From Podarcis pityusensis (Eukaryota): DNA of 64,000 bases. The DNA is taken from assembly GCA_964106645.2 (NCBI GenBank), contig OZ067040.1; one strand, given 5' to 3'. A program made the position numbers and the translations under genes. The first letter of the stretch is position 1, and each line of letters begins with the position of its first letter. The notes under the pieces were generated by a model. The model had not been told where the DNA came from. It worked only from the letters and a program-made list of their open reading frames with translations, and searched no databases. This document shows, piece after piece, positions 1-64,000 of the stretch.

Positions 1-331
1 CTTCCTCCTCTTTCTACTGTTCCTTAAATTAATTTTTATCATCTCCTGCATATTCTTAATTAACTTAACCTTTTCTTTTATTTATCTATTTTGATTATAT
101 ATTCTTTTGAAACTGCAGGTTATTACAATAATCCTGCAAATGTCTTTATCTGTTTACAATTTGTTTGTAAATATTCAATAAACCATTTCCATTCTTTTAT
201 AAAGAGTTTGTTATCTTGATTTCTTATTCTTCTGGTAAGTTTCGCCATTTCTGCATAGTCCATAAGTTTCTGTATCCATTCTTCTCTCATCGGAGCTGCT
301 GCTTCTTTCCATTTTTGGGCATAATACATAC
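1..331 (-). mobile_element. LINE (L1-like) 3' fragment: ORF2 C-terminus plus 3'UTR
   Basis: The minus-strand peptide YAQKWKE...EEWIQKLMDYAEMAKLT...KEWKWFIEYL resembles squamate L1 ORF2 C-termini as I recall them. Confidence 0.6.
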
Positions 332-918
332 AATTTTGTGTGTATCAAAAGTAGAAGGCAGTCTGTTCAGTGGAAATGGTTGCGACTAAATTGACTGGAA
401 TGATGAGTTGTCAGATTACCTGGTCAATAAAAATGAAAAAATTAAAATTAAAAAACTTAATTAAGAAAATTAAGAACTTATTTATGCTAATTACTGCGTT
501 CCAATTTAATGACAAACCATGTTTTGCTGTTTTGTGTGCAAACAGCCTTGGGCTTGCATTCTTCTCCCATTTTTTTGAGCACAAGTTGGAGATGGTTGAA
601 AGCTTCCATTCCCATTATTGGCAATTTACCTTTTGCTGGTTTGTCCAGCACTGACTCTCGGTACTGATACAGTCAAATTGATATAATGGAGCAAAGACTA
701 ACAGATTATTTTTTTTTACCTAGCTTTAATGACAATGTATAAATTGTCATTTTTCTGCTGCAAAACTGAGCAATGATATGTGGAATATTTTAAATGTGTT
801 TGAATGTAACTTGACTGACTCTTGTGAAGCAGTTCTAATCCCTTTAAAAATATTGAAAGCACCATAATTCCAAAATATTTACAGATTCCCTTGACAAAGC
901 TTTCCATTTTCTTTTAAG

Positions 919-1019
919 GGAGCCCTTGTGAGTGCCTTGGCTGATGATACCTTACATTTATGGAATTTGCGTCAGAAGAGGCCTGCTATACTGCACTCCC
1001 TAAAATTTAACAGAGAAAG
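919..1019 (+). CDS. STXBP5: STXBP5 exon (~4), 101 nt
   Basis: ttttaag|GGA...GAAAG|gtaaga; GALVSALADDTLHLWNLRQKRPAILHSLKFNRER. Confidence 0.96.
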
Positions 1020-4000
1020 GTAAGAATTATTTGTTTTAATATTTTACAATGTATGTCATCAACTTTAGCTCATTTTCACACAATAGGGTGAACGCAGCAA
1101 ATGGTTTCAGTCCTTCGTGCCCTAACCCTACTCTAGCCTGCTACTTCTTCATGAGCAATTTACTTGCAAATCACTTCTTCTGTTGTCTTGGAGGACATGG
1201 AGACTCTGTAAGAAGTAAGAAGATAAGTGATGGTGATGGTACATTTGCTTGCTTACTGTTACATAGCAAGCAGGTGCCAGCCCAGCTGGGAAGTGGGAGG
1301 GGGAAAAGGAATAACAAAATGGGCATTGGACTTTTCTTTCTTTCTAGTTCTTTCTATATTTTTGTATTCTATTGCTTCTCTGCCTCTTAGAATTCAACTT
1401 CAGTAGCAGAAACAAAGAAGCATTTTTAGGCCCCATTCTTGAAAACGTATCTCAAATACCTAGCAGTCGGTCAGCTTTTGCTATCTAGGAGAGTCCTTGT
1501 TCTCATCTGTGAAGTGTTGGCTGGGTTTGGGTTGGAGATACTGTTATCTCTACTGTCTCCAGTGCCTCCCACCTCATAAACTTTTGTCCCACCACAGGAG
1601 TGCCTCTACTCTTGAGGTTCTCCTGACACTGTTCATCTGTCTCCCATCTTTGCAGCCACACTTTTCCTACCCTTAATGTTGTTCACCTATTTAAATCTGA
1701 CTAAAAGACAAGAGAAATAAGCCTTCGTAGGGCTGGGGCTGTTGATTACTCTCTTCAGTTTCTCCCTTCCCTGTTAGCAACTCAGCTACTGGCTTGCCTT
1801 TGGTTCAATACTTCTTTTTTTAATAAAAATGGACATCTCATATCTCATTCTTTATGTCCAGTATTAGCCATATGAAAAGAGGATTCCATTCTAGGCAATC
1901 ACTGAAATATTGGTCAGTCCAGTAAGAAACAGGTAGGGTGTATCTGTATGTATGCTCAGAAATCAGCCTTTTGTAGAAATGAGAGGCAACATGCTGCCTC
2001 GAGTAGCAAAATGTCTTGGACCAGTTGGGCAAGCACAAAAATATATATAATATGCTTTTGTGAAGGATGGAAGCTTCCTAGAACAGACCTACACAGCATA
2101 TGCTCTCCTCTAAGTCAAATGGAGCCAACTAACCCAGCAGATACTAAAGAAATTTCCTGTGTTTACTTGCCTGTTTAGAAATGTTTAAAGCCTGGGGAGA
2201 GAGGGCTAGTCAAATGCCTGGTACATGACAGTTCAGTTGAAATTTGTTAAGTAGCTCACAAGATATGCATGCCAGTTGTGCTAAGTTTTTAATCCTTGTA
2301 TCTATGAGGCAGTTAACATTTTTGTTGCTCAAGAAGTAGTTTTCTAGTCCCACTACCACATTTTTCCAAGCTTGCGCAGAATCCATACACACCTATATAA
2401 ATACACAATGAAATAAATGTAGTCTTATCCTGTAGTGGATTTTTATGAATACACTTGGCATATCTGTACATCTCCAAAATGTCAAGCTTACAGTGGGAAT
2501 TTCTTAATCCTCTTGCAAACTCGTTCTCTGCGTGTGAATCTTTTATCTCCCAAATAGCTCCACCCACATACAAAGGTATTGCCAGACTTGGGAACCTCAA
2601 CATTTGCAGAAGTAAAAATTAATAATAATGAGGCTCAATTATATGCCAGCACTGTGGGCCTTGGGGAACGTAGTTGGATTTCATGTGCCTTGTTGGTGGC
2701 CAAAATACTGGAAAAAACATATGTCTCCCCCGCCCATTGCTCAGTAGTCAGAAGATTTACCTACTCAAGCAAAATATTAAAATGTTACCATCCATAGGTG
2801 GCATGAATACAATAAACACTCAGATATTTGGGATCCATATTTAGAATTGTTTGCATAAACAACATGCCCAGCTCTGCCGGAGCTTATACCCCCCACTTTT
2901 CTTCCACTCCCTTCTCCCTTTAAGTTTGGTCTGATTGTATTTACTTTAACTGTAAACAACAACAATAACCCTTAAAAACACAGCTGTAATTGTTTTGCTG
3001 TCAGCAAATGTGACCGGCAGATGCAGTTCCTTTTATTTCCTTTTTTTCAATACTAAAGTAGTAAGATTATTTGGCAGGTTCTGTTCACCTTTGGCAGGAA
3101 CAACTGAAGGTTTTGCGTTAATTGCAGAAGATAGGATCTTGTACAGTTGGTGCACCCAAAAGGGCATGAATAACCAACTTAATCTCTGTCTTCTCAGCCT
3201 GATTTCACATACATTGATTATAAAATTCACCAGAATGCATTTTAGTCAGAGACTGTGGGAAGATTCAATCATCTAGAGATAGAGAGGAACAGAGATGGTG
3301 TTTGTGGTTGTGTTCTGGTTCCACACAGTCCAAACTGGTTGTAATAATTTAGGAAAGATGGTGAGCTCTTTCAGTGCCTAGAGATCTTGTTGGTCAGGAA
3401 CACAGTCCACCCAGATCTAGGGTGATTGTGACTCTTCTGGCAATAGAAAGAAGGGGCCTAGAATGTTAAGGCTACAACAATAGTGTTGTTGTTGTTTAGT
3501 CATCTTAGTCGTGATTGACTCTCCGTAACCCCATGAACCAGAGCATGCCTTGGGAACTCTCACTTTCTTCTCGAAGGTTCTCCTTTTTTATGTCCATGGA
3601 GTTTTCTTGGCAAAATACTGGAGTGGTTTGCCAGTTCCTTCTCAAGCTGGGTCACATTTAGTCTAAACTCTTGGCTATGACCTGTCCATCTTGGGTGGCC
3701 CTGCATGGCATAGCTCATAGCTTCTTGGAGTTATTCAGGCCCCTTCACCACGACAAGGCAGTGATCCATGAAGGGGCAACAATAGTGTAGTGGTTACCTT
3801 TCTGGCGCATACTGTAGAACTTGAAGATACTGCATTCATTAGGTAACATGTAAGGGTTTGTGAAGGGATGCCTGTGTTTCTGCAGTCAGACTTTGATCAG
3901 GGGTTGCCTCCAAACACCCTGAAGTAGATAGTCGTAGTATTATGCTCTGCTCTGTCTTGTGCTGCTTGAGCATCCCTGGATTGCCACTCCTACGCTGAGT

Positions 4001-7000
4001 GCTTCTTACAGGGGAAGGCTTTGCTTAAGCCATCTCCAGTTCATTGCTATCCCACCTGGGGTCTTCATTAAGTTCCTGATGAAAGCACCCTTTGAACACA
4101 TGTGCACAGTGCCTCTGAAGTGGTTGAGCTGAAAGGTGCTGTTTTCTGGTGTCAGTAACATCAGTCCTTGGGGGATCTGAGCTTGTGGGCACCCTCAGCA
4201 CTTATGGAATTGTGTATCTTTCTTGAGGACTCAGTGGTGCTTTGCATGGCTCAGCATATATGTCCAAGGTAAATTCATTTACGGTATTTCCCATAGAGCT
4301 GGTGCTGTCTGGAGCTCACATTTCCCAAGGAACATAAGTGGCACTCCCTGGATATCAGCTGGGCCTTACACAAATAGCTTAAGCATACAAGAGACTTTAG
4401 TCAATAGATTACCCGCTTGTTTCTGTCCAGCCCAATACAATGGGAAATAAGGTTTTGTTGGCTATGTAGTTATCATGGATTAAAGTGTATCTCCAAGTGT
4501 TACGATGTTTCTGCTGCTGCTGTGCCTGGTGGGGTTGCTGCCAATTCTACAAAAAAGTGCTTCTTCGTCTTCTGCTTTTGGGTCTAATGTTCCGTTGTGG
4601 GACATTCCATTGTGGGACATTTGCAGAGCAGCCACAAGCTAAAAATGTGTATATATCTGCTGAAGCATCTTTTGACTGGTGTGTATTGTAACACATAGTT
4701 TGTAAGTAGGTTCCAGGCTACAGCATACCTACCTGACTGGAGATTGCTTTGGTATATTCCTCCTCCACTGCAAAAATATGGACTTACTGTGAGAAGTTCA
4801 TTTTCAGCTGGGAATGGAAGGGATCTGAGCCACCCTGTGATTGGTGTCACTGCAGTGGGGAGAAGTGCTGTTGCCAGTACAATACAATGCAGTCACTTGC
4901 AAGGCAGGGAGCTCCATGGGCTATTCTTCACCCCTTATGGTTTTGTTTGTTTCTATTGCTACAGTGGTAGCTAGGGATACAGACGCTTCAGGTTACAGAC
5001 TCCACTAACCCAGAAATAGTACCTCAGGTTAAGAACTTTGCTTCAGGATGAGAACAGAAATTGTGCGGCGGCAGCGGGAGGCCCCATTAGCTAAAGTGGT
5101 ACCTCAGGTTAAGAACAGTTTCAGGTTAATTACGTTCTTAACCCGAGGTACCACTGTACTTTGTTCTGTTTTTATTGTTGCCTTGTTATTCTTGGGGTGC
5201 TATTCTGTTAGCTGTGGCACTTACAAACCAAGCCCACTCAGACTAAATGCCGGCAGTTTTTATAATCTTGCCTGCCTAGTGTAGAAAGTGGGAGGGACAG
5301 CCCATCCAAGGGCCCCCTCTATCCCTTGCAGAAAATGAATTTGTCATGGTAAACCAATATTCTACACTAGGAACATAGATAAAATGTAACACTTGATTAC
5401 TAGCAATTTAGGAAGTGTGGCAAACCAATTTACAAGAAGAGCTAAAATTTTAGAGTGAAAAGTCTACCAAACATACGCCTAAACATTTTTCCTTGAGAGA
5501 AGCCTTGTTTTTTCATGTCACTAAGAAAGGATAAGATTAGAGGCTTCTAGAGCCAGTGTGGTGTAGTGGTTAAGAGCGGTAGTCTCGTAATCTGGGGAAC
5601 CGGGTTCGCTCTCCGCTCCTCCACATGCAGCTGCTGGGTGACCTTGGGCCAGTCACACTTCTCTGAAGTCTCTCAGCCCCACTCACCTCACAAGAGTGTT
5701 TGTTGTGGGGGAGGAAGGGAAAGGAGATTGTTAGCCGCTTTGAGACTCCTTAAAAGGGAGTGAAAGGCGGGATATCAAATCCAAACTCCTCTTCTTCTTC
5801 TTCTTCTTCTTCTTCTTCTTCTTCTTCTTCTTGTCTCTTTGTTTTTTTCGCTGTCAAACAGAGCATGGAACTTAGTGCCAAAATTAAACAGTGTGGCAAC
5901 TTCATTCTCTTAACTCAGAGATTATGTTTTCCTTCCTCACAAAGAATGTGAGAATATCCTTTAATTTAGTTTCTTCTGAACACTTTAATGTCCTGAAGAA
6001 TTAGCTAAATAGTGCAACTTTTGTTATACTTTTAGTACTCTAAAGAAACATTAGTGAACTGATATGAAGGAAGAATGCTGAAGAAAAAGGTGCAATTGTG
6101 ACCTAGTTTACAGTATTTTCCATTAACTAACACTGTACATGGATTTTTAAAAAGATGCATCATAAATGCTTGACTATGCATTTTTAATAAATCAATTAAA
6201 ATACTCTTTACTACGTACCAGGCACTCCCATAAGTTATTAACATAATGGCTTAATGTTAAATTTAAAACATTAAGTGCAAGCTCTTGTCTATATTAAAGT
6301 GCATTCAATAAAATAATGCTTCATGTTCCAAACTAGCCTTTTCCCTCTTAAATGTAACTCTTGGAGCCTGGGTAGTTTTCTGGTGTGTCCATTCAGACAT
6401 CTCACTAAACCATAGTTTTCACTATTTGTTTCCATGAGGAGCTCAAGAGATGGTGCCATTTCAGTGCTGGGTGGATACAAATTGTCCATTTAGTCCATTT
6501 TTAGGCCTGAGAAGGAAATCCATGCTTACTGTAGTGGGTAATCTAAACAGGGAACTATTGGGAGTAGACCTTGTTGATTCTTTTGGAGCTCTGTTGCCTT
6601 TTCATACCTTTGACAATGCAGTTCAATTTGTATTACAATAAGATAACAACATAACAAATAATAGAAGAAATTAAAAAAAATCAATATGAATACTTTGTAT
6701 GGATATACCAGACCATCTAAATAAATGTTCTGCAGACCACAGTTTGGGAACTTCTGGTCTAAGGCATAGCATCATAGATATATGCCAGATGTCCAGAGGG
6801 AGAAAATTTCACAAAATAGATGTAGCAATGCCCAAATATAAGGCATAGCCTTGCATTCTTGTTCCATTGTCGCCTTTCAAGAAATTCCCGAGCTTCCTAA
6901 AGATGTGATGCCGTGTCATTTCTTCCAAAATAAGTCTTACTTAATTTCTAAAGTACATTGTTTATTGAACAGGGTGACTCTTTTGTCTTTCACCATTCTA

Positions 7001-10000
7001 CTTTATGCTTCAATTCTGTAAAGCCCGTATCTCTTTGATGTTTTCACATATTCTTTCCTATCTGCCTGGCCAATAGTAGATAATTTGTCTAGGCATACCT
7101 AGACAAAAAGCATAATGTGTTTCTGTTTTTTCTGTTGTCTTGAATCCCTGGGTGGCTAGTCTTCCAGATGGCATTGAATGTACTGGAACAAAATACATAT
7201 TAAGAAACCATAGGATGGTTAATCTCCTGATTTAATCAGGCCCTTGCATAGTCACCCCAGCAGCATTTATTGTGGGGAGCACATAAATGGTGGTTGTAGA
7301 ACATTTGGACTGTGCACACCTTTAAGTGACACAAAAAGGTGAATGCCTACATTTTGGTTATAGAACTAAAGCAGATTTGTTTGTTAATACCTTTTACATT
7401 GTTGCTACCTAGAAGCTGGCAAAATTGCTCTATGCAAAGCAGCTGTGTGGAAAAAGTAATGTCTTGCCTTGTACAGCTATGGACACAACTACACATTTCT
7501 GAGCCATTGCAGTTGCAAGAATCACCAATGGGAAGTAGCAGTAGTAAATGTGGATGTGCTGAAGCAGACATTGCAACCTCCATGGAATTGCATCCACAGG
7601 ATTACTTGGGATTCTTGTATAGTAGGATTCTGACATCCCAGCTGTATAATTTTGTCTGGGAAAAGGGAGAGAGATATCTGTTTTCTCAGGTTTTCTTTCC
7701 TGTTTATTTCTTGATGAATATGCTCCAGGAAGTGTCTGTGTCAAAATTAACAGATTTTAGCCATTTTATTTCAGCAGGCCTTGGGTAGCTTCAACCTTTA
7801 TGGCCAGACTGTGTTGCCAAGTCCATCATGTGGCAGCTGTTTGGAAAAAGACCTGCCATATATGTGGATCTCCTTCATAATCTTCCTCCTTACCTTTTTA
7901 TTTACCATATTTCCAGGCCACCTGTCAAATAGAAAATTGCCCAAGGTGGCATACATCATTAAATAACCAGTTAAATAACAAACAAAAACAAAAACAGTAT
8001 GGCTGAAATAAATAGCTTGACACAGATATAAATTAGTACAACTCTTTTGGCAAATTATAAACCTTGGATTAAAATAATGAATTAGAAAAAGAGTGAATTG
8101 GCTTTTCACTTGAAGCATCAGTATTTGAGATTTTTACAATGAACTTCTTTTTGGGAACAGTGCAAGTTTGTTTAATTGTTACACACTATGCTAAGTTTTA
8201 CAAATCATGATAAAGGTTTTGCTTAAGTAGCTTTGACAGTTTTATCAGAGGAGACATATGGCCTACAACTAGCAAAGGAAATCCTTTGCATGTATCTGCA
8301 AATTGCCTCTCAAGTGACCTTCCTTAACTATTAAGACATTTATGTTAAGTAATTATGCAAATTGTGCTTAGATTCAATAGGTGTTTAGCAATGTTTACTT
8401 GGATTATGGCTGTGCTGTAGCACTTCCACTTTAGGTGTATTCTATTTTGTTAGTCTGGGCCATGTCCCGAAATACCAAGACAAGATCAAGCTTTTCTTCT
8501 GAAGACGATAAATAAACAATAGTAAACAGAATGTGAGTTCTACTTACTATTAAGCATTTTAGGATATTCTCCTGTGGCCCTGGATATTGTCTTCCTCCTT
8601 TTCTGCAGATGGAGAAGGTCTGCCAATGCAGGTCTCTTCAATGTGGCCATGGGAACCTTCATGGCTATCACACCATCCATGCTATACTGGTAGGGAGCGA
8701 AAGGGTGTGTGTGTCAGTGGGGGGTTGAGAGAGATAATATCCTTCCCTGTATCCAAAGCCCTCCCCTCCCCCCACAATCTCTCTCCCCTAGAGGACCTCC
8801 AGCCCTAGAGCTTTCCCTAGTAAGGGTCTGGATTTGATGGTGGTTCTGCCATAGATTCTCACGTCCCTATAGCCAAAATAATGTCATTTTTTATGTATCC
8901 AGCTACAAAGTCTGTGATGCCCTTTATTGCAATTATAAATTACATTCTCTAGAGAATGCTATTTGGCAAAACTGCAGCTTTTAAGGAAGGAGAAAGTAAA
9001 GATCTTGGATAGTAGTTTGCTCTCAGTACTTGACAATAAATTAGAAAGTTGTGAGAAATGTGGATCCGTGTGCCTTACAGATATCCTCTGACCTAAACCG
9101 AGAGTGGCTATGGATGAAATTACTGTTGCACAGCAGATCTTTGAAACAAATTCAGAATAGTGGGCACTTCAGATTTCTTTTTATGGAATGAGTCCATTCT
9201 ACAAATATTCTCCATTATCAAAGTAAAATAAAGAGACTCTCTCTCTCTCGGCTAAGTGGTTGTCTTTAGCTCTGATTTTTTTGTGAGAGCAGAAATGTCT
9301 TGTATACTCTTGCAGAATCATTCATCATGGATTTTCTAAGTTGTTTCATTTGTTATTTCTCATGTTTGGATAGGAACAGCTCTCCATTTCATCCCATTTT
9401 AAAGGAATAGAGACCTAGCATTCTATATGTGTTGCAGATGAGCAGCTAGTGTTCCCGTTGCATGTGTTAACAGAACGACACATTCATAAAACTGTTTTGG
9501 CGATACGGTTGAGAACTAATGATCTGTTATTGAAAAGCAGAGACTTAAGTTAGAGAAAAATTGATTTACCTGGGTGTGAATTAAACAAGCTTTTGTGAGC
9601 ATAAACTCTAGACATGAAGTGCAATAGTGTGCCTTCCGTGATATTTATCGTCATTTTTAGGGTTTAGATAAGGTACATTTTTTAATTCAATTTTTTATGT
9701 TTTCTCTTTCAGGATAACATTTTGCCATATGCCGTTCCAGAGTAAATGGCTGTATGTGGGCACTGAAAGAGGAAATATACACATTGTTAATGTGGAGTCC
9801 TTCTCTCTCTCAGGCTATGTCATCATGTGGAATAAAGCCATTGAACTGTGAGTATGGTGTACTTTAAAATAAATGTAATTTATTTGGGTATCATTCTTTT
9901 TGGCAACTATATTCTCAATTGACACAACACACAAAATGTTGATGTGTTTCTTTTTTTGGTTGTGAAGCCCTGGTTTCTGACCTGTTATGTGTATATGTAT

Positions 10001-13000
10001 GATACCCAGCATTAGTCATACTCAGTGTAGACAAATTAAAATAAAATGAATTTAAATAACAAAAAGCATTGGTGTCCATGGATCTACTCAGTCACTTAAC
10101 TGGCTGTCTCCCTATGTTGGCTAAAGTGGTAGAAATTTCTTGGGAAATTAATACTCCTGTTAGAATATGTGGCACATTGCTATCCTATGGGTTTATTCAG
10201 AAATAGTATGTCTCTCTGCATTCATTGGATCATGCATGTGATCCATAGTGTAGCCAGCTGTAGGATTACAGCCTTAGTCATATGATGTAGAACACAGAGA
10301 ATTTGACTATGGCAATCATTCCGTCACCTTTTTAGCTTGCCAGATGGAAAGAGCCACTCTCATGTAACTCACTTCTCATGTAATTTTTAAAACAAAAAGT
10401 TATTGAAGAGCAAGTGAGTTGAGACTGATTCATGTTGCTGCCTAACTTAGTAAGTATATTTTTATCAGACTGGCTTGGGACATGTTTCTATATCCCTTTG
10501 AAACTTACTGTTCAGAAAAAAATGGTATTCGGGAACACCAGTTGTGAAGAGAAAATATGACTGTAGCACTGGGTGAGGGAGGCTCTCTGCATTGTGTCCT
10601 GTGTCCCAGGCTCTCATCTGCAAGAGGATAGGCTGCTGTCAGTACATTCAAGTTGGCCCAGAAACTAGCATGTTTTCAAAATAAACAAGAGCACATCTTT
10701 TTATTCTAGGTCAGAGATGATGCTTCAGGCTTTCTTAGTGGATCTCAGGGTTCTTGTAAAAAAAAAACCCTAACTGTAGCCCAATACATACAAGATATTC
10801 AGTTAGAATTAAAGAATTCTGAGTTGAGGAATTGGTTTGATTATCAGACCTGAACCGAACACATTATTTGTGCCTTCTGGCTGCCTTCCCTATTTTTCAT
10901 CATTTTTAGCAGTTCAACTTTTTCCCATTGTTTAACAGTCAGGAAGCAAAAATTATTTCCAATTTGCTTTAAATTACCCAGAGAAGTATTAGACTGCTGT
11001 TTAATTCTTGACACCCCTTCTGTTGGTAGTGGGGTGCCTTTAAAAGGTACTTGGGAAGGGAACAACAGAGATTGTATCAGAGCTTCAACAGAAAAGGCAG
11101 ACCTTCCAAGTGTCCCTATTTTCCAGGGACATCCCTGATTTAGAGAAGCCGTCCCAGTTTCTGATTTCATATAGTCCTGTATAAGGAAGGCTTTTTTAAT
11201 GTTTAATGTTTTTTTATGTTTTTATATATGTTGGAAGCCGCCCAGAGTGGCTAGGGTATAATAGTAAAATTATCATTATGGAATGGGACGTCCCTATTTT
11301 CATAGGAGAAATGTTGGAGGGTATTAAAAGGTTTACTGAGGGAGAGTAAAACGAAAGGCAATTTATAGGTTAACTTTTGCAGACCAGACCAGACAAGGAG
11401 GGGAATGAGAAGGGACAGTAGTAAGCCCAAGAAGAATTTAGTGTCAGAGGCAGGCACCCAAAACCAGGAGCTCCAGGGTTCAGTTAGACTGAGTTTATCC
11501 TAGTAAGGCCGCTCTTTTGAAACCAAACTAAGCTATATTAGAAATGAACAACATGAAGAACTAAGGTAGTCCTAGAAAGATGATTTATCAGTGAACAAAG
11601 AAGATTTTTTAATATCCTGTTAGTAGCCAGTTGATAAGTGATAGTGCTGTCTTGATTGAATTAGGAAGTGGAGGAAGATAAAAGTTTCCATTTGCTTTTG
11701 TTAAACCCGTGAGTTCCCAGGCCAGCATGTAGAGGGCTGGAATATTCTTTTCCATTTGGTATAATGTGGGAACCGAAAAATACACTTCTAATTTGTTAGA
11801 CCTTTCCAGACAAAATGGAGACTTTTGAGTCAAGTTGATATGTTGGGACTCAGAACTGTGAACTTTGTCAACAGTATGTCTTGTCTCAGTCACTGGACCG
11901 GGTCCATTATCTTGCCAGTTTTTAAAGACAGCCCACACACCGTGCCACCCTTAAAATAGATTTTACAGCAATTTGTGAAAACACTGAAGGACTTTACAAG
12001 TAGCCTATTCAGGTGTAATTTAACACCCTTTCATTAGTAGCATTGTCTTCCCAATAATTTTGTTCATAAGGTTTTGATGACTGTTCCTACTCCTCCATTC
12101 TCCATGGGAAGTCCTCCACTTAGGAAGCCTATTCCATAATTTCATATTGACATGCATTATCACCTGAAGCCAGTGTCTTTTGTTCAGTTTCTTGGATCAT
12201 TGGATTCCTTTCTTGGTGTAATAAGTAAATTTGTCTGATTTTACTACAGGTGGTTAAGGGAACAAGGGAAAAAATGGAGCTAAAGGGGGGAAAGTGCTAG
12301 GTGTCAGGTTATGTATTAGGAGCCAGCAGTCTTATTGTGGAGGTTTTTATTTTGTGGTATCCAGTGCTGAACTACTGAGGTTCCACTCCCAAAATCTGCT
12401 CTGGTGTCGCCTTCAACCCTCTGGAGCTGATTGTAGGAGGGCCTGAAGGGGAGAGAGTTTGATTAGTGATCTGATTAATGCAACAATACTGCATAGCCAA
12501 TTGTTCATTTCCCCCCAAGTTTTAGGCTAAGTTGCCCTTTATTGTTCAAGTTTGATTATTCCAGTAGATATTGATTATAATCAATAATTATCTATGCCCT
12601 GACTGGGTAGAAGAAAAAAGTGTGACTTAATTGCTTTAGTCTGTTTCATTCATGCATGCATTTGTCTTGGGGCAGGGGAAGATTTTCATAGTTGGTATCA
12701 GCCTGAGTCATCGTGAAAGCATAGCACATCAGCTGTTAGACCCTCATAGGCGACGTTGCTTTGCATGTTTCCTGAAGAAAACCCCCCAGAAAATATTGAT
12801 TCTTACCTGGAAATGAGTTGTGTTAAGCTCAGTGAGGCTTGCTTCTGAGTAGACATGGCAATAATTGTACTGTGAGACTGGTTTCCTGGTAGCAATTTAA
12901 TAGAGCACATATTTAGCATTTCTAATTGTGAGGGTCACCTGGTTATTGGTTTAATTTTAGTTTGGAAAATACAGTCAAGATCTCACTCAAGTAGCAGAGC

Positions 13001-16000
13001 TCTGTCTGGTTTGTACTGCTGCATTTATGGAGCTGAATGTTTCAGCATGCAAGTCATTTCCTTTACATAGACAACTGAGCTAGATGTTTGGCAAAATACC
13101 AAGCTACAGCTCTTCTCACATGTCTGAGAGAAGTTTTGTATGGAAGAGAATTCAGTCATGTGTGCTCTCACATCTTTACCACCTAACTTGAGTAGGTAGA
13201 TCTAGTAAGTGCTAGATCAGCACCTAATGTGTCACTTGTTGCAGCCATATGGATCTTTGAAGCCTCTCTGCTTAAGCGCTTTTTAAGAAAGGCTTGAGAG
13301 TCCTGTCAAGCCTAGAATTGTGGCTGATTTAAATACAGTGATGCAGATCTTTTGAAAATTGTTATTCTACCCTAAATCAATGTTGATTTCTCTAATCTAT
13401 GGCACTTTACATAGAACAATTTGACAGATCTGTAGCTGAAGAGCTCGTAACCTTGCACGTGTGTTTTGATTTACTTTTAGTAAAAACAATGACAAAGTAT
13501 TTCAGGCTAACTTTGTGCTGGATGAATATCTTAAAAGATTTCCAGTAGGCCAGTGGTTCCCAGTTGGTGGTCCACAGACCCCAGGAGGTCCATGTAACCC
13601 ACCCAGGGAGTCCATGGAACCATTCACATAACAAAAACTACCATGGAGATATCAACATTTTCAAAAGTAGGGGTTCTATGGCTTGATTTTTCAAAAACAA
13701 TACTTAGCTAATTGGGAACCATTGCAATAGCAAAAAGTATTTGAGGGAGGGGGCATTCAGTAAAGTGGACAGAGACTTGATTGGCACGTAACACTATGCC
13801 AAACCTTAGCGAAGTCAGAGCACATGGGCACCCACAGGAAAAGAGTTGTGGCTGATTACTCCTTCCCTAGTCTTTCTGCTGTCATGCTATCTGGAGCTCA
13901 GCGTTTGGCTTAGCATTTTGTGTGAACCTGGGTTCTTGGTTCTTGTAGTTTGGCAGCGGGAAAACTGAAAAGAAGCAGCCACTGTTTTTACTGTGAGTAT
14001 CTACATGCTCATGTGTTGTCACATAGCCATGTTTTGGCGTAGCATTATGTGTGAACTTGGCCTTACTTGGTTCAAATCTTAGTTTCAAACACAATGGAAT
14101 CTTCCCTGAAAATTTCTTTATGTATTTCCTAGAGATAGTACCTGAAAGAAAGCTAATTACAAGTTAGATTGTAGATTTGACTACTATTCCAATTGCACAA
14201 GTCATCCTGTTAATATATAAATATTAATAATAAATATTACTATTTAATTTTAAGAAACACTGCATTTCTAAACTCAGAGAAAAAAATCACTCAGTCACTG
14301 TTTTAAAATAGGTCTCTGGAAATCTCTAAACTGGCACTGTACATCAAAATATAATCATATCAGAGTGCTTTGCGAATTGATCTATTTCCTGAGAATGCTG
14401 AGAGTGCTCTTAGTTTCTAGCTTCTGTGTTGTCATTCCATTTCTATTACTGTTCATAGCTGCTTCTTTTTAAACACTGAGTAACCATTCTTGTGAAATTG
14501 TTACAGTTTGTTTTCAGAATATAAATATTTTTATGGACCCTGAAGTTTTACTAGTTAAGTTGATAACTAATCTTTCACAGATATTTTCCATCAGTACAAG
14601 TGCCATGGAACCCTGGACTTGCATGTATATATAATTTCATTTAATAGGCATTTTCTGTAATACTTCATGGAAGTTTATCCGTCTGGCATTACCAAATTAT
14701 GAAGCAGTTTTCCACTAACAAGTATTGATTAGTCTTAAATTCTGTCACCCGTTGTGATTTGTTGTTCATAAATGTGATTAGAAATGTGCTTTGTTACATT
14801 TTTTAGTTTTGGGAATACTCAGACAATTTTGTACTTTTTTAAAAATAAAGGTTTCTCTTTTAAAGACTTCTAATTCTCTGACACTGAGTTTACACACTGA
14901 GAATCAATATCACGGACAGCACCTAATGAGTCCCATCAGCAGGAGCTATTATTAACAATAATAGTTTGAGTTGTACCTACTACAATAACTGTTAAATTGG
15001 TAAAACCATTATTTTCTAAGTACCTCAGTCCTTTCTAACTGGACATTCTTAGTCTGTAATATTATGTGCTTCTACATAGCATGGGCTTTTTCATTGACAT
15101 TGGTGCCTGCTTCTTTGTGTCGATATTTGTGTATTTTGTGTGCCCCCATTCCTGTTCTTAATTTGTAAAAAATAGATATTGTTTATATTTTCAGGTCATC
15201 CAAGTCTCATCCAGGACCTGTTGTCCATATTAGTGACAATCCAATGGATGAAGGCAAGGTATGTTAAAGCTTGGAAATGAAAAAAACAAATTGTTTAAGA
15301 GTTGAATTGTTTCTTAACATTAACTTATTTCACTTAGCATCTCTGTTTTGGATGCTAATAGTTTGTAAAACAATGTGAGGTGTCAGGTGCATTAGTGGCT
15401 ATGTCCGACTTCACACTGTAATATTTTGTTGGGAAAGACTTTGATCTCCCTAGGTTGAGTGAGGTACAGAAAGTGTTGTTGTGTTGCTCCGAGTGAGAGA
15501 TAGCTTTTTTGTTTCTCCTCTTCTTTTTCTTATTTGCTTATTCATTGGACTTCCTAATGTTGAAGTGCTCTTATTCAACAGATCTATCTTTTTGTGCATG
15601 CCTATTGGTTGTTGCTTGTTTTATTGAAGGGAGAACTAAGTGGATGGTGTGGTGCAAGGAGAGTGTGAATGCTTCCCGATTGGGGGTGACAGCATGGCTC
15701 CTGAATTCTTGTTTTTTATCATGTGTTAGGGTTTTTCTTTGTAATAGTTATGAGATTTTCTTGATATATGCTGCAGTTAGGTTTTGTTTTGATGTTGTGT
15801 TTTGATGTATTTTGGTGCTTTGTATAGGCTTCAATTATATGGTATATATTTTATTTATGTGCTTAGTTACATGGTTCTGAAATCAATTGTTACTTAAAAT
15901 ATGGAATTTACTTTTATTACTATTAGCAACAGTTTTGAATATGAAATTACTGCATTTTTAGTTTTTATTTTTGTTGACATACATAAACTGCTTAGAGATT

Positions 16001-19000
16001 TATGTTGAAATATGCATGTTAAGTACATACATTTATTAATAATAGGAATAGAATTTGGAAGTTCTGGTGAGAACCATGTTTAGGTGTAAATATCTGTGTC
16101 AAGATGCCCTTATCAATAACTATTTGGATGAAGTGTTTTATATTCCTTTGCAAAAGTGGCCACACAAACACACACCTGGGAAAATGTGTAGACTGCATTG
16201 GGAGCCACACAGGTCACTGCTGTGGGCTAATTGAAGCCAAAAAAAATTTCCAGTGGCGAATGGGTTAAAAAATTATCCCCTTCATTACTTTTATACTATA
16301 AAGCCCTCTTCCCCCACTGAAGGACATGATAGGGCTTAGAAACCCATTCTTACTGAAAAGATAAGGTCCTTATTGTGAATTAACATTAAAAAAGGTTTAT
16401 GTCCATCTTTTCATTCATGTATAATTTTGTGCTCTTCTAAGAACAACAACTGAAGTGCCTTGTCATATGTCCTAGAGACTGATCCCCCAGAAAAACGGTA
16501 GTTAGTGGCAATGAAATCATCTCCAGCATCTGGACTATTATGCAAGCATCGCTATTGGATGTTCATAAGTAGCGGCTTATGACACAATGCTGTTTCAAAA
16601 TTATATGTATAAAGCATACATAGACATCTTGCCAATGTAAACTCATACTTATGACATTTTAGTGACATTTTTAGGCGGTATACATAATTAGTATACAAGA
16701 AAGAGATCTAATTTTCCACATTTACTGGATTAAATGGAATTTAGTACTTCAGAATGCTTTTTTTTAGTAGGATTATGATATAAATCTTAAATGTTAGAAA
16801 ATCCTCTCGATATTCTGATACTAGGATTAAAAGGGGATCTTAAAGATATTTCTGTGCAAATGTGGGCGGGGGCCTTACATAATAACAGTTTTGACACGGG
16901 TGCATACCAGATTGGTGAAGATTATTTCCAAGCAGCAGGAGGCATTTTATGAAGTGTACGGTAAAGTTACGACAGATTTTCCTCTTTAATACCTTTGCTG
17001 TGAAAAAACATGACTTTTTAAAAATATATTGGTTCTTTTAGAGTGACTTTTTAGGACTCCAGGTTTCCAGTTTTGAAATTTTTACATAGTGGATTTTTAG
17101 AATGGCTTAAAACTATTTTTCTCCCTAAATTATTCAGTCAAACATACATTCTGTGTTTGTATAGGGTATAGATGGAGGATTATCTGTGTCTTCAGTTACA
17201 CTTCTCATGCAGATGAACATACTATCATGTATTGCTTCTCTCCGTAATAGTAGAAGATGATAGTTGGAAACGTTTATTTTTTAGAGTACCACACCAGTCA
17301 ACCAACTAGTTTGATCCTGATGCTGCCTTCTACTCTTATTTCTTGACCCTTGCCTAATAGCCGACTGTTGTACAGGGGAATCCCTGCTTACGCGAGGCTT
17401 CCGTTCGTGGCCACTGCACACATCAGTAGGACGTGCGCAAGTCCTTCCCGTTCTGCTCCCACCCCCATTCCACCCCCTTTTGGCACCAAAAATGATGTGT
17501 GTGTCATACATGTGGTGGTTATGCACAAGTGGGGAGCTGCCTGTATTTCAATTCAAGAGCTGATTACTTTTGGTGGTCTGGTTTTATATTTCATCTGTGA
17601 AAGACTGTAAAAACTTCTAGTTCAATACCATGTGCAATCTCCATGCTAAAAACTGATATTCAAGTCGTTGTAATATGGTCCACCTTAAATGTACCCAAAC
17701 TACAAAAACAGAATTATTATTTTTGAGTTCGCAATAAAGGAGCATTGTACAAAATTAAAACAAACCACTTCAGGCACAGGTGAGATATTTTATTTCAGTT
17801 TTTCTGTGTCTTAAAAGGGCAAAATGCATATTAGAACTGTGTCTTAAAAACACAAAACAACCACTTTTCCTGTTACATAGTTTTCATCATGCAGTGTGGG
17901 TTTTTTTAGATGGAGTTGCATTTGAATATTCCTGTATTTGTACAGTCTAGAGTGTATCTTTCTGCATATCTGAATTGGTTCTTATTTATTTACATTAGGG
18001 TCAGTCTTTTCCTTTGACCCTTTTGGTAGTGAGTCATTTAGAATATTCTACATTTTAAGTCCAGTTGCAATGTGATAAGTGGCAGGTGACCCTGCATACT
18101 TGAAGAAGAGGAGGAGACAAACCTTATTGGGGAATTTAGTAATAGTAGTAGCAGAAGAAAAACATCTACTTCTGCTTCATTGACTACGCAAAAGCATTTG
18201 ACTGTGTCGACCACAGCAAACTATGGCAAATTCTTAAAGAAATGGGAGTGCCTGATCACCTCATCTGTCTCCTGAGAAATCTCTATGTGGGACAAGAAGC
18301 TACAGTTAGTACTGGATATGGAACAACTGACTGGTTCAAAATTGGGAAAGGAGTATGACAAGGCTGTATATTGTCTCCCTGCTTATTTAACTTATATGCG
18401 GAATTCATCATGCGAAAGGCTGGGCTGGATGAATCCCAAACTGGAATTAAGATTGCCGGAAGAAATATCAACAACCTCCGATATGCAGATGACACAACCT
18501 TGATGGCAGAAAGTGAGGAGGAATTAAAGAACCTTTTAATGAGGGTGAAAGAGGAGAGTGCAAAATATGGTCTGAAGCTCAACATCAAAAAAACGAAGAT
18601 CATGGCCACTGGTCCCATCACCTCCTGGCAAATAGAAGGGGAAGAAATGGAGGCAGTGAGAGATTTTACTTTCTTGGGCTCCATGATCACTGCAGATGGT
18701 GACAGCAGTCATGAAATTAAAAGACGCCTGCTTCTTGGGAGAAAAGCAATGACGAGCCTAGACAGCATCTTAAAAAGCAGAGACATCACCTTGCTGACAA
18801 AGGTCCGTATAGTTAAAGCCATGGTTTTCCCAGTAGTGATGTATGGAAGTGAGAGCTGGACCATAAAGAAGGCTGATTGCCGAAGAATTGATGCTTTAGA
18901 ATTATGGTGTTGGAGGAGACTCTTGAGAGTCCCATGGACTGCAAGAAGATCAAACGTATCCATTCTGAAGGAAATCAGCCCTGAGTGCTCACTGGAAGGA

Positions 19001-22000
19001 CAGATCGTGAAGCTGAGGCTCCAATACTTTGGCCACCTCATGAGAAGAGAAGACTCCCTGGAAAAGACCCTGATGTTGGAAAAGATTGAGGGCACAAGGA
19101 GAAGGGGACGACAGAGGACGAGATGGTTGGACAGTGTTCTCGAAGCTACCAACATGAGTTTGACCAAACTGCGGGAGGCAGTGGAAGACAGGAGTGCCTG
19201 GCGTGTTCTGGTCCATGGGGTCACAAAGAGTCGGACACGACTAAACGACTAAACAACAAGAAGTAGCAGCAGCAGCAGCAGTAGTATTTATACCTCACAT
19301 TTTTCCCTGATAGGATTCAAGGTGCCTTACAGATTATAATAAGAATTGATAAAAACATAGAAAAAGAATAATTTAAAAAACCAATTAAACATTAATAGAA
19401 TTAGGACTATATACATATATAAAATCTGTTTAAGGCATACAAATAATTGCAGTAAAAGCATTGCAGAAAATCAAATAAGGACTCAGGTAATTTATTTTTC
19501 CTAATCAACCTTGTATCACGTTTTAAGATTAGTGTTTCTTCAGGGTAATAATCAGACTATGCATCCAAAATAATTCAGTTCACTACACTGCATCTGCTTC
19601 ATATAAATGGTTTGCCACAAGCTGGGAGTTTCAGTCTGTGGTGATCTTTATTTCCTAGATTTAATACCTCTGTGTGTTCATCCATGGGTGGATTCATTTA
19701 ATTCGATTGAGACTGAAGCAACCATGAGACTATTTGTCTGTCTTTTTCTGACAATTCAAGTGTACTTTAAACAGTCTTTGAAATTGCATATCATAGTATC
19801 TGTATATTTCTTTTATGTCGGAATAGTCTGTCAGTAGGCATGTCCTAAACACTGGGTTTAGTATTTAAAATATATTTCATCTTTTGGTGTCTCTGATAGT
19901 ATTGTTACAGTTTTAGGATATTGTTACCTTTTAGTATTATGCTTCTATAATTGTCCTTAACATTTGCATTTTAATCCAGAAATTTTTAGAATTGAATCAC
20001 ATGTATTCAGGTACTAGAAATAACTCATTTTCATTCCCAGAAAATTAATATTTTCTTTGGTTATTTATTACAGCTATTGATTGGTTTTGAATCAGGAACA
20101 GTAGCATTATGGGACCTCAAATGCAAGAAGGCAGATTACAGATACACACATGACGAGGTAACCAAAGTTATTAATCTGGCAGGTTTTTGTACTCATGATA
20201 TTAGAATTAAAGCAGTTTTGTAGTTTAACATTAGAAACATAGTTATTTGCTTGTGTTTGTCTGGAACGATCTCCCCCAACCTGTTGCATTTAACATGTTT
20301 TAGCTGTGCTGACTGGGATTGACAGGCGTTTTCATCCATAACATCTGGAGGGCACTACAATTCTTTGATTCTATTCTATATGTATACGAGTTACACAGAT
20401 TCATACATTAACACGTTGAAGCATTGCTGAAAAAAACTTCATAAGATAGCAACAGATTTGGGAATAAAGTTTCTGAGGTTGCTAAACTTGCATGTGCTAT
20501 ATGGACTTCAGTGTAGTGTGTGTATTTAATAGTTCTTAACTACAGCATCTGAATGTTAATGTTGAAGACATGGGGGAATGGAGGTGGAGAGATTAGGAGA
20601 GAAATGCAGGAAAATGTCAGAGGTTTGGATAGACCAACCTCCCCCCTCCCGCAAGAAAGTGGCTACAGTAAAGATTGCACATGTATGCTTCTCTCATGCT
20701 GCTGTATGGTGTCGTGTTCATCAGACAGCAATACACAGGCTTCAGTCTAAGCAGTTTTTTTGCCCTGCAAAAAGGGATGGATAGGGAGATTGGCTTCTAA
20801 AGTGACTATGGAAGAGGGTTATATATTTTTCTTAGCCCAGCTATCTCTATACTTTGGTGACAGAGAGAGGCTATATTTCTGTACAGTTGAAGCAATCAAG
20901 GGTGTAGTAAGGGTGCAATTACACTCAGGTGAGGCATTCTCTGATGTCTCTCTATCCTCCAATGACATGGAGGGATGTCAGGGTAAACAAGTAGCAATCC
21001 TTACTTATCTGCTTCTCACTCCCCATTCCCCACCCCAGTTCATTACAGGTTCCCAGTTTGGTTTTTCTAGAATCTCAGAAAGCATCTGTGTCTAAAGTGT
21101 GGAGTGGACGAGAAACATGGTTTCCTCCTATAATTAAATGTGTATGAACGTCAGAAAATGAAGAAAGCTTTAGCAAACCATTATGTGTTTAGGTTCAGCA
21201 GTGACTAGTTTGGGCCAGCAACTGTACATTTGCATTTTAAATGAAGTGACATTTTTAGATCTGGTGGAAAAGGAACTGATTATCTTAAACACCATAATTG
21301 ACTCATCTATTCTGCTCTCTGGATTAATGAAGTAGGGAATTTGAAAAATGCTTTTCTGTTAATTGTTGGCTATGTGCTTCTAGGCATGGTTTTGGGGAGC
21401 AATTGGCAGAAGGAGAATGGGGATTAAACATGGCCATAATTTTACTGATCACAACATATTGGAGTTTGGCGCAGCAACAGGCAAGAATCTGTATCGGGAA
21501 AATGGCCTCCTGGCATACACATCTCCCAGCCCACCTACTGGGCAACCATAGCTGCTACTGTGAGTCCTGCAATCCCCCTGGGTGTGTGGCAGCCATTCAC
21601 CCATCCTACCCCTCTGAGCCTAGAGTCATAGTCTTTAAAGTGCCATCTTCAAGACCCCATTGGGGTCCCCTCATAAGCTTTAGATCCTGTCCAGTGCACT
21701 GCCCCACTCAAAAAAACCTGATATGGCTGAAACATAAATACAACTGCTTCCTTGCTTTGAGGTAGGCAAAAACCTTTCAGCCAAGTTAGGCCAATTAAGA
21801 CAGTATAATATCTTTCCAACAAATGTCCACAGCAAAATCACACCTAGCAAAAGGAGTGTGGGTTGGAAAACTGACAATTCCAATACAAGTGCTATAAAAG
21901 GCAAAGGGACCCCTGACCGTTAGGTCCAGTTGCGAACGACTCTGGGGTTGCAGCACTCATCTCGCTTTACTGGCTGAGGGAGCCGGCGTACAGCTTCCGG

Positions 22001-25000
22001 GTCATGTGGCCAGCATGACTAAGCCGCTTCTGGCGAACCAGAGCAGCTCATGGAAACGCCGTTTACCTTCCCCCCGGAGCGGTACCTATTTATCTACTTG
22101 CACTTTGACGTGCTTTCGAACTGCTAGGTTGGCAGGAGCAGGGACCAAGCAACGCGAGCTCACCCCGTCGCGAAGATTCAAACCGCTGACCTTTTGATCG
22201 GCAACCCCTAGGCTCTGGTTTAACTCACAGAGCCACCCACGTCTGAAGACATCTTCAATTTTGACTGATTCTAGTTCTCTCCAGGTATACTTCAGAATTC
22301 TAGCACCCTAATCCATGCAAACAGTGGTTCAGACCACAGCACCACCCACGTCCCTATAGCCTGGGCTTTATTTATACCATAGGAATGGACCAGCAGGAAT
22401 AAATTCTCACGTTGATCCATTTCACAAGCCTCCCCCCTGAGGTCAGGCAGGCTGTTGATTGGCCTCCAGAGTCAGGCCAGGTAGAATGCAGTGTGGCCAA
22501 CCCACCCAACCAGGGAGGGAGACCTCCCCGCAGCTTTTCTCCATGTCAGTGGCACAATGCTGCCTCACCACAAAATGGTGGAGAGATGGGGATTCTGTTT
22601 GTTTGTTTTTTTGTAGTACTTAGGTTATGTAATTGTATCGTATTCTTATTACCAACTGCCCTAGGATATATTCCTATAAAGGAATACCATAAATAAATAC
22701 CTCTCAACAAGTTCTCTTCCGGTTCATGTGCATAAACTTTCAGTATTCTGATTACACTGCTGACTTGCAGCTATCATCATAATCCTCTCATTTTTAGTCA
22801 GTTTACCTCATAGCTTGGGACACTGAGAACTACTTCACACAGTACTGCATATACCCTGTTTGGTACTTACTGCTGTAAATGCATAAAGGGAAAACATGTA
22901 CAAGACTGAACTTTTGTATTGCAGTTGAACCATTTCTTTTTTCATTGGGAAGATGAATATATATTGTGATGCTGAATAATGTGTGCAATAAGTATTTTTC
23001 AATATTCTAGGAGTCCTCAATTCAGCTGTTGTGTTTATAGTATCCTAAGATTAAAGTAATTATAGTTTAAAAGTCTGCAGTCTATGCAGGAAGTTTGGAT
23101 ATGAAGAGGGGAAATAGGAGCACAGTAAAATGACAAATTGAGGCCCTATGATTACTTTTTTCTAATGGTTAAATAAGAAATCTATATAAATAACATGTGA
23201 GCTAAAAGGGGAGATGTTTTTGGTTTTTTGCTGTGTATTTAAATTTAGCCAAAGACAGGAATTAGACTCATCCTTGATGTAGCCTATGAGGAACAAAGCC
23301 ATGGGTCATATTCTCCATTTCCATTCACTGTTTCTTTTGTAACCACAAAGAGAAGCTTTTGATTTTCAAGTAACCACAGTTCCCCTTGATGTCCAAACAT
23401 GGAAAAACTTGTTTGTTTTCATGACTAGAGAAAACAAATTGGTTTAGACCCATGATTTCACATCCTGACTTGTTTTCAAACCATAGTTTAAACAAACCCC
23501 CCATTTTCTAAGTTTTGATATTGTGAGAAATTTCAACTAAAATAGAAAGCAGGAGCTTTGAATCTCCTTGCAGGCACAAAAGAGGTAAAGTGAGGAGGTT
23601 CACCCTAATTTTTTTATAGCTGGAAACTTTAAATTCTAACTTGTCCTGTCTTCTTAATCATCAGATAATTAAACTTTGTCTTTCTAAAATATAACTTTTT
23701 GGTTGCAGAATATTGGGCTTCTGATTACATATTGTCATGCATGCCAGCTATGGAAGCTAGAGTTGCTGTAACAATGCAGTTACTTCTTTTTTTGACAGAG
23801 TCAAGAATTTCTTATGCTGTATTTACTCTACAAAAAATGTGACACATAACTATTTTACTACTTCATTTCACATTTCTTGTTCTATGTAATGTCACAATTC
23901 TGTGTGGGATTTCAGATGCAATTGGAAACTGCCTTAGTAATGAGTAATTTTAAACTTGCAAATGAACAGTAGAAGCAGCCTATTTGAAGGGTAACGTTCC
24001 TATTTCTGTTTGGATGCATGGTTTCTGGTAACATTATTTGCACTTAAAGTAAAAATAAGACAGCTATTGAATCATTGGCTGCTATGGATTCTCACTTCAT
24101 GAACATTGGCTAAGGGCAGTTTCAATATTCTTCCAACATGCAGATTGCAAAAAAAAAAGAAAAAAGCCATACAGTATCTAAGAAAGTGCTCATGTGAAGG
24201 TGGTAGTAACATTTGTAAATTTTCCTTATTGTATAGCTGAGTGTTGCTGTGGACACTTGTGCCAACATAACCCTTGCGATGACCAAACTGTTGTGAATAT
24301 ATTTGGCTTGGATCCATAATGCCCCCTTCCAATCTGGGATATTTTATTCTGTATTATGGTATTAAAATGTTCCTGTCTTAGAAGGGGAGAGGAGTAGATG
24401 AAGGAGCCCCAATTTGTGCAGCTAGGAGGAATAACACCATTTTAGAAAACTGATCATTTTCTACCTGAAGTGCTTTATTATATTCAGAGCGGCATCACTA
24501 CCAATTTATCACACAAGAGCAACGCTCCAGCAGCAATAAGAGCTCTAATCTGGAAGCAGTTTATGAATATTTGTGGTGCTATTTCTAATCTGCTTGTTAT
24601 CCCCACAGTAAATTTTGGCAAGTTGGACTTACGAGTTATGCTGATAGGTAGGGACAAACCTTAGCAAATACCGCATGTTTATCCTTTGGATGAAGATGCT
24701 CTCAGGTGGGGTATGAGCTCCCTCTAGCACTTGAAGGCAGGATTGCCGCTGATTTGGAGAGTTTTGCCCCCACCTGACCAGCCCCCAGCAGTTTTTTATT
24801 CCTGCCTTTGTGCTGAGATGTTGTATCCCAAACTCTCCATTCAGCTTGGCTCAGACTTGACTGTGTTTGTCTGTGTACCTGTGTTTCTGGAGTTTGTCTT
24901 TGTGCTGTTGGTATTGCTTGTTTTGTTTTTTTTTAACGGGTTGTGTCTGTCATGTTATTTGTGTGAGGCAAAAGCTAGTGTGAGCTATCTCTCATTCTGA

Positions 25001-28000
25001 GTTTGGGGTGTCTTGCGTAGTTTAATGTTTGCATCTTGCAGGGTATTGTGTTGATTGTGGGGAATTTGGTTGTTATTTCCCACTACGTTTTTCCTTCTTC
25101 TCTGGCAACTTGGTTGTTTCTTTTTGACTTTTTCTTTTTGGTCATATTGCTTCCTTTCCCCCTTTTCTTAGATAGGCAGCTTAGTGGTCTGTGGCTGTGT
25201 GAGGAATTTTTAACAGCTGCTCTGTTCTCCTTCCTGCCATTTTTGAAGCCCCACCAGAGCTCTGAACTATCAACCACAGCAGATCTGCGCTTAGTTACCG
25301 TAGATCACCTATCCTGCAAAGCAATGGCCAGCAACTACTGGATTATGGTTCCCCCATTGGTTCCAGACAATTTGCTGCTGCAACTTTGAGGAAATAGTGG
25401 GCCATGGACAAGAAAACACTGCTGAAGGCTAAAACCCTTATGGCAATGTATAACTCTCTACTTAATCTCTGCATTTCTCAGTTGGCATCAACTTCTGGTG
25501 TGCAGGGCTCCAGCTCTGAGTCCATTCTCATTGGGTGAGGCTACTACCCTTCATTGTGTCCCAGGTACTATAACTGCTATGTCTGTCGCTGAGAGAGCCT
25601 CTAAAGCTGCCATGTCAAAGGCAGCCCACCAATGGGAGTCTGGTCTAATTTCCCGCTCTTTTCTTCAGGCTTGGTTACACAAATATCAGTACAGGTAATC
25701 AAAACTGTCAAGTATGCCTAGTGCTTCATCACTACTGCTATTTCCCCCGACATACTATTGGCGTGGCTCCACCTCAGCCTCAGCTGAATACTGAAAAGCT
25801 TCAGCAATCTAAAGAGGCACTGTTGTCAGACTTATCTAAAGACTTACCTGGATCTGTCCAGCAAGCTAAAGACCAATTTCCATCTCTTTGACATCCTGAA
25901 GTCCTGAATCAAATAAAAGGAACTCTCCTTTCTGGTTTATTGCAAAAAAAAAACCCAACAACCCCGCAAAGGACTTCCATCGTTGGGGCATAAAATATTC
26001 CTATTCTTTCAGCTGCTTTGGTTTACTTTCTGGTTGCCAGGGCTGTCATTCCCTGAGGAAGTTCCTCTCAAATGGCCATTGTCTGAGGAGGTTAGAAGTA
26101 AAGTTTCCAGGTTTTCATGCAGTGCCACAGGGCTTAGCAATTTCAAAGTGTAAAGAGCTGTCCAGTTTTAACAATTGAAAGACATTGTGGATCCTGCATT
26201 AGATCTGTGAGAGACTAAATGGGACTAGAGTGTTGTTTCTGAATGGAAATAAATGAAAGAAAGAAATGGTCTCTAATAGACTGTTTTCAGGTCAAACAAT
26301 GCCTACACTTATATTGTAAGGCCATGGCAGTACAGGATCTCAGTGCCCCAGGTGAGAATCCTGCCTCTTCTATATCACAGAAGCACCAGTCTTCCTGATG
26401 CAAAGCCTCATGGAAGAGCTGTTTCTGCTCCCATTCTGTTTCAGAAACTGGTCAGCCCTGAGCGGAATGAAGCTTTATAGTGTAGTCACTTGTATGTAAG
26501 GCTCCTGCCTTAATGGCTGATGTACATTCCCTTTACCCAGAGTTCCTCAGCTGGATAAAAAGGATGCTAATCAGGAATTTGGGGAGATTGCATCAGTTAC
26601 ACAGGAGATATTCATAAGACCCCCAAACAAGAGTTAAGGTATCATATTTCTTGTTTTCCACCCCTAAAATTTCAGGGGCCAAGGAGTGAAGCTACTTGAT
26701 TGTGTAGCATAAACACTGTCGCATCAGGGTAATCTGAACCACCAGAGTGTTCCTGCTGTGTTGAGTGGTTATAAAGTTATTTCCTCCAACCTTTTCACAC
26801 TAGAGATTAAGTGTGCCCATTCCAGACAGGGATATGAACTCTTTGGTTAGAGACAGGGGATAGTCCTCAAGCTGAGGCGTTTTCCCACTCTTTCTCTGAA
26901 GGCACTAGAATATTAGGTTAAATGTTTCTCCTTATAGACCTGAATCTCCCCAACCTCTGAAGAGCCAGCAGGGTGTTGCCAAGGTAACCACAGACAAGTC
27001 TGTTGACTCCTCTGCAGGGCCACTTTCAAATTGGAATATGAATTACTTCATGAGTTTGCAAAGGTTTTCTCTAAGAGATGGAGGCATTTCAAAGAGTTGC
27101 AGCACAGAGCCTCAATTTCGTTTTCTGACCAGCTGCAGTCCTAAATGAATGCATAGAATTATCTTATGTATCCATGAGGAGTTTGAAGGGGTCCCTTGGG
27201 GGTTGGCCATGTTGATACCCTGTTCGGTGAAATTAGAAATGAGTTTGTCTTTTTTTAAGTTTCATCAGGCTTCAGCTGTAGCCATCACTCGCTTTTTGCC
27301 AGGGTTCATTGGCAAACCAGTTCATTGGTTTAAAGAATGCCAGGGATATTCAGCTTCAGTAGAGATTAATTCTCTCTACCAGTTGTAAAACTTAGCAAAT
27401 GTTTACTGAGGATGACAGAAGTTTTTTCTACCTACATCTAGGCACTTGAGTAATAAAAGAGGTACAAACTTTAAATGAAATTGAAATTGAAATAACAATA
27501 ATAAGAATAAGAATACCCCACCCATCTGGCTGGGTTTCCCCAGTCACTCTGGGCATCTCCCTTTATTCCTTTATATGTCAGGTAAGTCTTTTGTACAGTT
27601 TTGAAGAGGAGAAGATCTCTAAGCCTTCTGTTAGTCCTTAGTGTCTATTTAAACTGCAATTTAAGGTTACTATCACTGGCACGGTGCTTGTTTTCATAGC
27701 AATGCAATACTCTGCCTGATTTCAAAGCCTTCAGGGCAGTTGTTATTGAAATTTTCTGGTGTCCTGTAGTAATGCTCTTTCTCCTATGAACACAGGATAT
27801 TGAGCAAGTATCCCTATCCCCACATTCCAGTGGTTCAGATACTTAATCAAAAACATTATTGGGTATTTATTCCATTTTCTTTGTTTACATATGTAAACTT
27901 ATGGAGGCTGAGTTGTGTAGCTATAGTATCGTTTCCAGAGTTGCCCTTTCACCTAGCAAATTAACATTTTACAGAATAGTTTGTGAAATAAGCATAGTAG

Positions 28001-31000
28001 AAGGAAACTAATACTGATTCTGTTATTGGTTGTGTGTGATGTTACATAACTTTTTTCTGTTGCTTTTTTGTATGCTTATTCTCTGCCAAATAGTCCTTTT
28101 TCTTTTGAAGTTCCATACAAACAGTCAGAAACCCACTTTTAGGCATATGGAAATCATCACGACTACTAAGATGCTAAATTGTTCTCAACTTGTTTAATCA
28201 GAATGACATTTAAAGACAAATACCAGTTTCTGGTATTTCATTCTAGATGCTGCCCTGGTAACCATGATTACTCCAAAACGAGGAGCATATTGGCTAATTT
28301 AAGGGAGCATTCTATAAAAGAGAGAAAATATTTTCCTTTTTTAGGACATCTTATGACGAGTCTTCAGTCCATTCAGGAGGCAGAAGCCTATTTTTGATGT
28401 GTGATGTCACTAATGTGGCCCCCTGCTGTAACCCCAAGACTGGAATTTGCCCTACACCCAAAGGTTAGTGAGTGTGATTAGGCTAGGAGTTAGTTGCATT
28501 ATAGTTGATAGCCTCATGGGCAGTCAGTATAGTCTATAGGAGCAGACTCTGGATATGTTTTTCTCCCTAGAAACCCTACCAATTTTTTTTTAATCGTTCT
28601 GAAAGGAAGGTGGGGGAACTTCTGAATTTAAATATCAATACATGTGGTCCAAGTTGGAAATTTCATTTTCTAAAGCTGATTTCCAACATGATTTGCATTA
28701 ATGTAGTACCCATTTTTAAAAGACAGCAAAAAGCAAGGATACTTCTGGAGTTCCTCTCACACAAATGCTGAGCACTCTAGGTGTGCAGATACTCAAGGAT
28801 TCATTCTCACAATTCTATGAAAGTAGCACTTTGCAATTTATGGATTAGAGATTGATTTTTCTCAATTTAAAAATACTAGTCTTTAGTTGGAAACAGAGGC
28901 TTACCTAGGGCTCCTTGTGCCCTTGGCAACGAGCTGTCTTGGCGCACACACACCCCCAGAAGAAAAACACTTTACAACAGCCAAATTAAAAATTACTACG
29001 TTTTACACAACCCAAGTACTCAAAGCATCTGGAGTGAGGGTGAGGTAAGGAGGAAGGGCAAAAAAGTCTGCACACCTTTCTACCATGGTGCGAGAAGGAT
29101 GGGGAACTTCTCTTGCATTTGAGCTGGCCACGATCGCAGCAGCAGCGCATCACTGCACACACTGTCTTGATAGGTGAATTTTGTGCCCCCTGGCAGGGGG
29201 CCGGGTTCACCAACCCCTAGGTATGCCTCTGCTTGGAAATAGAGGGTGGAATATATATAACAAGCACATAAATCAATATTTTATAAACGATTGAGTTGTA
29301 TCATTTTTAGGGTTTTCTACATGTCTGCCATAATATCTGTGTGCAGGAGGGAAGCTGCTAGTTGAGTGGGATGTATCTTCATTACTGATTTCCATTGGAG
29401 GTGGATGCTTTAGGAGACGTTTGTGAATTCTTTGAGTCCCAAATCTAATTTTGTTTTGTGCCAGTGTGAACAATGGAAACATTTACATTGTATTAATGAA
29501 TGGTTACTGTGGTGTCAGTTATTTAGCACTAATAATTCTACTTAAAATTTGAATATTGAGCAAAATTTGTAAAACATATCCAGGTAGTTATCTAAAAAAC
29601 ATTGTGGCATAATAGCTAGTGAACTTGCTACCAACATCCCTACAATAATGGCAGGTCCATGAGACTACCTCCCCGCCCCCCCCCCCGCCCCCAGGTTTTC
29701 AATCAGTGACACGCTAAATCATCAGCACTACCTTTTCCCTTCGTTAGTTCCTCTGAGTAGAAGCAGGTTACCTGTTGTGAGTAGGGTAAAAGTTTTGCCC
29801 ATGCTACCACAGTATTCCCTAGGGTCAACACTCAACTGTTCTCCAAAGGAATGAGTAACAAATCAATCATAGAAAAAATGTGAGAGCAGTAAAATCTGAT
29901 TAAGTTAACAGCTTTTATAAGAAATAGATAAAATTATCAATTGGAACTAGATACATGGCAGCTGTTAACAGCTTACATAAAAATAAAATTGAAAATATTG
30001 GTTGTGGAGTGCACATTTTTGTGAAGATATAATCTATAAAATGAGAAAAAACAGTAAGTGTAAATAAGTTGTTTCTATTTAGCTGTTTCAGTGTTAAAAT
30101 TAAGGGATGTATGAACATTGCTATTTAATTGGTAATGTTATAACCAAATCTATTTTGGTATGTTTTCATGTAATTTTTCAAATATAGTTAAAGCTGAAAA
30201 AGTAGCAAATGGAGCATTTTTCATGGGCTCAAGTAGTGCCTTTGTGTATGGGCTCAAGGCATGTACTCAGCAACATTGGGGAAGAGGCGAAATCTCCCGC
30301 TCTCCCAACCTCTAATTCCCATGTTTCAGTGTGAATTTTTGCCTTCTGCAACAAGTCTGCCTGATGATAAAAAAGGGGAGCGGCAACACCAATCAAGAAA
30401 CACTTTTTACACATTACGTCTAATTATGTGCATCATCCACCATCTCAAATAGTGGTGATATTGGATTATAATTTCGTTTATTTTCATATTTGATATAGTA
30501 TGCATATTCTTACATAAGGATGTTTTAATATTCAGTGTTCTTAATATAGTACTAGTTATCTGTTTTAGTTATCCTGAAGCAAGTATTTTTTGAAATATGT
30601 TGGGTCTATTAGATAGCTAAATAAATTCTTTGAACTTTCCTTTCCCTTTTTTCATTTCCTCATTACTGCCCATTTGTGTTAAGAACTGATGAAAATCTCT
30701 TTTTTACAAGTTGTAGTCCTGCAGAGGGAAAACTCAACGATTGACTATATTTTTATATTATACACAGAAGTCTAATAAAGTCTTATGGGCTGTACCTCTG
30801 GCAGTGGCATCAGTGATGGATAGGAACCTACCTCCTTCATGCAGATTTGCACTTGTTTCACACTTAGAATACTGATGTCACAAATGTAAAAAATAAATAC
30901 TTGTTTCCCACTTTGCAAGGAGCTTGGTTCAAGTGGGATAAAATTCTTTACTTTTCACAATCCCAACTGAATCCAGCTCCTCAGTCTGGAGAATGACGAA

Positions 31001-34000
31001 TAGTTTCAAAATGCACCACTTCTTTCACTTCCAAAACTAGGTCCCCAGTTTGGTGGGCATGTATCTTTGATGCTGTGCCTTCCCTGCTTCAAATGGTTCC
31101 AAGCATTTCTATCTCTCTGCCTATTCGTAGAATCTTATAGTTGGAAGAGACCCAAGGGTCTTCTAGTCCAACCCCCTGCAATGCAGGAATCTCAGCTAAA
31201 GCATCCATGACATTTCCATGTGACAAAGAATGTTGGGAAATGCCTATTGGATATATTCCCCAAAAATGGGGTGTAGGTGGAAGAAGGGGCTATATATTGC
31301 AGGGACCCAAAGGGCTACAGTTTGTATCTTCTCAGCTTTCTGTGTCAGCCCTGCTAATGGAGTCTATTTCACTGAGGTCAGGAGTAGCAGACAGGTTTTG
31401 CCTCCACAGACGGATTGCACCCAAGTGATGTGCTTTAAAATTTATATATCCAGCTCATCATCACTGAAGAGGAAAGGAGCACTGTACACTTGTAGAAGTT
31501 GAGTAATTGCAAACCAGGGTCTTAATTTGCAGTTGGTATTATTAAAGCATATGGGTTGAAAAGCTCCCCAGATTCCTGCTTTTCCCCCACCCCGGTTGTC
31601 TTCTAAATTATGCTGTTCTTGCTCATGAATTGAGGAAAGGATCAGTTGTCAGGAAGCTGACAGATAACAAGCAATATTTTCATGGTGGGAAGTGTGAAGT
31701 GGTGGGATTTGATTACAGGTAGTAGCAGTGTTGGTCTGCCGTAGTCGAAACAAAATAAATAAAATAAATAAAATTTTAAAAATTCCTTCCAGTAGCACCT
31801 TAAGAGACCAACTAAGTTAGTTATTGGTATGAGCTTTCGTGTGCATACACACTTCTTCAGATTTTTGATGGCTTGGCTTGGCATCTCTTCTACCCAAAGC
31901 TCCAGGAAATGTATTCTTAAGGGTGCTTTCTGTTATCAAAGAATCATTTAGAACAAGTTCACAAAGGCAGAACAGGAAAATACTTTAAATTTTCCCCTTA
32001 AACTTTATGGCGTAAAAGGACCGTTTACAGAGCTGTGCAAGCCCCAACGGTCAAAGTGCTGTGCACCAGGGCTTTGAGATGCAAATGATCAGTAGTGCCT
32101 ACAAAACCCCCTTTGGCTCAGTCATGTTTCTCTTGTCCTACACCTGACATGATATAGGCCAGTGGGTGTGGCTTGGGCTTTAGGCCAAATGGGGAGGCCT
32201 GGCAGACCTAATTAGAGGCTGGAGGTTCCTTGTCCCTGCAATCAAGGCTTATCTATCTGCAATACACAACATTTCCTAGCCTGATGATTCCTGTCATGAT
32301 ACACTGTCACATCACTTGTGTGCAATTAGACCCCTTCCAGAATGAAGAGGGAAATCTGCTTTACAGTTCTACAGCAGAAAATTTCACCTTTCCTCATGCA
32401 GTTGCCTTTGTTCATTTTTGTTGTTCCTTTGAGACCAACATTTAGTACAGAGATAATAAATGTTTCCATCACTTTCCTGTGTTATTGTTGAGTCACTTCT
32501 GTTTCTCTTTCTTGACCCTGACTTTTGCTGTGATACATAAAAACATGGTCATGTGGACTTTCTGAGGCTATGAATGCACAGTTTATGAAGTCTTGTATCA
32601 AAGTTTTCTGATATTGCAGCAGTGATAGAATAATTTGGGAATCTGTACAGTGGTACCTTGGGTTAAGAACTTAATTCGTTCTAGAGGTCCGTTCTTAACC
32701 TGAAACTGTTCTTAACCTGAGGTACCATTTTAGCTAATGGGGCCTGCAGCGCAATTTCTGTTCTCATCCTGAAGCAAAGTTCTTAACCCAAGGTACTATT
32801 TCTGGGTTAGCAGAGTCTGTAACCTGAAGCATTTGTAACCTGAAGCTTCTGTAACCCGAGGTACCACTGTATTGATAGAAGAAGTAAAAAAAATACAGAG
32901 AGGATACATTTGCTTCATTTTATACCATAGCTAGAAGTAGCTATATAATGTGGGGAAATAAAAATGACATCAAAGAAACCTAGAAAGGCATCTGGTTTCA
33001 CAAGCTACGCTACAGGCATTTTAGGAAATGAGCAATTCCTTAACTTGAAAGAATTTTTTTTCCAAAAAATAAAAGTAGTACATTGTGGTTTGCTTTGTTC
33101 CATAATAGTTTAATGCAGGATTATTGCTGTATACTTGGCTGGAATATTCAAGTCACAGGGCTCATTGTTAATCTGATTTTCACCTTGTGTTTTGATCTGA
33201 TGGACTAATTTCAATTTACATTTTAATGCCTTTTCAAATGTGCTGTATGTAAAATATCACTGGCCTTAAGTTTTTATAGTTCAAAAATTTCAAGTCTACG
33301 TGTAATTAATCCAATAGTCAATATAACATATAGCACTTTTTACAAAGTATGTTCTGGGAATTCTGGAATTTCTTGACCAGTTTAGCAGTGAGAAGATCTA
33401 ACCTAGTGGAAAACTGAAAACCAAAGGTATAGTCTCTGAAGCTTTATCATTATATAGCATGGGTGACTAGTCTGTGGCCCTCCAAATGTTGTTGGATTAC
33501 AACTCCCATAATCCCTAATCATTGACAATTGGTTATTCTGTGTGGTGCTGATGGGAGTTGAAATTGGATGGCATCTGACTTGGCCACAGATTATTACTCT
33601 AGTGCAGGGGTGGCTATATTTCTAAATAAGTTTAAATTTTAGAGCTGCTTTTCTAGTAACAGTACTAGATTGTTATTTAGCATTGCTATGAATTGTCAAG
33701 GTGCTCCCAAATTACAGAAATTTCAATAGTATTAGCTGTTACATTGCAATTATTTTGAAGAATTACTCTGAAGTATTTTGCTGTGTTAGCTGATGATTGC
33801 TCCATACAACAAAACACAAAACTCTTATTACTTCCACTAGTCCTTCAATCCTTTCAATCCTAAAAAAAGCTCAACAACTCTGGGCCTCTTTGAAAAAAGT
33901 TTGGACACCACTGCAGGATGTTAGTCCTGCACTTCATGTGTATGACTTCAGCAATCTAATGTTCTAGTCAAAGTAGAAAATAACAAGATATATATTTTAT

Positions 34001-37000
34001 ACATGTGTTTTAATGCAGCAGTCTTAGTAAGTCTAAAAACTGGATTCATTTTTTGCTTATAGCAAAGCCTTTATGGAGTGCAGATCCTGTTTATTACATG
34101 TCATATCTGATTCTCATTTTATTATAAATCACGTTTGTCATTGCCTTGTAAAATCAAATGTCACCTTTTCAGATGTGCATAGTTGGTGAGATGTTGATGA
34201 ATGCTGATTTACACCAGGAGAATTCTCGGTTCTTGACTAATAGTACATATTTAATATAGCATGATGTGAAAGTTTTATGATTTTCATCAGATAGGTTGAC
34301 CGATTATCACATGGTGCAATTCCAGTTGACCAGTCAGACTTCCAAAATCAATTGTATAGGAAACATTTTGTAGGTTAGCTCACTTCCTCATGCATTGATT
34401 ATGGCAATTGAATCTTGATACAAAAAAGAGTACATTGCTGTAGGGAAGCATAGCATTGAAACAAAGTCATTATGAAAATTGTGTCTTTCACCAATACTTC
34501 AGACAATTGTACCCTTGTCAAAAGATACAGGTGTTCTCTTCAGTTTAACAGACTATAGCAATTCCAAAAGCAATTGGAAATATATATCTATATATTTTTC
34601 TCATTTGCACCACTGTACTATACCATTGTATTAGGTTTTCAATAGCAGTTTTAAACCAAACAAAGTGAGTTTAAATAGTTTAACTACTTTCGCAACACAC
34701 ATAAAATGATTTGTTAAAGAAAACTATCTTCAGAATCAGTGTTACAGTTTTGCATTAAAATAGTATTTTATCACATTATTTAATCACATGAACCATGGTG
34801 GAGCATTTAAGCAATATTTGAATGAAATTGTTAAGATTTCTGCTTATTGCTTTGAATAAGTTCTGATTTCCCCTCCTTTGATCAGGCAATCCATTCTGTA
34901 GCTTGGCACCACGAAGGAAAGCAATTTATCTGTAGCCATTCGGACGGCACCTTGACTATATGGAATGTAAGGAATCCTACCAAGCCATTTCAGACAATCA
35001 CTCCACATGGTAAGTTCAAAATGGAAGTGTGTTCTAGTCAACAGTGTGTATACATTATGCTTTAGAGTGATTTGCAGGCTAAGTCATCTAAACTGCTTAC
35101 TTCATGCCATTCTATTCTTGAGGACTATGTGCTGAAAGAAGGTATTAAACTGTACCATATATTTGCAACTCTGCTGCTGCTTATATCACCTGCCTTGTCT
35201 CCTGTAGTCAGGATTTGGCTTTGAAAGTCCATTGCTTTGGAGGCTAAGTGTGGAGTTGTTTATTAATCTAGGCAGTAATGCAAAAGAAAACTAGTTCAGG
35301 TGCACATCTTGTGGCCCAAGGTAGAATAGGACCAGGCAGCTTTTTCTGGTTACGTATTTTATTAGGGTTGTGAACTAGCTCAGTAAGGGGCAACAACCTG
35401 GTCTCCTCTGGTGGTTTCAACAAAAGCTTGATGTGCAGAAGGCAGCAGGTGAAGCTTTTCATGCCATGGAGCTAAACACTGATGCCTGCAGAGCTGCTTC
35501 AAAAGTTAGCTTTCCAGGTTAATATGGGCATGCCACCTACTAACCTAATGTGTGAGTGGGTGGAAGGAGTCAGCACATATCAAACTAGCACAACACTATT
35601 GTAATCCAAGATTACTTTCACCCTAAGTGCAGGCACAGTAGTACATTTATCATAAGATTGCCAGGGAAAATCCAAGGCTACACTGTTGTACACCTTTGTG
35701 TACACCTTTCACAACTTTAGGAATTTTGATGTGTCGTATGATCATAATCTTACTATTGTATGTCCAAAAAGATGTCTGCAGCGGCACCTTATCAGACTTA
35801 TGCATTGATGTAAAAATGTCTAGGTTTTACCTGCTTTGCAGTGCTTTGCAGTTTTGTATAGCTTTCTTATAAATTAGCAGAACATGTAATTAGCCTATTA
35901 GCCCTGAAAAGGTTCTCACTATTTATGCAAATTAGTAACTGTAAAAGGTTCTAATCAGTTTATACAGTGTTTATATAGTGGAGATGATTTTTTGTGAAAC
36001 TGGCAATTTGCTGGTCAAACCTGCTTTCTTTTAAAATATATCACGACCAAATGTTGAAATAAAGTAGTTTTTCTGACAGCAATACAATGAAGGGGGGGGG
36101 GATTCTTTATTCTTCATAATTCTCCAACTCAGTCCTGTGCATGTTTATGTGGGAGTAAATCCCATTGACTTCAGTGGATTGAGACTTTCTTCCAGGTAAG
36201 AGAGCACATGGGGTGTTGGTTATTACAGCCAAATATCTACTGTTTATAAGAAAAGCAATTGAGTTATTTGCATTAAATCTGCAAGGATAGTATGATGCAT
36301 ACTTGGTAGTGTTTATATAACCTTTTAAATATATGGGACTATTCTTAAGATTTTGGTGCGATTTCTGAGATTTATCAAATTATTTTTAAATGTAAATAAG
36401 AAAATATTTTGTTTTAGGAAAGCAGGTAAAAGATGGAAAGAAGCCAGAGCCTTGTAAACCTATTCTTAAAGTGGAATACAAAACTACCAGAGCTGGGTAA
36501 GAATTAGGAAACAGTTACTTAACTTTGTTTTGGATATTTGTAGAGAAAAAATAAGGACTTTGCAAGGCAAAATAATCTAAACAGCTATTGAAGTACTTCC
36601 ATGATTTTAAAATGTGACAAACCCACCATCACTTTGTTTATTCATGAAACCTTCAGTTCTATTCAGCGTTGTTGTTGCTGTTGTTGCTGTTGTTGTTGTT
36701 ACTGCATAAAAATAGACTGGAAGCAAGGATGGTTGTGAAAGTAAATGGTTCCTCAAACTCCCATGCACTTTGTCTTCATACAACCTTCATGCAAAAAATA
36801 TTTATTTGTTAAAATTAATTGAATGAGAAATCTCTTAAATTCTTGCAACAATTTAAATTACAGACTTGTAATACGTAGGTGTGGAATATGAATTAAAATC
36901 ATTTGCTGTAGTAGTAAAGTGGATGTTACTTTAGGCAGGAAAAATACAAGGGGAACAATAGTTCCAGATACACAGAAAAACCTCAAGGGAAATTTTAACA

Positions 37001-40000
37001 CTGAGCTGGAGGTAAAGGTAAAGGGACCCCTGACCATTAGGTCCAGTCGTGGCCAACTCTGGGGTTGCGGCGCTCATCTCGCTTTATTGGCTGAGGGAGC
37101 CGGTGTACAGCTTCCAGGTCATGTGGCCAGCATGACTAAGCCACTTCTGGCAAACCAGAGCAGCGCACGGAAACGCTGTTTACCTTCCCGCTGGAGCGGT
37201 ACCTATTTATCTGCTTGCACTTTGACGTGCTTTCGAACTGCTAGGCTGGCAGGAGCAGGGACCGAGCAACGGGAGCTCACCCCATTGCGGGGATTCGAAC
37301 CGCCGACCTTCTGATCGGCAAGTCCTAGGCTCTGTGGTTTAACCCACAGCGCCACCTGCGTCCCTGAGCTGGGGGTAGTGGAAAGTAAAACAGAGGGAGC
37401 AAAATTAACATAAAACACCTTACATTTTACAGTAATTTGGAAGTGGGAGAGGCTAAATGATTAACCAGAATTTCTTCCCAGTTAGGATTTGATGAGTTTT
37501 TGAGGGCTCTTTGACCCCTGTCATGGGTTGAATCACAGAGGAAGTGGTTTTTATTTAATCCTAACTTATTTCACACATGTGCAGGCTCTGCATTGCCCTT
37601 CAAGTTTAAAGAATCCTAGAATAAGGAAAGGGAATGGAATTAGGGTGTGGCATGTATTTTAACCTGTCAGACTTCCATACATCATGTGCAGGGGAAATAA
37701 ATTATTCCCACACTGCTGTTCAGATTCAGGATTATGTTCAGATTTATCACAAATATATCACTTTGTGAGTCTCCATTTGTATGTAGTATATATCTAAAAG
37801 AGAAAATAGTCTTTATTGCAAGAGGTCCACAAGATCTCGCTGGAGCCTGCTGCAGCAGCCACTTGTTCCTTCTCTGGTGATGGCGGATGGGCTGTCCTCC
37901 CTGCCATGGCAGAAGTGAGGAGAGGCAGTTGCAACAGCTTCCAGGGAGATCTAGTCAGAACCTGTAAGCTGTCACTGCTTCTTCTCTCTCCTCTGGTGGC
38001 AAGGGGCTACAGCACCCATGGCAGCGCCAGAGACACGAGAAGTGGCGGCTTCCTGTGAGATCTGACAAAAGGTTTGCGAGATCTTGCCAGAAGCTGCTGT
38101 TGCTTTTCCTACAGAGGCAGGTGGTGCACTCATGGAGACACTGACCCTTGGATTCTGCTGCCTGAGGCAGCTGTCTCAGTCCACATGATGGATGGGCTGG
38201 TCCTGCCTAAAAGTGAATTTTGAGTTTCACACTTGTGTGACACATCTAAGGAAGGAAAAACAAGTTTTCGTAAGATTAGTTGCATTTATTGGCAGCATTT
38301 TGCATATGCATCTTTCTGAATAAGTGGGGAGGTGTACTGAATTCTCGACAGTAGTTTATCCAACTGCTTAAAATATGGTTTAAAAGACAAACAAGTGCCT
38401 CTATTTACACAGAACAACACAATGGGAATGGATTTTTTCAGCTAGTTGTTCAGTCTGTTGGGCAAACTTGTGTTCTTGTACAACTCTTAAGCCAAGCACA
38501 CCTAACACAAAAGGTTAGTGGTATATTGTGCCACATATACAGTGTAGAGTGCTATTGGTTGCTCTCTTGATCTCTGATGATAAGTCTCCTAATGCTGTCT
38601 CTTATAATCTTAACTGTTTGTTTGTTTTTTCATTCTTTCTTTGCAGAGAACCTTTCATCATCTTGTCAGGTGGCTTGTCATATGACACTGTAGGAAGAAG
38701 ACCCTGTTTAACAGTTATGCACGGGAAGAGCACTGCTGTTTTAGAAATGGATTATTCAATAGTTGATTTTCTAACCCTCTGTGAAACTCCATACCCTAAT
38801 GGTAGGTCCTGGGGGGGGAAAAAATTCTTCCCACTTGTTTGACTGCTTAACAGCAGTTTTTTGCTGCAACAATTCCAGAATTTTATTTACTGTTTATATG
38901 ATTTCATGGCAGGGTGGGGCCTTCTTCCAAAAGGTTCCTAAAAAATGTTGAAAGTTCGTAGATAGTTTTTGAGTAATCTGAGGAAAACTTACACGTCTCT
39001 AGTACCATCCTATCTGGACAGCAAGATAGCATTTATGAGAAAGAGTAGACCTCATATTCTGGAATGTCTTCCATGGGCTGGTGGCAGTGCTGTCTAATGC
39101 ATAACCTAATTTTTTGTGTATGATCATTTTTCTTTTGACTAAAGATGCTCTCAGGCGGTATGTGAGCTCCCTCTAGTGCTTACAGGCAGGATTGCAGCTA
39201 AATTAAAATTGTGCCAACCCCCACCAGTTTAAACACCTCCCTTCATACAGAGAAGTCTCTCTGTCTCCTTTGGCTCAGGCTCCCTTTTTTGACTGTTCTT
39301 GTCGACTGGTCTTGGTTGTTTGTGGTTGTTCCTTGTGTTATTAAAGGGAGAGAATAAATGTAGCATCTTCCATGTGTGTGTGGAATTGTTTGTGTCTTTG
39401 CCTCAGGGTTGTTTTTTATGGTAGTTTAATGTTTGTGTCCTGGAGGGGGGTGAGTTGATTGGTTGTGAGTTTGCTGTTTTGTTCACTTGCCTAGCCTTGT
39501 TTTTCCTCTATTGTCAGCTCTTACCACTCCCCACTCTGTTTCATACTGTACTCTGCCCCCCGACCCCCAATTTCCCACACAACTTCACCTATTTAAAATA
39601 AACGCTTTTCCACTGACTATTATTTGCACTGATTTTGAGCTTTTTGCCCCTTTTGGGTTATTGGAGTGTATTTCCCTCAGCCAGGTTCTTTGGTTATTGT
39701 TGTTGTGCGCATAGTTCTTTAGGCTGAACATGTTTGCCTTTGTTGAGGCACTCTTTTGACAGTGTGTGTTCCAGCCTGCGCTTCCAGGGTTACCCACCCT
39801 ATCTATTGCCATCTTAGGCATGTCCCACCTGACAGGAAAAAGAACTGTTGACTGTAAAATATATTTTTCATTACTCTGGGCTACCTAGTTTTTTCTTGAT
39901 TTGGTCTAACTGCCTCTACTTCTACACTGCTTCATACATCCAGGGAAGCCTGAGCAGTGTATGTTCTTGTTGGTGTTACTTGTTGCTATTTTTATTCTTG

Positions 40001-40758
40001 TGTTGATTGCGGGTGGTGGCAGCTTGGACAGTTGTGTAAAAACCCTGTAAGAGCTCGAAGGAGCTTAGATCCCAGCTGAGAGCATATTTTCACTCAAGCA
40101 CACTTTTTATATAGGTAAGCCCAGTGGCTCTCTTTAGTGTGACATGGGGGCTTTTGAGGTGCCTAGAACCTTCTCAAGTAACCCCCCAGTTTTTCCACTG
40201 TTCTATCTGTTCATGTATTGCCCCCCCCCCCCCCGCAGCAACTTCTTCTTCTTCTTAACAAACTGGTTCTCAGCCAGTCACAGATCATATTGTGAATATG
40301 AGGATGCCACAATACCAAACAGCCAATCATATTTGTTGTTGTAGCTACATCGCATACGTTTCTCAGAATTGGCAACAGCAATGCTTCCTGGGTTTCAATG
40401 CTGCCAATGGCTCTGGATGGCAGGCTTATTGTTTACTGGAGAAGAAATCATCCACCAAATAAGATGAATGAGACTTTGCAGGTCTCATCCCCAAAGTCAT
40501 CAGCAGTGGAGGTCCCTCTTTGCTTGCATACTCCGTGGGTCTCTGGAGTGGGGAGCTCCTTCTATCTGCCACTCTCTTCAATGTTGTTCTGCAGGCAGAT
40601 GAAGACACTCTTGTCCTATTGTATTTTTTCAAAGTTGATTCCTGCTGAAGTCCTTAGATATTTTATGGCCATTTAGTCATTTTTTAATTGCTCAGTGGTA
40701 TTGTACACTACGTTGGGACTACTGTTTAGGAAACAGTTACAAAGATTTGGTGAAAAGT

Positions 40759-40798
<40 letters not shown>

Positions 40799-43700
40799 GT
40801 TTATGGCATTAATCTGTTTCCCTCCCATGTTGCATTACGCATCAAAATATTAAATCAGCAGTGAATCAATGTTTGCTTTTATTAAATTATTAATTAGGCT
40901 TCCTCTTTGGTTGCATTGTTGTCTCTGTCTTAGATTTCCAAGAGCCATATGCTGTGGTCGTTCTTCTAGAAAAAGATTTAGTACTTATTGATCTTGCACA
41001 AAATGGGTAAGAATACAGAATATAATGAGGTTATATAAAAGTGTGTTTCTCGTAGCAGTCATGGATGGAGTTTACCAATCAAGGTTGTTCCATTTAACAA
41101 AACACTAAGTTTTCTATTGTGATTTGCTTGTAAATAGCCCCTGAGTGTGTGTGTATTCCTAATGGTGAATGAAGAAATGAAGATAACTCACAGTGAATTC
41201 TTCTTTACAGTAATTCAGTGTCCACATTTGTCTGTCATGCTAAACTATAACATGATCTCCTCCTGCTGTGTGACCAGGACAATTCCAGCAGATTTTACCT
41301 CACCACAGTTTGATAAACACACTTCCGGGTCCAGATGTTATAGCAAGCTGCACTTAAAGGCAGAAGCTTCTAAACACATAATCCTGGCCATGCAGGAAGA
41401 GGATTGGGAAGTACCCAAGACCGAGGCTCACTGCAGTTTGTACATCTTCATTTTTGTAATTCTATAAACCAGCGTTCAGCAAGATGTGTGAACTTGGCCA
41501 GTATGGCACAATGTGTGATGATTCAAACACTTAATATACCTGATGGGGGAACATAGCTATGGCTATGCATTGTGTTATAGCTGCTAATTTTCATCTTAAA
41601 GATAATTTTTAGTTATACATAAAATTAGGTTAGATCTTTTAATGACAGCAGGAGTTCATATTCGGGTTGGGATATTACAAGATAATTTCTGAAAATTATT
41701 GATTTTTGAGATTAGCAGTTCACCAGCATTCTGTTGAAGTGCTAATTTTCTGTAGAGTATATTTCACAAGAAGTTTACAATTAAATCTTTACTAATGTGT
41801 TTTGAGTATACTAGTATTCCAAAGTGATTTATATTTATTCACATAGATTATAAATATTTGAGCTCCTTTCCCCCTTTGCTGCTTTACTTTGTACTCGCTT
41901 GTATTCATTTACTATTTTTTTCTTTTTTTGCACTGACATTTTTATCATTGTTTAATACCACCTTGGGAGAAAGTGTTGCATCCTACAAATTTTATTTATC
42001 AGCTAACTAACTGCTTTCATGTTTTCATCCCTTCATTAAAGGTATCCTATATTTGAGAATCCCTATCCCTTGAGTATACATGAATCTCCAGTTACCTGTT
42101 GTGAATATTTTGCCGATTGTCCTGTGGACCTTATTCCAGCACTTTATTCAGTTGGGGCTCGCCAGAAACGTCAAGGTTATAGTAAAAAGGTACCAAAGGG
42201 AGTTAATATCTTTATTACTAAGCAACAGTATTCCATGTGTTTGGATTTAATCAGCTTGTTTGTTTTAAATAGGAATGGCCTATCAATGGTGGAAACTGGG
42301 GTTTGGTCACACAGAGTTATCCAGAGATCATTATTACTGGGTAAGTAATAAGACTACATTAGTTTGGCCAAGGCTGCCAAAGTAAATGTGGGGATATGCA
42401 TATTTTATGCATCATTATTCATAAACTGGTATATTGTAACCTACACATATTTTAGGGTAATTTAGATAATAGTTGTCTGCCATGCTTAAAGTAACATTAT
42501 GAACTAATTTGAGGTGCATGAAAGGCGTTGCTTTGCCTTGCCCCTTTTTGGGGGAGGAGAGAAATGTATTGGGAGAAAAGAAAAGGACTTACAGCCCCAA
42601 AAAACACCTGCTGTGTGACATTTCACTGGCATTTACCATCAGCTTTTATTAGAAATATAAATGTAGAGTTAGGGCTAGTGTTGAAAATTATAACAGCGGA
42701 AAAGATTACTGTATGATCCTTGATCTGAGGCTAAAATTGCATTGTGGAGGACAGGTATTTATGGTGCAGAGGGATATTATTTTTCTGATTTCTATCATCC
42801 TAAATGTATAACAGAAGAGTTAAAATGAGCAAGCTAGTAAAGGTTTCTGCTTACTTGAGAGCAATATCTGCAACAGTGGGGATACTTCTCCAGTGCCTCT
42901 CAGCCTCCACCTTTCTTTGCAATAGCTTACACATTTGTAGCCATGTGTGTATCAAGCATTTAAAACATTTAAGTAAGGTCAGCTGGTAGTTTGAGTTATT
43001 TTAAATGTTGTATAATTTATCTAACGAAGTTTTCTTGGACGTATGAGGTGCTAGCCAATTTGAGCAGAAAAAAATTGAAAAATCAGCATTTATATCTGCT
43101 TGGCAGGGGGTTGGACTCGATGGCCCTTGTGGTCTCTTCCAACTCTATGATTCTATGATATCTGTGAATTTAAAAATATCTGTTGCTTGCTGTTATCTGT
43201 TGCATGTGAAACATTTCAGACACTCAGTGGGTTCTGTGGGTGGTTACTGTGAATAATACGTTGGCAATAATGCTGGCTTTTAAGTAGTGTTAGTGTTGAT
43301 ACTACTACTTCTTTTTGTTTTTCTTTTCAACATATCAGAAAAACAAAAATTATCTTTGATTATTTGTTACTTGTTTGATTATGGGAATGGTTTTCAACAT
43401 TTACTGTACTCTCTCTGTCTAGATCCATAGACAGAGAATATTTTTTTAAACAATTAATTATATAAAATATGGGTAGCCAATGTTGTTGAGTGACAGCTTG
43501 CATGTTAGCTGGGGCTGATGGGAGTTGTAGTTCAACAACATCTGGAGGGCAACACTTGCGCTATCATGTTCTAAAGCAACATCTAAAACACAAGTGAATT
43601 TCAGAATTTTTAAACCATGCACATCAATATTAAAAGATGAATGAAACTAAACTGTTTTATAAACCAAATCCTATCATACTTCTCTTAGTGAGGTAGTGAG

Positions 43701-46700
43701 GAGAATTAGCATTTGCCCTCATGAAATGACACCAGCTGTTGGCGTTGCAATGCATGTGGGATGGATTTGCAGCGCAGTCCTATTCACATTAGGGACGCGG
43801 GTGGCGCTGTGGGTTAAACCACAGAGCCTAGGACTTGCCGTGACGGGATGAGCTCCCGTTGTTCGGTCCCTGCTCCTGCCAACCTAGCAGTTTGAAAGCA
43901 CGTCAAAGTGCAAGTAGATAAATAGGTACCGCTCCGGCAGGAAGGTAAACAGTGTTTCCGTGCGCTGCTCTGGTTCGCCAGAAGTGGCTTAGTCATGACC
44001 CGGAAGCTGTACGCCGGCTCCCTCGGCCAGTAAAGCGAGATGAGCGCCACAACCCCAGAGTCGGTCACGACTGGACCTAATGGTCAGGGGTCCCTTTACC
44101 TTTACCTTACCTATTCACATTTATGGAAAAGTAGGTCCTGCTGAGTTCATGGAAGCTACTCACTAGTAAATGTTCTTAGGATTACAGCCTTAGTTGCACT
44201 GGAAATCATTTGGTTCTATAGAGCAAAATAAAAAACCTACAATCTGTTGCCCCCTCTCACTCTGTTAAGAGAGGGCAAAATCCATTATTCATCCCAGATT
44301 ATAAAGTCACCATGACAAGAGGTTGAGTTTAGCACCAGTCTTGGTGGTGTCTTCAAGTACAACTATTTACCTCTTCCATATAAGTGAATGTCTGCTATTT
44401 ACTTCTCTTGGGAAATGTAAAACTCTACATTTAGCAACATGATTATAGAGTATCATGCCCATTATGCTTGATACTGTATGACTTAGGCAGCACCAATGGG
44501 ATCTTCTTGGAAGTATTAAATGTCTCCTCATTCAGAGTACACATAGATGCATTGTATCTTCCTAGGACTTCCTTCAGCAAGCCTTCCCTCAACATGCAGC
44601 TCACCTATGATAGGCTAATACTAAGAAGAAAATAGGAGCATATGGGTTTGTTACATCAATTTAACATCACTAACTAAATCTCACCGGCCTTGCTATTCCT
44701 TTTCTAAAGAGATTTTGCTTTAAAAAATTCTTGTTTTGATAGGCATGCAGATGGATCGATCAAGTTTTGGGATGCCTCTGCAAGTGAGTGTTTTGCTAAG
44801 TTGTGGAAGAATTGTTTAAAAAGTGCTGCTGTGAAACTGTTGCCTTATAGATGACATCTTTTGGGGTTTACTGGCCTTGTTTGCTCAAATCTGCTGTACT
44901 TAATTCCCGTCAGAATGAATGGTCCTAAATTAGTTGTGACCAGGAATAGCCAGCATCTGCAGAACTGCCTCTCCCATAAGAGGTGGCATTGCTTCTTTCC
45001 AGATTGCTGTAGGGGATGAGGCAGGGTGGCTGTGAGGTTCAGGCTGTAAAGGCACACCAGCAGGAGAACCGTATGGGCTCTGCTAGTGTGCCCTTAACAC
45101 CACAATCCCTTTGCCCTGCCTCTGTGACTAAATTGTCTGCTCAGCTTAAATAGGACTTGAGTGTAATTAACCTCTGAGCCAAAAGTTTGATATGAAAGAC
45201 AGGAAGTGAGGAAGGTGATGGAGGAGATGAGGTTTCAAATCATACATGATAGTTAATTGATATCTCATAAGCAACCCGTATCACCTCCTTGAAACACAAA
45301 TTGAAATCCTGGAGCATAGAAGGTGCTGTAACACTATTTTATATATTTTGTCTTAATGCCATTTCATAATTGAGGGCACAATCCTTCTCTGCATAAGGGA
45401 AGGCTGCCAAGCCTTTCTGCTTCTGTGCCCTTTGGATTCTGGCCATAATACACAATGCCCAGGATCCAAAGGGCTGCATGCAATGATTTGCATATAAATT
45501 ATCAGGCCCCTCCTGGCCCTTGTCTTCCCACTGAAGTTCCTCAACATCCTGAAAAGTGCTATATTTTGGAACCACATGTGTGCGGAATACAAATTGATAC
45601 CTATCTCACTAGCAAACATGCACACATGTGCATGGAATGGAAATGTGAATACACATCACCCGCAGAGGAACTTTCAATCGTGAATGGAAATGTGTATTAC
45701 CATTGTTTCAGAATGGCCTTATTTGAACAATATTTTTGTTTATAAAATTACGTTGGTTTTTACATTTAACTATCTTTATTTTTTATTTTATTCCTAGTAA
45801 CATTGCAAGTGCTGTACAAACTAAAAACAGCTAAAGTCTTTGAAAAATCAAAAAATAAGGACGACAGACCTAGCACAGACATAGTAGATGAAGACCCATA
45901 TGCCATTCAGATCATCTCATGGTGTGCAGAAAGCAGGATGCTGTGCATTGCAGGAGTTTCTGCACATGTCATTGTTTACAGATTCAGCAAACAAGAAATT
46001 ACAACAGATGTGATTCCGGTAATTGACAGTTATCTATATTGGACATGCATTTATATATTTGTTAATCCCTATATTTAGCCAATATATAAACTAGTAATAC
46101 TAACTTGAACATTTTTTTGACTAGTTTGTTCCATGCTCAGTGGTTATGTCACTTTCTTGGGAATAGGATTTGCTGAAAACATTAGGCTTACTCATTACAA
46201 ATACAATTAAAATTTAGCTGAAAGCCATTTTATTTTGAAAGTGATAAATTGAAATTAGATTGAACAAATTAATCTTGCATTAGATGCTTGCTTAAAGGTA
46301 AAATCTCATAGTAGCTCCTTGGTCACATGTACTTTATACCTGGCCTTATGAAGAGAGTGCAGCTAATATTTTTATATAGGTTTGTTCAGTTTTTTTCACT
46401 CATTAAATCATAGACTGTGGTTGGAGGGTTTCATAAGTTGTTCATAATCAAATCAAAAAATTGATGGATGAGGCAGACTGTTGACCCATATCAGTAAATA
46501 TTTGGGAGGGTTTGAGAGCACCGTAATGCTTTGGTTGTCTTCATCTGGATTTGAACAGGGAGGGTATAACTTGTTCATTATCTGTATTGCCAATATAGTA
46601 CAGGCATAGGCAAACTCGGCCCTCCAGATGTTTTGAGACTACAATGCCCATCATCCCTGACCATTGGTCCTGTTAGCTAGGGATGATGGGAGTTGTAGTC

Positions 46701-49700
46701 CCAAAACATCTGGAGGGCCGAGTTTGCCTATGCCTGATATAGTATCATGGTATTTGATCATATTTTCTGGATCACCTGAGATGGATGTCCACAGTGCTCT
46801 TCAGCTATGGAGGGAGAATGTTCAGCAGTCCTTCTCAATATACACATGTCGCCCAGCTTTATTTGTTTCCATCAAACCAAGAAACAATTGTTTGTGCATT
46901 TAATTAATGCCTGAACATAATGTAGTTATGGACTGGACGAGCACTAACAAATTGAAGCTTATTCCTGATAGGAATGATGACAGGACCATGATGACAGGAC
47001 AATCTAGGTCTATAAAGATGCCGCTATTTCCTCTCCTAGATGGGGTTACATTGCCTTTAAATGAGAAGGTGCACGACTCCGAAGTATTTCTTGATCCTGT
47101 GTTACTGCTCAGTTCTGAGGAGGTGGTCACAGCCCACAGAATCAGCTGCAAGTGTTTTTCTAAAACAGGAATGGCAAATCGGTGCCGTTCTAAATGTTAT
47201 TTACCTGCAGCTCCCAGCATCTCTCAGGATAGTGTCAAACAAACCTCATAGTACTCTTGGTACCTTATTGTCTGGTATTTGATTGATACATTGCAGCTTG
47301 ATACTGTGGTTGAGGCCATCCACTTGTCTTTAATAAGAAGTTTTGTATTTAACTTTGTGAAAGTTGTTGAGACCAAAGTAGTGAATTGGCAACTGCAAAA
47401 TTTGCAGTGCAAAGAACTCTCGGACTGTGTCATGTCTTCTCCATTGTCATTTGCAGATGCTTGAAGTACGGCTATTGTATGAAATAAATTACATAGAGTC
47501 TCCAGATTCTGAGCAAGTGCCACCACTGCCTACTCCAGGCACAGGTTCCAACCCTCAGTCCATTGCTCCCCAGTCTCATCCATCCACTAGCAGCAGCTCA
47601 TCTGATGGGCTTCGGGATAATGTTCCATGTTTAAAGTAAGTGTAAGGCTAGTATTTCTAAATACTGTATCTTACCTTCATAGACTGCTTAATCTTATTGT
47701 AGAAAAAAACTTTTGGCTTTTGACATGTGCTGCTTTGGGATATGGTTACTCATACCTCCTCCTAGTGTATGCTTTACAAAGGTGCGCTAATAGAAGACAC
47801 ATGTATTGAGCTTGTATCAATGTACAAAGTAATTATATATTGCTTACAGGAGCCTATGAAACCACCTATGTGTTTCAATAGCTGTATTCGCCAAAGTTTG
47901 ATATATAGCAACTGCAGCTTTTCTTAAAAAACAGCATGCCCGTTCTCAGTCCTCCAGAGAGAACCGGATGCCAAATGCCCCCAACTACACATGTAACTTA
48001 GAATCTCCTGCCTTATCTCACTTTCCTGTGTCCTTTCCTGTACTGTTTCCTATTCCTTCATATTTGAGATAGAGATTAAATTATGAGCCTGCAGATTCCT
48101 GGTTCAAATTTCAGTTGAGCCATGGACTCAATAGATTAATTTAGGTAAGTTACCAACTCTCAAGTCTAGCTCACCAGTCATGATAAGCCACCAAATTCTA
48201 CTTTATTGAGACTTGGCAGAGAGCAGAACTAATTGCACTGTGAAATGCTCTTTCCTCTGCCATATGTGAAGCAACATCTATCAGTTGCTTTAGACACTTT
48301 GTAAAGACATACCATTTTGTCCTGGCAGTCCCTGACTCATAAGATTGGTCTCTGTTATTACTGAATTTCTGTTCTTATAAATGCTTTAAATTAAAGAAAA
48401 ATAAATAAATGTATAATAAGTATTGTGAGTCCTTATGATATAATGCTTAATTTTGCAATCACTTCAGCAAATTATAGTTTGCCATTTCACCTTAACTAAG
48501 CAAGCTCTGCTGTATGCAAACCATCATTTACATGCCAGGATCAGAAAATATGTTAAAATGTGACTGATTAAGCAATTTATGTACACCGGGACTGGGGGGG
48601 GGGGGGAATGTGCTCTCCAGTGCTTGCATGTGATCCTTCTCAACATCTGAACATGGCCACTTACATTAAAAAGTCTCCTCCACATCATATGAATCTGTTC
48701 CAGAGTAAGCATTTGAAGCTGTACTAACTTGTAGTAAGAAATACAACCAGTCATGAAATATTCCCACTCTAGTAAAATTTATTGGCAGACTTCCACAAGG
48801 ATAAATGTTGTCTACCTTTCCTGTATATTGCAGAGTTAAAAACTCTTCCCTCAAGCAGTCTCCAGGCTACCAGGTTGAGCTGGTTATCCAGTTAGTATGG
48901 GTGAGTGGAGAACCACCTCAGCAAATAACAAGCCTTGCAATCAACTCTGCCTATGGCTTGTAAGTATATTTGGTGCTGTGCTTTCTCTTCCTTAAATCCC
49001 ATTGTCCTATTGCAGAAGGAATATGACATTACTGCTAAACTACTGGCTTCATGTTGTTTTGATATGCTACTTGTTTCCATGTTTTCAGTAAAAAGGTACT
49101 TAAAGGGCCTTCTCATTTATTGTGTTATTCAGCCACAAACACATTTCAGTCTTTGTCCAAGGTTTGCTTTCATTACAATAATGTTGTACCATCTTTGTAT
49201 ATTACATGGGGAAGATAGCTTCTGCTGTTAGATGTGTACACAGCACTTTCAGAAAAGTCGACAAAGGGTTCTCAGCATAGAACACAATCTTCTGGGCCAT
49301 CTCTGATTTCTTGAATGTCTGGTATATTTTTAGACTGCCAGCCATTTTGTGAAGAAGCTTTTTTTTGTTTAGTTTTTTGGTTGTATCTAGGCTAGGTGGA
49401 CATTCAGAAAGAATATGGGAGAATGCAATAATGTGCTGCTGTGACAAGCAGATTAGTCAGTTGTCGGAGATTAAAACAAGATGGTGAGAATGAAGTAATT
49501 GAATGTTGGATGTACAGTGGGGTATTCATTTGGGTAATTGTAGAGCAGAAGGTTAGATGATGTGGCTAAGACAATCAGACCAGCATACGAAACCTCTGGG
49601 TGAGGCATGGAGGTATAAGACGTTTTGTAAAAAGTAGAAGTACAGAGTCATCAGTGGTGATGAGGCAAATCTCAAGTGTAGCAGCCAGGAATGGGGAAGA

Positions 49701-50719
49701 TTATATTTTTGTATTCTTCTGCAGCCAGATGGTGGATTGTCTCAGCTCCCATTATATAGATGTGAAAATGCTTCCTTGGTTAATCGCAACAGTTCAGAAT
49801 CAAAAATCTCCTGTTGGTGTTTCCAGCTCATTCTGTTGTTTTTATCTTGCTTGTTGTTTAGAGTTGCATATTATTATGTATTGTTCTTACTGCCTATTTA
49901 CTTAAACCTGTTTTATAAGAAATAAATATTAATGTAAAACCATGCCAAATACAAACGCATGTCAAGGACAAACTAACAAGGCAGCTATTAGCTTCTTCCC
50001 GCACTGCAACAAAACAGTTACCCTTGAGTAAGCAGTGGACTGTAATCATTTTATGTCAGGTGGAGGTTTGCTATTTAGTAAGGCAATAGTGTATTGGTTT
50101 TATTCTCAGTAACTACTACTAAAATAAATTGTTCTTTGAATAGTTTTTCATGCAAGCTTACATTTCTAAATGTTATATAGATTTTAGATTTTGAAAAATA
50201 ATCAGTTCAACTAATTCCTAAAAATGGAAAGTAAAATGTTGTACTTAACATAAGCATATATTTGGATATCAATCATTCATTGCCATCATATTCTTTCTAA
50301 TAAATTTTCTTTCAGAGTAGTTTTTGGCAATTGTAATGGTATCGCAATGGTTGATTACATCCAAAAGACCACACTTTTAAACCTTGGCACCGTTGAGTTG
50401 TATGGTTCTAATGATCCTTATAGGAGGGAACCCCGATCTCCACGTAAAAGCAGGCAGCCATCTGGAGGTAAGGTCCATACACTTGATACTTGCTGATCAA
50501 TTTTTGTATTGGTCTTCTGCTTACCGGACTGCAAGCTGATTAGGAGTGCATGTGACTAGCTTTTCCCTTGAAAGGAACTTGCACAAACCAAAACGTTTAT
50601 ATGTTGATAATATTCTGTAGGGGCTTCCTTTTAGAAAACATCATCTGATTATGGTAGGCAAACAGCCTTCATTTTAAGAGTATTCCAGACTGCCAAATTT
50701 AGCATATATAATAAGCACA

Positions 50720-50759
<40 letters not shown>

Positions 50760-51937
50760 TACCCCATTTCCCTCAGCCACTGTGGGCAGCTTACAGAACA
50801 TATATAACATAATAAAATGTCAAACATTGGACATTTCCCAATACAGGGCTGCCTTCAGATGTCTTTTAAAAGTTGTGTAGTTCTTTATTTCCTTGACATG
50901 GGGGGGGGACACATTCCACAGGGAGGGTGCCACTGCCTAGAAGGCCCTCTGCCTGCTTCCCTGTAACTTTACTTCTCACAGTGAAGGAACTGCCAGAAGA
51001 CCCTCTGAGGAGGACTGGGCTGAGTGATGGGGATGGAGATGCTCTTTCAGGTATACTGGGCTGAGGCTGCTTAAGGCTTTAAAGGCCAGCACCAATACTT
51101 TGAATTGTGCTTGGAAATGTACTGGGAGCCAGTGAAGATCCTTTAGGACCAGTGTTACATGGTCCCAGCGGCCACTCCCAGTCGCCAGTCTTAGCTGCCA
51201 CATTCTGTATTAGTTGTACTTTCTGAGTCAGCTTCAAAGGTAGCCTCCCCAGTATAATATTCTACTTCATTACTTTCTATACAAAAAGTGTTATTCTTTA
51301 CCAAGGTTTATGTGCTCACATCAACCATCTTCCATTGTCTTGCCTTTCCCTGTTTGAGATTTACTTTTCGTCTTCCTTTGTGCTATCACGCCCTGTTATC
51401 ATGAATGCCCTGTTAATTTATTCTGAACTAACTGCTTCACAGAACCACTCAGCACTTACCCCATTCATTTTTTGACACAATTATTTTAGCATGCTGTATT
51501 TGATCTGTTAAGGTATGTATTGGCACATGGAAGCAATCACATAAATTCAGCAAACCACAAGCCTAAAATTCTCAGAGGAAAAAGTGCATATGAACAGAAA
51601 ATTTTAGAGGTGCTTCATACCTGAAGATGTGGACAAGCTGCTTGAAGAAGTGCAGCCAACCAGCTGCCCTTTGATCCTTGCCCAGCTTGGCTTCTGAGAG
51701 CTAGCCGTAGACGGTTGGCTGGGATTGCAATGAGTGATTAATGCTTCACTTGAGGAGAGGGACTGACCACCTGCCTGGAAGGACATGGTGGTGTGGCTCC
51801 TCCTTAGGAAGACATTTTTGGTCCCAGAAATGTTAAATTTTACTGTATTTTTACTGTATTTTACTGTATTTTTGGTTTCTATGGAAGCCGCCCAGAGTGG
51901 CTGGGGAAACCCAGCCAGATGGGCAGGGTACAAATAA

Positions 51938-51985
<48 letters not shown>

Positions 51986-54900
51986 CACTATTGCCCAGTA
52001 CCAAATAACTTATTTTTGGACAACGCTTGAGAGGGTTGTGGCAGTACAGCTTTAGACATGCTTGGAAAAAACTCATCTCAGCTATCTGCCAATCTCCCAT
52101 TCCCACCACCCTTCTGAGTAATACCCCTCCCCACCTTCTCACTATATAGAAGGATCTGGCAACTTCTGTTTCAGTGTATCTGAAGAAGTGTGCTTGCACA
52201 CGAAAGCTCATACCAAGAACTAACTTAGTTGGTCTTAAAGGTGCTACTGGAAGGATTTTTTTTATTTTGGAAAAAACTCTTTGCTTAGATCCATTTTAGT
52301 CTTGCTTTAGGCCCAGTTATGGTACTGAAGCCACCTTGGACACCCTGGTTGATGACATTTGTCAGGAGAGAGGTGAGAAGAGTGCAAGCCAGCTCATTCT
52401 CCTTGACCTCCCACTGTCCTTCTGGATCATCTCAGGGAGGTGGGGGTTGGGGGCACTGTACTTCAGTAGTTCCAATCCTTCATCCAGGGCTGTTTCCAGA
52501 AAGTAGTTATGGGAGGCTACTGTTATGTGCCATGAGAGTTGCCCTGTGGTGTCCTGCAGTATTCTATTTTGTCCCTGGAACATCTATATGAAGCCACTGG
52601 GAACTGCCATCAGGAAATTTGGTGTCACCAATATGCAGATGATACCCAGTTCTGTTTCTCTGTTGGATATGAATTGGGAGAGATAGTCAAGATGTTAGAC
52701 TGATGCTTAGAGGTGGTGATGGACTGTGTGTGAGCCAATAAACTGAATCAGAATCCTGAAAAGAAAGCAGTATTATGTGTTCCAGGTTCTTGATTCTGGG
52801 ATGTGAGGACCTGTCATGGTTGGGGTTGTACTTCCCTGGACGTAGCATGTCCATGGCTTCAGGGTGCTACTGAATTCAGCCTTATCATTGGAGGCTCAGT
52901 TGGCCCTGGTAACTAGGTATGCCTTTTTCCAGCTCTGGATGCTTCACCAGTTACAGTCTAATTTGCACAGAGACAACTTGGCCACAGGACTCCATGCTCT
53001 GGTAACCTCCAGCAGCCAAACTACTGACTGGGGCTCCCTTTAGAACTCACATAAGCCCTGTTCTAAAAGAGCTGCACTGGTTGCTGGTTTATTTCTGGGC
53101 TTAGTTCATGGTGCTCACTTAGTCCCCAAATATCTGAAAGACCACCTCCTTTCCTGCAGACCTTCTTGGGTGTTAAAATCCGCGAGGTTGGTAGTTCCAC
53201 TGTCTTTAGAGGCCTCAGGATGTGACCTGAGATGAGAGCATTCTCTGTGTGGAATACCCTCCCCACAGAAATATATCTCTGTCACCTTCATTATACAGCT
53301 TTTTGTCATATGCTTAAAGACACCTGTTTTGAGCATAGTTTTAATCTTTTTTTGAATGCTCTATTTTCTATTACCCTGGGACCTTTTAGTGTAACCAGCC
53401 CTGGGACCTTATAGTGTGCAGTAACCACAATACACCATTCTTCCACAGGAGGAAGAATGTGAAAGAAGTAAAAGTGTAGTGAGAACATGCTTCTTCCCCC
53501 AAGTGTTTGGGGATATATGTCTCTGCTTCAAATGCCATGTTTAATGTGGCACACTTCCTGTGAAGGTCATTGGTTGAGTATTGGCTCCACCTGGTGGTTG
53601 AAGGTGGGAACAGAACTTGTGGGAAGTAGGCAGCTCCTGGTTGACTCTTGCCTTCATCAAAGTAGTCACATTGCTTTTGAGCTCCTGTTCTTCTCAGGTT
53701 TTCTAAATTCTACTTTTTCCTCTTCATTCCAGTGTTTGCCTTCCTTTTAACGGTTTCTGAGCCATCCCATTCTCCCTTCAGTATACCAGGGCAGTATGGT
53801 TGTCACTCCTAACCTTCTCTCCTCCTCACGACTGCTCCAGCACTTTCTTCTCTAGCCTGTCTCTTTTCACCTGAGCCCTTCTTTCTTGGCTGTTTTCTAC
53901 ATTCTTTGCTGCTTGCATCTCTCCCATAAATAGAACCCCTTTGCCTTGCCTGCTTGCCTTCTTTCTCTCATCCTGATTTCACCAGTAATTGCTTCAGTGG
54001 AGGATGGAGGCAGGTTTGTTGGTATTTGAACCTCGGCGATTCTTCTTCACTATTTTGGACCACTGCACTTTCTGGTTTGGTGTGTGCTATGTATCCATGC
54101 CTCAGCATTCTGGCTTTCTGAAGAGTAGGGATGGCAGTCAGTGTGCTCTCTGGTGGCAATAGCCACGCCTCCTGCCCAAACTCAGCCTTTGAATAAACTT
54201 AAAGTGCCTGCTAAGGCAGCTTTTCCTTCTTCCTCTAAATGTAAGACAAAGGTCTTAGCATTTTGCCTCATAAACAAGCACTAAGCATCTCATAGGCAGC
54301 CGTTATCCATGGAAAGGGATGAATCCATTTATTGTATCTGTGAACAGTCTGGACCTTTAACAACATTTGCCTTCACCATTGCCTGGGCCTGATGGGTTTT
54401 ATCTCTCATGACTCCCTCTCTGTGCCTTTGCTCTGCAATGGCCTTAGATGTCATTCCCCTCCTCCAGAACTTACCTCAGCACCATTTAAGGGGGCATCTG
54501 TTCTTGTTGAACCAAAATCCTTTACAAAGTCCATACCATTTCCTTCTACTTTTAAAAAAGATCCTGAAGGCAGAGAGGGACTCTGTGTCCTTGTAGTATA
54601 AAAATACGTTTCATAGTTAATTAATACTATAGTTTAGAGCCTATTAGTAGAGGTTCAGTAAACCGCTGTCTTCTTGGGCCTGGGCTTATTGTACACCGTT
54701 CCTTGATTTCTGTTCTTACCTGGGCCCTTCATAAAATCAGGGAGGAAAAGCCACAGTGGTCCTTTTAGCTTCCTTCTGGCCTCGACATCTGTGGCCGTTG
54801 GAGATCCTGATCATGGCAGTATCTCCATGGCACCCTCTTTGCTGTCTAGATGTCAGAACTGCCTACTTCTCACAAGTTCTGTTCCTGCCTTTGACCGTCA

Positions 54901-57900
54901 GATATGGAACCAATATTCAACCAATAACATTCATCAGGCACTGAAGATCTGCTCTTCTGGTAGTAACCAATGGAACTTTTGTGTACTTATATGCAATTAT
55001 GAATTACTATAATAGCCACATGGAACACTGCAAATATTTCAGATATAAACTGCAATATTCCATGAATTACCACTTCGTAATGTTTGTAAAACTATTTATG
55101 GCTGTTGAATAAACAGCAATTCTGGCTCTTCCTACCTACCTTTCCTGGTAGTTCCATATTGAAGATGGTTAAATAATTGTAGTTGTATTAAAAGAATAAG
55201 TACAAGTAAGTCTGGCTATTTTATAATATTAGTAATATATTCTCTTAAATGAAACAGTTAAACAGCTGAGTAGGGATAGGTTTGTTTTGTCATTAAATTG
55301 TTAGTAGTATTAATGGGAAATTTTATAAATATTACGTAAGACAACAAGTAAATTATATTACACTGTGTGAATTCTGGCACATGCATGATTTGTTGTATTT
55401 CAGTTGCTGTCTAACAATTTCCCCCCAAATACATTGTTTGCTTGGATCTTAAAGTTTTTCTGCAGATTTTTTTTCTTTCTCCAAATATACTGTGTTGGTG
55501 TTTTTGTCTTTCCTTTCTCATTGCTTCAATAAGGCATGCTGGCTGTGGCTTCTTGCATGTGTGGCCTCTCTAACTTATATTCAGAGTCTGTGAAAAAACT
55601 TCGCACCTCTTATATAAGTAAGTCATCTCATAAGAATAAAGTGTTTTAACATCCAGTTGATTAGGTTATATGCATTCATCACCCTGAATATTTTACCATA
55701 GCCTTTACTTTTCAGCTTCTTTCACTAACATATTGGCAGAGATTAATTCTATAATAATATAATTATAGACTGTTACCTGAGATACTATCAATATGGAATA
55801 TTGGGTACAATAAGATCCAGATTACATCCTTCATCTATTTTGCAAACAACAGTAAAACAAGTGGCATTAGTAGATAATAGAATACAAGTCACAAATGTGC
55901 AGTGGTGCCCACAAATGTGCAGAAATGCGTGCAGTGGTGTCCACAAAGACCTTCATTGGTGCCCTTGGACAAAGGACCAAGACTCTGAACTTTCCTTTTT
56001 ATTTTTAATAAGCTAGCCTGGCTGCCTCTGTCAGTGCTTTTTAGCCAGTGAGTGAAGTCAGAGCTGTGATTGTTGAATGTGTTGTATGGACACCAGACAA
56101 TATTAGTATTGGTATTACTGTTAATTTATTAATCACCTTCTAAACCATTGTCTCAAGGTGATTTACATATAAAATAATTTAAAATGGTTAAAAACACAAA
56201 AACAAATCAATTTAAAACAAACGTAAAACTTGTTATAAAGACCCATTTATCCAGCTGGGAAAGCATTCTGTTTCTCCTTTCCATTTAGTGCACTTTTCCT
56301 GCTTGTCTTGTTTGCTAGTAGTCCCTGGAATCTCCGAAGTTTATCCTTCCTTTTTTCCTAGTGATCAGGATGCAACTTTCTTGTGGTGGGTTCTCCTGAG
56401 ATCAGATACTGCCTAGAAGTTATTTTCTGCAAATACTTCTACACAATAAGTGTGGGTGAATTTTAAAGCATCCCCTCCCTAAATGGCAAAATTCAAAATG
56501 TGAACTTTTCAAAAGAGGCTTAGGCATGTCTCCTGCTGTGCTGGACTTAAAGCCAGGCACTCATTAAGAATTCACTGTATAGTTAAATTATGATACAATA
56601 TTATACATGTTGTACGTTTCATTCAAGTAAAAGTGACATTAACTGTTCTTGGGGTGCAAGTGCAGACATGTCTGGACTACAAAGGTGTAATTGCAAATGG
56701 CAGGGTAGAAGATGACCCAATAGTGTGTGTACTGGCCCCAGTATTGTACTGTGCATTTCTTAAAATTTCTATCTCTCTGTGTTGGTCTGTAGTCTCTGGA
56801 TTAATCTGTAATTCAGGTTTTGAGCAGATCTGTAAAATGAAGCTCTCTGTTCTCTCTTCGCTATGGAGGGTAATGGAGGGCAATGCAGTTCATTGGTTCT
56901 GTTCCTGCTCCTAGGGCTGTTTCCAGAGAGTAGTTTGGGGAGGACCATTGTTTGGCACCATGGGAGTGGAGCTGTAGGCTTCATCTTGTCCTCCATGCTA
57001 TGTAACATCTATATGAAAATGCTGGGAGCTCTCATCAGGGGTTTTGATGTGAGGTGTCACCAATATGTGGGTGCTAGACCAATGCTTGGAGGCAATAATG
57101 GGTGGGATGTGGCCCAATAAGTTGAAGGTGAATACTGAAAACACAGGTATTATGTGTTCTAAGTTGTTGAGTCCAGGACGTGGGGGCATGGTGTGTTCTG
57201 CACAGCTTGGGAGGGGAGGATAGTCCAGGATCCAGTATTGTCATTTGAGGCTCAGTTGGCCTTGATGCTTAGATATACCTCTTTCCAGCTTTTGACTGGT
57301 TTACAGCTCTAGCCTCTTATGAACTGAGATGGCATGATCATCATACTCCATCCACTGATAACTTCCAGGCTGGATTATTGGAATGCACTCTATGTGGAGC
57401 TGCCTTTGAAGATGACTTGGAAACTGCAACTGGTCCAAAATACAATAGCCAGGTTACTGGTTGGATTTCATTTAGAACACACCTCTTTACTCTGGCCTTT
57501 GATACCTGAAATACATATTTTAGATGTAATCTGTTTTAACTGTTTTTCACAAGGGTCTTCTGGTGAATGGTGTATAATAATAACTAATATTATAATAGAA
57601 AATCTAAAAATGGAAATAACCCTTTCCACTTTTGGCCAAAGTGGAGAATCCCTGCGACAGGGTGAGCTCCCGTTGCTTGGTCCCTGCTCCTGCCAACCTA
57701 GCAGTTCGAAAGCATGTCAAAGTGCAAGTAGATAAATAGGTACCGCTCCAGCGGGAAGGTAAATGGTGTTTCTGTGCGCTGCTCTGGTTCGCCAGAAGCG
57801 GCTTAGTCATGCTGGCCACATGACCCGGAAGCTGTACGCCAACTCCCTTGGCCAATAAAGCGAGATGATCGCCGCAACCCCAGAGTCGGCCACGACTGGA

Positions 57901-58221
57901 CCTAATGGTCAGGGGTCCTTTTACCTTTCCCTTACTTTTCTCTGTAATCCATATTAGGGTGGTACCTTTATTAGGCCATTTAAAACTCCCAGATCCATAC
58001 ATTTAACATTTTGGGGGGAATGGGAGCAATGGCCTGGCTCTTTGTCAGGAATAATTTTGCTTCTCTTTTTTTCGCAACACCAACTTTTCCAATGCTTGTG
58101 TGTATCCTCCCATAGGTTTTACAGATCTCTGATAGGTCTTCCAGCATGAGGCTGCCTAGCTGCCTGTGGAGTTCTGAAGAGTTCTAGATATTAAAGTAGA
58201 ATAATGTAGTTTTATTTATAA

Positions 58222-58252
<31 letters not shown>

Positions 58253-61200
58253 TGTGTGTGTGTTAAGAAAGCCTTCACTCCTGTGATTTTACAAAGAAAA
58301 TCAAGAGCTCTTCAGTGCCTAGCAAGCAACATTATGGACAGCCTTGTTTATTGCAAAGCCCATGGACCTAGAGAAACCTAGAACTGTAAGATAACAAACA
58401 ACAGATTGACATGAGGCTTTGTGAGGCTTTGTACTTCTGCCTTTCAGTGTCACCTTTACACTTCAACACCTTTCATAACAGCATCTCCTTCCAAAGCAGC
58501 CCAAGTATTTCATCATCTGTAGTGATGCCTGTTGTTGCTACTTCGGTTTTGTAGTGGATACAGTGCTTTTTTTATCCTTATCAACGGTCTAGATGCCAAA
58601 ATCACATGTTGACTGTCACGTTGATTGAGCAAGAGTTCCAAACAACCACCACAGTCCTGGATTTTTCACCACCATGGTGTTTTCTGAAATTAGTGGTTTC
58701 TTGGGCCTAGAAGGGCACAGATTATCAAATAGATCAATATATTTGAAGTATGTATTTTTAGGCCTTTCATCAAAATTTGATCTGTTTTGACGACACTGGT
58801 AGGCAAATACTTAAACATGTTAAATATTACTAATTCTAGCTTGCTTTTTATAGTCTATGCTGGTTTTTAAATGTAATCTATTTGTCCTTACCATAAAGAG
58901 GAACATCTATTTCCCAAGGAAATGCTTTAAATTCCATGGGTTCATAGAATTTTCTGTTCATGTCATTGGATCCAGACTTACCTGTGCTTAGATTAGACCC
59001 AATGAAATAAGTGGGGCTTAATTCTTATATTCAGCTTGGTTACCTTTCTTTGTGATATACTTGTTTACAGTACAGGTAATTTTGCATTAATCACATATAT
59101 TACATAGAAAAATCACATTGAAAAATGGCTTTCATGCACATCTATACCAACTCCCCTTTTCCCTGAATCTTCATAATCATCCTGTTCCCCAAAGAAGAAA
59201 CACTGATACTTTGAACAGCAAAACACGTTTGTCAAAACTCTTAGTTAAAAATATAATTAAGTATCGGATTTGATTGTTTCCCCACTGGGTACAAAAATAC
59301 CTTATGTGTAATGTTTGTGTCAAGAATTAAAAGTGGTCCACAGCTGTTGAAACCTGTTGTGTTCTTTGTATTTTACAGCAGGTCTTTGTGATATTAATGA
59401 AGGTACAGCTGTACAAGAGGATCGTTGCAAGTCACCCACCTCAGGTAATGAACTGTTCTTGGAAACGCTTTAGAACTAATAGTACTTCAAAACACCTTGT
59501 AGCAGGCTTCTCTTCTCTTTTGTTTTCATGCTCCAGGAGGATTTTTACTATGCCACTGAACTTTACAGTGGTTTTCTCAAATATACACAATTCAGACAAG
59601 TACATACAGCTGAATACTTGGTTTGCCTCAAAGCCATTCTTATATATTTGTCATTATTTGTTATTTACAGTGTTTAGAATGCATTACTATAGGAAATACT
59701 ATATTATAAGGGGAATGTGTTTTATGTCTCTTGGGCTATCTGTTTCAAGAAGAGATTATTCACAGTAGAAATGTGTTCTAACTCCTACTCTCATCACAAT
59801 CTTTTATTTGTAGGAGCTTTCGTTGTTCTTTGCCAGAGGTAATTTAAGTGGGAAAAGGTCATCCCACTTTTGTCACTTCTGCTGCTGTTATAGTAAAATT
59901 AACCAACAGGGTGGAAAGTATACTGTATAATAATAGGAAGCAAGGAGTGAGTAGCGATTTCATTAAACTTTAGAATCTTTATTTCAGATAAGCAATTTGG
60001 CAAGTTGTTATATTTTTCTTAAATAGGAGTTGAGACTTTTTCAGTGGATTAGATTTTAATTGGACCTAGCAAAAAAAACTCCTCCCTCTGCTTCCCTGTC
60101 TGCTTTTTCAGCAGCAGCAAAATCATCATCATCACAGAATCCAGGGAGCAAGCGGGAGGGGGGGGGCTAACAGTGTCACCACAGGAGGGTGAACAGGGGC
60201 TTTTTGTGTACAGTAAGCCTGCAACTTAACACACATTTAACTTGTGCAGATTCAGCTTTATGTGCATGGCAAATTTATTGATTGATTCTTAAAAAGCAGG
60301 CAGGGTTCTGGGGAAAATGACTCTGGCAATCCCACCCACCATTGGATTTTGACTAGACACAATTTTGCCTTTAGGTGTGATCCCTCGATTAAGCCATTTT
60401 TTTAATCATGTGTATTAATTTGCTGAACCCAATCATGACTCTGACTTGGGTAGGGAGGAGAGTGCCTCCCATCACTAGAAGAGAATGAACGTAATATTCC
60501 CAAGGAATTCAGGAAGTATTCTTATTGAAAGTAGTAGTTCCTGATATCATTTGTATCATTAATTTTTTTTTCATCGGTACAATGTTGGTATGCATAGAGA
60601 AGGGAGGGAAGGTTTTTTATATTCTTAGTTAAAATGTAATAAATATATGCATGCAGAAAACTATTTACAAAATTCATTTTTACAGGTAAACAAAGGATGT
60701 TATTTCCAATTAGTTTTTAAAGTAATTAATAGCAAAACAACCACACTTCAAATCTTTTCTCTTTTGGATTGAAATACAGAGAATTGGCAAAAGTAGCTGT
60801 ATTTTCATTTGTTATCACAGAGATAAGTGCACTGGAACACACTTTAGACCTAAATGAAGCTATTTCTTCTGAATTATTTTGGCAATATTGATAATACAAA
60901 AATTGACATTTAAAATGTGAACTAGAATCCCTGCTATTATTATCATGTGAATATTTTTGTTAATCTGAACACATGCAACCTTTCCAGACTGTTTTGTTTC
61001 CCGTTTCCCGATTCCCATCAAAAAATATGTATCTTCTATGCTTTCCTTTGGTTGTGTGGTCTCACCTGTACTAGAAAATTGTAGCACCAGCATAAGTTCG
61101 AAAAATTAAAGCTGTGTATGATGAAAGTGAAACATGGAAGACGCAAAAGTTATCTGTCTCAAATGTAGATGTCCTTATGCAAATTCTAAGGGCATAAAGC

Positions 61201-61630
61201 AGGAGATATAGGTGAATACTCCCTCTTTTTTTGCAGGTAAAAAGCCTGAAATAAATCATCCATAATACCCAAAGAGGTGTTTATTTAGGGGTTTATTGTT
61301 GCATATGATATGGATTAGGATATATAGTCTTTCTCATTTTGTCATCTGTCGTAATTTTTTTGTATGCATCCTTTTTTTGTTAATATCCATTTCGTATGTC
61401 CCTTTCATTCTTATCTTCACTCATTTAGGTTCTGGTTCTCCCAACAATTCTGATGATGATCAAAAAATGAATAATTTTATAGAAAAGGGTATAGTATTTT
61501 TATTTTTAAGAGAATTATCATAAATTTTCATTAGCTCATATTTTTAGTAAATTGACATTTTGTATTGAAATATTATTTGCAGTGAAGACCAAAAGCAGAA
61601 AGTTTTCCAAGATGGTAGCCAATGATATAG
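919..61630 (+). CDS. STXBP5: STXBP5 (syntaxin-binding protein 5 / tomosyn-1), partial multi-exon CDS, exons ~4-21; gene extends beyond both window edges
   Basis: The spliced exons translate without stops from GALVSALADDTLHLWNLRQKRP to KTKSRKFSKMVANDI and match tomosyn-1 (EPRSPRKSRQPSG, NSDDDQKMNNFIEK) rather than STXBP5L. All introns are GT-AG with matching phases. Confidence 0.97.
3487..3776 (-). mobile_element. Short bipartite BovB/RTE-derived non-autonomous element (5' part joined to 3' tail)
   Basis: 12-bp TSD CAACAATAGTGT at 3475-3486 and 3777-3788. 3487-3549 matches the 3' end of the BovB copy at ~19195-19259. 3550-3776 reads like a BovB 5' end (CCCCTTCATGGATCACTGCCTTGTCGTGGTGAAGGGG...). 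Confidence 0.8.
4962..5156. mobile_element. Tc1/mariner (Tigger/pogo-like) MITE, copy 1
   Basis: TA|CAGTGGTAG...TACCACTG|TA. Same family as 32648-32869, in opposite orientation. Confidence 0.85.
5549..5832 (+). mobile_element. Squam3-type tRNA-derived SINE with (CTT)n tail
   Basis: A-box-like TGGTGTAGTGG, B-box-like GGTTCGCTCTCC, core GTGACCTTGGGCCAGTCAC, and a (CTT)n tail at ~5790-5832. Confidence 0.85.
9713..9847 (+). CDS. STXBP5: STXBP5 exon (~5), 135 nt
   Basis: tttcag|G...GAACT|gtgagt; ITFCHMPFQSKWLYVGTERGNIHIVNVESFSLSGYVIMWNKAIEL. Confidence 0.96.
11098..11325. mobile_element. Non-autonomous DNA-transposon-like element containing an L2-type 3' end
   Basis: Imperfect TIRs CAGACCTTCCAA / TTGGAGGGTATT and flanking AAAAGG on both sides. 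Internal GTCCCTATTTTC repeats. The internal GGAAGCCGCCCAGAGTGGCT is shared with the L2 tail at 51883-51902. Confidence 0.55.
13551..13724. mobile_element. Old hAT (Charlie-like) MITE
   Basis: TIRs CAGTGGTTCCCA / TGGGAACCATTG; degenerate 8-bp flanks (cagtaggc / caatagca). Confidence 0.55.
15195..15258 (+). CDS. STXBP5: STXBP5 exon (~6), 64 nt
   Basis: tttcag|G...AAG|gtatgt; SSKSHPGPVVHISDNPMDEGK. Confidence 0.96.
17373..17543. mobile_element. Degenerate Tc1/mariner (Tigger-like) MITE
   Basis: TA|CAGGGGAATCCCTGCTT ... AAGTGGGGAGCTGCCTG|TA; imperfect TIRs with TA flanks. Confidence 0.5.
18155..19261 (+). mobile_element. BovB (RTE clade LINE), 5'-truncated, reverse transcriptase C-terminal half
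   Basis: ORF 18371-19252 carries LRYADD and RLQYFGHLMRR and ends SRTRLND. The upstream GVRQGCILSP motif is broken by CGA>TGA at 18356-18358. (CAA)-type tail; AGTAGCAG flanks at 18147-18154 and 19262-19269. Confidence 0.95.
20074..20157 (+). CDS. STXBP5: STXBP5 exon (~7), 84 nt
   Basis: ttacag|CTA...GAG|gtaacc; LLIGFESGTVALWDLKCKKADYRYTHDE. Confidence 0.96.
21897..22243 (-). mobile_element. Sauria SINE (Squam1), near full length
   Basis: Highly similar to the copies at 37015, 43791 and 57646; (ACCTTT)-type tail at the left end. Confidence 0.92.
24693..27800 (+). mobile_element. Large degraded element, possibly a DIRS-like (tyrosine recombinase) retrotransposon; boundaries approximate
   Basis: The first ~400 bp are homologous to 39142-39500. 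Decayed recombinase-like peptide traces occur near 27260-27700 (QASAV...RFLPG; SLFVQF...RGEKISKPSVS by eye). No intact ORF. Confidence 0.35.
27493..27556 (-). mobile_element. L2 LINE 3' end fragment
   Basis: ATACCCCACCCATCTGGCTGGGTTTCCCCAGTCACTCTGGGC is the reverse complement of the L2 tail at 51889-51930. Confidence 0.75.
28894..29231. mobile_element. hAT (Tip100-like) non-autonomous element
   Basis: 17-bp TIRs CAGAGGCTTACCTAGGG / CCCTAGGTATGCCTCTG (16/17 match); 8-bp flanks gttggaaa / cttggaaa. Confidence 0.8.
31125..31211 (-). mobile_element. CR1 LINE 3' end fragment
   Basis: GTAGAATCTTATAGTTGGAAGAGACCCAAGGG...TAGTCCAACCCCCTGC, the reverse complement of a CR1-type tail (compare 43098-43159). 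Confidence 0.7.
31714..31862 (-). mobile_element. Penelope-like element terminal-repeat fragment
   Basis: The reverse complement reads CTGAAGAAGTGTGTATGCACACGAAAGCTCATACC...TTAGTTGGTCTCTTAAGGTGCTACTGGAAGG; homologous to 52180-52255. Confidence 0.75.
32648..32869. mobile_element. Tc1/mariner (Tigger/pogo-like) MITE, copy 2
   Basis: TA|CAGTGGTACCTTGGGTTA ... TAACCCGAGGTACCACTG|TA; internal TAACCTGAAG repeats. Confidence 0.88.
33457..33600. mobile_element. Degenerate palindromic hAT MITE (relative of 46601-46736)
   Basis: GGCCCTCCAAATGTTGTTGGATTACAACTCCCAT ... GATGGGAGTTG arms. Confidence 0.55.
34886..35009 (+). CDS. STXBP5: STXBP5 exon (~8), 124 nt
   Basis: gatcag|GCA...CATG|gtaagt; AIHSVAWHHEGKQFICSHSDGTLTIWNVRNPTKPFQTITPHG. 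Confidence 0.96.
36418..36496 (+). CDS. STXBP5: STXBP5 exon (~9), 79 nt
   Basis: ttttag|GA...GCTGG|gtaaga; KQVKDGKKPEPCKPILKVEYKTTRAG. Confidence 0.96.
37015..37364 (-). mobile_element. Sauria SINE (Squam1), full length
   Basis: TSD TGAGCTGG(A/G)GGTA at 37002-37014 and 37365-37377; B box GGTTCGAATCC on the minus strand. Confidence 0.95.
38647..38801 (+). CDS. STXBP5: STXBP5 exon (~10), 155 nt
   Basis: ttgcag|A...AATG|gtaggt; EPFIILSGGLSYDTVGRRPCLTVMHGKSTAVLEMDYSIVDFLTLCETPYPN. Confidence 0.96.
39142..39500 (+). mobile_element. Second copy of the 5' region of the element at 24693 (extent to the right uncertain)
   Basis: AAGATGCTCTCAGG...GAGCTCCCTCTAG...AGGCAGGATTGC and GTAGTTTAATGTTTG are shared with 24693-25100. 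Confidence 0.55.
40760..40795. repeat. (TG)n microsatellite
   Basis: Uninterrupted GT dinucleotide run ~140 nt upstream of exon ~11. Confidence 0.95.
40934..41006 (+). CDS. STXBP5: STXBP5 exon (~11), 73 nt
   Basis: tcttag|AT...ATGG|gtaaga; DFQEPYAVVVLLEKDLVLIDLAQNG. Confidence 0.96.
42042..42189 (+). CDS. STXBP5: STXBP5 exon (~12), 148 nt
   Basis: ttaaag|G...AAG|gtacca; YPIFENPYPLSIHESPVTCCEYFADCPVDLIPALYSVGARQKRQGYSKK. Confidence 0.96.
42273..42340 (+). CDS. STXBP5: STXBP5 exon (~13), 68 nt, after an 83-nt intron
   Basis: aaatag|GAA...CTGG|gtaagt; EWPINGGNWGLVTQSYPEIIITG. Confidence 0.96.
43098..43159 (+). mobile_element. CR1 LINE 3' end fragment
   Basis: GGCAGGGGGTTGGACTCGATGGCCCTTGTGGTCTCTTCCAACTCTATGATTCTATGAT, ending in the CR1 ATTCTATG-type repeat. 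Confidence 0.85.
43791..44109 (+). mobile_element. Sauria SINE (Squam1) with two internal deletions
   Basis: 12-bp TSD CCTATTCACATT at 43779-43790 and 44110-44121; GGGACGCGGGTGGCGCTGTGG head and CCTTTACCTTTACC tail. Confidence 0.95.
44743..44783 (+). CDS. STXBP5: STXBP5 exon (~14), 41 nt
   Basis: tgatag|G...GCAA|gtgagt; HADGSIKFWDASA. Confidence 0.95.
45798..46018 (+). CDS. STXBP5: STXBP5 exon (~15), 221 nt
   Basis: tcctag|TA...CCG|gtaatt; ITLQVLYKLKTAKVFEKSKNKDDRPSTDIVDEDPYAIQIISWCAESRMLCIAGVSAHVIVYRFSKQEITTDVIP. Confidence 0.96.
46601..46736. mobile_element. Young palindromic hAT MITE
   Basis: Exact 8-bp TSD ATATAGTA (46593-46600, 46737-46744); ~57-bp near-perfect inverted arms starting CAGGCATAGGCAAACTCGGCCCTCCAGATGTTTTG. 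Confidence 0.93.
47457..47635 (+). CDS. STXBP5: STXBP5 exon (~16), 179 nt
   Basis: ttgcag|ATG...TTAAA|gtaagt; MLEVRLLYEINYIESPDSEQVPPLPTPGTGSNPQSIAPQSHPSTSSSSSDGLRDNVPCLK. Confidence 0.96.
48834..48959 (+). CDS. STXBP5: STXBP5 exon (~17), 126 nt
   Basis: ttgcag|A...GGCTT|gtaagt; VKNSSLKQSPGYQVELVIQLVWVSGEPPQQITSLAINSAYGL. Confidence 0.96.
50316..50467 (+). CDS. STXBP5: STXBP5 exon (~18), 152 nt
   Basis: tttcag|A...GGAG|gtaagg; VVFGNCNGIAMVDYIQKTTLLNLGTVELYGSNDPYRREPRSPRKSRQPSG. Confidence 0.96.
50721..51245 (-). mobile_element. L2 LINE 3' fragment with (ATT)n tail
   Basis: Minus-strand peptide DHVTLVLKDLHWLPVHFQAQFKVLVLAFKAL (L2 ORF2 C-terminus); (ATT)n at 50721-50757. Confidence 0.85.
51838..51983 (+). 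mobile_element. Younger L2 3' end with (ATT)n tail nested in the older L2
   Basis: GGAAGCCGCCCAGAGTGGCTGGGGAAACCCAGCCAGATGGGCAGGGTACAAATAAATT(ATT)n. Confidence 0.8.
52075..52266 (+). mobile_element. Penelope-like element terminal-repeat fragment nested in L2
   Basis: 13-bp direct repeat TTGGAAAAAACTC at 52062-52074 and 52267-52279; homologous to 31714-31862. Confidence 0.8.
52176..52213 (+). ncRNA. Minimal type I hammerhead ribozyme-like motif (Penelope-associated)
   Basis: GTAT-CTGAAGA-A-GTGTGC-TT-GCACAC-GAAA-GC-TC-ATAC: CUGANGA and GAAA cores, stem II, 4-bp stem I and a palindromic AGCT in place of stem III. Confidence 0.6.
55534..55617 (+). CDS. STXBP5: Putative additional alternative STXBP5 exon, 84 nt, phase 1/1 (GMLAVASCMCGLSNLYSESVKKLRTSYI)
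   Basis: Pyrimidine tract + caataag|GC...ATAA|gtaagt. Open in the STXBP5 frame and a multiple of 3. Resembles the recalled STXBP5L segment CMRGLSNFYPDLTKRIRTSY at the equivalent position. Confidence 0.8.
56860..57470 (+). mobile_element. Degraded L2 LINE RT fragment
   Basis: NIYMKMLGALIRGFDVRCHQY; LITSRLDYWNALYVELPLKMTWKLQLVQNTIARLL. Confidence 0.8.
57646..57930 (+). mobile_element. Sauria SINE (Squam1), 5'-truncated
   Basis: Starts within the B box (GAATCCC); the body is near-identical to the other three copies. Confidence 0.92.
58225..58263. repeat. (CA)n/(TG)n compound microsatellite
   Basis: (AC)n run followed directly by (TG)n. Confidence 0.85.
59379..59444 (+). CDS. STXBP5: STXBP5 exon (~19), 66 nt (63 nt if the distal AG of CAGCAG is used)
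   Basis: ttacag|CAG...TCAG|gtaatg; AGLCDINEGTAVQEDRCKSPTS. Confidence 0.94.
61429..61488 (+). CDS. STXBP5: STXBP5 alternative exon (~20), 60 nt, hypervariable region (b-tomosyn type)
   Basis: atttag|GT...AAGG|gtatag; GSGSPNNSDDDQKMNNFIEK. Confidence 0.92.
61583..61630 (+). CDS. STXBP5: STXBP5 alternative exon (~21), 48 nt, hypervariable region (b-tomosyn type)
   Basis: ttgcag|TG...ATAG|gtagga; VKTKSRKFSKMVANDI; preceded by a 94-nt intron. Confidence 0.92.
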
Positions 61631-64000
61631 GTAGGAACTAGAAAAATTCTCCTTTGCTCCTTACCTGGGACCTTATTCTATGCAGCGCTTAACTCTGCAG
61701 CGAAACAAAGCAAGCTGCATTATATTTGTTAAATTAATATTCTCCTAACCATAAGTGGTGTTCCTTTGGGCTGCTTCTCTGCTAATATACTGTGCTCAAT
61801 TATTAACACAATCCAAGAGACTGGGCTCTTAATTTTCTCTAATTGTATATGCACATCCTTCTACAAAGGTTTTGGTTTCTATTCAGAAATACTGAAAGGG
61901 TTCAATCCTGTGAGCATTGCCGTATAAAATGGTTTTAACATAGGTTCTCAAAATGTTAACGCTAATTCTGAAATGCATGAACAATGGTTTTAGCTTCTTG
62001 GCAATAAAGTACGTAACATTTTAATTCATGTATTTCAGCAATAAGTGTATTCTCTCTGAATCCTTGTTGCTAACTGATCTTTGATCACCGACAATTAAAT
62101 TGCAAATTACTTATCAAGTTTGCAGTACATGCATAAGGTGGATTGAACCCTTCTGTTGTAAGAGCATAAGAAATAACCTTATTGCTTGGATATGGTTGTT
62201 CTGCTTTTTATTTTAGAGTATATCTGTTAAACTTATTGGTCATCTGTTTGAATGGAAATTAAATTACTTAGCAGACTTTCTCCCATTTATCATTATTTCT
62301 ATCTAATTGTTTACTTGCAGTGAGATTTTACTAATTATGTGTAACAATATATATTTCACAGTAACGACAGTGGCTTATCTCTCTTCTAAATTTGCATATT
62401 TACAGCATGTTGTCTAATGGTTATTTTCTTGATCATGTTTCTTTAATATCTTCAGTTTATCACAACGTTCGGTGTCAAAGGGAATTTTATAGATTTAGTT
62501 TTAATGTGTTGAAACAATCAACATATCTGTTAATCTGCAAGTTGTGTGCAAGTCACTACAAATTAAGTGCTTCTCTACCATTGTTACTCTTCCTGTGTCA
62601 ACCGGACTGGCTTCTAGGATACTGTGATGCCCAGTCTATGTGCTGCTTTCATTCAAATGTCAAAAGAGCAATGAGGTATCCAGCCACAAAGAAGTCACAG
62701 CCATGCTGCTCTAGTATGGTTGGGAAATAAAACCAGAAGCTTCTCAAATTAAGGAAGATTCTACTTGCTGTCTTTTGGCTTGACTTAGTAGCAGAGTAAA
62801 AAGGAAATGATGGGGAGATTCGCTCTCACAAAAACTGTCATCCACAAGCAGTTCTATGATTAAAGGAAGCACTTGTATAATGTGTAACTAACCAACTAGC
62901 CTGTGTGGCATGGTGCATAAGTGCCTGTAAAAAGAATCCTAGAAGATGCCACAAATTTATTGATGTGTGCTAGATATGCTAGTCAAAAGTATTAGGTTCA
63001 TTTTCAGAGACAAACTCTGGATGGAGATGGATGTTGCCATCATGCCCTAGTTCTCCAGCTGTATTACTTCATGATATGCATGACACACCTGTATGCAGCA
63101 CCAGTTACCTCCAGGTAAAAATCTGCTGCTTTGCCATTGTGTGCAGTCAAAAGAGAAAAAGAAATAACAAAGGAGAGAGAGAAACTGAAGGTTTTGCCTC
63201 ACAACTCCACCAGCACCCAGGGACACATGAGTGGTATTGGTTGGTCTGCTGCATTAAATGGCAGTCAAAGGTTGATTGATACTGGCAAGAAAAGATTACT
63301 TCCTTCATCTCTCCGCTTGAGATGCTAGCCTATCTCTTACCAGTCAAGGTGTATGTGCATACAGTATCCATATGGCACATGTGCCTTACCAAACATCCTA
63401 TCGCCGTGAGATAGTGGCAAAGCTAAATCCAAGGAAGAGCAACCTGTAGTTCAGACTCTGCTCTAATTGTGGCATGAAGGTTAGAACAATGTGAGCATTT
63501 TATCTGCAAAGTGACTAGTGAAAATGTCTGACTTGGTTACAGAAGATTCTACCTTCTGGATGAGTGAGGGAACAGAAGACCATTGACCTCTGGAATAAAT
63601 CCACCATAAGGCTCTGCATGGATGCAATAGGACAAAGAAAATCTTTGGCAAATTACCACTTTTGAAATTGGCCTCTGCTATGTCCAGTTGCAGTCAGTAG
63701 TAGTATTCTGCTGTTTGCTGAAGCAGCAGAAAGACTTCAAAGAGTGTAATCTTAGTTACTCTGTATACAAAGAGGAGGCATATTATCAAGAGGGCTCCTA
63801 GAGGTTAAGTCTGGCTCACGACAACTATTCATACCTTTTTTCATCAGCTTTCTCTTAAGATAAGACAGAATAGTAGTCTTGCAGACTTCTGTTGGACAAT
63901 CCAGGAAGTCTGCCATGCTCCTTCTACAGGTCTTCAGATTATCCAGGACTTGTGCAAGATTTACCCCTAGGCAGGTGATCTGTTCCTCCAGCCCTTGCAC

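Follow-up and report, generated by a model that had tools for sequence, protein, structure and literature searches.

A probable ancient cassette exon in lizard STXBP5 (tomosyn-1) with a counterpart in STXBP5L

Tomosyn-1, the product of STXBP5, is a widely studied brake on the vesicle release that underlies synaptic, endocrine and platelet secretion. Three isoforms of tomosyn-1 (s, m and b) and four of tomosyn-2, the product of STXBP5L (s, m, b and xb), have been described; the spliced exons encode a hypervariable region, for which SUMOylation and phosphorylation by PKA have been reported in tomosyn-1 (PMC3188574). We analysed a 64-kb window (the whole stretch of 64,000 nucleotides) from the lizard Podarcis pityusensis, in which an intron of STXBP5 holds an 84-nt open segment (55534–55617, + strand) that is part of none of the three described tomosyn-1 isoforms (PMC3188574). 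The segment is most probably a genuine ancient alternative cassette exon of STXBP5 and the counterpart of an extra cassette in STXBP5L. It resembles the classical tomosyn-1 cassettes (s, m and b) in lying in the same gene region, in being symmetric in phase (1/1, as are their exons of 66, 60 and 48 nt) and in falling in the same loop, but it has no sequence similarity to them and is located upstream of them.

The window had been assigned to STXBP5 on sequence alone, and searches with tblastn bear this out: tomosyn-1 proteins gave 15 exon matches, in order, across 919–59458, collinear with the proteins and including the tomosyn-1-specific hypervariable exons (AGLCDI.. and the b insert). The constitutive exon that precedes the cassette (hereafter exon 18; 50316–50467, +) shares 84–96% protein identity with tomosyn-1 proteins and contigs and ends in ..RKSRQPSG plus one base (phase 1), followed by a GTAAGG donor. 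The next STXBP5 exon (AGLCDI..CKSPTS; 59379–59444, +) is 66 nt long and has phase 1/1; the sequence-only reading had its phase and start right, and we correct its end to 59444 and its length to 66 nt. The acceptor of this exon is of the NAGNAG type (cag followed by cag, 59376–59382), such that the exon starts at 59379 or 59382, and the one-residue alternative is probably used; both forms occur in protein models of other species, with Ala after ..QPSG in P0004 and without it in P0001 and P0012. Further downstream lie two b-tomosyn-type exons, the first at 61429–61488 (+, 60 nt, phase 1/1), which matches the b-specific segment in a toothfish protein (P0071) and a teleost locus (L002), and the second at 61583–61630 (+, 48 nt, phase 1/1), which also has fish counterparts; together they encode the 36-residue b insert. 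Inclusion of the cassette keeps the frame, because phase 1 is found both at the end of exon 18 and at the start of the downstream exon. Indeed, as all hypervariable-region exons of the window (84, 66, 60 and 48 nt) have phase 1/1, every combination of them is in frame.

The acceptor, donor, phase (1/1), flanking exons and encoded peptide that the sequence-only reading had given for 55534–55617 were all recovered when we re-read them from the sequence. A pyrimidine tract and a weak AAG acceptor occupy 55504–55533 (+), the acceptor itself (55531–55533) reading cattgcttcaatAAG and being followed across the junction by G. The frame is open for 28 codons from 55533, with the first Gly formed by the split codon, and a TAA stop stands immediately 5′ of the acceptor. 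At the other end, the last exon base is A and the donor (55618–55625, +) reads GTAAGTCA. A 33-nt exon that would begin after an internal AG (55583–55584) was considered and rejected, as this AG is the end of a conserved Glu codon and has no pyrimidine tract. The intron also contains two perfect (ATT)n microsatellites (50721–50757 and 51938–51983) and two long stop-free stretches (50869–51261 on the minus strand and 57328–57732 on the plus strand) that resemble decayed retroelement open reading frames.

A frame as short as 28 codons, and one without RNA support, could in principle be open by chance between chance splice-like motifs. Against this, a strict scan of the window (an AG preceded by a tract with 75% or more pyrimidine, a GTRAGT donor, a length divisible by 3 and an open frame) retrieved only two exon-like segments on the plus strand, of which one is the cassette and the other a real STXBP5 exon (9713–9847), and none on the minus strand. 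The scan criteria were picked after the cassette had been seen, so that cross-species conservation is the stronger test. When a fish protein was compared with the 64-kb window by tblastn, the cassette was matched in its proper place among the exons (E = 3e-5), and the conservation across seven STXBP5 loci and one paralogue described below is decisive: the cross-species data refute a chance origin, to which we assign almost no probability.

The cassette is present at the same place in six STXBP5 loci besides that of the lizard, four from teleosts and two on tetrapod-type contigs. In the locus of the Patagonian toothfish (L001), it forms a discrete exon between exons 18 and 19. A word search (99–315-residue class) found three more teleost genomic open reading frames; the loci L002, L004 and L005 carry, in this order, exon 17, exon 18, the cassette, exon 19 and the b exons of stxbp5. 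The two tetrapod-type contigs, L010 and L008, were chosen on the basis of their exon 18, and the cassette follows it 1.2–1.6 kb downstream. L011, which has a mammal-type exon 18 and ends 0.5 kb past that exon, was left out of the comparison. In all seven STXBP5 loci the cassette is intact and exactly 84 nt long, with the AG of the acceptor at the same aligned column and always preceded by A, and with an invariant GTAAGTC donor (the shorter GTAAGT is common to 8 of 8 aligned loci, including that of the paralogue). Stops or frameshifts in relatives, which the sequence-only reading had named as evidence that would count against an exon, were found in none of the seven, and length and frame are constant.

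The first six codons of the cassette are variable, and a core of S-C-M-x-x-L-S-N-L-Y-S-E-S-V-K-K-L-R-x-S is nearly fixed. Of the seven STXBP5 loci, six keep the basic patch that had been noted in the lizard peptide (K-K/R-L-R), and L010 has K-K-P-R. The CxC motif noted alongside it occurs in the three tetrapod-type sequences only, with C-M-S in its place in teleost STXBP5 and C-M-R in STXBP5L. The word TGCATG occurs inside the cassette (55554–55559), and of the eight aligned loci six retain it, STXBP5L among them; on RNA it corresponds to a GCAUG motif of the Rbfox type, and it could be part of splicing control or merely reflect the Cys-Met codons.

At the nucleotide level, the lizard cassette is 95% identical to that of L010, which is probably another squamate. 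In L008, the cassette is 81% identical to that of the lizard and exon 18 only 74%, with saturated silent sites in exon 18; apart from exon 18 and an island of 114 nt that surrounds the cassette, no region of L008 can be aligned with the lizard. Conservation falls sharply beyond both splice sites of the cassette (alignments A1 and A2). These alignments show that the cassette, its length, its frame and both of its splice sites have been kept throughout the divergence of teleosts and tetrapods.

We further examined selection on the cassette. Pairwise dN/dS values are about 0.2–0.5; those between the lizard and the six other STXBP5 loci, a measure that the sequence-only reading had proposed, range from 0.20 to 0.40 and are thus well below 1. 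Silent-site divergence between the lizard and L010 is 0.113 in the cassette and 0.452 in exon 18, that is, about four times lower in the cassette, and between the lizard and L008 it is 0.565 in the cassette and saturated in exon 18. Across the seven loci, 12 of 27 third codon positions are invariant. Old alternative exons under regulation typically differ from the constitutive exon next to them in this way, with a lower dS and a higher dN/dS. The substitution patterns show that the cassette is under purifying selection at the protein level, with an additional constraint on its silent sites.

To compare the cassette with known proteins, we collected 150 tomosyn representatives through a HMMER search with the neighbouring 50-residue exon and searched them with the cassette peptide using local BLASTP. 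Three proteins matched (P0071, P0057 and P0042), each a few residues past its exon-18 match. Two of these are of the STXBP5L type: P0057 from Coilia (75% identity to the lizard cassette, E = 4e-7 in the 150-protein set) and P0042 from squirrel (60% identity, E = 2e-5 in the same set), and the STXBP5L cassette match begins 4–7 residues after that of exon 18. The likeness to a tomosyn-2 segment that the sequence-only reading had proposed proved sound, the STXBP5L string that it gave being found exactly in squirrel STXBP5L (P0042). A word search with the STXBP5L cassette found 250 proteins, and among the 120 matches listed all are fish STXBP5L; overall, the STXBP5L cassette is annotated in hundreds of STXBP5L protein models. 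Models with and without it differ in the residue before the junction (G versus D or E) and in the residue after it (G versus S), which places phase 1 on both sides of the STXBP5L cassette. In Tetraodon, the STXBP5L exon (L007:21820–21888) is 69 nt long, with an AG acceptor, A as its last base and a GTAAGT donor.

The two cassettes therefore share their position directly after exon 18 or its equivalent, their phase (1/1), their last base (A) and their donor (GTAAGT), as well as a core common to the lizard exon and STXBP5L (C-M-x-G-L-S-N-x-Y ... K-x-x-R-T-S-Y); judged by eye, the cassettes of lizard STXBP5 and pufferfish STXBP5L agree in about 70% of the aligned columns. They differ in length (69–72 nt in STXBP5L versus 84 nt) and in the N-terminal part, which is shorter and different in STXBP5L. 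The presence of a homologue in STXBP5L at the same intron position, with the same phase and donor, means that the cassette predates the duplication that gave rise to STXBP5 and STXBP5L, an origin that the sequence-only reading had put forward and that common position, phase, donor and sequence similarity support well. The STXBP5L cassette is presumably the exon that marks the longest (xb) form of tomosyn-2; Groffen et al. 2005 is reportedly the source for linking it with the name xb.

Part of this conservation would also be expected if the segment merely resembled an exon and were in fact a conserved intronic element without coding function, for instance one that regulates or enhances the splicing of the alternative exons nearby. 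Nucleotide conservation is unusually high and extends to third positions (the 12 of 27 that are invariant in seven loci), TGCATG recurs in six of eight aligned loci, and inclusion in RNA was not seen in four runs. Such an element would not, however, account for a segment of exactly 84 nt and in frame in seven loci, with a paralogue of 69–72 nt that is also in frame, nor for a dN/dS well below 1 or for conservation that ends at both splice sites. Moreover, hundreds of STXBP5L protein models include the paralogous segment, which is a bona fide coding exon. We consider a non-coding element very unlikely and a coding cassette exon the better description of the locus.

The exon is already present in one annotated protein, KAK1893640.1 (P0071; 'Syntaxin-binding protein 5, partial', Dissostichus eleginoides, the Patagonian toothfish), in which the orthologous segment has the same flanking exons and is 82% identical to the lizard cassette over 22 residues. 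This model differs from the lizard exon in using an acceptor 18 nt further upstream, which gives 102 nt (L001:19729–19830), whereas the AG shared by every locus yields 84 nt; the 102-nt form could reflect an artefact of the model or an alternative acceptor specific to fish, and the gene model itself may be ab initio. Through this fish model the exon is in part annotated already; among tetrapods, no protein model in the length classes searched contains it. Word searches with the STXBP5-type cassette among proteins of 99–1015 residues found no annotated STXBP5 besides KAK1893640.1 and no transcript-derived fragment, and a search with the fish cassette in the 319–1015-residue class returned only the query itself. 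An exact look-up of the genomic 37/38-codon open reading frame found no entry in the protein collection, and a PDB sequence search with the cassette peptide gave no match. Predicted RefSeq isoforms that contain the exon may exist, for example among models of more than about 1170 residues, the range of most full-length predictions.

For evidence of splicing, RNA runs were located using the exon with 60-nt flanks as the query. Several runs that are, or probably are, of RNA and that stem from about ten organisms contain a share of the sampled words that fits the exon part alone. Three contig sets (X1, X2 and X4) and one raw RNA run (X22) were mapped to 53490–59480. At a low coverage of the gene, neither the contigs of X1, X2 and X4 nor the reads of X22 contain a splice joint to or from the cassette. 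An X1 contig covers the cassette (55491–55641, depth 2) and an X2 contig reaches it (55357–55556), both colinear with the genome; an X4 contig from another organism spans 55495–55626 with seven differences, none of them listed in 55569–55626. The raw run X22 has zero reads on the cassette, and in the bin that contains the next exon its depth is only about 2. The cassette-bearing contigs, which were themselves selected by the exon search, have low depth (2 to about 8) and are colinear with the genome across the splice sites; they are unspliced pre-mRNA or DNA. The cassette is outside the dominant isoform in the sampled runs, and the longer tomosyn-1 isoform that had been predicted for the lizard has, at this low depth, which gives little power to detect it, no spliced read or contig in the four RNA runs.

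The mapped region also includes a repeat (57490–58090) of huge RNA depth (about 3,000 raw X22 reads and contig word depths up to 3.6e5) that occurs in many variant copies. This repeat filled the tables of joints and loose ends, so that loose ends at the splice sites of the cassette were hidden. The loose-end consensus of the repeat contains a GGTTCGAATC-like word, which suggests a SINE family of tRNA origin, either transcribed in abundance or present within many transcripts. An Rfam match of the expressed repeat to a bacterial sRNA was sub-threshold and is spurious.

The lack of spliced RNA in the four runs, together with the listing of only s, m and b forms for tomosyn-1 (PMC3188574), would fit a relic exon, one that had a function in ancestral vertebrates, and perhaps has kept it in fish, and that is no longer spliced in lizards and has not yet decayed. 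However, the lizard, its close relative L010 and the distant tetrapod-type L008 all keep the 84 nt, the frame and the splice sites; the flanking intron of L008 can no longer be aligned with that of the lizard; and silent sites are more conserved in the cassette than in the constitutive neighbour. Taken together, these observations argue for continuing constraint within tetrapods, and we regard a relic as unlikely, if less so than a non-coding element. We retain the reading as an alternative exon that is genuine in evolutionary terms: the cassette is an ancestral hypervariable-region exon, retained intact in the lizard, and its inclusion is probably tissue-restricted.

When included, the cassette would be spliced between the exon ending in RQPSG and the exon starting with AGLCDI, and would add 28 residues to the hypervariable loop of tomosyn-1. 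Its inclusion would most likely be regulated, and either low in level or confined to certain cell types; from the weak but conserved AAG acceptor, the A as last exon base and the low silent-site divergence, we infer that such inclusion is rare or restricted to particular cells. The conserved core, which is rich in Ser, Thr and Tyr and continues into K-K-L-R-T/S-S, may constitute a short linear motif such as a binding site or a target of basophilic kinases; the K-K-L-R-T/S-S patch and the Ser, Thr and Tyr that surround it suggest a motif that is phospho-regulated or serves in binding. This putative motif would sit in a loop already known for regulatory modifications.

A broader possibility, which we put at slightly less than an even chance, is that an 'xb-like' tomosyn-1 isoform exists across jawed vertebrates, made in particular cell types only, with a regulatory motif common to tomosyn-2 and a splicing code that resides partly in silent sites and predates the split of the two genes. 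The cassette clearly illustrates that an alternative exon can exceed the adjoining constitutive exon in the conservation of its silent sites. A fourth tomosyn-1 cassette would add a testable regulatory module to the protein and would give both tomosyn genes matching sets of isoforms.
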